Positions 1 to 64,000 are shown, counted from the first letter of the stretch. The stretch is DNA of 64,000 nt from Candidatus Spyradocola sp. (GCA_050942925.1 JBMNOF010000001.1:2823-66822), one strand, 5' to 3'. A program made the numbers and translations. Notes: generated by a model not told the origin, from the sequence alone.

Positions 1-71
1 AAGGAGATGGTCAGTTTTTTCTCCAAAAGCTGCGCGACGACTTCGCGCGCATAACCTTCCAGTGCAGTCAT
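1..71 (-). CDS. cinA: CinA/PncC-family protein, N-terminal fragment (runs off the window)
   Basis: ATG at 71 reads MTALEGYAREVVAQLLEKKLTIS..., like the start of the CinA C-terminal/PncC domain; canonical position after pgsA. Confidence 0.55.
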   Translation of the reverse strand, partial: MTALEGYAREVVAQLLEKKLTIS

Positions 72-81
72 AGAGCGGGAT

Positions 82-633
82 TCACTCCTTTTCCCGAAGA
101 ACCTGTCGATTTTTTACGATGTAGTCCACGCCCGACCAGATGGTGAAGACGACGGCCGCGATTTCGGCGACCTTGTCCATGGGCAGGCCGATGAAGCGGA
201 AGGGAAAGTTGTTGAGCAGGAGCAGGATGATGGCGATGATCTGCGTTGTGGTCTTGATCTTGCCCAAGCTGCTCGCGGCGATGACCACGTGGTTGTCGGC
301 GGCGATGAGGCGGAAGCCGCTGATGATGAATTCGCGCGAGAGGATGATGATGCAGCTGACGGCGCTCATGCGGCCGTCGCCGACGAGAAGGATGAAGGCG
401 GAGGCGACCAAGAGCTTGTCCGCGATGGGGTCGATGAACTTGCCAAAGTTCGTGACCTCGTTGCGGCTGCGCGCCAGGTACCCGTCCACCCAGTCCGTCA
501 CGGCCGCCACGACAAAGATGACCGTGGGGATCACGCGCACGCCCGGACCGCTGAAGAAGTAGTAGCTGAGGATGAACAGGGGGATCAGGCAGATACGCAG
601 GATCGTCACCTTGCTGGCGATGGTGAGCTTCAT
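82..633 (-). CDS. pgsA: CDP-diacylglycerol--glycerol-3-phosphate 3-phosphatidyltransferase
   Basis: CDP-alcohol phosphotransferase motif DWVDGYLAR...GKFIDPIADK; hydrophobic; follows rimO. Confidence 0.95.
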   Translation of the reverse strand: MKLTIASKVTILRICLIPLFILSYYFFSGPGVRVIPTVIFVVAAVTDWVDGYLARSRNEVTNFGKFIDPIADKLLVASAFILLVGDGRMSAVSCIIILSREFIISGFRLIAADNHVVIAASSLGKIKTTTQIIAIILLLLNNFPFRFIGLPMDKVAEIAAVVFTIWSGVDYIVKNRQVLREKE

Positions 634-1940
634 TCCAGCACCCCCGTTATGTCATAGTCCTGCGCGTCGGTGATGCGGACGCGAACGAAGCTGCCCTCCT
701 CCAAATTGTCGGCGAGTTTGATGTAGACCTTGCCATCGGTTTCCGGCGCCTCCCAGGCGGAGCGTCCAAAGTAGAGCCCGTTCTCCTCCCGGCCCTCGAC
801 GAGCACCTCGCAGACGCTGCCCACGCGGCTCTCGTTAAAGGCGCGGGAGATCTTCTTCTGCACGCGCATGATCTTGCCCTCGCGCGCCTTGCGCACGCGC
901 ATGGGCACCTGGTCCTTTCTCGCGGCGGCCGGGGTGCCCTCCTCCTCCGAGAAGGCGAACACGCCCAAGCGGTCAAACGGGCACTCCTGCACGAACTTAA
1001 GCAGCTCCTCGAACTCCTCCTCCGTCTCCCCGGGGAAGCCGGTGATCAGCGTCGTGCGCAGCGCAAACCCGCCCATGTCGCGAATCTTGTGGTACAGGCT
1101 GCGGATGAGCGCGCTGTCCCCGCGGCGGTTCATCTCCTTGAGGACCTTGTCGTTGATGTGCTGCAGCGGAATGTCCAGGTAGGAGCAGACCTTGGGGTTC
1201 TCCTTCATGACGGTGAGCAGCTCGTCGTCGATGAGCTCGGGGTAGCAGTACAGCGCGCGCACCCAGTGCACGCCCTCGATGGCGGCAACGCGGCGCAGGA
1301 GCTCGGCCAGCATGGGCTTGTGGTAGAGGTCCTTGCCATAATAGGTGGTGTCCTGCGCGACCAGAACGATCTCGCGCACGCCTTTTGCCGCAAGGTCGCG
1401 CACCTCGCGCTCGATGTTCTCCATCGTGCGGGAGACGTAATTGCCGCGGATGTAGGGAATGGCGCAGAAGGCGCAGCGGTTGTTGCACCCGTCCGCGATC
1501 TTGACATAGGCGGTATAGCCGGGCGTCGTGAGCACGCGGTCCACGTTTTCCAGGTAGCAGAAGCCCGCGTCCGCGTCCACGATGCGCGCGCCCCCCGCGC
1601 AGTCGCGCACGACCTGGGCAATCTTCTCCGTTTCGCCGATGCCCAGGAACGCATCCACCTCCGGAAGCTCCGGCGGGAGCTCCTTCGCATAGCGCTTGGA
1701 GAGGCACCCCGTGACGATGAGGGCCTTGCAGTTTTTCTTTTTGTACTCCGCCATCTCCAGGATCGTGTCGATGGACTCCTGCTTGGCGGCCTCGATGAAG
1801 CCGCACGTGTTGACGATGATGGCATCCGCCTTTTCCGGGTCCGACTCCAGCTCAAACCCTTCGCGCACCAGCACGCCCAGCATCAGTTCCGCGTCCACAC
1901 GGTTTTTCGCACAGCCCAGGGAGACCATTCCGATTTTCAT
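630..1940 (-). CDS. rimO: Ribosomal protein S12 methylthiotransferase RimO
   Basis: MKIGMVSLGCAKN, NTCGFIE, radical SAM CNNRCAFC, C-terminal TRAM (APETDG); start trimmed to ATG at 1940. Confidence 0.93.
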   Translation of the reverse strand: MKIGMVSLGCAKNRVDAELMLGVLVREGFELESDPEKADAIIVNTCGFIEAAKQESIDTILEMAEYKKKNCKALIVTGCLSKRYAKELPPELPEVDAFLGIGETEKIAQVVRDCAGGARIVDADAGFCYLENVDRVLTTPGYTAYVKIADGCNNRCAFCAIPYIRGNYVSRTMENIEREVRDLAAKGVREIVLVAQDTTYYGKDLYHKPMLAELLRRVAAIEGVHWVRALYCYPELIDDELLTVMKENPKVCSYLDIPLQHINDKVLKEMNRRGDSALIRSLYHKIRDMGGFALRTTLITGFPGETEEEFEELLKFVQECPFDRLGVFAFSEEEGTPAAARKDQVPMRVRKAREGKIMRVQKKISRAFNESRVGSVCEVLVEGREENGLYFGRSAWEAPETDGKVYIKLADNLEEGSFVRVRITDAQDYDITGVLE

Positions 1941-1947
1941 AGCCACT

Positions 1948-4770
1948 CTACTCCTCGTCGTCGTGATAGGCCGGCGCGTCGGGTTCGATTCCGGCCAGTT
2001 GATAGAACTGCTCGCGCGTGATCCGCGTCTGCCGGGGCTTAGATCCCTCGAATCCGGAGATATAGCCCCGCTTTTCCATTTGATCCAGGATGCGGCCTGC
2101 GCGGGCATACCCGACGCGGTGCTTTCTTTGGATCATGGAGGCGGAAATCTGCCCCGCGTCCACGGCCAGCTCCACGCAGTCCATGAGCAAGGGGTCCGTG
2201 TCCTCCTCCTCTTTCTCCTCGTCCTTCTGCTTTTTGTCGGCGGCGTCCGCGCGGTCCAGCGCCTCGATGACGCTCTCGTCGTAGCGGACGGCGGCCTTAT
2301 CCTTGACAAAGTCCACAAGGTCGGTGACCTCGTCGTCGCTGATGAAGGCGCCCTGCACGCGGATGGCCTTGCTCGCGCCGCTCGGGTCAAAGAGCATGTC
2401 GCCGCGGCCCAGGAGCTTTTCCGCCCCGCCGATTCCCAGGATCGTGCGGCTATCCACCTGCGAGGCCACGGCAAAGGCGATGCGCGAGGGGACGTTGGCC
2501 TTGATGAGGCCCGTGATGACGTCCACCGACGGGCGCTGCGTCGCGATGACCAGGTGAATGCCCGCCGCGCGCGCCAACTGCGTCAAGCGGCAGATCTTCT
2601 GCTCCACGTCGCCCTGCGCCACCATCATCAGGTCCGCCAGCTCGTCGATGATGACCACGATCTGCGGCAGGGGCTCGATGCCGTTCTTGACGGCGTACTT
2701 GTTGTAGCCCTTGAGGTCGCGCACGACGGCGCCCTCGAACTTTTTGTAGCGGTCGGTCATTTCCTGCACGGCCCAGCCCAGGGCGCCGGCCGCCTTCTTG
2801 GGGTCGGAGACCACGGGGATGAGCAGGTGCGGGATCCCGTTGTAGACGCTGAGCTCCACGACCTTGGGGTCGATGAGGATGAGGCGAACCTCGTCCGGCG
2901 TGGCCTTGTAGAGGATGGAGGCGATAATGGAGTTGATGCACACGGACTTGCCCGAACCCGTCGCGCCCGCGATGAGCAGATGCGGCATGCGCGCAAGGTC
3001 CGCCACGACCGGCGTGCCGGCGATGTCCTTGCCCAGGGCCACGGCGATCTTGGAGGGATGCTCCTGGAACTCCTTGCTCTCCAGCACCTCGCGCAGGGGC
3101 ACGGTTGCGATGGTGGCGTTGGCGATCTCGATGCCCACGGCCGACTTGCCCGGCACGGGCGCCTCGATGCGCACGCCGCCCATGGCCGCCATGTTCAGCG
3201 CAATGTCGTCGGCAAGGCCCGTGATCTTGGAGACCTTGACGCCGCGGGCCGGCTGCAGCTCGTATCTCGTGATGGCGGGGCCGCGGGCCACGTTGACGAC
3301 CCGGGCCTCAATGCCAAAGGACAGCAGCGTCTCCTCCAGCAGTTCGATCTTCTTCTGCTGCTCCTCCTCCTGCTCGTGGTCGCGCACGGGATCGGGCGTC
3401 TTGGCGGGCGTGAGCAGGGTCAGGGGCGGGAAGCGGTACGGCGGCACCGCCTTGGGGTCGATGACGGGCGTACTCTCCTCCGCGTACTGGTACTCAACCT
3501 CCTTGGCGGGAGAGATCTCCCGCGGCTTTCCCAGCACGAGGTTGGGCAATTCGTGCGGAGGCTCGATGATGGCGTCGTCCTCCGGATCGTCGTCAAAGTC
3601 GCTGACCGAGGGATTGTGCACAATGGGGTCAAAGCGCACGCCCGCCGCGCTGTCCGCGGGCCGGGCTTCCGGCTTCGGTGGCTCCGGCGTCTCCGGCCCG
3701 TCAACCGCCGGGTCGGGCTCCGCGTCCTCCACGCGCACGGGCTGGATCACGGGCACAATCTCCACGGGGACGATCTCCTCCTCGTCCGAGACCGGCGCCT
3801 CGCCTGCGCTCGGGTCGTCGTGATCGATCTCGATGGCGCCGTCGTCCTCCGGCTCCGACTTTTTGCGGGAGAAGAGTTCAAACCGCGGCAGGGTCTTGCG
3901 CGGCGCGTCGTAGATTTCGCCCTCCTCGACCTCCGGCTCCTCCCGGGTCAAGGGCGTCATGCGCGGCTCCGGTTCGTCGCGCCGGGCCGGGCCCGTCACG
4001 CGCTCATTGCGCAGCTCCGGCCGCTCGTGCTCCGGCGCGGCAGCGGGCTGCGGCGCATCCAGGTCCATGCGCATCTGCTCGGCGCGGCGCATCTCCTGCC
4101 GGAGAGCGCGCTCCTGGCTATGGGTTCGGGCGGTCTCGCGCACGCGGCGGCCGGCGCCAACAGCGGCCTCGCTCACCTTCTGCGCGGTGGAGCGCATGGA
4201 GAGCTTGCCCAGCACAAACACGCAGCCGACGATCAGGGCGATGGTGAGAATCCAGCACCCGACCGTCCCCAACAGCGCGCGCATGGGGAAGGTCAGCACG
4301 CCGCCCAGCGCGCCGGAGCCGACGTGGTGGGCCTGACCATAGGCATAGGAACCCACGACATAGCTCCAGTACCCGACGCTCTCCTTCGTTTCGAGCACGG
4401 ACTTCTGGATGCTACCATCCACGATCAAGTGGTTGATGACAAAGAGCATGAGCACCGTGGCGCTCGTCAGGGCGAGCTTTCCGGGGTGCAGGCGCAGGCG
4501 CTTTGCGATGAGCACAACCCAACCAATGCACACGAGCAGTAGGGGCACGATATAGGCGCCCAGGCCAAACAGGCCGAACATCACGCCTGCGACCCCCTCA
4601 CCCAACAGCCCTGCGCCGCCCATCACCACGGCCACAAAGGAAAATATGCCCGCCACCATGAGCGCAAACCCCACGATTTCCTGCGTCGCGCCGGGTGTCT
4701 GCGCCTTCTTTTTCGCACTTGTGCCGCCCTTGCGGCTGCTGGTGCGCGCATTCTTTTTTGCCGTCGCCAT
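1948..4770 (-). CDS. ftsK: DNA translocase FtsK/SpoIIIE
   Basis: N-terminal TM segments, acidic/Pro linker, [14 protein letters not shown] Walker [10 protein letters not shown], gamma domain ([18 protein letters not shown]). Confidence 0.95.
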
Positions 4771-4865
4771 TGCTCTCCCACACTCCTTCCCGCGCGGTCT
4801 TTTCTCCACGAACAGTCAACCTATATCTTTTCGACGTTGCACGAAAAAAATCCTTTTGTTCCCCT

Positions 4866-5414
4866 CTACACGCCGCCGAAATCGAGGAAATCGTCCCCTT
4901 CCGTCTCCACGGGCGTCAGCTTTGGCAATTCGTCCAGCGAGGAGAGGGCAAAGTGCTGCAAAAACTTCTCCGTCGTCCCGTAGAGGATGGGGCGGCCGAC
5001 CGTGTCCTTGCGGCCGCACTCCTCGATCAAGCCCCAATGCACGAGAGTCGCCATGGCGCGGTCGCACTGCACGCCGCGGATCTGTTCGACCTCCATGCGC
5101 GTGATGGGTTGGCGGTAGGCCACGACCGCCAGCGTTTCCAAGGCGGCCTGGGTGAGCGTCTGCTTGCGCACAGGCTGTAGCACTTTTTCGAGGATTTCCC
5201 GATACTGCGGGCGCGTGCAGAGCTGCAGGCTGTCCTCATAGCGCATCAGGCGCACGCCGCGCCCCTCGCCGTAGCGCAGCGCCAGGCCCCGCAGCACCGG
5301 CTCAAACTCCTCCGGCGGGATCTCCAGCGCCTCCAAGAGCGCGTCGATGCGAACCGGCTCGCCCGAGGCAAAGAGCACGGCCTCCGCCGCGGAAATCTGC
5401 TCCTCCAGCGTCAC
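4866..5414 (-). CDS. scpB: SMC-Scp complex subunit ScpB
   Basis: EAVLFASGEP, LTQAALETLAVVAYRQPITR..IRGV, GRPILYGTT; GTG start with GGAGG RBS overlapping the scpA stop. Confidence 0.93.
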   Translation of the reverse strand: MTLEEQISAAEAVLFASGEPVRIDALLEALEIPPEEFEPVLRGLALRYGEGRGVRLMRYEDSLQLCTRPQYREILEKVLQPVRKQTLTQAALETLAVVAYRQPITRMEVEQIRGVQCDRAMATLVHWGLIEECGRKDTVGRPILYGTTEKFLQHFALSSLDELPKLTPVETEGDDFLDFGGV

Positions 5415-6136
5415 GTCTCCTCCCCCTTTCCCTCTGCAATCACGATGGGCGCGTAGATGTCCTCCTGGCGAAGGGTCACGCGGTTGGCCTTGAGCAGCTC
5501 CAGCAGCGCCAGGAACGTCGTCACGATCTCCGCCCGCGTCGCGTCCGCCGGAAAGAGCTCGGCGAACTCCACCTGCCCATAGACGAGCACGCGGTGCAAA
5601 ACGCGCAGCATGCACTCCCCAATGGTAAAGTCGTCCCGGGGAATCTGCCGGGGTGGCGGCGGGGCGACCTCGTTTCGCTCCGCGCGCAGGAGCACGCGCA
5701 AAAGCGCCTCCTGCAGGGCGCGCAGCGAGAGGCTCCGCAACTCCACCCGGGCGTCCGTCACGATCTCCATGGGCAAGCGCGAGACCATTTCTGCGGCCTC
5801 TGCCTCATAGATGCGCAGGGCTTTGCTGGCCTCCTTGATCTGGCGGTACTCCTCCAGGCGGCGGAGCAGCTCCTCCTTGGGGTCCTCCTCGTCCTCGTCC
5901 TTGGGGGGCTTGGGCAGGAGCGCGCGGGACTTGATCTCCATCAGCGTCGCCGCCATTTGCAGGAATTCGCTCGCCGCGTCCATGTCCAGGCCGCTCAGGT
6001 CCTGCACGGAGGCCAGGTATTGCTCCGTGATCTCGGAGACAAAGATGTCCTCGATGCGGATCTTCGCGCGGCCGATCAGGTGCAGGAGGAGGTCCAGCGG
6101 GCCCTCAAAGTCCTTGAGCTGCACGACATAGGCCAT
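5411..6136 (-). CDS. scpA: Segregation/condensation protein ScpA
   Basis: FEGPLDLLLHLI, ITEQY, EIKSRALLP, TFLALLEL. Confidence 0.95.
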   Translation of the reverse strand: MAYVVQLKDFEGPLDLLLHLIGRAKIRIEDIFVSEITEQYLASVQDLSGLDMDAASEFLQMAATLMEIKSRALLPKPPKDEDEEDPKEELLRRLEEYRQIKEASKALRIYEAEAAEMVSRLPMEIVTDARVELRSLSLRALQEALLRVLLRAERNEVAPPPPRQIPRDDFTIGECMLRVLHRVLVYGQVEFAELFPADATRAEIVTTFLALLELLKANRVTLRQEDIYAPIVIAEGKGEET

Positions 6137-6151
6137 CGACTCGTCCTCCCG

Positions 6152-6766
6152 TCAGAAAATGCGCGAAAACAGCAGCAGGGCCGCCCCCTGCGCCGCGCCC
6201 AGAATCCGTCCCAGCACCCCGGCAAGGGACAGCAAAATCAAGATCAAGATTCCATAGCGCTGCAGCCACGCGACGGCCCGGTAGGAGCGCAGCGGAATCA
6301 GTGCCCGCACCACGGCAAAGCCGTCCAGCGGCGGCACCGGCAACAGGTTCAGAAAGCAGAGCGTCAGATTCACCGTTGCGCCGGAGTAGAAGAAGCCGCT
6401 CCACATGCCGGTGGGCAGCGCCCTCCAAACGGCAAAGCAGACCGCGGCAAGGAAAAAGTTGGACAGCGGCCCGGCAAGGGCCACCAGCGCCTCGCCCCAC
6501 TTGCGGCCCTTGAGGTTCCCGGGCTGTATGCGCACGGGCTTTGCATAGCCCCATCCCAGCAGCACGAACAGGAGCATGCCGACCCAATCGATGTGCGCGG
6601 AAGGATTGAGCGTCACGCGCCCTTCCAGGCGGGGCGTCGGGTCTCCGAGCCGCACCGCGACAACGGCGTGGCAAAACTCGTGCAGCGTAAAGCCGAGGAC
6701 CAACGCCGGCAGCATATACACCAGTTGGAGCAGCCAGCTCCTCGGGTCCTGAAAGAGTCCCCACAT
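6152..6766 (-). CDS. Site-2 protease family (M50) membrane metalloprotease
   Basis: HEFCH, GDPTP, TLNP..H, AGPLSN, NLLPVPPLDG. Confidence 0.9.
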   Translation of the reverse strand: MWGLFQDPRSWLLQLVYMLPALVLGFTLHEFCHAVVAVRLGDPTPRLEGRVTLNPSAHIDWVGMLLFVLLGWGYAKPVRIQPGNLKGRKWGEALVALAGPLSNFFLAAVCFAVWRALPTGMWSGFFYSGATVNLTLCFLNLLPVPPLDGFAVVRALIPLRSYRAVAWLQRYGILILILLSLAGVLGRILGAAQGAALLLFSRIF

Positions 6767-6807
6767 CGTCCCGTCTCCTCCTTTCGGCGGATTTTTTCAA
6801 CCATATA

Positions 6808-6836
6808 AGTATAGCAAAAAAAGCCTCGCATGGCAA
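6808..6836 (-). promoter_or_regulatory. sigma-A promoter for M50-scpAB-ftsK
   Basis: TTGCCA-17 bp-TATACT with TG extension. Confidence 0.7.
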
Positions 6837-6880
6837 ATCGTGCGCCAGCGCTCGGGGCCGCAGGCGGGCGCAAAATGCTC

Positions 6881-6909
6881 TTGCGCATCCACGCCGGGTT
6901 CGCTATAAT
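6881..6909 (+). promoter_or_regulatory. sigma-A promoter for lipoprotein gene
   Basis: TTGCGC-17 bp-TATAAT. Confidence 0.7.
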
Positions 6910-6914
6910 ACTTC

Positions 6915-6986
6915 TGTTGGGAATTGCGATGGGAGAGCGTTTTATGAACGGTTTTTGAACGCATTTTTGTCCCTATCGCAAGAACA
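6915..6986 (+). ncRNA. Candidate structured 5' leader (motif shared with 49709-49821)
   Basis: Starts GGAATTGCGATGGGAGAGCGTTT; TTGCGATGGGA pairs with TCCCTATCGCAA and GCGTT with AACGC. Confidence 0.4.
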
Positions 6987-7053
6987 TTTTCGCGCTGCAG
7001 GCGTTTTTTAGAGCGCCGGCGCGGTGAAACCTGCCGCAAAGGAGATTTTCCCC

Positions 7054-7500
7054 ATGAAGAAGTTCATTGCCCTTTTCCTCGTCTGCGCGGCGCTCTTTGC
7101 GCTGACGGCCTGCACGGACGGTCCGCTGATCGCCACGGCCACCCCCGAGCCCACGCCCACCCCGACCGCGGAGCCCACGCCCGAGTCCGTCTACCAGGAA
7201 GACGTCTTCCTGCCGCACGATGAGGGTCTCGGCGCGCTGGTTCCGGAGTTCCCGTGCATGCTGGAGGTCCTGGTGGAGACCGGGGACGAATCCCTTTTCG
7301 CCGTCTTTGAGGAATACGACACCACCCTCATTTCGGACTACATCCAGGCGCTGAAGGATGCGGGCTTTACGGTCATTGAGGAGGACAGCGACATGTTCTT
7401 CTCCGCCTCCATGGAGGGAACGGACGGCCTGCTCCGCGTCAACGTGATGTACGAGGGCGGCTATGGCACCCTGCAGATCTACGACGATCGGGAAAAGTAA
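7054..7500 (+). CDS. Hypothetical lipoprotein
   Basis: AAGGAG RBS; MKKFIALFLVCAALFALTAC lipobox; Pro/Thr linker; acidic domain. Confidence 0.8.
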   Translation: MKKFIALFLVCAALFALTACTDGPLIATATPEPTPTPTAEPTPESVYQEDVFLPHDEGLGALVPEFPCMLEVLVETGDESLFAVFEEYDTTLISDYIQALKDAGFTVIEEDSDMFFSASMEGTDGLLRVNVMYEGGYGTLQIYDDREK

Positions 7501-7513
7501 GCCCAGCTTTCTG

Positions 7514-7556
7514 AACGCGCGAAGGCGGACGCAAACTGCGTCCGCCTTCGCGCGTT
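7514..7556. terminator. Bidirectional terminator hairpin
   Basis: Perfect 20-bp stem AACGCGCGAAGGCGGACGCA, 3-nt loop, between convergent stops at 7500 and 7559. Confidence 0.8.
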
Positions 7557-7558
7557 TT

Positions 7559-7714
7559 CTACGTCCGACCCATTTCCTTGCCGTCCTCCAGCAGCAGCAA
7601 CGCCAACAGCAGCAGGAGGACCTCCTCCTGTCCTGCCTCCTCCTCGCCCTTGTTCAGCAGCAGAAGGAGCAGAAGGAGCACTTGCTTCACCTCGCGCACG
7701 GACAACTCTCCCAT
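7559..7714 (-). CDS. Small (51 aa) acidic poly-Leu protein, possibly sporulation-related
   Basis: GGAGG RBS then ATG; [51 protein letters not shown]; ends at the terminator. Confidence 0.6.
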   Translation of the reverse strand: MGELSVREVKQVLLLLLLLLNKGEEEAGQEEVLLLLLALLLLEDGKEMGRT

Positions 7715-7737
7715 TGCAAAACCCTCCCTTTCCAACC

Positions 7738-7765
7738 AATCTACGCAGACGGGGAGGGTTTTGTC
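7738..7765 (-). promoter_or_regulatory. Possible sigma-K-type promoter
   Basis: GACA-16 bp-CGTAGATT versus consensus ACA-N16-CATANNNT (one mismatch). Confidence 0.35.
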
Positions 7766-7773
7766 ACAGGGGG

Positions 7774-8439
<666 letters not shown>

Positions 8440-8461
8440 TCGCCCGCACCCCCTTTGCCCT

Positions 8462-9478
8462 TCAGCTTTCCCGCTGGAGGGGTCCCTCATTCCCGGTTTC
8501 GGGGGCAAACGGCGCCTCCTCGCGCTCCAAGTCGGCAAGATAGGTTTGCAGGATGTCCGAAAGCTCGGCCAGGCTTGCGGCCAGGTTCACGCGGACGCGG
8601 ACCTGTGCGCTGCCGCGCAGGCCCCGCAGATACCAGGCTGCGTGTTTGCGCATCTCGCGCAGGCCGATGTACTCGCCCTTGTGCGCGACCAAGGCCTGCG
8701 CATGGGCGAGCGCGGTCTCGATGCGCTCGCGCGGTGTGGGCGGGAGCGGCGGAAGGCCCTTGCGCGCGCGGGCCCAATCCCGAAAGATCCAGGGATTGCC
8801 CATTGCGCCGCGGCCGACCATGACGGCATAGCAGCCGGTCTGGCGGAGCATCTCCTGCGCGTCCTGCACGCTGTTGATGTCGCCATTGCCGACGACCGGG
8901 ATGGAGAGCTTTGCGCTCAGCGCGGCGATGGCGTCCCAGTGCGCGTGGCCGGCGTACATTTCGCTGCGCGTGCGCGCGTGGAGGGTCACGGCGGTGACGC
9001 CGCAATCCTGTGCCATCCTGCCGGCCTCCAGGTAGTTGACGGAGGATTCGTCCCAGCCCATGCGGATCTTGACCGTCACGGGGAGGGAGGCATGCCGCAC
9101 CACGGCGCGGAGCACCTTTTCCGCGTTCTGGAGGTCCCGGAGCATGGCGCTCCCATCCCCGCCGGAGACGATCTTGGGCGCGGGGCAGCCCATGTTGACG
9201 TCCAACGCAAAAAAGCGGTCCTCACAGAGCCGCTCCGCAGCGCGGCCCATGAAGTCCGCATCCGACCCAAAGATCTGCAGGGCGCAGCGCTCGCCGGGGC
9301 TCGTCTCCCGCAGCTGCACGACCTCCTCGCGCTCCTTGGGCGTCAGGAGATAGCCCTTTGCCGAGACCATCTCCGTGACCGTTGCATCCGCGCCAAAGCG
9401 CGTGCAGATCTCCCGATAGACCTTATCCGTCACGCCCGCCATGGGCGCGAGAATCAGGCTCCCCTTCTCAACCCACAT
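8462..9478 (-). CDS. dusB: tRNA-dihydrouridine synthase DusB
   Basis: LAPMAGVTD, TEMVSAKG, NMGCP, VTVKIRMGW, HARTR, GNGDI, GRGAMGNPW. Confidence 0.92.
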   Translation of the reverse strand: MWVEKGSLILAPMAGVTDKVYREICTRFGADATVTEMVSAKGYLLTPKEREEVVQLRETSPGERCALQIFGSDADFMGRAAERLCEDRFFALDVNMGCPAPKIVSGGDGSAMLRDLQNAEKVLRAVVRHASLPVTVKIRMGWDESSVNYLEAGRMAQDCGVTAVTLHARTRSEMYAGHAHWDAIAALSAKLSIPVVGNGDINSVQDAQEMLRQTGCYAVMVGRGAMGNPWIFRDWARARKGLPPLPPTPRERIETALAHAQALVAHKGEYIGLREMRKHAAWYLRGLRGSAQVRVRVNLAASLAELSDILQTYLADLEREEAPFAPETGNEGPLQRES

Positions 9479-10019
9479 TGGACGCCTCCTGTGACGCCGC
9501 CGGTTCTTCGGACGCGATCTCCGTGACCTCGGTGATGATCCAGCGGTGATCGGCGTCCTTTTTCAGGGTCAGCGCATAGGTTCCACCCTCCCAAGGCGGG
9601 GGCGGAATCTTGTTGGGGTCTGCGAGCTGCTCGGGCGTCTGCTTGCTGATGGGGAGCTCGCCGTCGATGGTCACGCTCTCGGTGACGGTGACGGTGGCGG
9701 TATCCTCCCAGGGCAGCGTGTGCAGGGACTCGACCTCGACCTGGGCGTCGAAGCTGCGGATGGTATAGTCCAGATAGGTCGTGTCCTTGAGCTGTTCGTC
9801 CCCGGCGAGGTAGTCCTCCGAAAAGAACTTGGTCAATTCATCCGCGTCGTTGTAGCCCAGGACCACGCCCACGCGCATCTTCATGCCATCGGTGGCCAGG
9901 ATGGTGATGTTGGCATAGTCCATGGCAAACAGAAACGCGCCCGTCGCGAGTGCGAGCACCACAACCACGATGAGCGCCCACCGAAGCACGCACAGGAGGA
10001 AGCGCAAAAAGTACTCCAT
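9468..10019 (-). CDS. Hypothetical membrane-anchored protein
   Basis: N-terminal TM helix then acidic domain; overlaps the dusB start; start could also be 10031. Confidence 0.7.
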   Translation of the reverse strand: MEYFLRFLLCVLRWALIVVVVLALATGAFLFAMDYANITILATDGMKMRVGVVLGYNDADELTKFFSEDYLAGDEQLKDTTYLDYTIRSFDAQVEVESLHTLPWEDTATVTVTESVTIDGELPISKQTPEQLADPNKIPPPPWEGGTYALTLKKDADHRWIITEVTEIASEEPAASQEASNVG

Positions 10020-10131
10020 AGAAACCCTCAATTCCGTGCAAAATCGTTGATCCTACTCCATTTTACACCAGGATGGCGGGAAAGTAAATCCGGGGAACGC
10101 GCAAAAGCGCGGCCCCGCTCTTTCCACCTTA

Positions 10132-10812
10132 TTAACGCGCGTGTGTTTCTGCGCGTTCCCCGGGAAGCATCTTTCGCAGGGCGTCCAACGCGTCGCCCAC
10201 GCCGCCGATTTGATCGATCAGCCCGCAGCGCACGGCGGCTTCGCCATCCAGGATCGTGCCCACGTCGTTGGCCATGTCCTCCCGCGCCTCCAGCATGCGG
10301 TAGAACTCCTCCTCCCGCAGGCCGGAATGCGCGCAGACAAAGCGCACCACGCGCGCCTGCATCTGCCGAAGGTAGTCCACGGACTGGGGCGCGTTGATGA
10401 CCATGCCCGATACGCGCACCGGGTGCAGGGTCATGGTCGCCGTAGGAACAATAAAGGACTTCCGCGCGCAGACGGCCAAGGGCACGCCGATGGAGTGTCC
10501 GCCGCCGATGACCAGCGACACGGAGGGCTTGCGCATCCCCGCGACCATCTCCGCGATGGCCAGGCCCGCCTCGACATCGCCGCCCACGGTGTTGAGGACC
10601 AGAAGGAAGCCCTTTGTCGTTTCGCTCTGCTCGATGTTCACAAGCATGGGCAGGATGTGTTCGTATTTTGTGGCCTTGCTCGTTTCGGGCAGGACCATAT
10701 GCCCTTCAATTTGCCCGATGATGGACACGCACGCGATGGGGCTCTCCGGCGTTTCCGCGACCCCCATCTCCGTCAGGGCGTTCAGGTTTGACGTATTTTT
10801 GCTCTCCGGCAT
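10132..10812 (-). CDS. tepA: ClpP-like translocation-enhancing protein TepA
   Basis: IIGQIEGH, TKYEH, NTVGGDVEAGLAIAE, GGGHSIGVP, HPVR; GGAGGT RBS. Confidence 0.88.
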   Translation of the reverse strand: MPESKNTSNLNALTEMGVAETPESPIACVSIIGQIEGHMVLPETSKATKYEHILPMLVNIEQSETTKGFLLVLNTVGGDVEAGLAIAEMVAGMRKPSVSLVIGGGHSIGVPLAVCARKSFIVPTATMTLHPVRVSGMVINAPQSVDYLRQMQARVVRFVCAHSGLREEEFYRMLEAREDMANDVGTILDGEAAVRCGLIDQIGGVGDALDALRKMLPGERAETHAR

Positions 10813-10831
10813 AAAAAAGCACCTCCACAGG

Positions 10832-10862
10832 CAGTATGCCCGCAAAGGCGCTCGCCTATTTT
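10832..10862 (-). promoter_or_regulatory. Possible forespore sigma-G/F-type promoter of tepA
   Basis: AAATA-18 bp-CATACTG versus consensus GHATR-N18-CATNNTA. Confidence 0.4.
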
Positions 10863-10869
10863 CTGCGCG

Positions 10870-12120
10870 TCAAAACGCAGCAAAGGAGATGGGCTCGCCG
10901 GCGCGGCCCACGACCGCCGTACAGAACGGCGCCGAGAAAATCCGCTGCGCCACGTCGTTTACGTCCGCGCAGGTGGTCTTTTCGAGTTTATCCAGGATTT
11001 CCTCGAAGGAGCGCGTCGTGTTGTAGAGCAGCAGCACGTTGCCGTTTCCGCGCATGCGCGAGGTATTGCTCTCCTGCCCCATGACAAAGGAGATCCGCGC
11101 GCTCTGCCGCGCTTTCTCAAACTCGTCCTGGCTCACGCCCTCGCGCAGGAGCTTCTTGACCTCTGCGCCCATCAGATCCGCGACCTGCTGGGCGGTTTCG
11201 GGCGAAGTGCCGGCGTACAGCTCCATCTCCCCCACGCCGGAGTAGACGTTGACGTAGCTGTAGACCGAGTAGGCCAAGCCGTTGCGCTCCCGGATGCTCT
11301 GGAACAGGCGGGAGGACATGGACCCGCCAAAGAGCGTGGAGAGGATGAGCTGGGCATAGCTCTCCGGCGCGTTGCCGGCAAAGGCGGGATAGCCCACGCA
11401 GATCTGCACCTGTTCGACGTCCTTGACGCGGACGAGGTGGTTCTGCAGCGCGGGCGCAGGGGGCATGCTCCGCACGGCCGCGCCGCCAGAGGGCCAGCTG
11501 CCAAAGGCGCTCTCCAGCAGGGCCACGGCCTCCTCCCAGTCATAGGCGCCGGCGATGGAGACGACGGTGTTCTCCGGCGTGTAGTGCGTATGGAGGAAGC
11601 GGAAGAGCTTTTCGCGCGTGATGCCGCGGATGATCTCCTCCGTGCCGAGGATGGGCAGACCCAGGGGATGCCCCTGGTACTGCGCGTCGGAGAGGAGCTC
11701 GTGCACCAGGTCCTCGGGGTTGTCCTCGCACATGGCGATCTCCTCGATGACGACCCCCTTCTCGCGCTCCAGGTCCTCCTCCGGGAAGTCCGGCCGCAGG
11801 ATCAGGTCCTGCAGGAGGCGGATGCCGCGGCCAAGATCCTCCTTGAGGACCTTGGTGTAAAAGCAGGTGCTCTCCTTGGTGGTAAAGGCGTTCGTCGCGC
11901 CGCCGAGGCGGTCCATTTCGTCGGCGAGGGCGGCGGCGTCCCGGTCGCGGGTGCCCTTGAAGACCATGTGCTCCACAAAGTGGGAGTACCCGTTCTCCGC
12001 AGGGATCTCGTTGACGGCGCCCGTGCGCACAAACAGGCCGACGGCCACGGTGTGCACGGCGTCCATGTGCTCGCCGATGATCCGCAGGCCGTTGCGCAGT
12101 GTAATCCGATCGTAAGCCAT
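10870..12120 (-). CDS. M16 (pitrilysin) family zinc peptidase
   Basis: HFVEHMVFKGT (HxxEH), NAFTTKE, SSRLFQSIRERNGLAYSV; canonical position after pnp. Confidence 0.92.
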   Translation of the reverse strand: MAYDRITLRNGLRIIGEHMDAVHTVAVGLFVRTGAVNEIPAENGYSHFVEHMVFKGTRDRDAAALADEMDRLGGATNAFTTKESTCFYTKVLKEDLGRGIRLLQDLILRPDFPEEDLEREKGVVIEEIAMCEDNPEDLVHELLSDAQYQGHPLGLPILGTEEIIRGITREKLFRFLHTHYTPENTVVSIAGAYDWEEAVALLESAFGSWPSGGAAVRSMPPAPALQNHLVRVKDVEQVQICVGYPAFAGNAPESYAQLILSTLFGGSMSSRLFQSIRERNGLAYSVYSYVNVYSGVGEMELYAGTSPETAQQVADLMGAEVKKLLREGVSQDEFEKARQSARISFVMGQESNTSRMRGNGNVLLLYNTTRSFEEILDKLEKTTCADVNDVAQRIFSAPFCTAVVGRAGEPISFAAF

Positions 12121-12189
12121 CGCGTTTCTCCTTTATGACACTTAGAGGGAACGATGCAGGCATCGTCCCCTCTGTCAATTCTTACCAGG

Positions 12190-14397
12190 TTATTCCTCCG
12201 TCCTCTCCCGGCGGCGGTTGCCGTTGGAGCGGAAGGGGTAGTTGGGCTTGGGACCGTCTCCTCCGCGGTCGCCATGGTCGCGGCGGTCGTGGCGCGGCGC
12301 GCGGGGCTTCTCCTCGATGACCATGTCCGCGCGGGCGAGGTTGACGCGGCCCTGGGAGTCGATCCCGGAGACGCGCACCTTGATCTCGTCGCCGATGTTG
12401 AGCACGTCCTCGACCTTCTCCACGCGCTCGTTGGAGAGCTTGGAGATGTGGAGCATGCCGTCCTTGCCGGGCAGGAGCTCGATGAAGGCGCCGATGGGGA
12501 TGATGCGCACCACCTTGCCGGTGTACTCCTGGCCCACCTCCACGCCGTTGGCAATGCCCTCGATGATCTTCTTGGCCTTGGCTGCGGCCTCGGCGTCGGG
12601 GGTGGCGATGAAGACGCTGCCGTCGTCCTCGATGTCGATCTTGACGCCGGTGTCGGCGATGATCTTGTTGATGACCTTTCCGCCGGAGCCGATGACCTCG
12701 CGGATCTTATCGGGGTTGATGGAGAAGGTGATGATCTTGGGCGCCCACTTGGACAGCTCCGCACGGGGCTCGGAGATGGTCTCGAGCATCTTGCCCATGA
12801 TGTGCATGCGGCCGTCGTAGGCCTGGGCCAGCGCCTGGCGCAGAATCGGCTCGTCAATGCCCTTGATCTTGATGTCCATCTGGATGGCGGTGATGCCGTC
12901 CTTGGTGCCGGCGACCTTGAAGTCCATGTCGCCCAGGAAGTCCTCCAGGCCCTGGATGTCGGTCAGGACCGCGACCTTTCCGGTCTCCTGGTCCTTAATC
13001 AGGCCCATGGCGCAGCCCGCGACGGGCTTCTTGATCGGCACGCCCGCATCCATCAGGGCCATGGTGGAGCCGCAGATGGACGCCTGCGAGGTCGAACCGT
13101 TGGAGGAAATCGCCTCGGAGACCACGCGGATGGCGTAGGGGAACTCCTCCGGCGAGGGGATCATGGGCTCAAGCGCGCGCTCGGCCAAGGCGCCATGCCC
13201 GATCTCGCGGCGGCCGGGGGAGCGCAGGGGGCGCGCCTCGCCCGTGGAGTAGGGCGGCATGTTGTAGTGGTGCATGTAGCGCTTGGAATCCTCCGCGGAG
13301 ATGCCGTCCAGCGTCTGAACCTCGCTCATGGAGCCCAGCGTGCAGACGGACATGACCTGCGTCTGGCCGCGGGTGAAGACCGCAGAGCCGTGCGCGCGGG
13401 GCAGCAGCCCGACTTCGCACCAAATGGGACGGACCTGCGTCAGCTCGCGGCCGTCCGGGCGGATGCCCTTGTCGATGATCTTGCGGCGCATGACCTCTTT
13501 GTCCAATGCATAGAGCGCATCGCCGATCTCGCCCTCCCGGTCGGGGAAGGTTTCCGCAAAGTGCTCGAGCGTCTCCTGCTTGACCTGGTTCTCGCGCTCG
13601 GTGCGCTCCGCGCGGTCGAAAGTGTCAAAGGACCAAACGACCTTGTCAAACGCGAACTCGCGAACGGCTGCGGCCACCTCGTCCGAAACCGTGACCAGCG
13701 GGAACTCGCGCTTTTCCTTGCCGATCTCCGCAACAATGCCCTCCTGGAAGGCGACGAGCTTCTTGATCTCCTCGTGCGCGTAGAGGATGGCCTTGAGCAT
13801 CGTCTCCTCGGGGACCTCGTTGGCGCCGGCCTCCACCATCATGATGGCGTCCTTGGTGCCGGCCACCGTCAGGTGCAGGTCGCTCTTTTCGCGCTCGGCA
13901 ACCGTGGGGTTGAGCACGAACTCGCCGTCCACAAGGCCGACCACGACCGATCCGGTGGGGCCGGCAAAGGGGATCTCGGACACGCACAGGGCAATGGAGG
14001 AGCCGAGCATGGCGGGGATCTCCGGCGAGCAGTCGTTGTCGTTGGACAGGACCGTGGCAACGACGTTGACGTCGTTGCGCATGCCCTTGGGGAAGAGCGG
14101 GCGCAGGGGGCGGTCGATCAGGCGGGAGGTCAGGATGGCCTTTTCCGTCGGACGGCCTTCGCGCTTGATGAAGCCGCCGGGGATCTTGCCCACGGAATAG
14201 AGCTTTTCCTCAAAATCCACGCCCAGGGGGAAGAAGTCGATGCCCGGACGGGGGGACTCGGCGACGGTGGCGCAGACCAGCACGACCGTGTCGCCATAGC
14301 GGACCAGGACGGAACCGGCCGCCTGCTCGGCATAGCGTCCAAACTCAAAGGACAGCTTGCGGCCCGCAAGCTCTGTTTCATAGATCTTGTGTTCCAT
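12190..14397 (-). CDS. pnp: Polyribonucleotide nucleotidyltransferase
   Basis: [47 protein letters not shown] and S1 domains. Confidence 0.97.
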
Positions 14398-14414
14398 GGT
14401 TTCTCCTTTCGCAG

Positions 14415-14530
14415 CCGCCCGCAAAAGCGTGCGCCCCGCGCGCGGAGTTTGCCCGGCGCTGCCCCCTTGGCAGCGTCCGGCAAACCCCACGCCACACGGC
14501 GGCGCGTCCTCCGTTGCTTTTTACGGGCGG
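14415..14530 (-). promoter_or_regulatory. Long hairpin in pnp 5' leader
   Basis: CCGCCCGUAAAA pairs with UUUUGCGGGCGG; inner stems GGGGUUUGCC/GGCAAACUCC and CGCUGCC/GGCAGCG. Confidence 0.6.
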
Positions 14531-14551
14531 AAATTTGACGTGAAATAGCAG

Positions 14552-14595
14552 ACGGGCCGAAAAGCCTTGCTCGGACGCAAGGCTTTCCGGCTCGT
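14552..14595 (-). terminator. Hairpin after rpsO (weak terminator)
   Basis: About 19-bp stem with 6-nt loop; poor U tract. Confidence 0.6.
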
Positions 14596-14604
14596 TTTCC
14601 GATT

Positions 14605-14871
<267 letters not shown>

Positions 14872-14962
14872 GTTGTTTCCCTCGCTTTTTGAAATTTCGT
14901 CAATCGCCGTCGGTCCGAGCTGAGCGTCGTGCGTGGCGCATCGCCCAGATCGCGGTTCAAGC
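14872..14962 (-). ncRNA. S15 autoregulatory leader RNA (Firmicutes type)
   Basis: About 90-nt leader with GAACC...GCG...ACGACGC..GCUCGG pattern between promoter and RBS. Confidence 0.55.
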
Positions 14963-14970
14963 CACGTTAT

Positions 14971-14999
14971 ATTGTACCATGGGAACACCGCCTTGTAAA
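14971..14999 (-). promoter_or_regulatory. sigma-A promoter of rpsO-pnp
   Basis: TTTACA-17 bp-TACAAT with TG extension. Confidence 0.75.
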
Positions 15000-15069
15000 C
15001 GTCTTTTTCTCCTGCCAAAATTTTTAACATAGCTTGTGGACGAAAGCGGCAAGGGCGGGGCGGGCGTCT

Positions 15070-16425
15070 TTACAGCGGGGCGGAAATGGCCTCCAGGTAG
15101 CCGTTCTCCGCAAAGGGAACGATCCGGGGGTTTTCCTCTCCCGCGCGGGCCATTTCCCGGCGCAGGAGGGCACGCAAATGCGCGCGCACGGGCTCAAGGT
15201 TCGGGTCGGCGACGAGGTTGCGCTTCTGGGCCGGATCGCTCTCGTTGTCGTAGAGGAAGACCTCCATGTATTCCGAGGCGCCGGGGTCCTTCCATCCGTC
15301 CTTGCCCACCGCGCCGACCTCGTAGGTCCAGCGGGGCGTGCGGATCGCGCGGCCGACGTGGCTCTCGCTGATCTGCAGGAAGGCAATGTCCTCCCAGGGC
15401 CCGCCGTCCGCGGCGATGTGCAGGTCGCGCCCCTGCATGCCGGGGATGGGCGCAAGGCCCGCGCAGGCAAGGAGCGTGCGCGGCAGGTCCAGGAGCGAAA
15501 CGACGCGGTCGCATGTGCGCCCGCCCGCAAAGCCCGGCCCGGCGATGACCAGCGGGATGTGTGTGCAGCCGTCGTGGCAGGAGCGCTTGTACTCCTTGTT
15601 GCGCGTGCAGAAATGGCTGCCGTGGTCCGAGGCAAAGACCACGACGGTGTTCTCCAGCTCGCCCATCCGCTCCAGCTCGTCCAGGAGCCGGCCCAAATTG
15701 CGGTCGCAGGCGTTGCAGGCGCCGAGGTAGTCCGGGTAGTTCTCGCGCCAATTTCCGCCCGTTCCCACAAGATCCGGGGGGACGTCGTAGTCGGCAAAGC
15801 GCTCCTTGGAGCCCAGCGGGCCTTCGTAGCGGTTGTGGTTGTTCTGGTGGTGCGGCTCGATGTGGGAGAGGAAGAGGAAGAAGGGCCGGTCCTTCTCGCG
15901 GGCGGTTTGCAGGTATTCCAGCGCCGCGTCCGTCACGGCGTCGGCGCGGTAGCCGGAAAACTCGTACCGGCTTCCATCCGCGCGGAACATGTGCCCGCCA
16001 TAGCCTTCGGAGGTGAACTCGAGCACGTCGCTGGCAACCCAGTAGTCCTGCCAGCCGCCGCGGCGCTCCGGGGGAACGGGCGAAGTACGGAAGTCGTCCA
16101 CGCCGTCGGTGGAGGCCAGGTGCCACTTGCCGACATAGGCCGTCGCATACCCGCCGCGATGGAAAGCATCCGCCAGCGTGGGCACGTCCGGGGGCAGCGC
16201 AATGCCGTTGACAAAGCACCCCGTCTGCGTCGGATACAGCCCCGTTTGCAGGGCGGACCGGGCCGGGCCGCAGACGGGCTGACAGGTAAAGGCCCTGCCA
16301 AACCGGACGCCCCGCGCCGCCATCTCGTCCAGGCGTGGCGTGACATCCAGCCTTTGGCCATAGCATCCGCAGGTGTCCCACCGCTGTTGATCGGTAAAAT
16401 AGAACAGGATGTTGGGTCTTCGCAT
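15070..16425 (-). CDS. Cys-type sulfatase family hydrolase
   Basis: RPNILFYFTDQQRWD, CQPVCGPARS (CxPxR), GKWHL, EPHH, SDHG; AAGGAG RBS. Confidence 0.9.
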   Translation of the reverse strand: MRRPNILFYFTDQQRWDTCGCYGQRLDVTPRLDEMAARGVRFGRAFTCQPVCGPARSALQTGLYPTQTGCFVNGIALPPDVPTLADAFHRGGYATAYVGKWHLASTDGVDDFRTSPVPPERRGGWQDYWVASDVLEFTSEGYGGHMFRADGSRYEFSGYRADAVTDAALEYLQTAREKDRPFFLFLSHIEPHHQNNHNRYEGPLGSKERFADYDVPPDLVGTGGNWRENYPDYLGACNACDRNLGRLLDELERMGELENTVVVFASDHGSHFCTRNKEYKRSCHDGCTHIPLVIAGPGFAGGRTCDRVVSLLDLPRTLLACAGLAPIPGMQGRDLHIAADGGPWEDIAFLQISESHVGRAIRTPRWTYEVGAVGKDGWKDPGASEYMEVFLYDNESDPAQKRNLVADPNLEPVRAHLRALLRREMARAGEENPRIVPFAENGYLEAISAPL

Positions 16426-16547
16426 TTCCGTCGCTCCTTTCTTTTTCGGGCCATTTCGCCCGACTCCCGGGATTTGGAAAAGAGGTTCCAGGGATATGCG
16501 CCAAAATCCTGCCTTCTTTGGGAAAATTCCTTTTCCCGCATGCAAAA

Positions 16548-16587
16548 CGCCGGCCCCGAACGGAAAATTTTCCGTTCGGGGCCGGCG
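16548..16587. repeat. Perfect 40-bp palindrome, likely the ribF terminator
   Basis: CGCCGGCCCCGAACGGAAAA|TTTTCCGTTCGGGGCCGGCG, followed by TTTT on the minus strand. Confidence 0.85.
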
Positions 16588-16601
16588 CGCAAGGGAAAAA
16601 C

Positions 16602-17501
16602 TCAAAAGCGCTTTGCCATCTCGACGTCGTGGGCGATCTGCTGCGACAGGGCCTCGATGGAGTCGAACTTCCGCTCCTCGCGGATGCGCGCGACAAAGGA
16701 GACGCGCGCGCCCTCGCCGTAGAGGTCGCCGGAAAAATCGAGCAGGTACGCCTCCAGCGTCGGCCGGTCGCTGCCCACGGTGGGCTTTACCCCCAGGTTG
16801 AACATGGCCCGGTAGCGCTCGCCCTCGATCTGGACGTAGCCAAAGTACACGCCGTACTTGGGCAGGAGCTTGCCCGGCGCCAGCGCGACGTTGACCGTGG
16901 GGAAGCCCATCCGATGGCCGATCCGGCGGCCATGGACGATCGGGCCGCCGATGGAGTAGGCCCGCCCCAGCAGCGCCGTGGCGCGGCGCACATCCCCCTC
17001 CAGCAGGAGGCTGCGGATCGCCGTGGAGGAGACGTCCATGCCGGAGACGCGCACCTTGGGCACGACGTGCAGCACGAAGCCCCACTCCTTGGAGAGCCGG
17101 GCGAGCAAGTCGACATTGCCGGCGCCCCCCGCCCCAAAGGTGTGGTTTTCGCCCACGACGATGTGGCGCGCGCGGTACTTCTCCACGAGCAGGCGCACAA
17201 AGTCCTGCGCGGGGAGCGCGGCCAGCTTCCGCGTAAAGGGAAGCAGCGACATCTCCTCTATGCCGCAGTGGGCGGCGAGCAGGGCTTTCTCCGCCGGCAG
17301 GGTCAGGAGCGGCGGCGAGCCCGCGCCGACGACCCCCAGCGGGTGGTTCAAAAAGGAGACGGCGCAGGGCGTCAGGCCCTCGCACAGCGCGATGGTCTGC
17401 GTCACCTCCAGCACCGCCTGGTGTCCGAGGTGCACGCCGTCAAACGTGCCCAGCGCGACGGCCGCGTCCGTGCCGCCCGCCTTGCGCGTATAGCATTTCA
17501 T
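16602..17501 (-). CDS. ribF: Bifunctional riboflavin kinase/FAD synthetase
   Basis: GTFDGVHLGH, VSSTAIR, GFPTVN, GVKPT, LEAYLLDF. Confidence 0.95.
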   Translation of the reverse strand: MKCYTRKAGGTDAAVALGTFDGVHLGHQAVLEVTQTIALCEGLTPCAVSFLNHPLGVVGAGSPPLLTLPAEKALLAAHCGIEEMSLLPFTRKLAALPAQDFVRLLVEKYRARHIVVGENHTFGAGGAGNVDLLARLSKEWGFVLHVVPKVRVSGMDVSSTAIRSLLLEGDVRRATALLGRAYSIGGPIVHGRRIGHRMGFPTVNVALAPGKLLPKYGVYFGYVQIEGERYRAMFNLGVKPTVGSDRPTLEAYLLDFSGDLYGEGARVSFVARIREERKFDSIEALSQQIAHDVEMAKRF

Positions 17502-17543
17502 CCGGTCTATTCCGTCCTCTCTTGTCGTCGTTTCGCCGCGCCT

Positions 17544-18419
17544 TCAGCGCAGGAGCATGCACCGGAAGCGGATGCAGCCTTCCTTGGCCTCCCCCATGCC
17601 TGCAAAGGCCTGTCCCAGGTAGACGCGCGCAATTTTGCCCTCCGGCAGGGGATGCTTCCACCTCTCCATGCGGATGGGATTGCCGTTTCGCACCACGCGT
17701 TCGAGCTTCTCGCTCAGGTGGACGGCCGGCAGGTGCCGGAGCGGGGCGTCCAGGGGAAGGAGATGGGCGTCCGGCGCGGACTCCAGAAATTCCTCCGGAG
17801 TCACGGCGTCCGCAATGCCGAAGATCCCGCTCTGCACGCGCAACAAAAAGGCCATGTGGCTGCACGTGCCCAGCACCCTGCCAATGTCCTGGCAGAGCGT
17901 GCGGATATAGGTGCCGCGCCCACAGCGCACGTCGAGCAGGAAGCGGTTTTCGCCGCTTTTCCCGGCAAAATCCAATCCATAGATCGTCACCTTGCGGCTG
18001 GGGACCTCCAGGGTCTCGCCCGCGCGCGCGGCCTCGTAGAGCTTGCGCCCGCCAACCTTGATGGCGGAATAGGCGGGCGGGATCTGCTCGATCTCCCCCA
18101 CAAAGCGCGGGAGAACGGCGCTCAGTTCTTCCTCCGTCACGGCCGGACCGCGCGCGACGACCTGGCCCGTCGCGTCCTGCGTATCGGTTTCCGCGCCGAT
18201 GGCGATCTCCGCGCGATAGGTCTTTTCCTTCTCGGTCACATAGTCAAACAACCGCGCCGCGCTGCCCACGCCGATGGGGAGCACGCCGGCCGCTTCCGGG
18301 TCGAGCGTGCCCATGTGGCCGACCTTCGTGCCGCGGGGAAAGGCGCGGCGCACCAGGACCACGGCGTCGGAGGAGGTCATGCCCGGGGGCTTGAGGAGAT
18401 TCAGGAACCCGTCCGTCAT
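17544..18419 (-). CDS. truB: tRNA pseudouridine-55 synthase
   Basis: KPPGMTS, KVGHMGTLDP, PPAYSAIKVGG, GTYIRTL. Confidence 0.95.
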   Translation of the reverse strand: MTDGFLNLLKPPGMTSSDAVVLVRRAFPRGTKVGHMGTLDPEAAGVLPIGVGSAARLFDYVTEKEKTYRAEIAIGAETDTQDATGQVVARGPAVTEEELSAVLPRFVGEIEQIPPAYSAIKVGGRKLYEAARAGETLEVPSRKVTIYGLDFAGKSGENRFLLDVRCGRGTYIRTLCQDIGRVLGTCSHMAFLLRVQSGIFGIADAVTPEEFLESAPDAHLLPLDAPLRHLPAVHLSEKLERVVRNGNPIRMERWKHPLPEGKIARVYLGQAFAGMGEAKEGCIRFRCMLLR

Positions 18420-19366
18420 GAGACGATCCCCTCCAGCGCCTGGGCGATGCGATCGCGGGCCTCCTCCAGCGTGGCGCCCGCAAAGCTGCACCCGGCCGCG
18501 CGGATGTGCCCGCCGCCACCGAACTGCGCGGCCACGGCGGAAACGTCCAGCGGTTCCTTGGCGCGAAGGGAGCACTTGATGAGGCCCTCCCGCTCGGTGA
18601 GCAATGCCGCGGCCTGCACGCCCTCGATTTCCAGGCCGATGTTGACGATGCCCTCGGCGTCCTCGCGCGTGGCGTTCAGCTCGGCAAAGTCGCTCTGCCG
18701 AGCGCAGAGCAAGGCGATCTTGCCCCCGCAGCGCAGGTCCAAGCCGTTGAGCACGCGGCCCATCATGCGCACATGCCCGAGCGTGCTGGTGCGGTAGAGG
18801 CGCTCGGTGATGGCATTGACGTGGGCGCCGCTGTCCACGCAGGCGCCGGCCGCGCGGAACGTATCGCCCGTGACGCTGTCAAAGCTGAAGTTTCCCGTGT
18901 CCGTGGACATGCCGGCGCAAAGGCACATGGCCGCCTGCGGGGGGATCTTCCATCCGGCGGCCTGGCACAGCTCCACGACGATCTGCGAGGTGGCCGCGGC
19001 CTCCGGGTGAATGACGGCGATGGGGGCAAAGGGTAGGGTGGTGCGGTGATGGTCGATCATGGCCCGGCTCCGCGCGGCGGCAAAGACCTTGCCGGCGGTG
19101 CCCATGCGGGCCTCGTCCGAGACGTCCACGCTCAGCGCGAGGTCGTAGACCTCCTCGTCCGGAAGGCGCACCGCATCCAGGCCTTCCAAAAAGAGGTAGC
19201 GGGCCGGAACCTCGTCCTGATCGTAGACCACGGCGCGCTTTCCCAGCCCTTCCAGGATGTAGCGAAGGGCCACGGCAGAGCCGAGCGTATCCATGTCCGG
19301 CGAAATGTGGCTGATGAGCGCGATGCTCTGCGCCCCTTCCAATGCATCCTTGAGCTGCGCAATCAT
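18416..19366 (-). CDS. nrnA: DHH family nanoRNase/pAp phosphatase
   Basis: HISPDMD, IDHH, DTGNF, GGGHIRAAG. Confidence 0.9.
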   Translation of the reverse strand: MIAQLKDALEGAQSIALISHISPDMDTLGSAVALRYILEGLGKRAVVYDQDEVPARYLFLEGLDAVRLPDEEVYDLALSVDVSDEARMGTAGKVFAAARSRAMIDHHRTTLPFAPIAVIHPEAAATSQIVVELCQAAGWKIPPQAAMCLCAGMSTDTGNFSFDSVTGDTFRAAGACVDSGAHVNAITERLYRTSTLGHVRMMGRVLNGLDLRCGGKIALLCARQSDFAELNATREDAEGIVNIGLEIEGVQAAALLTEREGLIKCSLRAKEPLDVSAVAAQFGGGGHIRAAGCSFAGATLEEARDRIAQALEGIVS

Positions 19367-19743
19367 GGCTTCTCCTCTTCCCCGTTCGCTTCGTCGGTCG
19401 AAATTTCGCGCAAGAGCGATGAAATATGCACGCTATAGGCGATGGAATCGTCAAAAACAAACGTCAATTCCGGAATTGCGCGCAGGATGACCTCCTGTCC
19501 GAGCGCGTGCCGGATGAACCCCGAGGCGCTGCGCAGCGCCTTGAGCATGTCCTTCTTCTCCTGCTCGCTCTGGACCATGGCGCTGATGAAGACCTTGGCG
19601 TACTTGAGGTCGCGCGTCAGCTCCACGTTGGTGATGGAAAACACATCGGGAATGCGGGGGTCCTTGACCTGGTTGCGCAATATGCTGTCCAAGCCGCGCT
19701 TGAGCTCCTCGGCCTGGCGGTCCACTCTGGCAAATCCTGGCAT
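19363..19743 (-). CDS. rbfA: Ribosome-binding factor A
   Basis: KDPRI, DLKYAKVFIS, GFIR, PELTFVFD. Confidence 0.95.
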   Translation of the reverse strand: MPGFARVDRQAEELKRGLDSILRNQVKDPRIPDVFSITNVELTRDLKYAKVFISAMVQSEQEKKDMLKALRSASGFIRHALGQEVILRAIPELTFVFDDSIAYSVHISSLLREISTDEANGEEEKP

Positions 19744-19796
19744 ATGGATTCTCCTTTTCCAAATCTGCGGGCGCGTTTGCGCCGCAAAGTCCCAAG

Positions 19797-19828
19797 CGGC
19801 GGCAGACGACGCCCGTCGCCTGCCGCCG
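19797..19828 (-). other. GC-rich hairpin between infB and rbfA
   Basis: CGGCGGCAGGCGAC/GUCGUCUGCCGCCG stem; no clear U tract. Confidence 0.45.
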
Positions 19829-19841
19829 TGAGACGGTTTTT

Positions 19842-22580
19842 TTATTCCACTTCCTCCATGACGAAGCACTCGATGATGTCCTGCTCCTTCATGTCGTTGT
19901 ATCCCTCCAGGCCGATGCCGCACTCGTAGCCGGCCGCGACCTCGCGCGCGTCGTCCTTAAAGCGCTTGAGGGAGTCGAGGTTGCCCTCGAAGATGACCAC
20001 GTTGTCGCGCAGCAGGCGGACCTTGCCGTTGCGGCGCATGACGCCCTCCGTGACCATGCAGCCGGCGATGGTGCCCACGCCCGAGACGCGGAAGGTCTGG
20101 CGGACCTCGGCGCGGCCCAGGATGACCTCCTTGAACTTGGGGGCGAGCAGGCCCTTCATCGCGGCCTTGACCTCGTCGATGGCGTCGTAGATGATGCGGT
20201 AGAGGCGCACATCCACGCCCTCGCGCTCGGCCAGCGTGCGGGCCTTGGCGTCCGGACGGACGTTGAAGCCCACGACAATGGCGTTGGAGGACGCCGCCAG
20301 CGAAATATCGCTCTCGTTGATGGCGCCGACGCCGCCATGGATGCAGCGCACGCGGACTTCGTCGTTGGAGAGCTTCTCCAAGGACGAGCGCACGGCCTCG
20401 ACAGAGCCCTGGACGTCCGCCTTGATGACGAGGTTGAGGTCCTTGATCTCGCCCTCCTGCATCTGGTTGAACAGGTCGTCCAGCGTGGTCTTTTGCAGGG
20501 ACTTGAGCTGCGAATCCTTGATCTTGTCGCGGCGCTCCTCGGCGACCTGGCGGGCGAGCTTTTCGTCCTCGGTGACGTGGAGGATATCGCCCGCATCGGG
20601 AACATCGTTAAAGCCGATGATCTCCACAGGCGTGGAGGGGCCGGCATCCGTGATGCGCTCTCCCTTGTCGTTGACCATGGCGCGCACACGGCCATAGGCC
20701 GTGCCCGCGACGATGTTGTCGCCGACGTGGATGGTACCGCTCTGCACAAGGAGCGTGGCCACCGGGCCGCGGCCCTTGTCCAGCCGCGCCTCGATGATGG
20801 TGCCGCGGGCCGGACGGTTGGGGTTGGCCTTGAGCTCCTTCATCTCGGCTGTGAGCAGGATCATCTCCAGCAAGTTATCAATGCCCATCTCCGTCGCGGC
20901 CGATACCGGGACGCAGATCACGTCGCCGCCCCAATCCTCGGGAACGAGCTCGTGCTCGGTCAGCTCCTGCTTGACGCGCTCGGGGTTGGCGGTGGGCTTA
21001 TCCATCTTGTTGATGGCCACGATGATGGGCACGCCGGCGGCCTTGGAGTGGTTGATGGCCTCCACGGTCTGCGGCATGATGCCGTCGTCCGCCGCGACCA
21101 CCAGCACGACGATGTCCGTGCACTGGGCGCCGCGCATACGCATGGCGGTAAAGGCCTCGTGACCGGGGGTGTCCAGGAAGGTGATCTTCTGGCCGTGGAT
21201 TTCGGCGGTATAGGCGCCGATGTGCTGGGTGATGCCGCCCGCCTCGCTGGCGGTGACGTGGGTTCTGCGGATGCAGTCCAGCAAAGAGGTCTTGCCGTGG
21301 TCGACGTGGCCCATGATGGTGACGACCGGGGGCCGGGGCACGAGGTCTTCGGGTTTGTCCTCCTGGGCCTCGCCCTCCTCCAGCGTCTCCTCGTAGGTCT
21401 TTTCCTTCTTCATCTCGAGCTCGATGCCGAACTCGCTGCAGACCAGCTGGGCCGTATCGTAATCCAGTTCCTGGTTGATCGTTGCCATGATGCCAAGGAG
21501 CAGGAGCTTTTTGATGATCTCGCCCGCGGGCTTGCCGATGCGCTCGGTCAGGTCCTTGACGGTGATCTTTTCCGCCGTCATGTAGGCCTTCTCGATCTTG
21601 ACCGGCTCGGGCCGCGGCTGGTTGTTCTGCTGCTTCTTGGGCTTCTTGCTGCGGCGCCATTCGTCGTCCAGGCCGCCGGCCGCGCGCACGGTCTCCTTCA
21701 TGATCTGCTTCTTCGGCTTCTGGGCCTTCTTCTCCGGATCATGCTGGCGCTGATAGTTGTTCTTGTTCGGGTCGTAATTGCTGACGCGCTCCTTCTCCAT
21801 GACGGGAACGAGCTCCGGCCCGCGGGAACGGGCAAACCCGCCCGAGCGCTGCTGCGGCGCACGGCGCTGCTGCGGCGCGTCGGAATCCTTGTCCCGCGGC
21901 GTGAACGGACGCCCGCCGTCGCGCTGGCCGTAGGGGCGGTTGCCGCCCTGACCAAAGGACTTCTGCTGGCCGTCGCGCTGGCCATAGGGACGCTGCTGGC
22001 CGTCGCGCTGGCCATAGGGACGGTTCGCGCCCTGCTGCTGGCCCGCAAAGCGCGGGTTCTGGCGGTTGACCAAGGCGTTGGGATCGTTGGGGTTGGGCAC
22101 GAAGGGCCGCGGCGTATACGGCTGGCGCGGACCGCGTCCGGCCTGCTGGCTGCGCGGCGCCTGGGCGCCCGGAGTGCCCGGCTGCTGCGGACGGGGCGCG
22201 CGCGGCGCCTCCGCCGGGCGCTGGGGCTCCGCCTTGGGCGCCTCTGCCTTGGGCGCCTCCGGCTGCTGCTGCGCGGCCTGCTCACCGGCCTCGCGCTTGG
22301 CGCGCTCGTGCTCGGCCAGAACCGCGGCGCGAAGGGCCTCTTCCTGCGCGTTGGCGGCGGCGATGCGCTCCTGCTCGGCGCGGATGCGCTCCTGCTCCGC
22401 GCGGACGCGCTCGGCCTCCTCCCGCTCCTTCTGCTCCTTGGCGGCGAGCTGTTCCTCCAGCTTGCGCAGCGCGGCAAGCGCGTCCTGCGTGCCCTCGCGC
22501 GTGCCGGCGATCTTGTCGATGAGCTCCTTGGCGCCCGTGCCGAGGAGCCGCGCCGCGTCGGTCACTTTCATTTTCGTCAT
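19842..22580 (-). CDS. infB: Translation initiation factor IF-2
   Basis: [28 protein letters not shown]; long charged, Gln-rich N-terminus. Confidence 0.98.
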
Positions 22581-22897
22581 TCTCCTTCTACACCCCCGTG
22601 TTCGTCATTGATCCTGGCAATCGCCTTGGCAAAGCCCTCGTCGCACAGCGCGGCCATGGTCCTTCCGGGCTTGCCGATGCATGCGCCCAAATCCTGCACG
22701 TAAAGGAGCGGGAGTGCATACGCCGCGGCCAGTTTGTCCATTGTGGTCCTGGTATTTGTGCTTGCCGTCTCTTCCGCAAGCAGCAGGGCGGCCTCGCCCT
22801 TGCGCACCGCGGCGCGCACCGCGGTTTCGCCGGAGCGGATTCTCCCGGCCTTAGCCGACAGGGAGATCATGCCGCGCAGTTTCCTTTGCACGCGCAT
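22577..22897 (-). CDS. ylxQ: L7Ae-family RNA-binding protein YlxQ
   Basis: [25 protein letters not shown]; position before infB. Confidence 0.8.
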
Positions 22898-23153
22898 CCA
22901 ACTCCTTTGCAAGCTGCTCGTAGACGGCTGGTTCAATCTTCGCCTCCAGCGTGCGCTCGAGGGTCTTGGACTTGCGCGCCTTCTCCAGGCAAGCGCTGGA
23001 GGGGCAGACATAGGCGCCCCGGCCCGCGGCCTTGCCCGTGCGGTCGAGCATGACGTCGCCCTCGGGTGGGCGCACCACGCGGATGAGCTCCTTTTTGGGC
23101 TTCATCTCGCGACATCCCACGCACATGCGCATGGGGATCTTCTTTTGCTTCAA
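22851..23153 (-). CDS. ylxR: YlxR (RNase P modulator RnpM) family protein
   Basis: PMRMCVGC, GRGAYVC; TTG start. Confidence 0.9.
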   Translation of the reverse strand: MKQKKIPMRMCVGCREMKPKKELIRVVRPPEGDVMLDRTGKAAGRGAYVCPSSACLEKARKSKTLERTLEAKIEPAVYEQLAKELDARAKETARHDLPVG

Positions 23154-23159
23154 GCCTCT

Positions 23160-24206
23160 TTACACCCCCATGCTCTCTTCCATCTGGGACTGGGACTTGA
23201 TGTCGATCTTCCAGCCGGTGAGCTTGGCGGCCAGGCGCGCGTTCTGCCCCTCCTTGCCAATGGCCAGGGACAGCTGGTTGTCCAGCACGACGACCTTGGC
23301 GGCCTTCTCGTGCTCGTTGACGAACACGCCCACGACCTTGGCCGGGGAAAGCGCCTGCGCGATGTACTCCGCAGGGTCGGAGGACCACTTGATGATGTCG
23401 ATCTTCTCGCCCCGGAGCTCGTTGACGATGCTCTCGACGCGCGTTCCACGCTGGCCGACGCACGCGCCGACGGGATCGACCGCCGCGTCCGAGGAATAGA
23501 CCGCCATCTTGGTGCGGTAGCCGGCCTCGCGCGCGATGGACTTGATCTGCACGACGCCCGTCTGGATCTCGGGCACCTCCATCTCAAAGAGGCGCTTGAC
23601 CAGGCCGGAATGCGTGCGGGAGACCATGACCTGCGGCCCCTTCTGGGAACGGCTGACCTCCATGACGTAGACCTTGATGCGGTCGCCGACGTGGAACTCC
23701 TCGTCCGGCATCTGCTGGGAGGGCTCCAGCACGCCTTCGGTGCGGTTGAGGTCGACATAGACCGTCTTGCCCTCGATGCGAAGGACGATGGCCGTCAAAA
23801 TTTCGGCTTCCTTCTCGATGTACTCGTCGTAGATCACGCCGCGCTCCGCCTCGCGGATGCGCTGGACGATGACCTGCTTGGCCGCCTGCGCCGCGATGCG
23901 CCCGAAGTTCCGGGGCGTGACCTCCACTTCCACGATGTCGCCCAGCTGGTACTTGTTGTCCACGGCGGGGCTGTCCACGGAGATCTCCAGCTGCGGATTT
24001 TCCACCTGCTCGACGACCTTTTTCTGCGCGTAGACCGCGACCTCGCCGGTGATGGCGTCCAGCGTCACGCGCGCGTTGGAGGCGGAGTCAAAGTTCTTCT
24101 TGTAGGCGGACATCAGCGCCTGCTCAATGGCCTCCAGCAGGACCTCTTTCTTGATTCTGCGGGTCTTGCACAGCTCGTTCAACGCCTCTACAAACTCTAC
24201 ATTCAT
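23160..24206 (-). CDS. nusA: Transcription factor NusA
   Basis: FGRIAAQAAKQ, AREAGYRTK, GACVG, AIGKEGQNARLA. Confidence 0.97.
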   Translation of the reverse strand: MNVEFVEALNELCKTRRIKKEVLLEAIEQALMSAYKKNFDSASNARVTLDAITGEVAVYAQKKVVEQVENPQLEISVDSPAVDNKYQLGDIVEVEVTPRNFGRIAAQAAKQVIVQRIREAERGVIYDEYIEKEAEILTAIVLRIEGKTVYVDLNRTEGVLEPSQQMPDEEFHVGDRIKVYVMEVSRSQKGPQVMVSRTHSGLVKRLFEMEVPEIQTGVVQIKSIAREAGYRTKMAVYSSDAAVDPVGACVGQRGTRVESIVNELRGEKIDIIKWSSDPAEYIAQALSPAKVVGVFVNEHEKAAKVVVLDNQLSLAIGKEGQNARLAAKLTGWKIDIKSQSQMEESMGV

Positions 24207-24679
24207 GGCTTTTCCTCCTCCTCGATGTCCTCATACTCGATCACGGGCTTGATCAGCGCGCAGGCCTTGCGGGCAAAGCGCTTTTCGCCCTCTTCCGTGC
24301 GCAGCACGACCTCGTCGCCCTCAAGGCCCACCAGCTCGCCGCGGTGCACCTTGGCCCCATCCTGGGCGCGGTAGAGCTTGACCTCGACCGTTTCGCCCTG
24401 GGCCTTTTCAAAGTCGCGGTCGCGCTTGAGCGGCCGGTCCACACCGGGGGAGGAAATCTCCAAATAGTCGTACTCCAGATCCTCGATCTGCCCGATGATG
24501 GCGTGATGGAACGCGGCGCAGTCGTCCAGCGACATGCCGCCCTCCTTGTCCACATAAATGCGCAAAAAAGCCGCGCCGTGCTCCTTTGCGAGCTCGACGT
24601 CGACAAATTCATATCCCATTTTCTGCGCGAGACGCTCCGCTCTCTCCTCAGCTATTGCCGTCACGCTCTTTTTTGCCAA
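24203..24679 (-). CDS. rimP: Ribosome maturation factor RimP
   Basis: LRIYVDK..G..LDDC, YLEISSPGVDRPL; TTG start after GGAGG. Confidence 0.92.
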   Translation of the reverse strand: MAKKSVTAIAEERAERLAQKMGYEFVDVELAKEHGAAFLRIYVDKEGGMSLDDCAAFHHAIIGQIEDLEYDYLEISSPGVDRPLKRDRDFEKAQGETVEVKLYRAQDGAKVHRGELVGLEGDEVVLRTEEGEKRFARKACALIKPVIEYEDIEEEEKP

Positions 24680-24743
24680 TGCTCTTCCTCCGAATCCGCT
24701 GCGAGGGATGGACTGGTCCGCGCCGCCGCGCGGGACCCTTTCA

Positions 24744-24778
24744 CAATAGTAAAGAGCGGGCACATACCTCCCACTCTC
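24744..24778 (-). promoter_or_regulatory. rimP leader hairpin (attenuator-like)
   Basis: AGAGUGGG/CCCGCUCU stem followed by UUACUAUU; matches the conserved rimP/ylxS leader. Confidence 0.65.
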
Positions 24779-24800
24779 ACCGTCGCTGCAATGCAAGGAT

Positions 24801-24829
24801 AGTATACCACCGTTTTCACCTGAGCACAA
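24801..24829 (-). promoter_or_regulatory. sigma-A promoter of rimP-nusA-infB operon
   Basis: TTGTGC-17 bp-TATACT with TG extension. Confidence 0.7.
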
Positions 24830-24917
24830 GAGAAAAACAGGAATTTTACCCGCAAATTTCGCCGCAAACCCCGGAAAAAATGGGGAAAGAAGGCCAACCT
24901 TCCTCCCCCATTCCCGG

Positions 24918-27900
24918 TCAGAAGAGCGTCACCTGCGAGGTCTCCGGCAGGCCGCGCAGAGCGCCGGCAAGGCGCAGCTGTTCGATGGTGCCGGAGCTTG
25001 CGCCGGCGCGGTTTTTGAGGTCCTCCACGGAGATGAAGGGCCGATTTTCCTGCACCGCTTCGCGGCAGGCAGCGTAGAGCGTTTCCGCCGCGGCGCCGCC
25101 CACGCCCGGCAGCCGGTTGAACGGCGGCCGGATCTTGCCCTCCTGGATGAGGAACTCGTCCGCGCAGGACTTGTACAAGTCCACCGGCAGGAACTCGATG
25201 CCCCGCGCGCGCATCTCGTAGACGAGCTCCAGCAGCGTGTAGGTGTCGTCGTCCTTGGCGGTGCGCTCGTTTTTGCCGAGCTTGTCGATGCGCTTCATCT
25301 CCGCGTCGAGCTCCTCGGGCTCGCGCAGCATGAGGATGGCGTCAAAGTTGTCCGCGCGCACGGTGTAGAACGTCGCATAGTACTCCAAGGGGCGGTAGAC
25401 CTTGAACCAGGCCACGCGCAGCGCCATCATGACGTAGGCGGCGGCGTGTCCCTTGGGGAACATGTACTTGATCTTCTTGCAGGAGTCCACGTAGTACTCG
25501 GGGACGTTGTTCTCGTGCATGGCCTGCTCCATCTCCGGCGTCAGGCCGCGGCCCTTTCGCACGGATTCCATCGTGGTAAAGGCCATCTTCGGCGCAACGC
25601 CCATGGAGATCAGGTAGTTCATGATGTCGTCGCGGGTACAGAAGCAGTCGTTCAGCTTGCAGATGCCCTGCAGGATCAGGTCCTGGGCGTTGTTGAGCCA
25701 GACGTCCGTGCCGTGCGAAAGGCCCGAGATGCGGATGAGCTCGGCCATGGTGGAGGGCTTTGTGTCCTCCAGCATTTGGCGCACGAACTTGGTGCCGAAC
25801 TCCGGGATGCCCAGCGTTCCGGTGTTGACGCCGCGGATCTGGTTGGGCGCAAGGTCCAGCGGTTCCGGTGAGGAAAAGAGGCCCAGGACCTTTTTGTCGT
25901 TGAGCGGCAAGTCGACCGCGTGGATGCCGGTCAGGCGCTCGAGCATGTTGATCATGGTCGGGTCATCGTGCCCGAGCACGTCGAGCTTGACGAGGATGTC
26001 GTGCAGGGAGCCAAAGTCGAAGTGCGTGGTGATGATGCCGGAGCCCTTGTCGTCCGCGGGGTGCTGGATGGGCGAGAACTGGTAGATGCTGTACTCTTCG
26101 GGCACGATGACCATGCCGGCGGGGTGCTGGCCGGTGGTGCGCTTGACGCCCACGCACCCCTGGACCAAGCGGTCCATCTCCATGGAGGTCGCGCGGTGCC
26201 CGGTCTCCTCGCACCACTTTTTGACGTAGCCGTAGGCGGTCTTATCGGCCAAGGTGCCGATGGTGCCGGCCTTAAAGACCTTGCCCTCGCCAAAGAGCTG
26301 GCGCACGTACTCGTGGGCGCGGTGCTGGTAAATTCCCGAGAAGTTGAGGTCAATATCCGGGACCTTGTCGCCGTTGAAGCCGAGGAAGACCTCAAAGGGG
26401 ATGTCGTAGCCATTGTGCTTGAGGTCTGCGCCGCAGCGGGGGCACTTGCGCTCCGGCAGGTCGATGCCGCAGGGATACTTGTGCACGTCGACGTCAAAGT
26501 CCGAGAACTGGCAGTTCGGGCAGACGTAGTGCGGCGGCAGGGGATTGACCTCGGTGATGTTGCACATGGTCGCGGCAAACGAAGAGCCGACCGAGCCGCG
26601 GCTGCCCACGAGGAAGCCGTCCTCGTTGGACTTTTTGACCAACAGGTGCGCGGAGTAATACAGCGTGCCAAAGCCGTGGCCGAGGATGGACTTGAGCTCC
26701 CGCTCCAGCCGGGCGGAGACGATCTCCGGCAGGGGATTGCCATAGATCTTGCTGGCGTTTTCCCACGCCATGCGCTCGATCTCCTCCTCCGCGTGGGGGA
26801 GCTGGGGCTGAAAGGTCTCCTCGTTGCGCGGGTGCTTGGGGAACATCTTGATCTCGCCCACCATGTCCGCGATCTTGCGGGGGTTGTCGATGACGACCTC
26901 CCGCGTGCGGTCGCCCAGGTACGCGAACTCGTCGAGCATCTCGCGCGTGGTGCGGAAGTAGAGCGGCGCCTGCAGGCTGGCGTCCTCAAAGCCCATGCCG
27001 GTCATGAGGATCTCGCGGAAGACGGCGTCCTCGGGGTCCAGGAAGTGGACGTCGCAGGTGGCGCACACGGGCTTGCCGAGCTTGTCGCCCAGGCGCAGCA
27101 CGCGGCGGTTGAGGTCCTGCAGGCCCTTCTCGTCCGCGATCTGGCCATTGCGGACCATGAAGGCGTTGTTGCCCGTGGGCTGGATCTCCAGGTAGTCGTA
27201 GAACGCGGCGATGCGCTCGATTTCCCGCTCGCTCTTGCCCTCGACCATGGCGCGGATCAGCTCGCCCGCCTCGCACGCGGAACCGACGATCAGGCCCTCG
27301 CGCCGCTGCTTCAGCTCGGACTTGAGGATGTGCGGCCGGCGGTCGAAGTGCTTGAGGTGCGCGTCGGAGACCAAGCGGTAGAGGTTTTCCAATCCCGTGC
27401 GGTTCTTGGCGAGCAGCACGATGTGATAGGAGGTGCCCGCCGCCGCGACGCGCTCGCCGAGCTTTTCGTTGAGGTCCCGCAGGGTGATGACGCCGTGGCG
27501 CTCCTTGGCGCGGTCCAAGAGGCGCAGGAGCATGTGCGCGGTGGCGCGCGTGTCAAAGAGCGCGCGGTGGTGGTTATCGAGCTTGATGTCCAGCTTTTTG
27601 CAGACCTGGTCGAGCTTGTGGCGCTTGAGCTCGGTCATGACCGCCCGCGCCAGCGGCAGGGTGTCCAGCACGGACCCGGGCAGCTCCACGCCCGCCTTGT
27701 CGGCCTCAATGCGCAGGAACCCGATGTCAAAGGAGGCGTTGTGCGCGCAGACGACGTGCCCCCGGCAAAACTCCGCGAGCTTCCCCATGACCTCGCCGAT
27801 GCGCGGCGCGCCGGCGACCATGTCGTCCGTGATGCCGTGGACCTTGGTGGTTTCGGCGGGAATGTGCATGCCGGGATCGACCATGGTGTGGTATTCGTCC

Positions 27901-29237
27901 AGGATCTTGTCGTCCGCGCCGATCTTGACGGCGGCGATTTCGACGATGCGGTCCTTGCCCATGATCAGGCCCGTCGTCTCGATGTCCAGCACGACGTAGG
28001 TGCGGTCGACGCTGCCGTCGTCCGGATCGCTGACGATCACGCCGCTGTCGTCGATGAGGTAGCCCTCCATGCCCGGGATGAGCTTGATCTTCTTGCCCTC
28101 CTTGTCGAGCTTCTTGATCGTGTCAAAGGCCTCGGGGTAGGCCTGCACGACGCCGTGGTCCGTGATGGCGATGGCCTCGTGGCCCCACTCGGCCGCGCGC
28201 CGGATGAGCGCGGAAGCGGACGAAACGCCGTCCATGTTGCTCATCTGCGTGTGCAGGTGGAGCTCGACGCGCTTGACCTCTTCCTCGTCCTTGCGCGGGG
28301 TCCAGGGCATCTGCTGCACGTCGTCCACCATCAAGGCGAGCTCCTTGGAGAAGGTATCCCACTGGCAGACGCCGCGCACCCGCACGCGGATGCCGGGCTT
28401 GAGCCCGGGGATCTCCTTTCCCTCGCCCTGTTCGGCGTTCAGAAACACCTTGCACAGGAGGGACCCCGTGTAATCCGTGACGCCGAAGGTGACCAGCGTC
28501 TTGCTGCCCCCGCGCAGCTCCTTGCTCTCGATCTTCTTGAGCACAAAGCCCTCGAGGGTGACGCGCCCGCTCGTTTCGCTCAGGTCGCCGATGGGCTCGC
28601 TCGTGCTGCCCGTGATCTTGCGGCCGTAGAGCACGTGGGGGCCCTCCGGCTTTTTCTTCTCCTGCACCTGGTCGCCCATGTGCTTCAGGAGCTCGGCGTC
28701 CATGCGCCGCCGCTCCTCCAGGAAGGTCTCCAGCGCCTGCTCCTGCTCGCGGGAGATGATCTGCACGGCGGCCTCCCGCCGGAAGACCTGGGCGAGGATT
28801 TTGCCGATCGCCTCGTCCGCCCGGCGCATGAGGAGCAGGTCCGCGGCGATCTTGGCGCGCACCGTGAGGGTGACGGTATTCTTTTCCACCGTCCAGCTCG
28901 CGCCGGCCAGGTGCGGACGGACCGAGGGCATCTGCGCGGCGAGCGCGTCCGTGAGCCAGGCGGCGTACTTTTCCGGGTCCGCCATAAAGTCGTCCGCAAG
29001 CGTCGGGCAGGCGACCAGCACGTCCACCTGCAGACCGCTCCGCTTGCCGAACATCTCGATCAAGCCCTGCTTGATGCTGGCGTACTCCTCATGGGTGAGC
29101 ATCTGTCCCGCCTGAAAGCGCACGACGAGGCGCCCCGTCTTCTTGTGCACGGTGACGTGCTCCAGCGTGAGCTTGTCCACCGGCGCCTTGGGCGCGGCCT
29201 TCTGTAATCTTTCCTTCCACTCCACGGCGGCGGCCAT
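24918..29237 (-). CDS. polC: DNA polymerase III PolC
   Basis: OB fold, PHP (ELHLHTQMS, ITDHG), inserted DEDD exonuclease (VLDIETTG), GSRGSVGSS, Zn finger, DKVPDIDLNF. Confidence 0.97.
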   Translation of the reverse strand: MAAAVEWKERLQKAAPKAPVDKLTLEHVTVHKKTGRLVVRFQAGQMLTHEEYASIKQGLIEMFGKRSGLQVDVLVACPTLADDFMADPEKYAAWLTDALAAQMPSVRPHLAGASWTVEKNTVTLTVRAKIAADLLLMRRADEAIGKILAQVFRREAAVQIISREQEQALETFLEERRRMDAELLKHMGDQVQEKKKPEGPHVLYGRKITGSTSEPIGDLSETSGRVTLEGFVLKKIESKELRGGSKTLVTFGVTDYTGSLLCKVFLNAEQGEGKEIPGLKPGIRVRVRGVCQWDTFSKELALMVDDVQQMPWTPRKDEEEVKRVELHLHTQMSNMDGVSSASALIRRAAEWGHEAIAITDHGVVQAYPEAFDTIKKLDKEGKKIKLIPGMEGYLIDDSGVIVSDPDDGSVDRTYVVLDIETTGLIMGKDRIVEIAAVKIGADDKILDEYHTMVDPGMHIPAETTKVHGITDDMVAGAPRIGEVMGKLAEFCRGHVVCAHNASFDIGFLRIEADKAGVELPGSVLDTLPLARAVMTELKRHKLDQVCKKLDIKLDNHHRALFDTRATAHMLLRLLDRAKERHGVITLRDLNEKLGERVAAAGTSYHIVLLAKNRTGLENLYRLVSDAHLKHFDRRPHILKSELKQRREGLIVGSACEAGELIRAMVEGKSEREIERIAAFYDYLEIQPTGNNAFMVRNGQIADEKGLQDLNRRVLRLGDKLGKPVCATCDVHFLDPEDAVFREILMTGMGFEDASLQAPLYFRTTREMLDEFAYLGDRTREVVIDNPRKIADMVGEIKMFPKHPRNEETFQPQLPHAEEEIERMAWENASKIYGNPLPEIVSARLERELKSILGHGFGTLYYSAHLLVKKSNEDGFLVGSRGSVGSSFAATMCNITEVNPLPPHYVCPNCQFSDFDVDVHKYPCGIDLPERKCPRCGADLKHNGYDIPFEVFLGFNGDKVPDIDLNFSGIYQHRAHEYVRQLFGEGKVFKAGTIGTLADKTAYGYVKKWCEETGHRATSMEMDRLVQGCVGVKRTTGQHPAGMVIVPEEYSIYQFSPIQHPADDKGSGIITTHFDFGSLHDILVKLDVLGHDDPTMINMLERLTGIHAVDLPLNDKKVLGLFSSPEPLDLAPNQIRGVNTGTLGIPEFGTKFVRQMLEDTKPSTMAELIRISGLSHGTDVWLNNAQDLILQGICKLNDCFCTRDDIMNYLISMGVAPKMAFTTMESVRKGRGLTPEMEQAMHENNVPEYYVDSCKKIKYMFPKGHAAAYVMMALRVAWFKVYRPLEYYATFYTVRADNFDAILMLREPEELDAEMKRIDKLGKNERTAKDDDTYTLLELVYEMRARGIEFLPVDLYKSCADEFLIQEGKIRPPFNRLPGVGGAAAETLYAACREAVQENRPFISVEDLKNRAGASSGTIEQLRLAGALRGLPETSQVTLF

Positions 29238-29256
29238 TTTCTTCCTCCCGATTGTC

Positions 29257-30333
29257 CTACAGTTCGAGTTTTCGATCCATTTCCTTTGCGATGTCCGCGA
29301 TTTCCTGCATCAGGGCGTCGAGCAGCCCCTCCTTGGGCACGCGGCGGACGAGGATGCCGTGGCGGAACAGCGCGCCCGCGCTTGCGCCGCCGGCGATGCC
29401 CACGTCGGCCTGCTTCGCCTCGCCGGGGCCATTGACGACGCAGCCCATGATGGCGACGGTGATGGGCAGCTCCACCCCGGCAAGGCGGTGCTCGACTTCC
29501 TTGGCCAAGGCCTCGACGTCCAGCATCTTGCGGCCGCAGGTGGGGCAGGAAACGATATTGACCGCGTCGCGCCGCAGGCCGATGGCCCGCAGGATGTTGA
29601 GCCCCGCCTCGACCTCGGGCACCGGGTCTCCGGACAGGGAGACGCGGATGGTATCCCCGATGCCGTCCAGCAGGAGGGAGCCAATGCCGATGTCGGACTT
29701 TACGTTCCCCATGCCGCGGCGGCCGGCCTCCGTGACCCCCAGGTGCAGGGGATAGTCGCACAGGGCCGCGACCTTCCGGTAGGCCAGGACGTTCGTGCGC
29801 ACGTCCGAGGCCTTGAGGGAGAGCGCAATGTCATAAAACCCGCAGTCCTCCAGGATGCGGACGTGGCGCAGGGCGGCCTCGACCATGCTGTCGGGCGTCA
29901 CGCCCATGCTGGCCACCAGGTCCTTGGGCAGGCTGCCGGTGTTGACGCCGATGCGGATGGGCACCTTGTGCGCCTTGGCGCAGTCCACGACGCGGCGGAC
30001 GTCCTCCTTGCGCTCGATGTTGCCGGGGTTGATGCGCAGCTTCTGGATGCCGTTTTCCATCGCGCCGATGGCGAGCTTGTGGTCAAAGTGGATGTCCGCA
30101 ACCAGCGGCACGGGCGAGTAGTCCACGAGCTTGCGCACGCTCTGCACGCAGGCCTCGTCGTAGACGGAGATGCGCACGATGTCCGCCCCGGCCCTGTGCA
30201 GCTTTTCGATCTGCGAGAGGGTGGCCATGGCGTCGCGCGTGTCGGTGTTGGTCATGGACTGCACGGAGACCGGCGCGCTTCCGCCGATGTCCACGCGCCC
30301 TACGTGGATGGTTCTGCATGCTCTTCTGCTCAT
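29257..30333 (-). CDS. ispG: HMBPP synthase IspG
   Basis: VQSMTNT, ADIHFD, RINPGN, LHLGVTEAG, CPTCGR, MGCVVNGPGE. Confidence 0.96.
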   Translation of the reverse strand: MSRRACRTIHVGRVDIGGSAPVSVQSMTNTDTRDAMATLSQIEKLHRAGADIVRISVYDEACVQSVRKLVDYSPVPLVADIHFDHKLAIGAMENGIQKLRINPGNIERKEDVRRVVDCAKAHKVPIRIGVNTGSLPKDLVASMGVTPDSMVEAALRHVRILEDCGFYDIALSLKASDVRTNVLAYRKVAALCDYPLHLGVTEAGRRGMGNVKSDIGIGSLLLDGIGDTIRVSLSGDPVPEVEAGLNILRAIGLRRDAVNIVSCPTCGRKMLDVEALAKEVEHRLAGVELPITVAIMGCVVNGPGEAKQADVGIAGGASAGALFRHGILVRRVPKEGLLDALMQEIADIAKEMDRKLEL

Positions 30334-31397
30334 ACGCTCACTCCAAATATCCGCAAAATATCCCGTCCCGTCAAAACGACGATGAGCCCAAGGAGCAGCA
30401 CCAGCCCGACAAAGTGCACGATGGCCTCGTGCTTGCGGGAAAGGTGCTTGCCGGACACGGCCTCCACCGCCAGCAGCACCACGCGGCCGCCGTCCAGCGC
30501 CGGCAGGGGCAGCAGGTTCATCAGGCCCAGGTTCATCGAGATGATGACGGCCAGGTTCAGCACCATGGTCATGCCGTCCATAAAGGACTGCGCAAAGGAG
30601 GCCTGCGTGTACTCCGTCATGAGGGAGACGGTGCCCACGGGACCGGCCACCTGGTCCAGAACGTCGCTGCGGGTAAACATCTGCCCAAGCGTCTGGACCA
30701 TGAGCTTGAGCATCTCCGCGCAATAGGTCACGGACGAGCGCACGGCATGCCAAAGGCTCGTGCGCACGCGCTCGGTGCCAAAGGTGATGCCCATGAGGTA
30801 GCGGCTGCTCGCCTCGTCGTACGCCTTGCCGACGGTGACGTCAAAGGTTTCGCCGTCGCGCTCTATGGTCAGCAGGACGTCCGCGTCGCCGGTCTCGCCG
30901 ATCGCGGCGCTGACGTCCTCGGCCTTCTCGTAGGGCTGGCCGTTGACGCCCACGATCTTATCCCCGACCTCGATGCCTGCCGCGGCCGCGGGGGTGCCGT
31001 CCGTGACGGTGTCGATGCGGTTGACCACGGCGTACTCGCCGATGACCGCCATGAGGACGACCGCGAGCACCAGCGCCAAAACAAAGTTCATGATTGGGCC
31101 GGCGGCGGTCATGATCAGGCGCTTCCAAGCGGGCTGCAGGTTGATGTTATCCGGGTCCTCCGGCTCATCGTCCGCGCTCTCCCCGATGAAGGCGCAAAAG
31201 CCTCCGACGGGCAGCGCGCGGACGGAATAGTCCGTGCCGTTTCGGCGCCAGCCGAAGACCTTCGGCCCCATGCCGATGGCGAACTCCACGACGTGCAGGC
31301 CGCAGGCCCGCGCCGCCAGAAAATGGCCGAGCTCGTGCACAAAGATGCAGATGCCCAGCACCACAAGCGCAAGGATGACATAGAGAATTGTGCTCAT
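30330..31397 (-). CDS. rseP: RIP metalloprotease RseP (M50 + PDZ)
   Basis: HELGH, FAIGMGP, AGPIMN, PDZ, NLLPLPALDGG. Confidence 0.93.
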   Translation of the reverse strand: MSTILYVILALVVLGICIFVHELGHFLAARACGLHVVEFAIGMGPKVFGWRRNGTDYSVRALPVGGFCAFIGESADDEPEDPDNINLQPAWKRLIMTAAGPIMNFVLALVLAVVLMAVIGEYAVVNRIDTVTDGTPAAAAGIEVGDKIVGVNGQPYEKAEDVSAAIGETGDADVLLTIERDGETFDVTVGKAYDEASSRYLMGITFGTERVRTSLWHAVRSSVTYCAEMLKLMVQTLGQMFTRSDVLDQVAGPVGTVSLMTEYTQASFAQSFMDGMTMVLNLAVIISMNLGLMNLLPLPALDGGRVVLLAVEAVSGKHLSRKHEAIVHFVGLVLLLGLIVVLTGRDILRIFGVSV

Positions 31398-31431
31398 TGT
31401 TCTTTTGGCTTCCCCCTTTGCAAGGAAAAGA

Positions 31432-32577
31432 TCAGTCGGTCCACCTCTTTGCGATGGCAAGAGCGGTTTCCCGGGCGCGCCGGTCGGCCTCCAAAACGTC
31501 GGAGACTTCGCGCACGGGCCGGACGCTCTCCCGGCTTAGGGTTTCCGCGAGCAGATCCGCAATGCGGAAGAAGGGAAGTTTTTCTTGCAGGACCAGGTCC
31601 ACGGCGACCTCGTTTGCGCCGTTGAGGGTCACGGGCGCCGTTCCGCCCGCCCGCAAGACCTCCCAAGCGAGGGCAAGGGCGGGAAAGCGCGCAAAATCCG
31701 GCGCCTCAAACGTGAGCGCGCCGGCGCGCGTCAGGTCCAGGCGCTCTCCGACGTTCCCCAGACGGTCCGGATAGCTCATGGCATAGGCGATGGGCACTCG
31801 CATGTCCGGCAAGCCCAGCTGGCACAGGAGCGCGCCGTCCGAAAACTCCACGCCGGAATGGACCACGCTCTGCGAATGGATCACGACCTGGATGTTCTCG
31901 GGCGCCATGTCAAAGAGCCAGCGCGCCTCGATCACCTCCAGGGCCTTGTTGACCATGGAGGCGCTGTCGATGGTGATCTTGCGGCCCATGGACCAATTCG
32001 GGTGCCGCAGCGCCTGGGCGACGGTGGCCTTTTCGATCTGCTCGCGGCTCCAAGTTCGGAAAGGCCCTCCGGATGCTGTTAAAACGATCCGGCATGGGTG
32101 CGCGTTCGGCCGTCCCTGGATGCACTGAAAGATCGCGCTGTGCTCGCTGTCCACGGGCAAGAGCGCAACGCCCTTCCGGCGCGCCGCCTCCATCACGAGC
32201 GCGCCGCCGGTGACCAGCGCCTCCTTGTTGGCCAGCAGCACGGTCTTTCCGCACTCGATGGCGCGCAGGACCGCCGGCAGGCCCGCAATCCCCACAATGG
32301 CAACAAGCACCGCATCGACATCCTCGCGCGCGCAGATGTCCAGCAGTGCTTCCTCTCCAAACTTCCATTGACAATCTGCCGTTCCGCAAAACCCTGCGGG
32401 CGGGCAGACCAGCGCCGCAGCCGCGGGTGAAAACTCCCGCACCTGCCCTTCCAAGGCTTCCGCGCTCGAGCGGGCCGCCAGGGCCACCGCGCGGAAGGAC
32501 TCCGGGTGCCTGCGGATGACGTCCAGGCTCTGTGTGCCGATGGACCCCGTGCTGCCCAGAATGGCGATCCTTCGCAT
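31432..32577 (-). CDS. dxr: DXP reductoisomerase
   Basis: ILGSTGSIG, LANKE, PVDSEHSAIFQ, HPNWSMGRKITIDSA. Confidence 0.96.
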   Translation of the reverse strand: MRRIAILGSTGSIGTQSLDVIRRHPESFRAVALAARSSAEALEGQVREFSPAAAALVCPPAGFCGTADCQWKFGEEALLDICAREDVDAVLVAIVGIAGLPAVLRAIECGKTVLLANKEALVTGGALVMEAARRKGVALLPVDSEHSAIFQCIQGRPNAHPCRIVLTASGGPFRTWSREQIEKATVAQALRHPNWSMGRKITIDSASMVNKALEVIEARWLFDMAPENIQVVIHSQSVVHSGVEFSDGALLCQLGLPDMRVPIAYAMSYPDRLGNVGERLDLTRAGALTFEAPDFARFPALALAWEVLRAGGTAPVTLNGANEVAVDLVLQEKLPFFRIADLLAETLSRESVRPVREVSDVLEADRRARETALAIAKRWTD

Positions 32578-32594
32578 TCGTTCCTCCTTGTCCG

Positions 32595-33398
32595 TCAGGC
32601 CGTGACGAGCAGTACAAATACGCACAGCGCCACGGAGTTGTACATGATCCCGTCCATGCGGTCGAGCAGGCCGCCGTGGCCGGGGAAGATCTTTCCGAAG
32701 TCCTTGACCCCGCAAATGCGCTTGATGTAGGAGGCGACGATGTCCCCCACCTGGGTTACGACCGAACCCGCCAGGCCCAGCCCCAGGAACAGCCAAATCG
32801 GCAAGTCGTCGCCCATGTAGACGCTGAACCCATACATCACCAGCGCCGCAAACATTCCGCCCACAAGGCCGCCCACCGCGCCCTCCACGGTCTTGTTGGG
32901 GCTGACCTTGGGGATGAGCTTGTGCTTGCCAAAGGCGCGGCCAAAAAAGAGTGCAAAGCCGTCGCTGCCCACGGACACGGCAAAGGCCATCCACACAAAC
33001 AGCCTCCAGTGCGTGAGCCCGCTCGTGATGAGCAGGCACAGCGCCATGATGGGCAGCGCCGGGTAAAACGCCGGGAGCAGCGCCGCCAACATCTCGCGCG
33101 GGTCCGGCTCGTGCTTGATGGCGGTTGCGGCCATGGCCGTCATGGCGCCGATCATGAGCATGAGCAAAAGCCCCCTGTCCCCGCCCCAAAGATAGGCGGG
33201 CACGAGCAGGAGCACATAGGGGTAATAGACCCACTTGACCGGCCGGAACCCGCCTGCGCAGAGGCTGTGCAATATCTCATATGTTCCCACGAGCAACAAC
33301 AGTACCACATTGATCACGAGCGCTGTTTTTCCGAGCAGAACCATGGTGATGACATAGGCACTCGCCAACAGACCCGTGACCACTCTCTTATGCATCAA
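32595..33398 (-). CDS. cdsA: Phosphatidate cytidylyltransferase
   Basis: SPNKTVEG, GDIVASYIKR..GVKDFG..FPGHGGLLDRMD. Confidence 0.95.
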   Translation of the reverse strand: MMHKRVVTGLLASAYVITMVLLGKTALVINVVLLLLVGTYEILHSLCAGGFRPVKWVYYPYVLLLVPAYLWGGDRGLLLMLMIGAMTAMAATAIKHEPDPREMLAALLPAFYPALPIMALCLLITSGLTHWRLFVWMAFAVSVGSDGFALFFGRAFGKHKLIPKVSPNKTVEGAVGGLVGGMFAALVMYGFSVYMGDDLPIWLFLGLGLAGSVVTQVGDIVASYIKRICGVKDFGKIFPGHGGLLDRMDGIMYNSVALCVFVLLVTA

Positions 33399-33431
33399 TC
33401 CATCCCAATCCCTTTTTTGTTTCTAGGCCGT

Positions 33432-34157
33432 CTAAACCTTGCCAAAGCGCCTGGCGCGGCCAAAATACGTCGCAAGCGCCCGCGCAAAGACCTCCCTTGT
33501 GAAGTCCGGCCAGAACTCCGGGACAAATACAAATTCCGCGTACGCGCACTGGTACAGCAAAAAATTGGAGAGCCGCTCTTCGCCGCTGGTGCGGATGAGC
33601 AGGTCCACGGGCGGAAGGCCCCGGGTGTAGAGCGCGTCCTCAAACGCGGCCTCGTCGATGTCCTCCGGCCGCATTTTCCCGTCCACGCAGGCCTGCGCCA
33701 GCGTCCGCGCCGCGCGGACGATCTCCTGCTGGCTTCCATAGTTGAGCGCGATGTTGAGCTTCAGGCCCGTGTTTCCCGCGGTGCGCGCCATGGCCGCCTC
33801 CGCGGTTTTCCGCTGCAGCTCCGGCACCTGGGTCAAGTCCCCCAGCATCCGGATGCAGACGCCCTTTTTGTCCAGCTCGTCGATCTTTTTGTTGAAGAAT
33901 TCGACGATCAAGCCCATCAGGGCCGCGATTTCGTCCTTGGGCCGCGCCCAATTCTCCGTCGAAAACGCGAAAATTGTCAGCGCCTCAATGCCCCACTCTC
34001 CGCAGGCCGACAGGATGGGCTCCAGCGCGAGGACGCCCTGCCTGTGCCCATATGCGCGCGGCATGCCCTTCTGTTTGGCCCAGCGGCCGTTTCCGTCCAT
34101 GATAATGGCCACGTGCCGTGGCATTGCGGCGCCCTTTGGCGGAAATTCCTCGCTCAT
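33432..34157 (-). CDS. uppS: Undecaprenyl diphosphate synthase
   Basis: HVAIIMDGNGRWA, AFSTENW.R, RTSGEERLSNFLL. Confidence 0.96.
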   Translation of the reverse strand: MSEEFPPKGAAMPRHVAIIMDGNGRWAKQKGMPRAYGHRQGVLALEPILSACGEWGIEALTIFAFSTENWARPKDEIAALMGLIVEFFNKKIDELDKKGVCIRMLGDLTQVPELQRKTAEAAMARTAGNTGLKLNIALNYGSQQEIVRAARTLAQACVDGKMRPEDIDEAAFEDALYTRGLPPVDLLIRTSGEERLSNFLLYQCAYAEFVFVPEFWPDFTREVFARALATYFGRARRFGKV

Positions 34158-34357
34158 TGCTCCTCCTTCAGCACATCTTCAAACGGCGAGACGGTGATTT
34201 CGACCGTCCCGCCGTTTTCCCGAATGCGCACCGTGCGCGCACTGCCCGTCTTATCCGGGTGCCGCGGTGGGCGCGTCCACTTCACGCGGCAGTTTTCCTC
34301 CCCCAGTTGTTCCAACGCGAGGGACAGGGGCAAGCCCAGGGCGGGATGGACCGTCAT
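34154..34357 (-). CDS. Small hypothetical protein (possibly PASTA-like)
   Basis: 67 aa; ATGA overlaps with both the frr stop and the uppS start. Confidence 0.65.
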
Positions 34358-34911
34358 ACCTCCATGAGCTCCTTTTCCTTCTCCGCGGTGATGGTGTCGA
34401 TCTCCTTGATGATCTTGTCGGTCGCCTTCTGGATCTTGTCCTCGGCGGCCTTCTGCTCATCCTCGGTGATGGTGTTGTCCTTCTTCATCTTCTTGATCTG
34501 GTCATTGGCGTCGCGGCGGATGGAGCGGACCGCGATCTTGCACTCCTCGGCCAGCTTGCGCGTCTGCTTGACGAGGTCCTTTCTGCGCTCCTCGGTCAGC
34601 TCCGGCAGCAGCAGGCGGATGATCTTGCCGTCGTTGGAGGGATTGATGCCCAGGTCCGACTTCTGGATTTCCTTCTCAATGACCTTGAGCATGCTCTGTT
34701 CCCAAGGGGCGATCTGGATGATGCGCGGCTCGGGAATGGAGATGTTGGCCACCTGGTTAATGGGCGTGGGCGAGCCGTAATAGTCCACGAGGATGCGGTC
34801 CAGCAACTGCGGGTTGGCGCGGCCCGCGCGCATGGACGCCAGTTCTTTTCTATAAACCGCCACGGATTTGTTCATCTTCTCCACCATGGTATCGAGAACC
34901 TGCTTGGTCAT
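34354..34911 (-). CDS. frr: Ribosome recycling factor
   Basis: [22 protein letters not shown]. Confidence 0.97.
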
Positions 34912-34952
34912 GTGAAAACGCCTCCTCCACTCTCAATGGGTTTGCCATCTCT

Positions 34953-34981
34953 ATTGTATATAATTTGGGATGCAGTGGCAA
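34953..34981 (-). promoter_or_regulatory. sigma-A promoter of frr operon
   Basis: TTGCCA-17 bp-TACAAT. Confidence 0.7.
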
Positions 34982-35035
34982 GTCCTTTCGCCGAAAGATT
35001 GGAAAACATTCTCCCCCATCTGCCGTGCCGTGCAC

Positions 35036-35081
35036 AAAAAAACGCCCCGCACGGGACGCGCAGAGCGCTTGGTGCGGGGCG
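35036..35081 (-). terminator. Rho-independent terminator of the epimerase-hydrolase-ABC operon
   Basis: CGCCCCGCAC/GTGCGGGGCG stem plus T7. Confidence 0.8.
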
Positions 35082-35100
35082 GGTGCAAACGGTTCTTCCC

Positions 35101-36711
35101 TTACTTCCAGGAGAAATCGCGGTACATGAACGCAGAGAACTGCGTGTAGAACGGACCGGGATTCAGGTTGGCGTCGAAGGCGAAGAAGGTCGTCGCGTAG
35201 TAGATCGGGATGTAGGCACGGCACTCGGTGGCCACCTTCATGGCGTTCTGGGTGGAGGCCTCGTCCGTCATCGCGGCAAAGGCCGCCTGCACGTCGGCAT
35301 CGTTGATGCCAGCCAGGTTCAGGCTGGAGCCAGTCTCGTAGAGCTGCGCGAAGGAGCCGAACTGCGAGGTCAGGCCGATGCTGATCATGGCCAGGTCAAA
35401 GTCCTGGATAAAGTAGCGGCTGGAATCCGGCACCTGCTCGATGTTGATCACAAAGTAGGACTGCTCCAGCATCTCCTTCATGATCTCACAACCGGAAACC
35501 CAATCGGGGTAGGCGGACTGCACGATCAGCGTCAGCTCCAGGGGATTGCTCTCGGAGTAGCCAGCCTCGGTCATCAGGGCGTTGGCCTGCTCGACGTCCA
35601 CGGCAACGTGCTCGGCGACGTCCGCGTAGTACTCCACAAGGGGCGTGGCCATGTTGTAGGCCGGGGTGCCGGCATCGCCGCTGGCAATGGTCGCCAGTTC
35701 GTCGATGTTCAAGCAGTGGGCAATGGCGTCACGCACGCGCTGGTCAGAGGTCGGCGTGCCCTCCACGCAGTTGCAAATCAAGAACGCGACGTTGTTGAGC
35801 ACCTGCTCCTGGGTCAGGACATTGTCATACTCCTTGATGATCTGGTAGTTGGAAGCGCCGTACATCGCATAGTCCAGGTCGCCTGCCTCAAACGCGGTCT
35901 CCTGGCTGCCGGTGATGTACTTGAAGTAGATGGTGTCGATGGAAGCGGGCGACCAAGCGTCCTCAAAGCGGGTCAGGGTCACGTCGCCGTTGGCGCTGAT
36001 CTCCTCCACCTTGTAGGAGCCGGTGCCGTCCACGTTCAGGCCCAGGTCTTCGTTGGGGTCGCTGATGATCGTCTCGCAGTAGGACTGGTTGACGATGGCC
36101 ATGGTCTGGATGTAGGGCATCAGGTCATGGAAACCCGCACCCGCACCCGCGCCGGGGAAGGTGAGGGTCAGGTGCGTGTCATCCGTCACCGTGATCTCCA
36201 TCGCGCCCACAAGGACGGAGCACAGCGGAGAGTTCGTGCAGCGGGACAGCGTATATGCCACGTCCTGCGCGGTCAGGATATCGCCAGAGTGGAACTTGAC
36301 ATTGCTGCGAAGGGTGACGTCCACGCTGCCATCCTCATTCTCCACATAGGACTCTGCCAGAGCGCAGACGATGTTGCTGTCGTTGTCCAGGTAGAACAGC
36401 GGGTCGTAGACGTTGACGATGACGTTGTCCTCGGCCTGCTTCATGAAGAGCTCGGGGTCCAGCGTCGTGATCTGGTCAATCAGCGCAACGGTAAAGGAAT
36501 TATCCGCCTGGCCGCTGGTGGTGGGGCGGGTCTTTCCGGAGTTGCCGGTGGTGGGTTCGGCACTTTCCGTTCCCTCATCGGTTCCCGCGCTCTCGGTGGG
36601 CGCGGCGGACTCGTCGCTGCTCGGCGCCTGCGTGCTGGAGCAGGCCGTCAGCGTGCAGAGCGCGACGACCAGCGCCAACAGGAGCGCCAGAATAGATTTG
36701 CTCTTGTTCAT
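35101..36711 (-). CDS. ABC substrate-binding lipoprotein, family 5 (Opp/Dpp-like)
   Basis: LTAC lipobox; TLDP, YDPLF, KFHSGDILTAQDV, GTGSY, RVRDAI; very acidic. Confidence 0.88.
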   Translation of the reverse strand: MNKSKSILALLLALVVALCTLTACSSTQAPSSDESAAPTESAGTDEGTESAEPTTGNSGKTRPTTSGQADNSFTVALIDQITTLDPELFMKQAEDNVIVNVYDPLFYLDNDSNIVCALAESYVENEDGSVDVTLRSNVKFHSGDILTAQDVAYTLSRCTNSPLCSVLVGAMEITVTDDTHLTLTFPGAGAGAGFHDLMPYIQTMAIVNQSYCETIISDPNEDLGLNVDGTGSYKVEEISANGDVTLTRFEDAWSPASIDTIYFKYITGSQETAFEAGDLDYAMYGASNYQIIKEYDNVLTQEQVLNNVAFLICNCVEGTPTSDQRVRDAIAHCLNIDELATIASGDAGTPAYNMATPLVEYYADVAEHVAVDVEQANALMTEAGYSESNPLELTLIVQSAYPDWVSGCEIMKEMLEQSYFVINIEQVPDSSRYFIQDFDLAMISIGLTSQFGSFAQLYETGSSLNLAGINDADVQAAFAAMTDEASTQNAMKVATECRAYIPIYYATTFFAFDANLNPGPFYTQFSAFMYRDFSWK

Positions 36712-36803
36712 TGTGTTTCACCCTTCCATTTCGGATCGAATTTCTGTGCCTGCAACGCCTGCAGGCGCAAATTTCAAAGCGCAATGCGCCTGAAATCCAT
36801 GGT

Positions 36804-37805
36804 TTAGTCGAACAGGTGGCACTTGACGAAGTGGTTCTCCTCGACCGAATGCCACTGCGGCTCCTCCTCGCAGCGCTTCTGCGCGTAGGGACAGCGCCCG
36901 CGGAAACGGCAGCCCTTGGGCGGGTCCACGGGCGAGGGCACGTCGCCCTCCAGGATGATGCGCTGCTTTTTCTGCTTTTCCGCCGCGGTAAAGGCGGGGG
37001 TTGCGGAGAAGAGGGCCTTGGTATAGGGGTGCGCGCGGTTGCGGTAGACGGTTTCCATCGTGCCGCGCTCGACGATCTGCCCCAGGTACATGACGATGAT
37101 CTCGTCGGAGATGAAGTGGATGATGTTCAAATCGTGCGAGATGAACAGATAGGTCAGGCGAAGCTCGTCCTGCAGGTCCTTGAGCAGGTTGATGATCTGC
37201 GCCTGAATGGAGACGTCCAGCGCGGAGACCGCCTCGTCGCAGACGACGAACTCCGGGTTTGTGGCCAGGGCGCGCGCGATGCAGATGCGCTGCCGCTGGC
37301 CGCCGGAAAACTGGTGCGGGTAGTGCGAGGCCATCTCCGGATAGAGGCCGCACATCGACATGAGGCGCTCGACCTTTTCCGCGCGCTCCGCACGGCTGGA
37401 GGCCAGGCCGAAGTTGTCGATGGGCTCGGCGATGATGTCGCCTGCGCGCATGCGCGGGTCCAGCGAGGAGTACGGGTCCTGCCAGACCAGCTGCATCTTC
37501 TTGACGTAGGGGCGGCGCTCCCTTGCGGAAAGCGTGGTGATGTCCCGTCCCTCATAGAAGATCTTGCCGCTAGTGGGATGGTAGATGTCCAGCAGCATCT
37601 TGCCGACGGTGGACTTGCCGCAGCCGCTCTCTCCGACGACGCCCAGGGTCTTGCCCTTGGGCACGCTGAAGGAGACGTCGTCCGCGGCGTGAATCCAGCT
37701 GGTTGGCCGGCCGAGGGCGTCGGATGCGGCCGGGAAGTGCATGGTCAGGCTTTCCGCCTTAAGAAAGTAATTTTCGTCCGTGCTGGTTCGAAACTGCTCG
37801 GTCAC
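36804..37805 (-). CDS. Peptide ABC transporter ATPase (OppF/DppF-like)
   Basis: GESGCGKS, FSGGQRQR, HPYT, C-terminal Cys cluster; GTG start. Confidence 0.92.
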   Translation of the reverse strand: MTEQFRTSTDENYFLKAESLTMHFPAASDALGRPTSWIHAADDVSFSVPKGKTLGVVGESGCGKSTVGKMLLDIYHPTSGKIFYEGRDITTLSARERRPYVKKMQLVWQDPYSSLDPRMRAGDIIAEPIDNFGLASSRAERAEKVERLMSMCGLYPEMASHYPHQFSGGQRQRICIARALATNPEFVVCDEAVSALDVSIQAQIINLLKDLQDELRLTYLFISHDLNIIHFISDEIIVMYLGQIVERGTMETVYRNRAHPYTKALFSATPAFTAAEKQKKQRIILEGDVPSPVDPPKGCRFRGRCPYAQKRCEEEPQWHSVEENHFVKCHLFD

Positions 37806-38812
37806 TGCTCCGCGCCTCCTTCCTTTGCGGTTTTCCGCCAGTTGTGGCAAGCGATGCTGTGGCCGCTGCCCGCCTGCTCAAACTCGGGGAAGACGTCGCG
37901 GCAGATATCGCTGGCATAGGCACAGCGGTTGTTAAAGGGGCAGCCCGCGGGCATATCCCGCAGCGTGGGCACGCTTCCGGGGATGACCTTGAGGCGGTCG
38001 CCGTCGTAATCGGGATTGGGGTGGGAGTCGATGAGTCCCACGGTATAGGGATGGCGGGGCTTGGTGAACAGCTCGTCCACATCCGCCTCCTCGCAGACCC
38101 GTCCGCCGTACATGATGAGCACGCGGTCCGCCATCTCGCTGATGACGCCCAGGTCGTGCGTGATGAAGATGATGGAGGTGCCGATCTCGTGCTTGAGCTC
38201 GTTCATCAGGTCCAGAACCTGCGCCTGGATGGTGACGTCCAGGGCCGTGGTCGGCTCGTCGCAGATGAGGAGCTTGGGCCGGGTGATCAGGGCCATGGCG
38301 ATCATGGCGCGCTGCCGCATGCCGCCCGAGAGCGCGAAGGGATAGGTCTTGAGAATCCGCTCCGGGTTCGGGATCTTGACGCGGCGCAGGGCCTCCAGGC
38401 TCCTGGCGTAGGCCTCGCTCTTCTCCATGCGGGGGTTGTGCACGCGCAGGGCTTCCATGAGCTGGTCGCCGATGGTGAACAGCGGGTTCATGGCGGTCAT
38501 CGGCTCCTGAAAGACCATGGCGATCTCGTTGCCCCGGATGGGCCGGAGCTGCTTGGGCGTCATGTGCAGGAGGTCCTTGCCGTCAAAGAGGATCTGCCCC
38601 GAGGGATAGCGCGTGCGGCTTGCCGGGTTCAGCTGCAGGATGGACATGCAGGTCACGGACTTGCCACAGCCGCTTTCGCCGACGATTCCCAGCGTCTCGC
38701 CCTTGTAGAGGTCGAAGGAGACATGGCGCACGGCGTGCAGAGAGGTCTTCCGATCCATGCGGAAGTCCACCGACAGGTCGACGACCTGCAGCAGCGGTTT
38801 CTTTTCTTCCAT
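37802..38812 (-). CDS. Peptide ABC transporter ATPase (OppD/DppD-like)
   Basis: GESGCGKS, LSGGMRQR, DEPTTALDVT, HPYT, Cys cluster. Confidence 0.92.
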   Translation of the reverse strand: MEEKKPLLQVVDLSVDFRMDRKTSLHAVRHVSFDLYKGETLGIVGESGCGKSVTCMSILQLNPASRTRYPSGQILFDGKDLLHMTPKQLRPIRGNEIAMVFQEPMTAMNPLFTIGDQLMEALRVHNPRMEKSEAYARSLEALRRVKIPNPERILKTYPFALSGGMRQRAMIAMALITRPKLLICDEPTTALDVTIQAQVLDLMNELKHEIGTSIIFITHDLGVISEMADRVLIMYGGRVCEEADVDELFTKPRHPYTVGLIDSHPNPDYDGDRLKVIPGSVPTLRDMPAGCPFNNRCAYASDICRDVFPEFEQAGSGHSIACHNWRKTAKEGGAEQ

Positions 38813-38825
38813 ATGCTCCCTCCTT

Positions 38826-39710
38826 TTATTTCTGGGCCTGGGGGTCCAGCGCGTCGCGCAGGCCGTCGCCCACCAGGTTGATGGACAGCGCCGTCAGCGC
38901 GATGGCAAGGCCCGGGAAGATCGCCATGTAGGGCGCGGTGCGGAAATACTGCTGCGCGTAGTTAAGCATGGCGCCCCACTCCGGGTTCGGCGGCGCAATG
39001 CCGACGCCGATGAAGGACAAGCCTGCGGCCGAGAGCATCATGCTGGAGATGGTCATCGTCGCGTCGACGATGATGGGGTCCAGCGCATTGGGCAGGATGT
39101 GCTTGACGACCAGCTTGAGCGGCTTGGTCCCGCTCACGCGCGCCGCCTTGACGTAATCCTGCTCCACGACCCCGAGCACCACCGCGCGGATGCGCAGCAC
39201 AAATCCCGGAACCGAAACCAGCGTCAGCGTCAGCACCATGTTGAACACGCTGCCGCCCAGCACGGTCAAGAGCACCAGCGCAAGAAGGATCGTCGGCACG
39301 CAGGTGATGACGTCCACCACGCGCATGATGAGGAAATCCGCCTTCTTGGACATGGCGCACACCGAGGCGATGGCCGCGCCGATGACCAGCGAAAGGAGCG
39401 TCGCGCCCACGCCGATGCCCACCGAGATCCGCGCGCCGTAGAGCACGCGCGCGAACAGATCGCGGCCCAGGTTATCCGTACCGAAGGGATGCGCCGCGCT
39501 GGGCGGCTCCAGCCTTGCCTGCGTATCGTAGGCGGTGACCATCTCCTCCGGAACAATCAGGTTGGCCGTGAGGCATGCAAGCAGGATGACGATCAGGATG
39601 ACCCCGCCGATGACAGCCGCGGGGTTTCGCATATAACGCTTGGCGACGTCGGCAAAGAGGCTGCTCCTCCGGCTGCCCGCCATGCGCTTGAATGTTTTCT
39701 CCGCTCTCAT
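38826..39710 (-). CDS. Peptide ABC permease (OppC/DppC-like)
   Basis: HPFGTDNLGRD, DYVKAARVSG, PEWGAML, GDGLRDALDP. Confidence 0.92.
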   Translation of the reverse strand: MRAEKTFKRMAGSRRSSLFADVAKRYMRNPAAVIGGVILIVILLACLTANLIVPEEMVTAYDTQARLEPPSAAHPFGTDNLGRDLFARVLYGARISVGIGVGATLLSLVIGAAIASVCAMSKKADFLIMRVVDVITCVPTILLALVLLTVLGGSVFNMVLTLTLVSVPGFVLRIRAVVLGVVEQDYVKAARVSGTKPLKLVVKHILPNALDPIIVDATMTISSMMLSAAGLSFIGVGIAPPNPEWGAMLNYAQQYFRTAPYMAIFPGLAIALTALSINLVGDGLRDALDPQAQK

Positions 39711-40633
39711 TTCTTGTACCGCGCTCCAATCTTGGGGTCAATCAGGGCATAGCAGATGTCCATGAGCACCATGGCGCACATGAAGATCAGCGACAGCAGG
39801 AACGCACACGTCATGACGACCGGCACGTTCTTTTCATTCACAGCCGTGAGCATGTACATGCCCACGCCCGGGATGGTGAAGATCTGCTCGACGATGACGG
39901 AACCGCCCAGCGTCGAAGCAAGGCCCGTGATCAGGAGCGTGATGATGGGCAGGCACGCGTTCTTGAGCGCATGCTTCCAGATGACCCGCTTTTCGCTGCA
40001 GCCCTTGGCGCGCGCCGTGCGGATGTAGTCCTGCGTCATGGCGTCCAGCATGGACGAGCGCGTCATGCGGCTAAGGATCGGGATGTTGGCAAGAACCAGC
40101 GTCGTCACCGGCATGATGTAAGAGGTAAAGCCCTCTATGCCGAACGATGGCAGCCAGCCCTTGTAGACCGCAAAGAACAGAATCATCAGCACCGCGACGA
40201 AGAACGACGGCACCGAGGCGAATGTCACCGCGAAGATCGTCACCGTCGTATCCAGGAAGGAATACTGCTTGATGGCGCTCAAGATGCCCAACGACACGCC
40301 GATGACAGCCGAAATGCAGAAGGCCCAGGTGCCCACGCGGATCGTCAGGGGGAACCGCGTCGCAAGCTCGGTAAAGACGTTCTCCTGCGAGGTGTAGGAA
40401 AGAACGTTGCCCGTCAGCAGCCCGTGCAGGTAGTTGCCGAACCGCTCCATCAGGCTGCCGGTGAATCCCACGCGCTCGTTAAAGGCGTCCTTGACATCCT
40501 GGGGCGTGGTCATGGGCAGCACGTTGCTGGCGGGATCGCCCGGCGTCAGCGACATGATGAGGAAGATCATCAGGATCACGCAAAACAGCATGGGGATCAT
40601 GTAGAGGAGTCGTTTGACAATATATCGCGACAT
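39707..40633 (-). CDS. Peptide ABC permease (OppB/DppB-like)
   Basis: PGDPA, DYIRTARAKG, KHALKNA, DICYALIDP. Confidence 0.92.
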   Translation of the reverse strand: MSRYIVKRLLYMIPMLFCVILMIFLIMSLTPGDPASNVLPMTTPQDVKDAFNERVGFTGSLMERFGNYLHGLLTGNVLSYTSQENVFTELATRFPLTIRVGTWAFCISAVIGVSLGILSAIKQYSFLDTTVTIFAVTFASVPSFFVAVLMILFFAVYKGWLPSFGIEGFTSYIMPVTTLVLANIPILSRMTRSSMLDAMTQDYIRTARAKGCSEKRVIWKHALKNACLPIITLLITGLASTLGGSVIVEQIFTIPGVGMYMLTAVNEKNVPVVMTCAFLLSLIFMCAMVLMDICYALIDPKIGARYKK

Positions 40634-40651
40634 GAATTCACCGCCCCATTC

Positions 40652-42151
40652 TTACTTTTTGCTGAACCGAATGAGCTTTCCGCCAGGCTCCGTCACAAGG
40701 GGCATGGAGAGCGCGCTCACCTTGCCGCCCACTTCGTCCACATAGAAGTGGACCGGAATTCCGCTGGGCAGTTCGCCCATGATGCCGGAGAGAACAAAGG
40801 TATCGTAGTGGAAGTGCTGAAGCTCGACGTTCGCCCCGATGAAGGCCAGCCGCAGCTTGTCGCCATCCAGGGAGATCTTGACGTCCGTATAGCCCGGCCG
40901 GCCGTAGGTGCCCACGTAGTCCGCCAGCGGGTGCGAAGGCTGCGTGCCCTCGACCTTGTCGCCGGTCATGGCGTGGATGAGCTTCTCGTGGCCGCCCAAG
41001 CGCTCCGCCACAAAGTCGTGGTAGCGGCGCACCCAGTTGCCGCCCGTGACGCCCAGGTAGTGGTCAATGACCTCGCGCGCCAAAGCGTAGTGCAGGAAGG
41101 AGCTGTTCATGTTCGTGTACGCGACGACGCCGAGGTTCAGGTCCGGCACAAAGCAGGTGAAGCCCGAGAAGCCGTTGATGTTGCCGCCGTGCTGCACGAG
41201 CTTGTGGCCGCGGAACATCTCCACCATCCAGCCCAGGCCGTAGCTGCAGAACTCCGTCTCCTCCATGGGCATGTCCAGGGGCGCGCTGAGCAGCATCTGG
41301 GGCTTGTGCAGCTCCTTCATCGCCGCCTCGCTCACGATGCGCTTGCCTTCAAACTCGCCCTGGTTCAGGTGGAGCGTCACCCACTTGAGCATGTCGCTGG
41401 CGCAGGAGTTGATGGAACCGGCAGGGCCGAGCGGCGCGCCGATGCCCTTGGACTTGTCCTCCTTGGGCATGCGGTAGAAGGGAATCTTGCGCATGCCGTG
41501 CAGGGCGTCGTTGGGGTTGGTGCGGTCATAGGGCTCGGCGTGGTTCGCATTGCCCTCGATGTCGTCGACGAACGCGCAGGAGCGGGTCATGCCCAGGGGC
41601 CCAAAGATGTACGCGTCGAGGTTCTCCTCAAAGCTCTTGCCCGTGACGCGCTCGACGATGTAGCCCGCCAGGATGAAGCACTGGTTGTTGTACTGGAACT
41701 TGGAGCGGATCGGCTGATTCGGCTCCAGGTAGCGCAGGTTGTGCACGAGCGTGGCCTTGTCAAAGTCCGTGCCGTACCAAGAGTATTCGTGACGGGGCAG
41801 GCCCGTGCGGTGGCAGAGCAGGTCGCGAAGCGTCACGTTCGCGGTGGTGAAGTCGTCGTAGAAGCGCACCTCGGGCACGTACTTCTGGATGGGGGTATCC
41901 CAATCCAGCTTGCCCTGGTCCACCAGGATCGCCACGAGCGCGGCGGTAAACGCCTTGGAGCAGCTGCCGATCTGGTAGAGCGTCTCCCCATCGGCGGGCA
42001 AGCCCTTTTCCACGTCGCGCTTGCCAAAGCCGCCTGCAAACACCGTCTTGCCGTCCTTTACAATGCCCACGGCGACAGAGGGGCTTTCCCAGAGCTGGAG
42101 GCCCTCCTCCGCCATCTGCCGGAGCGATTCAATAAACTTCTGATCTTCCAT
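40652..42151 (-). CDS. Beta-lactamase/PBP-fold serine hydrolase with DUF3471-like C-terminus (paralog 3)
   Basis: SxxK (GSCSK), LLCHRTGL, YNN, HGGNINGF; no signal peptide. Confidence 0.88.
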   Translation of the reverse strand: MEDQKFIESLRQMAEEGLQLWESPSVAVGIVKDGKTVFAGGFGKRDVEKGLPADGETLYQIGSCSKAFTAALVAILVDQGKLDWDTPIQKYVPEVRFYDDFTTANVTLRDLLCHRTGLPRHEYSWYGTDFDKATLVHNLRYLEPNQPIRSKFQYNNQCFILAGYIVERVTGKSFEENLDAYIFGPLGMTRSCAFVDDIEGNANHAEPYDRTNPNDALHGMRKIPFYRMPKEDKSKGIGAPLGPAGSINSCASDMLKWVTLHLNQGEFEGKRIVSEAAMKELHKPQMLLSAPLDMPMEETEFCSYGLGWMVEMFRGHKLVQHGGNINGFSGFTCFVPDLNLGVVAYTNMNSSFLHYALAREVIDHYLGVTGGNWVRRYHDFVAERLGGHEKLIHAMTGDKVEGTQPSHPLADYVGTYGRPGYTDVKISLDGDKLRLAFIGANVELQHFHYDTFVLSGIMGELPSGIPVHFYVDEVGGKVSALSMPLVTEPGGKLIRFSKK

Positions 42152-42191
42152 TTTGCCATTCTCCTTGCCGCCAGCGGCGAATCCGCTCGCA

Positions 42192-43670
42192 CTATTTCGT
42201 AAAGACGATGGGCTTGAGGCCCTTTTCGCTGCCGAGCATCACCGACAGCGTGGAAATCTCGCCCTTGGGGTCGGCCGCAAACGTGAGGGTCAGGCCCGCG
42301 GGCAGCTCGCCAATGGAGCCTTCCGTTGCAAAGGTATCGTAGTGGTGGTGCCGCAGCCCCACGCAGAAGGAGTTGAAGTCCGCGGTGAGCGCGCCGTCCT
42401 TCTCCTCGATGCGGAAGCGGCGGTAACCGGGCGCCTCATAGGTCCCGGCGTAGTCCTTGAGCGCGTGCGAGGGCTTCGTGCCCGGCACGGGCGTGCCGCC
42501 GAAGGAGGCGAAGAAGGAGACCACGTGGTCGAACATCGCCTGGTTGTACGCCTTCATGCGCTCGTACCAATTCCCGTCCGTGGCGCCCAAGGCCTTGTCC
42601 ACGGTCTCCTGCACGATGGCGTCGGCAAGCAGCGTGACGTTCATGTTCGCGCTGACGAACACGCCCAGGTTCAGGTCCGGAACGATGGCCGTGGAGGAGG
42701 TAAAGCCGTTGATGTTGCCGCCGTGCTCGAGCATCTTGTGCCCGCGGTAGCTGTACAGGCTCCAGCCCAGGCCGTAGGAGGTCATGGCGCGCTGGGGGCC
42801 GTAGGCGCCGCCATCGCCCGTATCGATGTGGGACGAGGCGATCAGATCCATCAGGTCCTCGCGCACGAGCTGCACGTCCCCGACCTTGCCGCGGTTCAGG
42901 TTAAAGCGCAGCCACTTCTCCATGTCCGCGGCGCAGGAGCAGATGCAGCCGGCCGCGGCGGTGGGGTCGCCAACCATTTCCTCGGCGCTCTCCGCCGGGG
43001 AGCGGTAATAGGGGATCTGCCGGATGCCCGTCATGGTGTATTCCTTGTCGTGGTCAAAGGGCAGGGCGGCGTTGTCGGCCGTGCGCATGGCCTCCATGTA
43101 CGTCTCGCTCCGCTCCATGCCCAGCGGCAGCAGGAGCTCTTCCTTGAGGAAGTCCTCAAACTTCTTGCCGCTGACCGCCTCGATGACGGCGCCGGCGATG
43201 AGGTAGTTGAAGTTGCTGTACTGGAAGCGGTAGCGGATGGGCGCGCTCAGCGGCAGGTCCTTGAGGTTCTTCATGAGCTGCTCGCGGCTAAAGCCCGTGC
43301 CGTACCAGGCGTACTCGTGCCGGGGCAGGCCGCTGCGGTGGCTCAGGAAGTCGCGCAGCGTCAGGTTTTCGGTCGCGTAGCGGTCGTTAAGCCGGAAGGC
43401 CGGCAGGTACTCGATGACGGGGGTATCGAAATCCAGCTTGCCCTGCGTGGCCAGCACGGCGGCCGCCGTCGCGGTAAAGGCCTTGGTGCAGCTGGCGATC
43501 TGGTAGAGGGTATTTGCGTCTGCGGGCCGGTTGGCGTTGTCCCGCATGCCGATGCCGTCGCAGAGCAGGGTCTTGCCGTCCTTGACCACGCAGATCGAAA
43601 GCGAGGGCACATCCCAATTCTTGGCCTGCTGTGCGGCTTCCGCGCGCAGGTCCTTCGAAAAGTCGTTCAC
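42192..43670 (-). CDS. Beta-lactamase/PBP-fold serine hydrolase with DUF3471-like C-terminus (paralog 2)
   Basis: ASCTK, LSHRSGL, YSN, HGGNINGF; GTG start; no signal peptide. Confidence 0.88.
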   Translation of the reverse strand: MNDFSKDLRAEAAQQAKNWDVPSLSICVVKDGKTLLCDGIGMRDNANRPADANTLYQIASCTKAFTATAAAVLATQGKLDFDTPVIEYLPAFRLNDRYATENLTLRDFLSHRSGLPRHEYAWYGTGFSREQLMKNLKDLPLSAPIRYRFQYSNFNYLIAGAVIEAVSGKKFEDFLKEELLLPLGMERSETYMEAMRTADNAALPFDHDKEYTMTGIRQIPYYRSPAESAEEMVGDPTAAAGCICSCAADMEKWLRFNLNRGKVGDVQLVREDLMDLIASSHIDTGDGGAYGPQRAMTSYGLGWSLYSYRGHKMLEHGGNINGFTSSTAIVPDLNLGVFVSANMNVTLLADAIVQETVDKALGATDGNWYERMKAYNQAMFDHVVSFFASFGGTPVPGTKPSHALKDYAGTYEAPGYRRFRIEEKDGALTADFNSFCVGLRHHHYDTFATEGSIGELPAGLTLTFAADPKGEISTLSVMLGSEKGLKPIVFTK

Positions 43671-43702
43671 GTTGCTTCCACCTTTCTCCTTCGCGTTCGA
43701 AC

Positions 43703-45190
43703 TCAGCCCTCGACCTTGGTGAAGATCTCGTCCTTTGCGGCGGGATTCATCACGATGCCAAAGCGGATGTCCGCGACCTTGCCGTTCTTGCCCGTCTCAA
43801 AGGAGAAGGTCATGCCGTTGAACAGCGCGTGCGCATCGTCGATGCGGAAGGTGTCGTAGTGGAAGTGGGTGAGCGGGCTCACCTTCTTATTATAGGTAAA
43901 GGTCAGGCCGCCGTCCTTTTCCGCGATGACGATGTCGCCGTAGCAGGCGTTGCGGTAGGTGCCGGCGTATTCGGCCAAGGCGTGCGTGGGATGGGTGTTG
44001 GGCACCGGATCGCCGTTCATGCCCTTCATCTGGTCCACAACGGAGCCAAAGACCTCGGAGACAAAGCCGCGCAGGCGGTTCTGCCAGTCGCCGCCCGTGA
44101 CGCCCAGGTAGCTGTCGATGATTTCATAGGTGGTGGCGTAGGTATCAAAGGAGTCGTTGAAGTTGACCAGGCTGACGATGCCGAGCTTCTGGTCCGGCAC
44201 CATGGTCACCAGCGCCGTAAAGCCGTTGATGTTGCCGCCGTGCTCGACCATCTTGTGGCCGCGGAAGGTCTCCGTAAACCAGCCCATGCCGTAGGAGTAG
44301 AAGTCCATCTCCGCAAAGTCCGTCAGCAACGGCTCGCTCAAGAGCATCTGGGGCTTGTGCAGCTCCTTCATGTTCGCCTCGGAGACGACCTGCTTGTCGC
44401 CGACCTTGCCGTTGTTGAGGTTGAACTCGACCCACTTGAGCATGTCGGTCACCGTGGACATGATGGAACCGGCGGGGCCATAGGGCGCGCCGATGCCCTT
44501 TGCGCGGTCCTCGCGGTCGCTCTTGAGGAAGGGAACCTTGACCACGCCCGTAAGGTCCGTGGGAATGGGGCGGTCATAGGGCTCGGCGTGGTTGGGATCG
44601 CCGGCGATGTCGTCGACGTAGAAGGTGGTGCGCGTCATGCCGATGGGCTCGAGCAGGTACTTGCGCACGAAATCCTCCCAGGTCATTCCGGACAGCTCCT
44701 CGATGAGCATGCCCACCGCGACAAAGCAGGTGTTCTGGTAGCACCAATGCGAGCGGAAGGACCAAGCCGGCTGCATGTTGCGCAGGTTTTCGACCATCTC
44801 GCGGCGGGTGCAGGGGCCGTCGATCCAGTAGGCGTCATGCCGCGGCAAGCCCGTGCGGTGGCAGAGCAGGTCGCGGGTGGTGGCGTGATAGGTGGTAAAG
44901 GGGTCCATAAAGCGGATCCAGGGCAGGTACTCGATGACGGGGGTATCCCAGTCGAGCTTCCCCTGGTCGACTAGCACCGCGGCCGCAGCCGCCGTAAAGG
45001 CCTTGGAGCAGCTGCCGATCTGGTAGAGCGTATCCGCGTCCGCCTTGCGGCCGGCTTCCACATCCGCATATCCAAATGCCTCGCACAGCTCGATCTTGCC
45101 GTCCTTGACAACGCCCAGGGCCATGGAAGGCTGGTCCCATGCCTTGAGCTCCTTTTCTACATTTGCCTTCACTTGATCCAGTGCATGCAT
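43703..45190 (-). CDS. Beta-lactamase/PBP-fold serine hydrolase with DUF3471-like C-terminus (paralog 1)
   Basis: GSCSK, LLCHRTGL, YQN, HGGNINGF; no signal peptide. Confidence 0.88.
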   Translation of the reverse strand: MHALDQVKANVEKELKAWDQPSMALGVVKDGKIELCEAFGYADVEAGRKADADTLYQIGSCSKAFTAAAAAVLVDQGKLDWDTPVIEYLPWIRFMDPFTTYHATTRDLLCHRTGLPRHDAYWIDGPCTRREMVENLRNMQPAWSFRSHWCYQNTCFVAVGMLIEELSGMTWEDFVRKYLLEPIGMTRTTFYVDDIAGDPNHAEPYDRPIPTDLTGVVKVPFLKSDREDRAKGIGAPYGPAGSIMSTVTDMLKWVEFNLNNGKVGDKQVVSEANMKELHKPQMLLSEPLLTDFAEMDFYSYGMGWFTETFRGHKMVEHGGNINGFTALVTMVPDQKLGIVSLVNFNDSFDTYATTYEIIDSYLGVTGGDWQNRLRGFVSEVFGSVVDQMKGMNGDPVPNTHPTHALAEYAGTYRNACYGDIVIAEKDGGLTFTYNKKVSPLTHFHYDTFRIDDAHALFNGMTFSFETGKNGKVADIRFGIVMNPAAKDEIFTKVEG

Positions 45191-45229
45191 CGTATTCCCC
45201 TTCTTTCCGTAAAGTCCGTTTCTGTCTTC

Positions 45230-46309
45230 TTAAATGTCCATGTCGATGCCAAGGCCCGGCTTGTCCAGCAGCGTAAAGACGCCGCCCTTACGGTCGAAGC
45301 CGCCCGGAATGCCGTCGTCATCTCCCTTGTAGAACATGAAGCTGTCGCAGTCCGCCTCGACGATGGCCTGCTTTGCCGCAACCAGGCTCACGCCCGCGGT
45401 GATGCTGATCTTGTTCTCCTGCATGCAGCCGACCATGCACTGCACGCCGGCGCCCTGCGCGATGTCCGCAATCTGCGCGCCGGTGTAGAGGCCGCCGCAC
45501 TTCATCAGCTTGATGTTGAAGTAATCCGCGCAATGGAGCTTGGCCGCGCGCTGCGCGTCATAGGGCGTGTGGATGGACTCGTCCAGCATGAGCTTGACGC
45601 CCGTCTTGTTCTTCTTCATCAGCTCTGCCGCGCCGTCAAAGTCCCACCAGGGCAGGCACTGCTCGACCGCGTCGATGTGCAGCGCCTCGAACTTGGGCAG
45701 GACCTCCAGGGCGGTGTCCACGGTGTAGCCCTGGTTGGCGTCCACGCGCAGGCGGATGTCGCTGCCGACGGCCTCGCGGATGAGGGTCAAAGCGCGGATA
45801 TCGTCCTCCGGGTTGATGCCGATCTTGATCTTGAGGATGCGGAAGCCCTTTTCAAAGACAAAGCGCTTGGCCGCGGCCTGCATCTTTTCGGGGGTGTCGA
45901 TGCCGATGGTGATGTCGTTGTGGACGACCGGATTCGTGCCGCCGAGCACCTTGTAGACCGGCAGGTTCTTCTTCTTGCCGATGATGTCGTACAGCGCGAT
46001 GTCAAAGGCGCACTTGGCCGAGCCGTTGCTGTAGATGATGCTGTCCATCAGCTTGTGCGCGCCGGCGATATCCATGGGATCAAAGCCGATGAAGGCCTGG
46101 GCGAACATCTTCATGACGGTGTAGCACGTCTCCATCGTCTCGCCCGTGACAAAGCCCAGGGGCGCGGCGGAACCCAGGCCGTAAATGCCCTCGTCCGTCG
46201 TGATCTTGACCGTCCAGCTGTCGGAGTCCTCAATCACGCCAAAGGCGACGCGGAAGGGCTCGGAGAGCGGCGCGGAAAACTTTTCAATTTTGACGTCGGT
46301 AATTTTCAT
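45230..46309 (-). CDS. Dipeptide epimerase (L-Ala-D/L-Glu epimerase-like, enolase superfamily)
   Basis: KIK catalytic motif, DANQG, EQ, DES metal ligands, NIKLMKCGG, DCD (DxD). Confidence 0.88.
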   Translation of the reverse strand: MKITDVKIEKFSAPLSEPFRVAFGVIEDSDSWTVKITTDEGIYGLGSAAPLGFVTGETMETCYTVMKMFAQAFIGFDPMDIAGAHKLMDSIIYSNGSAKCAFDIALYDIIGKKKNLPVYKVLGGTNPVVHNDITIGIDTPEKMQAAAKRFVFEKGFRILKIKIGINPEDDIRALTLIREAVGSDIRLRVDANQGYTVDTALEVLPKFEALHIDAVEQCLPWWDFDGAAELMKKNKTGVKLMLDESIHTPYDAQRAAKLHCADYFNIKLMKCGGLYTGAQIADIAQGAGVQCMVGCMQENKISITAGVSLVAAKQAIVEADCDSFMFYKGDDDGIPGGFDRKGGVFTLLDKPGLGIDMDI

Positions 46310-46460
46310 AGTAATGTACCCCCGTATTGTTCGCTCTCTCGTATCTTTGTTCGGAGCGGAAGAATCCTGCATATTCTGTATATTTGGGGTTCTTTCCGCG
46401 GCTTCCAAAATACGGTCGAATTCACCCCCTACCTTTCAGTAGGAGTTTTACAATGTTCTT

Positions 46461-46489
46461 ATCATATAGCAATCGAATTCATTTTGCAA
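46461..46489 (-). promoter_or_regulatory. sigma-A promoter of the epimerase operon
   Basis: TTGCAA-17 bp-TATGAT in an AT-rich intergenic region. Confidence 0.6.
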
Positions 46490-46523
46490 GACGAACTTGT
46501 TTATCATGCAAAAAACTCTATGT

Positions 46524-46576
46524 AAAAGAACGGAGATTTCGGTGCATCCCCCTCCTTGGGCGCACCGAAATCTCCG
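46524..46576 (-). terminator. Terminator after the CE7 esterase gene
   Basis: 15-bp perfect stem CGGAGATTTCGGTGC/GCACCGAAATCTCCG plus TTCTTTT. Confidence 0.8.
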
Positions 46577-46625
46577 CATTTCGACCGAATATATGCAGGT
46601 ACTTCCTATTCTTGAATTGTTTGGT

Positions 46626-47606
46626 TCATTTCCCGCCCTTTGGGGCGTCCAGGATGCCGCTCTGCCGGATGAAGCGAATCTCGCGCTCGACGTGGGTGGC
46701 GCGGGCGCCGTCGTGCTCGTTAAAGGGATAGACGACGATCTGCTTTTCGGAGCGGATGCGGTTATAGGTGGCGTAATAGCAGAGCGCGGGGCAAACGGGG
46801 TCGGCCAAGCCCACCGAGGCAAAGACCTTGGCCTGGATGCGCTCGGCCATGTTCATCGTGTCAAAGTAGCTCAGCGTCTCATAGACGCGCTCGAGGTTGT
46901 CGGGGTAGGCGCGCAGGTAGTCGTTGACCGAGGTGAAGGACCCGTGCCGGTGCTCGATGCGGTACTCGATGTTGCTGTTGCTGGGCACGTTGACCAGCGC
47001 GAGCTTCACGCGCGCATCCAGCGCCGAGACGGCCATGCCCAGCGCGCCGCCCTGGCTGGTGCCGCGCACGAAGAGGCGGTCGGCGTCGATTTCGGGGATC
47101 GTCTCGAGGAAGTCCAGGGCCTTGAGGCAGTCCATGTACACCGCGCGGTAATAGTATTCCTCCTTGTGGAGCACGCCCTTGCTGCCCACGTTCGTGCACA
47201 TGCCGCTGTCCGTGTAGTGGGCGCAGTTTCCGGTGATGCCACCCTGTTCCCGGCAGTCGATCGCCAGCACCGCGCAGCCGAGCAGGGCGAAGGCCATGTG
47301 GTCCGAGGGCACGCCGCGGCTGCCGCCAAAGCCGTGGTACTGCACCATGCAGGGATAGGGCGCCTGCTTCCGAAAGGTCGGCAGGATCAGCCAGCCGTGG
47401 ATGCGCGTCTGGTCAAATCCGCAGTAGGAGACGTCGTAGACCTCCACGGCGTCGATGGGGTAGTCGACCTTTTCCACGATCGGCGCGAGCGGCACGGCCT
47501 TGGTCTGTGCGATCGTGCTCTCCCAGAATTCGTCAAAGTCCGGGCGGCGCGTCAGCGGCGGAAGGTAGGCCTCCAGCTCCGCGATCTTGCTCTGCAAAAA
47601 ACTCAT
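46626..47606 (-). CDS. CE7 acetylxylan esterase/cephalosporin-C deacetylase family
   Basis: PDFDEFW, YHGFGG, GTSQGG nucleophile elbow, LSYFD, GLADPVCP. Confidence 0.88.
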   Translation of the reverse strand: MSFLQSKIAELEAYLPPLTRRPDFDEFWESTIAQTKAVPLAPIVEKVDYPIDAVEVYDVSYCGFDQTRIHGWLILPTFRKQAPYPCMVQYHGFGGSRGVPSDHMAFALLGCAVLAIDCREQGGITGNCAHYTDSGMCTNVGSKGVLHKEEYYYRAVYMDCLKALDFLETIPEIDADRLFVRGTSQGGALGMAVSALDARVKLALVNVPSNSNIEYRIEHRHGSFTSVNDYLRAYPDNLERVYETLSYFDTMNMAERIQAKVFASVGLADPVCPALCYYATYNRIRSEKQIVVYPFNEHDGARATHVEREIRFIRQSGILDAPKGGK

Positions 47607-47647
47607 GTTCCCACTCCCTTTTCTATTTTTTCGGTTAACGGGGCGCG

Positions 47648-49069
47648 TCAGCGCGCGTCGCTGTCGTCGAACTTATCCCCGCACTCGGGGCAGAACTTGG
47701 GCGGATGCTCGGGGTCCTCGGGCTCCCATCCGCACTTATCACAGCGGTACAGGCGCGCCGTCTCCGGCTTTTTGGCCCCGCACTCCGTGCAGAAGCGGCC
47801 CTTGTTCCACGCGCCGCAGGCTTTGCACTCCCAACCCGCCTTGGGCTCGGGGCGCTTTGCGCCGCACTCCGCGCAGAACTTTCCGCTGTTCTTCGCGCCG
47901 CACTGGGGGCAGGTCCACGTTTCCGCCTTCTTTTCTGGCTCGGGCTTTTTCTCCCCGCAGGCGGAGCAGAAGTTGCCGGTGTTTTTCGACTGGCACTTGG
48001 GGCAGGTCCAGGTTTCCTCCTCGGCCTGCGCGCCCTGCTGGTCCTTCTTCTCCTGCTGCTCCCGGCCCAGGGCAAAGAGCGCGTCCGCGCGCGCGCCGCC
48101 GGCGTTTGCCGCCATGTTGACGCCCGCAAGTCCGAACATCGGGCCGGTGGAGGGGTTGGCCGCGGCGGACTTCATGGCCTCGGCCTGCGCCTCGAGGATC
48201 GTCGCGCCGGCCATGTTCGGGTCGCGCATCACGGCGCGGCGCTGCAGGTCCTTGATCATCTCCTCGTCCTTCTGCGGGGCGGTGACGGAATTGATGCCAA
48301 ACGACGCGACCTCGATGCCGCGCAGCTTCGCCCACTTTTCGGAGAGGACCTCGTTGAGCGCCTGGGCGATCTCCAGGGTGTGGCCGGGCAGGGCGCTATA
48401 GCGCACGCCCATTGCGGAGATGCGCGCAAAGGCCGGCTGGAGCGCGGTCATCAGCTCGGACTTGAGCTGGCCGTCGATCTGCGCGCGGCGGTAGTCGGCC
48501 GCCACGTTGCCGCAGACATTCTCGTAGAACAGGAGCGGGTCGACGATCTTATAGGAGTATTCGCCGTAGCAGCGGATGGCGATGTCGATGTCCAGGCCGA
48601 TGTTCTTGTCCACCACGCGGAAGGGCACGGGGTTGGCGGTGCCGTACTTGTTGCCGACGATCTCCTTGAGGTTGAAGTAATAGACCCGCTGGTCCCGGGC
48701 CGCGCCGCCGCCAAAGGTAAAGCGCCGGCCGATCTGGCGGAAGGTCTCCTTGATGGAGTCGCCGAGGTTTCCGCAAAAGATCGAGGGCTCGGGCGAACCG
48801 TCGTAGGTGAATTCGCCGGGCTCGGCGCAGAACTCCACGACCTTGCCCTGGTCCACGACCGCCATGCACTGCCCCTCGTTGACCGCGATGACGGTTCCGC
48901 GGGAGAGGATGTCCGGCTCGCCGCTGGCGTTGTTCGTCCGGGCGGACAAGCGCTTGCGGCCCTTGCACACGAGCACGTCCGGCGGCATGGATTCGCAATA
49001 GATGTATTCCTTCCACTGGTCCGCGAGCACGCCGCCGATTGCGCCGCCCGCCGCTTTGATCAGACCCAT
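47648..49069 (-). CDS. SPFH-domain protein (YdjI-like) with four C-terminal zinc-ribbon repeats
   Basis: LADQWKEY, RFTFGG...DQRVYY, KYGT..P; repeats WxCxxC..N.GxFCxxCG. Confidence 0.85.
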   Translation of the reverse strand: MGLIKAAGGAIGGVLADQWKEYIYCESMPPDVLVCKGRKRLSARTNNASGEPDILSRGTVIAVNEGQCMAVVDQGKVVEFCAEPGEFTYDGSPEPSIFCGNLGDSIKETFRQIGRRFTFGGGAARDQRVYYFNLKEIVGNKYGTANPVPFRVVDKNIGLDIDIAIRCYGEYSYKIVDPLLFYENVCGNVAADYRRAQIDGQLKSELMTALQPAFARISAMGVRYSALPGHTLEIAQALNEVLSEKWAKLRGIEVASFGINSVTAPQKDEEMIKDLQRRAVMRDPNMAGATILEAQAEAMKSAAANPSTGPMFGLAGVNMAANAGGARADALFALGREQQEKKDQQGAQAEEETWTCPKCQSKNTGNFCSACGEKKPEPEKKAETWTCPQCGAKNSGKFCAECGAKRPEPKAGWECKACGAWNKGRFCTECGAKKPETARLYRCDKCGWEPEDPEHPPKFCPECGDKFDDSDAR

Positions 49070-49108
49070 AGTTGTTCCCTCATTTCGTTTTTCTGTGCCG
49101 TTTGTTTC

Positions 49109-49137
49109 ATTGTAGCGGATTGCCCCGTCTTTTGCAA
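49109..49137 (-). promoter_or_regulatory. sigma-A promoter of the SPFH gene
   Basis: TTGCAA-17 bp-TACAAT. Confidence 0.65.
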
Positions 49138-49148
49138 GGCGCGGCGCG

Positions 49149-49631
49149 CTACTGGGCGATGTCGCAGATCTTGGCCTCCGTATAGCGCGCGAGGTCCTCC
49201 GGGCGCAGCAGCATTTGCACGCCGCGCTGGCCCGCGCTGACGGAAATCCGCTCGCAGAGCTCGCAGGTCTCGTCCAGGAAGGTGGGATACTTCTTCTTCA
49301 TGCCCACGGGCGAGCAGCCGCCGCGGATGTAGCCGGTCAGCGGGAGCAGCTCCTTCATGTGGATCATTTCCACCTTTTTGTCGCCCGCTTCCTTGGCCAG
49401 CTTCTTGAGGTCCACCTCCAGCTCTACGGGCAGCACGCAGACGAGGATGCCCTGCTTTTCGCCCCGGAGCACGAGGGTCTTAAAGACCTCCTCCGGCGGC
49501 AGGCCGAGGACCTCGGCCGCGTGCACGCCGCTCAGGTCGTTCTCGTCTACCTCGTATTCGCGCGTTTCAAATTCGATGCCCGCGGCCTTGAGCAGCCGCA
49601 TGGCGTTGGTGACGACGGGTTTTTCCGCCAT
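49149..49631 (-). CDS. ybaK: Cys-tRNA(Pro) deacylase YbaK/EbsC
   Basis: TNAMRLL, VFKTLV, TGYIRGGCSPVGMKK, SAGQRG. Confidence 0.92.
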   Translation of the reverse strand: MAEKPVVTNAMRLLKAAGIEFETREYEVDENDLSGVHAAEVLGLPPEEVFKTLVLRGEKQGILVCVLPVELEVDLKKLAKEAGDKKVEMIHMKELLPLTGYIRGGCSPVGMKKKYPTFLDETCELCERISVSAGQRGVQMLLRPEDLARYTEAKICDIAQ

Positions 49632-49670
49632 GGTTTTCCCTCGCTTTCTGCGCGGCTCCGACGCGAAATC

Positions 49671-49699
49671 TGGACACCGGAGCGAGCGCATGGTATACT
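49671..49699 (+). promoter_or_regulatory. sigma-A promoter
   Basis: TGGACA-17 bp-TATACT with TG extension. Confidence 0.7.
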
Positions 49700-49708
49700 C
49701 AAACTACA

Positions 49709-49821
49709 GGAATTGCGATTGGAATGCGTTTGGCTTTCACCTCTTTGGGCAGCGTGCGCTTCTGCGGCGAAAGCGTCTGCCCCTTCCCGCCGTGGGGAAG
49801 GGTCTATGTATGTTTCCATCG
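49709..49821 (+). ncRNA. Candidate structured 5' leader (motif shared with 6915-6986)
   Basis: Starts GGAATTGCGATTGGAATGCGTTT; CGAT.GGAA pairs with TTCCATCG; two internal hairpins. Confidence 0.4.
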
Positions 49822-49917
49822 AACCGCGCGTTTTCCCTGCTCCTTTCCGTTCCGCCGGAAAAAGTTGACTCGCGGAAGGAGGGCGCGGGGCGGAGGCGGT
49901 ACCGGAGGAGGTTGCGC

Positions 49918-50607
49918 ATGAAAAGGCGGGATGGATGGGGCATTGCGGTGGCACTGGGCGCGCTGTGCCTGCTGGCAGGGCTGGCGGCGGTGTTCCGCTT
50001 TCTCTACCGGCCGATGTCGGGGACGAGCGTGCCGGCCACGGCGGAGGAATGCCGCGCCGCCGCGGAGGCGCTCGGCCTGCCCTTTGTGGAAGAGAGAACG
50101 CTGGCCCCGCTGCTGCCGGAGAGGCTGGCGCTGGAGCGCTTCCGGCTGGCGACGGACCGTCCCCGCTCGGAAAAGGCGGTGGGCTACGCGATGGAATTCA
50201 CCGCGGCGGGGACGGAAACTGCGTACGCCGCGGCGCGCGTTGCGGTCTACGCGCCCGGCGCAAGCGGCGGGGCTGAGGCGTTCCGGGGCAGCCATGGAAA
50301 CGACGCGGAGGAAATGTTGTCCTCGCCCTTTGGAGAGGTCCGCGCGCTGGAGGCCTGCGGAGCGCCCGACGGGTTCGGCGGCGCGGCGGGGGCGAGTCTG
50401 CTCTACTCGCTGCGGACAGAGGGCGGACTTTTCGAGGTGCACTTTACCGTGGACGGTCTCTACACGGACCAGGTGCGCGCGGACGCCGCGGAAAAAGCGC
50501 TGCAGCTTCTCGCCGCTTTGGCGGCGCAGAGCCCGGAAAGCGGGGGGCAAAACTTGTCAGCAGCGGGAAAAATGTGTATAATGGAAAGAGGTTTGAACAG
50601 GGGATAG
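49918..50607 (+). CDS. Hypothetical membrane-anchored protein
   Basis: GGAGGAGG RBS; N-terminal TM helix (IAVALGALCLLAGLAAVF). Confidence 0.65.
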   Translation: MKRRDGWGIAVALGALCLLAGLAAVFRFLYRPMSGTSVPATAEECRAAAEALGLPFVEERTLAPLLPERLALERFRLATDRPRSEKAVGYAMEFTAAGTETAYAAARVAVYAPGASGGAEAFRGSHGNDAEEMLSSPFGEVRALEACGAPDGFGGAAGASLLYSLRTEGGLFEVHFTVDGLYTDQVRADAAEKALQLLAALAAQSPESGGQNLSAAGKMCIMERGLNRG

Positions 50608-50641
50608 GGAGGTGCGCCGGCGCGGGGCCGGCATTTGCGAC

Positions 50642-51916
50642 ATGGCTGAAGAAATACTCAGAATTCACGGCGGGCAGCGGCTGGAGGGGACGGTCACCGT
50701 CAACGGCGGCAAGAACGCCGCGCTCGCGATCATACCGGCGGTGCTGCTCTGCAACGAGCCCTGCACCATCGAGAACTTGCCCCTCGTGCGCGACACGGAG
50801 GCGCTGGCGGACATTCTCCTTGCGCTGGGCGCGAAGGTGGAGCTTTCGGGTTCGACCATGACCATCGATCCGCGCGGTGTCAAGAGCGCGGTCGTGCCGG
50901 AGGAATACGCGCGGCGCCTGCGCGCCAGCTACTACTTTGTGGGGGCGATGCTGGGCTGCTTTGGCCGGGCGGACGTCTCCTATCCCGGCGGCTGCGCCAT
51001 CGGCAACCGCCCCATCGACCAGCACATCAAGGGCTTTGAGGCGCTGGGGGCGACCGTCTCCACGGACCACGGCGTGATCTCTGCGCGGACCGAAAACGGG
51101 CTGCACGGCGCGGAGATCTATTTGGACATGCCCTCCGTCGGTGCGACGATCAACATCATGCTCGCCGCGACCAAGGCGCAGGGCAACACGATCATCGTCA
51201 ACGCCGGCAAGGAGCCGCACATCGTGGACCTGGCCAACTTCATCAACGCCATGGGCGGTTCGGTCAAGGGCGCGGGCACGGACGTCATCCGCATCCGCGG
51301 CAACCGGCCCATGCACGGCTGCACCTATGCCATCATTCCCGATCAAATCGAGGCGGGCACCCTGATGATCGCCGCCGCGGCGACGCGGGGCGACGTGCTC
51401 ATCCGCGGGGCGCTGCCCACGCACATGGAGGCTCTGACCGCAAAGCTGCTGGAGATGGGCGCCCGCGTGGACGAGGGCGTGGGCGAGGACAGCATCCGCG
51501 TGCGCTCCGACGGCAACCACCGCCACGTCAACATCAAGACCCTGCCCTATCCCGGCTTCCCCACGGACCTGCAGCAGCCGATGAGCGCGCTGCTGTCCAC
51601 CGCGCGGGGAACCTCCATCATCAACGAGACCATTTACGAGATGCGCTACAAGCATCTGGAAGAGATCCGGCACATGGGCGGCATCTCCCAGATCAACGAC
51701 CGCATCGCCATCATCGAGGGCGTGCCGAAGCTCACCGGCTGCGCGGTTTCCGCTTCGGACCTTCGCGCGGGTGCAGCCCTGGTCATCGCCGGGCTCATGG
51801 CCGAGGGCGTGACCGACATCTACAACGTGCAGTACATCGACCGGGGCTATGAGCACCTGGAGGAAAAGCTGCGCTCCCTGGGCGCGAAAGTGGAACGCCT
51901 CTGGGTGGACGACTGA
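50642..51916 (+). CDS. murA: UDP-N-acetylglucosamine 1-carboxyvinyltransferase
   Basis: GGKNAAL, LRASYY, PGGCAIGNRPIDQH (Cys present), YPGFPTDLQQP, DLRAGAAL, IDRGYE. Confidence 0.95.
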   Translation: MAEEILRIHGGQRLEGTVTVNGGKNAALAIIPAVLLCNEPCTIENLPLVRDTEALADILLALGAKVELSGSTMTIDPRGVKSAVVPEEYARRLRASYYFVGAMLGCFGRADVSYPGGCAIGNRPIDQHIKGFEALGATVSTDHGVISARTENGLHGAEIYLDMPSVGATINIMLAATKAQGNTIIVNAGKEPHIVDLANFINAMGGSVKGAGTDVIRIRGNRPMHGCTYAIIPDQIEAGTLMIAAAATRGDVLIRGALPTHMEALTAKLLEMGARVDEGVGEDSIRVRSDGNHRHVNIKTLPYPGFPTDLQQPMSALLSTARGTSIINETIYEMRYKHLEEIRHMGGISQINDRIAIIEGVPKLTGCAVSASDLRAGAALVIAGLMAEGVTDIYNVQYIDRGYEHLEEKLRSLGAKVERLWVDD

Positions 51917-51930
51917 CGAGGAGGAGAGCC

Positions 51931-52386
51931 ATGCGCATCCGTCCCTATCGCTCCGCGGACTGTGCGGCGCTGGCGGCGCTCTTCTACCAAACGGTGCACA
52001 CCGTTTGTGCGCGGGATTACGCGCCCGAGCAGCTGGACGCCTGGGCCACGGGGCATGTGGACCAGGAAGCATGGGACCGTTCCTTTCTGGCACACCGCAC
52101 GCGGGTGGCCGAGCAAGGGGGGCGCATCGTCGGCTTTGCGGATATGGACGAAAACGGCTACCTTGACCGGCTCTACGTTGCGGCGGACTGCCAGGGACAG
52201 GGGATCGCCACGGCCCTATGCGACGATTTGGAGCGCGCCTCCTCCGCGCCGCGCTTTTCGACCCACGCTTCGCTGACGGCGCGCCCCTTCTTTGAAAAGC
52301 GGGGCTACCGCGTGGTTCGGGCGCAGGAGGTGGAGCGCCGGGGCGTGCGCCTTCGCAACTTCGTCATGGAAAAGCCAAACGCCTGA
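51931..52386 (+). CDS. GNAT acetyltransferase (YafP-like)
   Basis: DYAPEQLDAW, YLDRLYV..QGQGIA, ASLTARPFFEKRGY. Confidence 0.88.
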   Translation: MRIRPYRSADCAALAALFYQTVHTVCARDYAPEQLDAWATGHVDQEAWDRSFLAHRTRVAEQGGRIVGFADMDENGYLDRLYVAADCQGQGIATALCDDLERASSAPRFSTHASLTARPFFEKRGYRVVRAQEVERRGVRLRNFVMEKPNA

Positions 52387-52394
52387 AATCGACG

Positions 52395-52432
52395 GCGGGC
52401 GGGCAGGGGATGCGGATTCCCTGCCCGCCCGC
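52395..52432. terminator. Bidirectional terminator
   Basis: 14-bp stem GCGGGCGGGCAGGG/CCCTGCCCGCCCGC between convergent genes. Confidence 0.75.
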
Positions 52433-52438
52433 TTTGCT

Positions 52439-52828
52439 TCACTCGCGGATCTCCAGCGGCAGGCCGTCCGGGTCGGCGAAGAAGGTCATGCGCTTGCCCG
52501 TGAACTCGTCCGTGCGGATCGCCTCGCAAACGATGCCGCGCGCGGCGAGCTCCCGCACGGCCGCGTCCAGGTCCGGCACGCGGAAGGCCAGGTGGCGCAG
52601 GCCGCAGGCTTCCGGCCGCGTCACGCGGGCGGGACTGCCTGGCCGGCCGAAGATCTCCAGCTCGATGTCCCCGCAGCGAAGGTCCAGCTTCCAGTCTCCG
52701 CGGTCGGGGCGGTGGTTTTCGCGCACGATGGAGAACCCGAGCGTCTCCACATAAAAGGCTCGGGAGCGCGCATAGTCCGAGACGATGAGGGCGACGTGGT
52801 CCACGGTGGAAAAGGGCAGAGCGGACAT
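52439..52828 (-). CDS. VOC/glyoxalase family protein (YaeR/YwkD-like)
   Basis: HVALIVSDY, WKLDL, ELEIF, PEACGLRHLAF, FFADPDGLPLE; own AAGGAGG RBS. Confidence 0.9.
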   Translation of the reverse strand: MSALPFSTVDHVALIVSDYARSRAFYVETLGFSIVRENHRPDRGDWKLDLRCGDIELEIFGRPGSPARVTRPEACGLRHLAFRVPDLDAAVRELAARGIVCEAIRTDEFTGKRMTFFADPDGLPLEIRE

Positions 52829-53302
52829 GGTTCTTTCCTCCTTGACGGTTTGCTCCCGCGCAGAGCCCACGCGGAAAAACCCCGCGGAGAGCGCCGTGAG
52901 CGCGGAGTGCAGATTTTTGCACTCGCAAAGGTAGAGAAGGGGCTGCGGGCAATCCCGCCGCAGGGCCAGAAGGCACGCGCGGGCATAGCCCCGGCCGCGG
53001 TAGGCGGGGGCGGTCTCCACCGTGACGGAGCGGACGCCCAGTTCGTCCGGCTCCCGAGCCACGGCCCAGGATACCACGCGTCCATCCCGCTCCACCCCGC
53101 GCGCAAGCCCCCGCGGCATGCGCACCGCGCCCAGGACCGGGAGCCTGCCGTCCACCGGCCGGGCCTCCGGCGCGCAGGCGGGCGCGCCGGGCAGCGCGTC
53201 GCCGGGGTTTGCGCCAAAGGCGAGCACGGGACTGGAAAACCGGACGGGCCCCTGAAGCAGGAGCCGGAGGGACGCTTGTTGAATCAACTGTATCACACCC
53301 AT
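52439..53302 (-). CDS. GNAT-like domain read in frame into the VOC gene
   Basis: VETAPAYRGRGYARAC, N..S..TA.SAGF GNAT motifs at 52829-53302 with no stop before the VOC ATG; start uncertain. Confidence 0.55.
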   Translation of the reverse strand: MGVIQLIQQASLRLLLQGPVRFSSPVLAFGANPGDALPGAPACAPEARPVDGRLPVLGAVRMPRGLARGVERDGRVVSWAVAREPDELGVRSVTVETAPAYRGRGYARACLLALRRDCPQPLLYLCECKNLHSALTALSAGFFRVGSAREQTVKEERTMSALPFSTVDHVALIVSDYARSRAFYVETLGFSIVRENHRPDRGDWKLDLRCGDIELEIFGRPGSPARVTRPEACGLRHLAFRVPDLDAAVRELAARGIVCEAIRTDEFTGKRMTFFADPDGLPLEIRE

Positions 53303-53332
53303 TCGGAAGCGGTTCGCGGTTAAAGGGGGAGA

Positions 53333-55657
53333 ATGTCTTTGGAAAAGGCGGCGGTGCGCGCTTCGGTGCACGCGGTGGTGGAATTTGCGCTGCGGGCGGG
53401 GGATCTTGTCCCCGGCGCCTCTGCCGAGCGCCTGCTCGAGGGCGTGCGCGGCCACAGGAGCCTGCAAAGCGTCGAGGCGGAGGGCGTGCGCAACGAGGTG
53501 CCGGTGCGCCTTTCCCTCGAGGGCGAGGCGGTGTCCTTGACGGTGTTTGGGCGCATCGACCGCCTGCACGGTCTGCGCCGCGTCGAGGAAATCAAGACCA
53601 CGCTCGACGGCGCGCCGGAGGAAGCGGCGCCCCTGCACTGGGCGCAGGCGGAATGCTATGCGCACATGCTCTGCCAAGCGGAGGACCTGCCCCTGCTCGA
53701 GGTCTGCGTGACGTATCTGAGCCTTTCCGACGGCGAGATCACGCGCTTTGTGCGCACGCGCACGCGGGCGGAGCTGGCCGAGGTCTTTGCCGGCTATGTG
53801 CGGCCGTATCTCGCCTGGCTGGACGGGCAGGCGCTGCACCGTGCGGCCCTCGCTGGGGAGATGCGCGCGCTGCGCTTCCCCTTTCCCCGCTACCGCGCGG
53901 GCCAACGGGAGCTGGCGCAGGAGATCTTCCTTGCGATCCGGGACAAGCGCATGGTGCTTGCGCAGGCGCCCACGGGAACGGGCAAGACGCTGGCCGCGCT
54001 CTTTCCCGCGCTCAAGGGCATTGGCGAAGGATTGGTGGAGCGCATCTTTTACCTGACGGCGCGCACCACGGCGCGGCAGGCGGCGGTCGACGCGCTGCGC
54101 CTGCTGCCGCAGGGCAGCCTGCGCTCCGTGGTGCTCTACGCGCGGGAGAAGATCTGTCCGCAATCGGCCGCGGGCGGAGACCTGCCCCCGGACTGCCGGC
54201 CGGAGGTCTGCCCGCGCGCCCGTGGCTACTTCGACCGTCTGCCCGCGGCGCTGGACGCGGCGCGCCGCGCGGCGGGAACGCTGGACCGCGAGGGCCTGTG
54301 CCGCCTGGCGGAGGCGCACGGCCTCTGTCCCTTTGAGCTCTCGCTGGACATCGCGCTGGAGAGCGACGTGGTGATCTGCGACTACAACTATCTGTTCGAT
54401 CCGCGGGTGCGCCTGCAGCGCTTTGCCTCCGGCGGGCGGCGGGGGCAGGTGCTGCTCCTGGACGAGGCGCACAACCTGCCGGACCGGGGCCGCGCCATGT
54501 ACTCGGCGCGGCTTGCCGCGCGCGAGATCGACGCGGTGCGCGCGTCCATTCCGCGCGGTCAGCGGCGCGGGACGCTGTACCCCGCGCTCAAGGCGCTGCT
54601 GGGCGCGCTGGGGGCATCGTTCTGCGCGGGAGACGTTCCGCGCGCGGAGGCGGCACCGCAGGAGGCCATCCTGGCGGCCTGCGAAGAGGCGCTCTGCGCC
54701 CTGCGCCAGGACCCGGTGGCGGAGGGCGCTGCAGCCAACCGGCTCGCGCTGGACCTTGCCGCCTTCCTCTACCAGGCCGCGCACGCGGGGCCGGAATACG
54801 CCTGGCTCTTTGAGGGGGGAAAGACCACCCGGACGCTGACGCTGTTCTGCACGGACGCCTCCGGGGAGATGGGCAAGGTTCTGCGGCGGTCGCGCGCGGC
54901 GGTGCTCTTTTCGGCGACGCTGACCCCTCTGCCCTTTTACCGCGCGCTCTGCGGGGCGGCGGAGGGGAGTCCGTGCGTGGCGCTGCGCTCACCCTTTCCC
55001 CCGGAAAACCTGCTCGTTCTGCACCTGCCGGTGGACACCCGGTACCGCGCGCGGGAGCGGACGCTGCCGCGCGTGGTCTCGGCCATCGCGGCCCTGGTGC
55101 GGTCGCGGGAGCGGGGCAACTTCATCGCGTTCTTCCCCTCGCACGCCTATCTGCGCAGCGCGCTTCCGCTCCTTGCCGGGCTTCTCGAGGGCGAGGCCGA
55201 GCTCCTTGCGCAGGAGGAGGACATGGACGAATCCGCGCGGCAGGCGTTTCTTTCCCGGTTTTCCCCGGAGCCCGGGGGGCGGCTTCTGGCCCTGTGCGCG
55301 ATGGGCGGGATTTTTTCCGAGGGCGTGGACCTGCCCGCAGAGCGGCTGTGCGGCGCGGCGATCGTAGGAGTGGGCCTTCCGCAGGTCGGGCTGGAGCGGG
55401 AGACGCTGCGCGCGCGCTACGAGACGTCCTACGGCGACGGCTACGCGTTCGCCTACCTCTATCCGGGCATCGGCCGGGTTCTGCAGGCGGCGGGGCGCAT
55501 CATCCGCTCGGAAACGGACCGCGGCGCGCTGCTCCTATTGGACGACCGCTACGGCTCCGCAGTCTACCGGGACCTGCTTCCGCCGGAGTGGACGATCCGC
55601 CGCGTGCGCCGGGATGAGGAGATTCGAGTCCTGTGCGCAACGTTTTTCGGCGCATAG
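53333..55657 (+). CDS. DinG/XPD-family Fe-S helicase with N-terminal PD-(D/E)XK nuclease-like domain
   Basis: GRIDRL..EEIKT..QAECY; APTGTGKT; four Cys; DYNYLFDP; DEAH; SATL; EGVD; QAAGRIIR. Confidence 0.88.
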   Translation: MSLEKAAVRASVHAVVEFALRAGDLVPGASAERLLEGVRGHRSLQSVEAEGVRNEVPVRLSLEGEAVSLTVFGRIDRLHGLRRVEEIKTTLDGAPEEAAPLHWAQAECYAHMLCQAEDLPLLEVCVTYLSLSDGEITRFVRTRTRAELAEVFAGYVRPYLAWLDGQALHRAALAGEMRALRFPFPRYRAGQRELAQEIFLAIRDKRMVLAQAPTGTGKTLAALFPALKGIGEGLVERIFYLTARTTARQAAVDALRLLPQGSLRSVVLYAREKICPQSAAGGDLPPDCRPEVCPRARGYFDRLPAALDAARRAAGTLDREGLCRLAEAHGLCPFELSLDIALESDVVICDYNYLFDPRVRLQRFASGGRRGQVLLLDEAHNLPDRGRAMYSARLAAREIDAVRASIPRGQRRGTLYPALKALLGALGASFCAGDVPRAEAAPQEAILAACEEALCALRQDPVAEGAAANRLALDLAAFLYQAAHAGPEYAWLFEGGKTTRTLTLFCTDASGEMGKVLRRSRAAVLFSATLTPLPFYRALCGAAEGSPCVALRSPFPPENLLVLHLPVDTRYRARERTLPRVVSAIAALVRSRERGNFIAFFPSHAYLRSALPLLAGLLEGEAELLAQEEDMDESARQAFLSRFSPEPGGRLLALCAMGGIFSEGVDLPAERLCGAAIVGVGLPQVGLERETLRARYETSYGDGYAFAYLYPGIGRVLQAAGRIIRSETDRGALLLLDDRYGSAVYRDLLPPEWTIRRVRRDEEIRVLCATFFGA

Positions 55658-55665
55658 GCCGCCCT

Positions 55666-56184
55666 TTACTCCACGAGAATGCCGGCCTCCCGCAGCGCGC
55701 GGAGGATGCGCTCCATGGTCTCCTCCTTGGGCGCTTCGATGGTGTGCAGGTGCACGCCGTCGGTGAGCAGCGAGATGGGCGAAGAGCCCTCCTTTTCAAA
55801 GTTCGCCATGAACCGGTCCACGCCCGCCTGCGTGCGCAGGTGCAGCGGCGCGGAGATTTCCCCGTAGACCGGGTGCTCGATGGAGACGTCTACGACCGTG
55901 CCGCCCAGGCGGACGACGGTTTCCAGCTCCCGGCGCATGCCGGCGTTGTCCCGATGCCGCGCCGCGACGACCCGGCGCGCGGCGGCGGCCGGTTCCAGGG
56001 AGGGCAGCAGGTAGCCTTCCGGCGTGGCAAAGATGGTCTGCCCGCCGGTGCGCAGCAGGGCGATGTCCTGCACGATGACCTGGCGGCTCACGCCCATGCG
56101 CGCGGCGAGTTCCGCGCCCGTGACGGGCAGCGTGCGGTTGCGCAGCAGCTGCAGAATCGCGCCGCGCCTTTCCTTCGCTTCCAT
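55666..56184 (-). CDS. niaR: Niacin-responsive repressor NiaR (HTH + 3H)
   Basis: GVSRQVIVQDIALLR, EHPVYG, LTDGVHLH. Confidence 0.88.
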   Translation of the reverse strand: MEAKERRGAILQLLRNRTLPVTGAELAARMGVSRQVIVQDIALLRTGGQTIFATPEGYLLPSLEPAAAARRVVAARHRDNAGMRRELETVVRLGGTVVDVSIEHPVYGEISAPLHLRTQAGVDRFMANFEKEGSSPISLLTDGVHLHTIEAPKEETMERILRALREAGILVE

Positions 56185-56200
56185 TTTTCTTCCCCCAAAT

Positions 56201-56902
56201 CTAGTCGCGCCGCTGCCGGTTGGCGATGGAGAGCAGCCGCAGGAGCTGCGCCACGGCGGCAAAGGCCGCGGCAACGTAGGTCGAGGCGGCCGCGGTGAGC
56301 ACCTTGCGGGTCTTTGCGGCCTCGTCCGGGGCGAGCAGCCCCGTGTTTTGCAGCGCCTGCATGGCGCGGCGGGAGGCATTGAGCTCCACCGGGAGCGTCA
56401 CGAGCTGAAACGCCACGGCAAACGCATAAAACACAACGCCGATCATGGCCAGGATGTACGAATTCAGGAAGAGGCCGATCAGCAGCAGCGGCATGGACGC
56501 CGCAGAGCCAAAGTTGACCAGCGGCACGATGGAGTTGCGGATGGCCAGGGGCGCATACCCCTGTGCGTGCTGAATGGCATGGCCGGCCTCATGCGCGGCA
56601 ATGCCCAGCGCCGCAATCGAGGTCGACCCATACACCCCGTTGGAAAGGCGGAGCGCCTTGGCGCGCGGGTCATAGTGATCGGAGAGCGTGCCGCGGTTGC
56701 TGTAGCCGATGGAGACGTCGTACACGCCCGCATCCTGCAGGATGCGCTGCGCCACCTCATCCGCCGTGACCCCGGAGCGCGCCGCGACGCCCGCGTATTT
56801 TCGATATGTGCTCTGCACGGCTCCCTGCGCGATCATGCCCAGCACCGCCGCGAGGAGAATCAACCAAAGGTAATCCCAAGAACCATAATACAGGAACGGC
56901 AT
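56201..56902 (-). CDS. YugP-family zinc metallopeptidase
   Basis: LSDHYDP, AAHEAGHAIQH, TLPVELNASRRA, AAASTYVAA. Confidence 0.9.
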   Translation of the reverse strand: MPFLYYGSWDYLWLILLAAVLGMIAQGAVQSTYRKYAGVAARSGVTADEVAQRILQDAGVYDVSIGYSNRGTLSDHYDPRAKALRLSNGVYGSTSIAALGIAAHEAGHAIQHAQGYAPLAIRNSIVPLVNFGSAASMPLLLIGLFLNSYILAMIGVVFYAFAVAFQLVTLPVELNASRRAMQALQNTGLLAPDEAAKTRKVLTAAASTYVAAAFAAVAQLLRLLSIANRQRRD

Positions 56903-57049
56903 GCTTGCACCTCCAAATTTCTTTACTTACCATTATATAGAACGACGTTGTCCTCGTAAAGAACAGTTTGTCCAAAACCCGCGCTTTTCATGGCGCAAAC
57001 GTCGTTTTCTCTTCCGTCCCGGAATCGGCGCAGAAAGGAAGGATTTTCT

Positions 57050-58492
57050 ATGAATAACTGTGCGATCAAGGTGCGCTTTCTTGAGCCGGGCAATCGGCCC
57101 TACCGGCCTTCGCCTCTGAACTTCTTCGTCTACGACCGCTACATCCGCACGCCGGGCACGGGGCTGATGACGCTGACGACCATTGCGCGCGACGCGGGAG
57201 CGGACGCGCGCATGTACAGCGAGTCCATTTCCCGCATCGTCTGGGAGGACGTGCTGGATGCGGACCTGGTGTGCATTGGGATCTTCACGTTCAACGCCCC
57301 GCGGGGATACAAACTGGCGGACTACGTGCGCAAGAACTCCCGGGCGATGGTGGTTCTGGGCGGCCTGCACGCCTCGCTGAACGCGCCCGAGGCGGCGGCG
57401 CACGCGGACTATGTCCTTCTGGGCGAGGGAGACGAGTCGATCCGGGATCTCCTTGCCGCGGTTGCGGCGGGGGAAGCGCCGGCGTTTCCGGGCCTTGCGT
57501 GGCGCGACGCGGACGGCGTCTTTCAAACCACGGGGCCTCGCCGGCCGCCTTGCGACATTTCCACCATTCCCGACCGCTCCCTCGTCTACCGCTACCGGGA
57601 GATGGCGGGGCACAACACGGTCTGGCCGCAGGTGCACGCCTCGCGCGGCTGCCCGCACAACTGCGATTACTGCGCGGTGGTGCGCCACTTTGGCCACAGG
57701 GTCCGCACGCGGCCGCCGGAAAACGTCGTTGCGGACATTCGCCAGGCGCTTGCCTTTCACGACCGGCCCGGGCGGCTTCTCCGGGTGCTGTGGCTGACGG
57801 ACGACAACTTCTTTGCGGACCGGGAGTGGGCTCTATCCGTCCTGCGCGCCATCCGCGACAGCGGCATCCGCTGCGCTTTTACGGTGCAGGCGCGCTTTGA
57901 GGTCGGCTTTGACGACGAGATGCTGGACCTGCTCGCGCAGGCGGGGTTTGTGGAGCTGGCCATGGGCGTGGAATTCCTGGACGACGAATCCTTTGCCCAC
58001 TACCACAAGCAGAGCACGCGCGCACAGATTGTCGCCTCCATCCGCAACATCCAGCGGCACGGCCTGCAGGTTCGGGGGCTGTTCATTCTGGGCGCGGACA
58101 ACCACGAGCCGGGCGTGGGAGACCAGCTCGCGGACTTTGCCATTGCGAATCATCTGTGCGGCGTGCTGATTCAGGCGATGTACTTCGTGCCGGGGACGCC
58201 CGTGTACGAGGAGAACAAGGACCGCCTGCTCCGCGGCGGGGACTGGGGCCGCTGCACCGGCCGGGTCGTGCACGTTCCGCAGCGCATGAGCCCGGAACAG
58301 CTCCAGCGCGAGGTCATCCGCGCCAGCGCGCGCATCTACTCCTTCCCGCGGCTTGTGCGCGCGCTCCTGCACCAACGTGGGCTGTACCGGCTGCTGTTTG
58401 TCGGAGAGTTCTTCTGGCAATGGAGCGTGCGGTCGGACCTGCGGCGGGAGCTTCCCTGGCTGCGCACCCAAAAGGCCGCGGTTCCACGCTAA
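57050..58492 (+). CDS. B12-binding radical SAM protein
   Basis: N-terminal cobalamin-binding motifs (GGLHAS, GEGD), SRGCPHNCDYC, DDNF, PGTP. Confidence 0.85.
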   Translation: MNNCAIKVRFLEPGNRPYRPSPLNFFVYDRYIRTPGTGLMTLTTIARDAGADARMYSESISRIVWEDVLDADLVCIGIFTFNAPRGYKLADYVRKNSRAMVVLGGLHASLNAPEAAAHADYVLLGEGDESIRDLLAAVAAGEAPAFPGLAWRDADGVFQTTGPRRPPCDISTIPDRSLVYRYREMAGHNTVWPQVHASRGCPHNCDYCAVVRHFGHRVRTRPPENVVADIRQALAFHDRPGRLLRVLWLTDDNFFADREWALSVLRAIRDSGIRCAFTVQARFEVGFDDEMLDLLAQAGFVELAMGVEFLDDESFAHYHKQSTRAQIVASIRNIQRHGLQVRGLFILGADNHEPGVGDQLADFAIANHLCGVLIQAMYFVPGTPVYEENKDRLLRGGDWGRCTGRVVHVPQRMSPEQLQREVIRASARIYSFPRLVRALLHQRGLYRLLFVGEFFWQWSVRSDLRRELPWLRTQKAAVPR

Positions 58493-58561
58493 CGGCTGTG
58501 GTATTTTGGCAAAAGCCGTGGTATACTAGGGACAGCATGAACGATGTGGAGGAGAGAACCC

Positions 58562-59953
<1,392 letters not shown>

Positions 59954-59969
59954 TCCCGCTTTCCCATTC

Positions 59970-60000
59970 AACGCCCTGCGCATTGCGCGGGGCGTTTTTT
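59970..60000 (+). terminator. asnS terminator
   Basis: AACGCCCTGCGC/GCGCGGGGCGTT stem plus T run. Confidence 0.85.
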
Positions 60001-60184
60001 GCCGTTTACAGCGTACCTTTCTACGCATAGTTCCGTTTTGTTGTATTTATACAGAAATATAAATAAAGTTATCCGGAAAACAATTCTTCCTTGTATTTTT
60101 CCGAAAAATTTACATTAGAAAAATGTTCTTAATTCTATCTTTATACCTATGGCGCAAATATTAACAAACTGTTTATATACATGG

Positions 60185-60193
60185 TGATATAAT
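60185..60193 (+). promoter_or_regulatory. Extended -10 promoter element in an AT-rich region
   Basis: TGaTATAAT with no good -35 at 17 bp. Confidence 0.5.
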
Positions 60194-60237
60194 GAATATC
60201 GGAATGGCCCATAAAAAAAGAAATGGAGAGAGTGAAC

Positions 60238-61341
60238 GTGGAATTCTTGTTCGGCAATCTACTGGACCTCACCTGGCAGCACGTGGTGATGTGGTGCATC
60301 GGCGGCCTGTTGATCTACCTTGCCATTGCCAAGGACATGGAGCCGACGCTGCTCCTGCCCATCGGATTTGGCACGCTCCTGGTCAATATTCCGAACGTCG
60401 ATTTGATTCAAGAGGGCGGCGCGCTGATGACCCTGTTTGACGCGGGCATCGCCAACGAGCTCTTCCCCTTGATTCTGTTCATCGGCATCGGTGCGATGAT
60501 CGACTTTGGCCCGCTGCTGACCAACCCGAAGCTGATGATGTTCGGCGCGGCGGCGCAGTTCGGCATCTTCTTCACGCTGTGCGCGGCGTCGATGTTCTTT
60601 GACATCAACGACGCGGCGTCCATCGCGGTCATCGGCGCGGCGGACGGCCCGACCTCCATCGTCGTGGCGCAGACGCTCGGCTCCAAGTACCTGGGGGCCA
60701 TCATGGTGGCGGCGTACTCCTACATGGCGCTGGTTCCGATTATCCAGCCGCCGATCATCCGCCTTCTGACCACCCGCAAGGAGCGGCTCATCCGCATGCC
60801 GTACGAGCAGAAGAACGTCTCCCGCGCGACGCGCATCCTGTTCCCGATCTGCATCACGGTCATCGCGGCGCTGGTTGCGCCGTCGGCTGCGAGCCTGATC
60901 GGCTTCCTGATGTTCGGCAACCTGATCCGCGAGTGCGGCGTGCTGAACTCCCTGTCGGAGACCGCGCAGAAGGTTCTGGCGAATCTGATCACGATTTTCC
61001 TGGGCCTGACCATTGCTTCGCGCATGCAGGCGGCGGAATTCCTCGCCCCGGACACCCTGTTGATCCTGGCCCTGGGCCTTGTTGCCTTCATCTTCGACAC
61101 GGCGGGCGGCGTGCTGTTTGCCAAGCTCATCAACCTCTTCCTGCCCAAGGACAAGAAGATCAACCCCATGATTGGCGCGGCGGGCATCTCGGCCTTCCCG
61201 ATGTCGGGGCGCATCGTGCACAAGATGGGCTTGAAGGAAGACCCGCAGAACTTCCTGCTGATGCACTCCATCGGCGTCAACGTCTCCGGCCAGATCGCCT
61301 CCGTCATCGCGGGCGGCCTGATTCTGACCTTCTTCGCGTAA
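60238..61341 (+). CDS. Na+-translocating decarboxylase beta-subunit homolog (OadB/MmdB/GcdB)
   Basis: EPTLLLPIGFG, GIGAMIDFGP, GAAAQFGIF, IGAADGPTSI, AAYSYMALVP, NPMIGAAGISAFP; GTG start after GGAG (alternative ATG at 60223). Confidence 0.9.
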   Translation: MEFLFGNLLDLTWQHVVMWCIGGLLIYLAIAKDMEPTLLLPIGFGTLLVNIPNVDLIQEGGALMTLFDAGIANELFPLILFIGIGAMIDFGPLLTNPKLMMFGAAAQFGIFFTLCAASMFFDINDAASIAVIGAADGPTSIVVAQTLGSKYLGAIMVAAYSYMALVPIIQPPIIRLLTTRKERLIRMPYEQKNVSRATRILFPICITVIAALVAPSAASLIGFLMFGNLIRECGVLNSLSETAQKVLANLITIFLGLTIASRMQAAEFLAPDTLLILALGLVAFIFDTAGGVLFAKLINLFLPKDKKINPMIGAAGISAFPMSGRIVHKMGLKEDPQNFLLMHSIGVNVSGQIASVIAGGLILTFFA

Positions 61342-61357
61342 AGGAGGAGAACGACTT

Positions 61358-61501
61358 ATGCAGTTCAACCCGGGCAATTTCATTTCCAGCCTGCGCTACA
61401 TGGGGCTGGGCTTGCTGGGCATTTTCGTGGTCATTGGCATCATCATCCTGGTGACCATGGCGCTCGGCCGCATCACGAACCGCAAAGCAGAAGAAAAATA
61501 A
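61358..61501 (+). CDS. OadG-like small membrane subunit (47 aa; absent from the ORF track)
   Basis: AAGGAGG RBS; MQFNPGNFISSLRYMGLGLLGIFVVIGIIILVTMALGRITNRKAEEK, single TM helix. Confidence 0.8.
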   Translation: MQFNPGNFISSLRYMGLGLLGIFVVIGIIILVTMALGRITNRKAEEK

Positions 61502-61568
61502 AGCGGTGAGTTTGGGGCGGCCACGCCGCCGCCCCCTCTCATAAAATCATATTGGGGGGAGTTTCACA

Positions 61569-63632
61569 ATGACCACGATGTACCTGATCTCGTTTTTTGC
61601 CGTGGTCATCGCGGTGGCCTTTGCGGCCTACCTTGCGATGTGGGTAAAGCGGCAAAATCTGGGCAACGCGCGGATTGAGCAAATCGGCAAGCTCATTCGC
61701 GACGGCGCAAACACCTTTATGCGCCGCGAGTACAAGCTGCTGGCCTGCTTTGCGGGCGTGGTAGCGGTGCTGATCCTCATCTTCCTGCCCCGTCCCTTCT
61801 GGAGCGAGGGCGCGAACTTCCTGGACAACGTCAAGATGGTCATCGCCTATGTGGCGGGCACGGTCATGTCGGCCATTACCGGCAAGCTGGGCGTGTACGT
61901 CGCAACCCTTGCCAACACCCGTGCGGCGCGCGCGGCCTCTGAGGGCATTAAGCCTGCGTTCCTGGTCGGCTTCCGCGGCGGCGCGGTCATGGGCCTGGGC
62001 GTGGTCAGCATGTGCCTGCTGGGCGTCATGCTCGTGCTGATGCTTACGGGCGACACCACGGCTCTGCTCGGCTTCTCCTTCGGCGCCAGCTCCCTTGCGC
62101 TGTTTGCCAAGGCGGGCGGCGGTATCTTCACCAAGACGGCGGACGTCAGCGCAGACTTGACCGGTAAGGTTGAGCTCGGCATTCCGGAAGACGATCCCCG
62201 CAACCCGGCGGTCATCGCGGACAACGTCGGCGATAACGTTGGCGACGTGGCCGGCATGGGCGCGGACCTGTTCGACTCCAACGTTGCGGCTATGGCGGCG
62301 GCGCTGGTTCTGGCGTATTCTCTGGACCAGGGTCTTGGTGTGTGCGCGCAGATGGTGTTCTGCTACGCGGCGCTGGGCCTGCTCTCCTCTGCCCTGGGCA
62401 TTGCCTTTGCCCGTATCGGCAAGAACGGCAACCCCACGAACGCGCTGAACGCCTCGACCTACGTCACCACCGGCATCTTCCTGGTGCTCACGGCTGTGGC
62501 TACTCTGATCTTCCCCGACTTCTCCTGGCGCGTGTGGGGCGCTTCCGCGATCGGCCTGGTCGTGGGCGTCGTCATCGGCCTTACCACCGACTACTTCACG
62601 GACGACACCCGTCCCATCGTGCAGCGCGTGGCGGCGGCTTCCAAGTCCGGTCCTGCCTTTACGATTCTCTCCGGCGTGGCCTACGGCTTCATCTCTGCGC
62701 TCCCGGCCATGATCGGCATTGCGATCTCCGCGCTTGTGGCGTATAAGCTCTGCGAGCCTCTGGGTGCCACTTACGCGCTCTACGGCATCTCCATGGCGGC
62801 GGTCGGCATGCTGTCCATCGTCGGCATGATCATCTCCAACGACGCCTATGGTCCCATCGTGGACAACGCCCGCGGCCTGGCCGAGATGGGCGACATGGGC
62901 GATGAGACGGTCCGCATCTGCGACGAGCTGGACAGCGCGGGCAACACCGTCAAGGCGGTCACCAAGGGCTTCTCCATCGGCGCGGCGGGCTTGACGGTCA
63001 TCTCGCTCCTTGGCGCCTACATCAGCGAAGTCAACGAGGCGGCTGGACAGGTCGTCATCGACGTGCTCAACATCATCGACCCGACGGTCTTCTTCGGAAT
63101 CCTGATCGGCGCGGCGATCCCGGCGGTGTTCTCCGCCATGCTGATCCTGGGCGTTGACCGCAACGCGCAGCGCATGGTTGCCGAAATCCATCGCCAGTTC
63201 CGCGAGATCCGCGGCCTGAAGGAAGGCAAGGCGGATGCGGACTACGACAAGTGCATCGACATCGCGACCCAGGGCGCGCTGCGCGAGCTGATCCCCGCGG
63301 GCCTGTTCGCGATCGTCGCCACGATCGTGGTTGGCATCATCGGCGGCGTCAGCGCGGTTGGCGGCTTCCTGCTGGGCAACATCGTCTCCGGCCTGCTGCT
63401 TGCGCTGTTCATGTCCAACTCCGGCGGACTGTGGGACAACTCCAAGAAGTACATTGAAGCCGGCGCCGAGGGCGGCAAGGGCTCCAATGCGCACAAGGCG
63501 GCTGTCGTGGGCGACACGGTCGGCGATCCCTTCAAGGATACGGCTGGCCCCTCCATCAACACGCAGATCACCGTCGTTTCCCTGGTCGCCTCTCTTCTGG
63601 CGACGCTGTTCCTCAACATCTCCATTTTCTAA
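61569..63632 (+). CDS. hppA: Membrane-bound ion-translocating pyrophosphatase
   Basis: GGGIFTK, GIPEDDPRN, DNVGDNVGD, GNTVKA, WDNSKK, GDTVGDPFKD. Confidence 0.93.
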   Translation: MTTMYLISFFAVVIAVAFAAYLAMWVKRQNLGNARIEQIGKLIRDGANTFMRREYKLLACFAGVVAVLILIFLPRPFWSEGANFLDNVKMVIAYVAGTVMSAITGKLGVYVATLANTRAARAASEGIKPAFLVGFRGGAVMGLGVVSMCLLGVMLVLMLTGDTTALLGFSFGASSLALFAKAGGGIFTKTADVSADLTGKVELGIPEDDPRNPAVIADNVGDNVGDVAGMGADLFDSNVAAMAAALVLAYSLDQGLGVCAQMVFCYAALGLLSSALGIAFARIGKNGNPTNALNASTYVTTGIFLVLTAVATLIFPDFSWRVWGASAIGLVVGVVIGLTTDYFTDDTRPIVQRVAAASKSGPAFTILSGVAYGFISALPAMIGIAISALVAYKLCEPLGATYALYGISMAAVGMLSIVGMIISNDAYGPIVDNARGLAEMGDMGDETVRICDELDSAGNTVKAVTKGFSIGAAGLTVISLLGAYISEVNEAAGQVVIDVLNIIDPTVFFGILIGAAIPAVFSAMLILGVDRNAQRMVAEIHRQFREIRGLKEGKADADYDKCIDIATQGALRELIPAGLFAIVATIVVGIIGGVSAVGGFLLGNIVSGLLLALFMSNSGGLWDNSKKYIEAGAEGGKGSNAHKAAVVGDTVGDPFKDTAGPSINTQITVVSLVASLLATLFLNISIF

Positions 63633-63646
63633 GACCAAGCGAAGAT

Positions 63647-63675
63647 TTGCACAATCGCGCGGAATGTGGCATAAT
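63647..63675 (+). promoter_or_regulatory. sigma-A promoter
   Basis: TTGCAC-17 bp-CATAAT with TG extension. Confidence 0.55.
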
Positions 63676-63722
63676 GCTCCTGGGGCCGGGGGGATCTTCC
63701 CCCCGGCGGAAGGGAGAGCACC

Positions 63723-64000
63723 ATGCGGCATTCCGCGCGATTTTGTTTGGGGCTGAAGAACTGGCTCATCACGGTGGGGCTTTTGCTCGCATCCGTGGCG
63801 CTTGGCCTGTTGTTCGACCTGTTTCAGCTCCAGGAGATCAACCTCTATACGCTGTTCATGCTGGGCACGCTGTTCACCGCCGCGCTGACGGCCAGCCGGG
63901 TATGCAGCGTGGTCTCGGCCCTGGCCGGCAGCCTCCTGTTTGAGCTTCTCTGTGCGCAGCCGCGATTTTCCCTGCAGGTGCTGTCCACGCTGCATCCCTT
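63723..64000 (+). CDS. KdpD-like (DUF4118) membrane sensor domain protein, partial
   Basis: GGAG RBS; MRHSARF...EINLYTLFMLGTLFTAALT...SLLFELLCAQPRFSL resembles the KdpD TM domain; runs off the window. Confidence 0.6.
   Translation, partial: MRHSARFCLGLKNWLITVGLLLASVALGLLFDLFQLQEINLYTLFMLGTLFTAALTASRVCSVVSALAGSLLFELLCAQPRFSLQVLSTLHP

Follow-up and report, generated by a model that had tools for sequence, protein, structure and literature searches.

What does a run of nine genes that places an enolase-superfamily epimerase, three tandem serine hydrolases and an oligopeptide-type ABC importer side by side do for its host? An earlier note on this DNA had proposed that such a cassette imports, hydrolyses and epimerises peptides containing D-residues. 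The question was taken up using the whole stretch of DNA analysed, a window of 64,000 nucleotides, together with related loci in other genomes.

Gene content and boundaries of the cassette

ORF calling on the window yielded nine ORFs, all on the minus strand, at 35101-46408. Their Pfam content comprises one protein with MR_MLE_N and MR_MLE_C; three with Beta-lactamase (PF00144) and DUF3471; two with BPD_transp_1, one of them carrying BPD_transp_1_N and the other OppC_N; two with ABC_tran and oligo_HPY; and one with SBP_bac_5. Calls and domains agree with the co-oriented arrangement, the short gaps and the order that the earlier note had described, the spacing calculated from the coordinates being at most 92 nt, with a 4-nt overlap at the other extreme. 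The TTG at 46408, initially called as the start of the epimerase, was dropped in favour of ATG 46309, which is most likely correct because the solved homologues all align from that Met; a GGGGG ribosome-binding site lies upstream of it. With this revision the cassette spans 35101-46309 (-). The true start of the OppF/DppF-type ATPase probably lies downstream of 37850; the family alignments set in at about residue 22, and the ORF as called runs over the end of the OppD gene. The features are as follows.

46461..46489 (-), sigma-70-like promoter candidate, TTGCAA-17-TATGAT, 9/12 positions matched
46310..46460 (-), leader of about 150 nt, from promoter candidate to epimerase start, by sequence reading
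45230..46309 (-), dipeptide epimerase, enolase superfamily, 359 aa (Pfam MR_MLE_N/C)
43703..45190 (-), HydA, S12 serine hydrolase with predicted C-terminal lipocalin-like barrel, 495 aa, clade A (PF00144 + DUF3471)
42192..43670 (-), HydB, paralogue, 492 aa, clade B (PF00144 + DUF3471)
40652..42151 (-), HydC, paralogue, 499 aa, clade C (PF00144 + DUF3471)
39707..40633 (-), OppB/DppB/NikB-type permease (BPD_transp_1 + BPD_transp_1_N)
38826..39710 (-), OppC-type permease (BPD_transp_1 + OppC_N)
37802..38812 (-), OppD-type ATPase (ABC_tran + oligo_HPY)
36804..37850 (-), OppF/DppF-type ATPase (ABC_tran + oligo_HPY)
35101..36711 (-), family-5 solute-binding lipoprotein, 536 aa, cassette-specific subfamily (SBP_bac_5)
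35036..35070 (-), intrinsic-terminator-like hairpin and T-run at the cassette end, stem 35070-35040 with 14 pairs, 8 of them G-C

The strong hairpin with its T-run after the last gene is consistent with the terminator that had been proposed there. A sigma-A promoter had likewise been placed at 46461-46489; the site is present, but promoter-like sites occur in the region at chance frequency (2 found against 2.6 expected), which makes it a plausible rather than a demonstrated promoter. The leader matched no Rfam family at E≤1, save for one chance-level miRNA match, and a search of 46310..46460 for a CodY-box-like site found none.

The hydrolases and the epimerase

HydB and HydC are 41% and 49% identical to HydA, and S60-x-x-K63, Y151-x-N153 and H317-G-G are invariant across the three. 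Hydrophilic N-termini and a catalytic Ser at residue 60 leave no space for a signal peptide, so that the earlier description of three paralogues of about 495 residues with intact motifs and no signal peptide holds (492-499 aa). PF00144 matches them at E values of 1e-61 to 1e-69, and S60, K63, Y151, N153, H317 and G319 are retained in 69/69 aligned rows, which places them in peptidase family S12. In the AlphaFold2 model of HydA (pLDDT 94.8) the S12 domain is followed by a short helix and eight strands at 405-492, in the region that Pfam names DUF3471; the predicted fold is thus an S12 domain plus an eight-stranded lipocalin-like barrel, the latter being the C-terminal domain expected of CubicO peptidases. 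The top Foldseek matches were 2qmi (Pab87), 7spn (IS11), 9sn1, SurE and 1ei5 (a D-aminopeptidase); these best matches are two-domain S12-lipocalin enzymes, the DL-peptidase Lip3 among them, and the alignment with 2qmi covers both domains (515 columns). Section 5 of the Pab87 paper gives YAEAF/L, FFYLN and a C-terminal ERY as CubicO-specific motifs (PMC2651629). Comparison of the aligned positions reveals that none of these is conserved in HydA-C, which display HDAYW/HEYAW/HEYSW and WCYQN/FQYSN/FQYNN, and end in FTKVEG, FTK and FSKK.

Phylogenetic analysis groups the cassette hydrolases into one clade (SH-aLRT 99), within which clades A (18 rows, support 100), B (19 rows, 100), its sister B' (3 rows, 100) and C (19 rows, 97) are resolved. 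This split within the cassette copies indicates that the hydrolases had triplicated before the cassette spread. At the centre of the YxN motif the residue differs by clade, being Q in A, S in B and N in C. Their closest relatives of known structure are Pab87, ClbP, the D-aminopeptidase DAP, Lip3 and SurE, in line with the expectation of D-stereospecificity that had been raised at the family level, and by this kinship HydA-C may well be D-stereospecific. Counting against such a role, a cytoplasmic D-peptidase would have to leave untouched the D-Ala-D-Ala and UDP-MurNAc-peptide of the cell itself.

HydA was also predicted to form a homodimer, with a score of 0.67 against 0.00 for the best control, at least 96% of contacts common to the runs and a partner pLDDT of at least 93; 20 of 30 solved pairs and 1 of 23 solved single chains attain the mark applied to this score, and since related oligomers have already been solved, the pass may echo likeness to known structures. 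The predicted interface is confined to the catalytic domain (residues 82, 98-107, 144-147, 280-283 and 296-313) and includes no lipocalin residues.

The best PDB sequence match of the epimerase is 3jva, a dipeptide epimerase from E. faecalis (E 3e-70), on which its AlphaFold2 model (pLDDT 94.8) aligns in Foldseek with a TM score of 0.95-0.97 and an rmsd of 1.3 Å. The protein possesses K160-x-K162, D190, E216, D243, K267 and D320-x-D322. All but the last of these elements are found in 24/24 aligned sequences, marking the catalytic lysines of dipeptide epimerases (K-x-K of strand 2, K of strand 6) and their three metal ligands, and the full set (K-x-K, D/E/D, K and D-x-D, the latter as D320-C-D322) occurs in 12/12 cassette copies. 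The D-x-D motif, which we take to hold the N-terminal ammonium of the dipeptide, is seen in alignments of 3jva, 3q45, 1jpm and 3rit and is absent from the N-succinyl-Arg racemase 2p88. For YkfB, K162 and K268 are described as the bases (PMC5808125). The NCBIfam AEE equivalog models fall short on the cassette enzyme, with 201 bits where the cut-off is 500 and 84 where it is 343.

A further position is that of YkfB Arg24, the residue which distinguishes strict L-Ala-D/L-Glu epimerases and which presumably contacts the Glu side chain. It is occupied by Gly in 11 of the 12 cassette epimerases, including the present one, and by Ala in the other. A second epimerase, encoded on a different contig (C142) of the same genome, has Arg24 in the PFKTALR form found in YkfB, as do Clostridia homologues at 35-40% identity. 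These substitutions, together with a canonical paralogue elsewhere in the genome, disfavour the classic L-Ala-D-Glu muropeptide route; with the enzyme falling outside the L-Ala-D/L-Glu type, some dipeptide other than L-Ala-D-Glu is the probable end product.

This bears directly on classic peptidoglycan stem-peptide recycling, in which the hydrolases would act as DD-carboxy-, DD-endo- and D-aminopeptidases and L-Ala-D-Glu would be epimerised as in ykf/ycjG. In its favour, Pab87 takes the terminal D-Ala off GlcNAc-MurNAc-pentapeptide, and its authors suggest muropeptide scavenging (PMC2651629); B. subtilis ykfA-D adjoins dppB-E (PMC2954226); the hydrolases match the NCBIfam models for AmpH and PBP4B, under cut-off; and the host habitats (gut, rumen and reactor) are rich in cell-wall debris. 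Apart from the Arg24 position, what counts against recycling is that genes for NlpC/P60, MpaA or LD-carboxypeptidase are missing from the cassette and its immediate flanks, which leaves the gamma-D-Glu-diamino-acid bond without an obvious hydrolase. We regard this explanation as unlikely, and muropeptide stems, named as possible substrates in the earlier note, have lost ground.

The importer, conserved linkage and spread

The transport genes supply the parts of an Opp/Dpp/Nik-type (PepT family) importer: a pair of permeases, a pair of ATPases that each end in an oligo_HPY tail, and one family-5 binding protein. The best NCBIfam matches are Opp2B, a nickel permease, for the OppB-type permease (270.8 bits, cut-off 350), Opp4C for the OppC-type permease (262.5, cut-off 350) and the nickel-type Opp5A_nikA for the binding protein (99.5, cut-off 600); with every match under its cut-off, no equivalog-level assignment follows. 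The binding protein exhibits an N-terminal lipoprotein signal with the lipobox LTAC. Its homologues form a sharply bounded subfamily, with 86 at 41% identity or higher and then a gap down to 27-32%, and its PDB matches are weak, headed by S. aureus NikA (E 1e-16) and followed by DppA, GsiB and AppA. Although these nickel-type models and NikA as the best PDB match could point to a nickel or metallophore importer with the enzyme genes as unrelated passengers, the two nickel-model scores fall far under their cut-offs and the NikA match is itself weak; moreover, the transporter, hydrolases and epimerase move together across different genome sites, and no NikR or nickel-enzyme gene is found in the neighbourhood. 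A nickel importer is therefore highly improbable.

The search for related loci retained 66, of which 45 carry more distant hydrolase homologues (32-40% identical) standing alone, without epimerase and Opp genes. The other 21 carry the same cassette, in gut and rumen Clostridia MAGs, with one to four hydrolase copies. Upstream DNA is visible at 18 cassette-type loci, and at 17 of these the epimerase gene adjoins the hydrolases; Opp-type genes lie downstream of the hydrolases in 19/20. The exceptions are L026, with hydrolases and transporter and no epimerase within its 14 kb, and L032, which has no downstream transporter. A lack of conserved co-occurrence in other genomes had been named beforehand as grounds for abandoning the proposal, and linkage of this order removes that objection.

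The flanks of the cassette vary: frr/AXE1 here, map/rpsM in L033 and L040, HIT/carB in L024, and others elsewhere. In another genome of the same genus (G001) the order is CdsA-UppS-Frr-AXE1-Band7-YbaK-EPSPS, with frr adjoining AXE1 and exactly the block of ~11.6 kb missing; similarity to this cassette-free genome ends at about 35035, and the promoter candidate falls inside the absent block. The block, promoter candidate and terminator included, is thus present or absent as one piece. Among 40 relatives screened, the hydrolase was found in 5/7 genomes of the same genus, 0/12 in the family's other genera and 0/21 in the order's other families, and an epimerase more than 60% identical occurs in only 1/400 sampled genomes of the class. 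Record titles assign the cassette-bearing genomes to gut, rumen and reactor samples.

This rarity and the narrow binding-protein subfamily would also suit a system that takes up and cleaves one particular non-proteinogenic amide or ester (a peptide antibiotic, a siderophore-like molecule or a lactam) for detoxification or salvage instead of living on D-peptides in general, with the S12 enzymes as esterases, amidases or ring-openers. The same two-domain S12 build is found in the esterase IS11 (7spn) and the peptide cyclases SurE and Ulm16, and the lipopeptide-cleaving Lip3 and prodrug peptidase ClbP are further structural neighbours. Against this, a dipeptide epimerase with full D-x-D is linked in those 17 of 18 loci, which indicates free dipeptides as intermediates, and no conserved resistance regulator or efflux gene accompanies the cassette loci; a role of this kind seems quite unlikely.

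We therefore place somewhat better than even odds (roughly 0.55) on the cassette being a self-contained, horizontally exchangeable unit for the catabolism of short D-amino-acid-containing peptides by import, trimming and epimerisation. The binding lipoprotein and the OppBCDF-type transporter would carry D-residue peptides into the cell. Three anciently diverged cytoplasmic S12-lipocalin peptidases of Pab87-like architecture, with catalytically intact motifs and each with its own active-site signature, would then trim them, and the epimerase would flip the C-terminal residue of the remaining L-D dipeptides so that ordinary dipeptidases could complete the breakdown. The analysis establishes which genes are present, their catalytic motifs, their folds as modelled, the conserved linkage and the presence or absence of the block as a unit; we infer D-stereospecificity, the order of these steps, the ligand and co-transcription. 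Anatomy, linkage and family precedent thus favour the import-hydrolyse-epimerise proposal of the earlier note in its general form; its muropeptide-stem version fares poorly.

Comparison with known systems

Among solved structures, Pyrococcus abyssi Pab87 (2qmi) is the top match to the hydrolases in both sequence and fold. It shares the S12 domain with SxxK, YxN and HxG, a C-terminal eight-stranded lipocalin barrel and a cytoplasmic location, and according to its description it favours D-Ala-pNA over L-Ala-pNA, has a dipeptide ABC transporter, a D-aminoacylase and an aminotransferase as gene neighbours, and was proposed to process or scavenge environmental D-peptides, the same idea as that advanced here (PMC2651629). 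By comparison, identity to the cassette hydrolase is about 20%, the three CubicO motifs are missing here and the interdomain orientation differs (rmsd 13.8 Å over both domains). Pab87 is a D4 octamer with an inner proteolytic chamber, in which the lipocalin domain makes the main contact (PMC2651629); the interface in the HydA homodimer prediction lacks lipocalin residues. Three to four specialised paralogues accompany an epimerase in the cassette, in place of the D-aminoacylase and aminotransferase beside Pab87.

In B. subtilis, DppA is an M55-family D-aminopeptidase. It is named as a D-aminopeptidase in the Pab87 paper (PMC2651629), and the dppA-E/ykfA-D region, which serves the catabolism of murein peptides, combines a Dpp/Opp-type importer, cytoplasmic D-bond peptidases and an enolase-superfamily epimerase (PMC2954226 and PMC5808125), following the same logic of import, trimming and epimerisation. 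Its peptidases are unrelated, YkfA being an LD-carboxypeptidase and YkfC an NlpC/P60 endopeptidase, whereas the cassette has three S12-lipocalin enzymes; YkfB is of the Arg24 type and specific for L-Ala-D/L-Glu, whereas the cassette epimerase is of the Gly24 type.

The solved structure nearest to the epimerase is 3jva of E. faecalis V583, with the same fold and catalytic set, 39-40% identity and Gly at position 24; we take the specificity of 3jva to be Xaa-Tyr dipeptides. Grouped with it are non-Glu dipeptide epimerases from T. maritima (TM0006), C. hutchinsonii and M. capsulatus, and PDB titles name D-Ala-L-Val and L-Arg-D-Lys as ligands. TM0006 acts on L-Ala-D/L-Phe, -Tyr and -His (PMC5808125). 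O. anthropi DAP, B. cereus ADP, Pseudomonas Lip3/Lip7 and ClbP share the S12 fold and motifs of the hydrolases and have documented cleavage beside D-residues. ADP, Lip3/Lip7 and ClbP work outside the cytoplasm, some on specific natural products, whereas the cassette hydrolases have no signal peptide and are linked to an importer.

Taken as a set of parts, this composition is not known from any characterised operon, as the earlier note had it, but systems closely analogous in function have been published (PMC2954226 and PMC2651629). The cassette is best read as a variation on the theme of B. subtilis dpp-ykf and the Pab87 neighbourhood, in which the combination of an S12-lipocalin trio with an epimerase appears to be new.

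Gene content and boundaries of the cassette

The window has a G+C content of 64%, and the interval 35101-46309 holds nine minus-strand open reading frames with high GC3. They are listed here in order of transcription, followed by the candidate signals and the adjoining genes.

Features of the cassette and its immediate neighbours
Start at 46309, minus strand: enolase-superfamily epimerase (MR_MLE_N and MR_MLE_C), first gene
Second to fourth genes, minus strand: three hydrolases, HydA, HydB and HydC (495, 492 and 499 aa), each with Beta-lactamase (PF00144) and DUF3471 domains
After the hydrolases, minus strand: two Opp-type permeases, by their Pfam domains
After the permeases, minus strand: two ATPases with an oligo_HPY tail
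Last gene, minus strand: binding protein (SBP_bac_5)
46489-46461, minus strand: promoter-like site; two such matches occur against 2.6 expected, so that the match by itself does not exceed chance
35070-35040, minus strand: strong terminator-like hairpin
34354-34911: frr, downstream neighbour
46626-47606, minus strand: AXE1-family (acetyl xylan esterase) gene, directly upstream

The epimerase reading frame as listed opens at a TTG (46408). All solved homologues align from a Met 33 codons later, and this ATG (46309) is preceded by a GGGGG ribosome-binding site, for which reasons the start was placed there. HydB and HydC are 41% and 49% identical to HydA, and S60-x-x-K63, Y151-x-N153 and H317-G-G are kept in all three. 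Their hydrophilic N-termini and the position of the catalytic Ser at residue 60 indicate that signal peptides are absent; the alignment thus bears out the earlier note, which had described three paralogs of ~495 aa with intact motifs and no such peptide. At the N-terminus of the binding protein, a lipoprotein signal with LTAC at its end precedes a low-complexity linker.

A single promoter and a single terminator had also been proposed; the hairpin is a strong candidate for the latter, but the promoter match is at chance level. No Rfam family reaches its gathering score in the window, and a riboswitch or leader RNA was rejected, the leader containing no known RNA family and only a chance-level miRNA match. 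Likewise, by analogy with B. subtilis dpp, a CodY box was sought by its consensus; none lies near the cassette within three mismatches, and the single similar site in the window (60095) is within chance expectation. The public runs listed as containing this stretch include no RNA sequencing; 24 are DNA or unclassified, only one of which holds most of the stretch and may be the source sample.

Downstream of the cassette lie frr, uppS, cdsA, dxr, rseP, ispG and polC, and upstream are genes for the AXE1-family esterase, a Band-7 protein and a YbaK-type editing protein; none of these neighbours is tied to peptide metabolism. The usual Firmicutes gene order is pyrH-frr-uppS-cdsA; in this genus it is interrupted ahead of frr. 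No pyrH was found ahead of frr in the window or in G001, a cassette-free genome of the same genus (97% complete). The latter reads CdsA-UppS-Frr-AXE1-Band7-YbaK-EPSPS, with frr adjoining AXE1, and DNA alignment places the extra block of the window at approximately 35036-46640, the promoter candidate and terminator included. Because G001 also possesses AXE1, this gene lies outside the block. In another genome of the genus (G002) the cassette lies, by coordinates, beside frr as in the window. Its presence or absence between species may reflect gain or loss alike, and such a clean difference within one genus provides a natural comparison.

Conservation and spread of the gene set

A scan of public genomes with the alignment of the three paralogues matched 359 stretches, of which 264 code for a relative. 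The top 80, which fall into 66 loci, were retained, and all of their open reading frames were scored against the proteins of the window. Twenty-one of these 66 loci (L019-L035, L040-L042 and L046) are cassette-type and, by their record titles, derive from gut, rumen or faecal Clostridia MAGs; the closest carry titles naming Candidatus Spyradocola along with other Christensenellaceae. In tblastn comparisons the hydrolases of the 21 loci share 42-84% identity with HydA, and they number one in one locus, two in three, three in 14 and four in three. Among the 18 loci with visible upstream DNA, 17 have the epimerase immediately upstream (exception L026; L025, L027 and L034 end at contig ends), and the OppBCDF-SBP genes downstream in 19 of 20 (exception L032; L027 again reaches a contig end). 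The earlier note had proposed synteny as a check on the operon, and these counts establish conserved co-occurrence: the genes are linked and behave as a unit. L032 carries weaker Opp-like genes upstream in place of a downstream set, and both L032 and L035 have two epimerase copies. Beside the one-hydrolase, two-epimerase cassette of L035, the segment 3160-7439 encodes a further family-5 binding protein, accompanied by OppCDF genes of its own, as well as a 734-aa protein with an ADP-ribosylglycohydrolase domain. L041, titled Alloprevotella sp., has a cassette layout and match scores almost identical to those of L040 and L042, from Clostridia MAGs, and probably represents a contig binned in error, not a carrier within Bacteroidota.

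Each of the remaining 45 loci (Pedobacter, Scytonema, Acidobacteriota, Chloroflexota and others) contains one hydrolase, 32-40% identical to HydA, and in none of the 45 does an epimerase or Opp set adjoin it. Most of these solitary homologues are ~570-610 aa long and extended at both ends. Those of L036-L039 (Scytonema and Brasilonema) are ~480 aa and, since they have no N-terminal extension, may share the cytoplasmic location of the cassette enzymes.

The flanks of the cassette vary: adk-map on one side in L033 and L040, with rpsM-rpsK on the other in L033; carB and a HIT protein in L024; a MatE transporter and an esterase in L029; and a methyltransferase and a PfkB kinase in L031. Among 40 relatives of the window's genome the hydrolase was found in five of the seven that belong to the same genus, but in none of the 12 that represent other genera of the family and none of the 21 that represent other families of the order. 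When 400 genomes were sampled evenly across the class, 23 gave epimerase matches (E<=1e-50) and only the window's genome exceeded 60% identity, which indicates that the cassette is rare. Cluster look-ups returned no isolate names among its carriers.

Relationships and structure of the hydrolases

For the phylogeny, 69 rows (59 from cassettes, plus 10 solitary homologues as outgroup) were analysed by a quick IQ-TREE search under LG+G4, with SH-aLRT as the only support measure; L041, which is near-identical to L040 and L042, fragments of fewer than 400 aligned positions and 35 of the 45 solitary loci were left out. The cassette copies form one clade (support 99), divided into A (18 rows, 100), B (19, 100), C (19, 97) and B' (3, 100), a small sister group of B and the source of the fourth hydrolase copy. 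HydA, HydB and HydC belong to A, B and C, respectively. The existence of these clades within a single cassette clade indicates that the triplication is older than the spread of the cassette and that each copy has been kept since. The B' proteins, encoded by the second hydrolase gene of L022, L023 and L024, have HSG or HNG in place of HGG as their third catalytic motif. The catalytic S, K, Y, N, H and G are kept in 69 of 69 rows, which rules out pseudo-enzyme subunits among the paralogues. Conservation of at least 85% inside every clade, combined with a difference between clades, is seen in 16 columns. A three-way difference is confined to one of them, the central position of YxN, where clade A has Q, B has S and C has N; residues 59 and 150, adjoining the catalytic Ser and Tyr, are also clade-dependent. 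These active-site columns suggest that A, B and C may differ in specificity.

The closest solved relative by sequence is the Pyrococcus abyssi peptidase Pab87 (2qmi, E 5e-33), with ClbP, IS11, Flp and others ranking next. AlphaFold2 modeling from a 34-row alignment (mean pLDDT 94.8) gave an S12 domain, linking helices, and a short helix plus eight strands at 405-492. The top Foldseek ranks are two-domain enzymes, namely Pab87, the IS11 esterase, the Lip3 DL-peptidase, SurE, the D-aminopeptidase 1ei5 and Ulm16. The domain orientation differs from that of 2qmi, as judged from the high rmsd over both domains (13.8 Å). Since the three CubicO-specific motifs defined in the Pab87 paper (PMC2651629) are not kept in HydA, HydB or HydC, these are classed as S12-lipocalin enzymes of Pab87-like build rather than as strict CubicO peptidases.

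Prediction of two HydA copies scored 0.67 (runs 0.66, 0.70 and 0.67; best control 0.00), a mark attained by 20 of 30 proteins whose solved form is a pair and by one of 23 whose solved form is a single chain. At least 96% of contacts recur across the runs, partner pLDDT is at least 93, and the interface is symmetric (residues 82, 98-107, 144-147, 280-283 and 296-313), including no lipocalin residues. The prediction supports self-association of HydA, although the score may echo likeness to solved oligomers. Pab87 is an octamer in which the lipocalin domains close the inner chamber (PMC2651629); its main head-to-tail contact is not reproduced by the predicted HydA dimer.

Epimerase, transporter and proposed pathway

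The best PDB matches of the epimerase are 3jva (E. faecalis dipeptide epimerase, E 3e-70) and 2p88 (B. cereus N-succinyl-Arg/Lys racemase), then the dipeptide epimerases of C. hutchinsonii, B. subtilis (YkfB) and M. capsulatus. Its model (pLDDT 94.8) superimposes on 3jva with a TM of 0.95-0.97 and an rmsd of 1.3 Å. The two bases and metal set (K160-x-K162, D190, E216, D243 and K267) are present in 24 of 24 aligned sequences, as is D320-x-D322. In the PDB-match alignments D-x-D occurs in four solved dipeptide epimerases and is missing from the racemase 2p88, which favors a dipeptide substrate. In the family this motif binds the N-terminal ammonium of the dipeptide, and Arg24 of YkfB the Glu side chain. 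The position of the latter is Gly in 11 cassette copies and Ala in one; 3jva likewise has Gly. In the class sample, whose loci span only 1.5 kb each side, the Arg24 form PFKTALR occurs in 12 of 22 epimerase loci, all at 40% identity or less, while the six nearest (43-60%) have Gly or Ala; among these, L090 adjoins a HydA-like gene, and L086 (a weak match) and L091 adjoin genes for Opp-type ATPases. The window's genome encodes a second epimerase (contig C142, L085:10037-11131), 38% identical to the cassette copy and with the YkfB-like PFKTALR; its neighbours are TspO and HAD genes, and the contig ends there, leaving a truncated and uninformative context. The T. maritima non-Glu enzyme acts on Ala-Phe, Ala-Tyr and Ala-His (PMC5808125, PMC2948282), and D-Ala-L-Val and L-Arg-D-Lys appear as ligands in the titles of PDB entries. 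To judge from its residues, the cassette enzyme is probably a dipeptide epimerase of non-Glu specificity. The classic muropeptide route through L-Ala-D-Glu is weakened by Gly24, as well as by the missing gamma-D-Glu-diamino-acid endopeptidase, and is considered unlikely.

The transporter has the domain set of Opp/Dpp/Nik importers. None of its proteins reaches the cut-off of an NCBIfam equivalog; below it, OppB and the binding protein match nickel-type models best, and OppC, OppD and OppF match peptide-type ones. Solved relatives of the binding protein are distant (NikA at 1e-16, Lmo0135, GsiB, DppA and AppA). Import of nickel or a metallophore, with the enzyme genes as unrelated passengers, is regarded as very remote, and a special amide, ester or natural product as the substrate is judged to be quite improbable. 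A word-based search of a large protein collection, which gives a floor, found at least 86 proteins at least 41% identical to the binding protein and then five at 27-32%, a drop that places it in a narrow subfamily. This would fit a specialised ligand, the name of which would also name the substrate of the pathway.

Peptides containing D-amino acids, from cell-wall debris and non-ribosomal peptides, are plentiful in guts and resist ordinary peptidases. To our knowledge, their consumers and the means employed are poorly described outside E. coli and Bacillus. The parts, motifs, modelled folds and linkage of the cassette point, with a probability of roughly 0.55, to import, trimming and epimerisation of short D-residue peptides. 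The transporter would bring these in, three cytoplasmic S12-lipocalin peptidases of different specificity would trim them stereospecifically, and left-over L-D dipeptides would be epimerised and so become cleavable by housekeeping dipeptidases, the steps presumably following in that order and the genes forming a putative single transcript. The earlier note had counted muropeptides among the substrates; its D-peptide reading is preferred, but not in the L-Ala-D-Glu form. A more specific version is offered tentatively: a dedicated pathway that spreads laterally may reserve for a few lineages of gut Clostridia those D-residue peptides that are not the muropeptide L-Ala-D-Glu (non-ribosomal peptide fragments, or peptides containing D-Ala or D-aromatic residues), with successive, non-redundant cuts by A, B and C, possibly in a mixed oligomer, and an epimerase of new specificity closing the route. 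The cassette represents a compact, testable candidate pathway for D-peptide use. It supplies three unstudied peptidases, D-specific enzymes being wanted for biocatalysis and peptide analysis, and a dipeptide epimerase with a specificity that is probably non-Glu.

Among the literature matches listed there is no published account of this gene set, and none joins "dipeptide epimerase" with a D-peptidase term. The view that no operon of this composition has been characterised therefore holds for the set of parts within those matches, but not for its logic, which is shared with two known systems. B. subtilis ykfA-D stands beside dppB-E (PMC2954226). The Pab87 gene is near a D-aminoacylase and a dipeptide ABC transporter, and scavenging of environmental D-peptides was proposed; the enzyme prefers D-Ala-pNA to L-Ala-pNA (kcat/KM 3.92 versus 0.06 M-1 s-1) and removes the terminal D-Ala of a muropeptide (PMC2651629). 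By comparison with B. subtilis, the cassette has three to four S12-lipocalin paralogues in place of the YkfA and YkfC peptidases. It differs from the known systems in its Gly24-type epimerase, its cassette-private binding-protein subfamily and the mobility of the whole set as a block.
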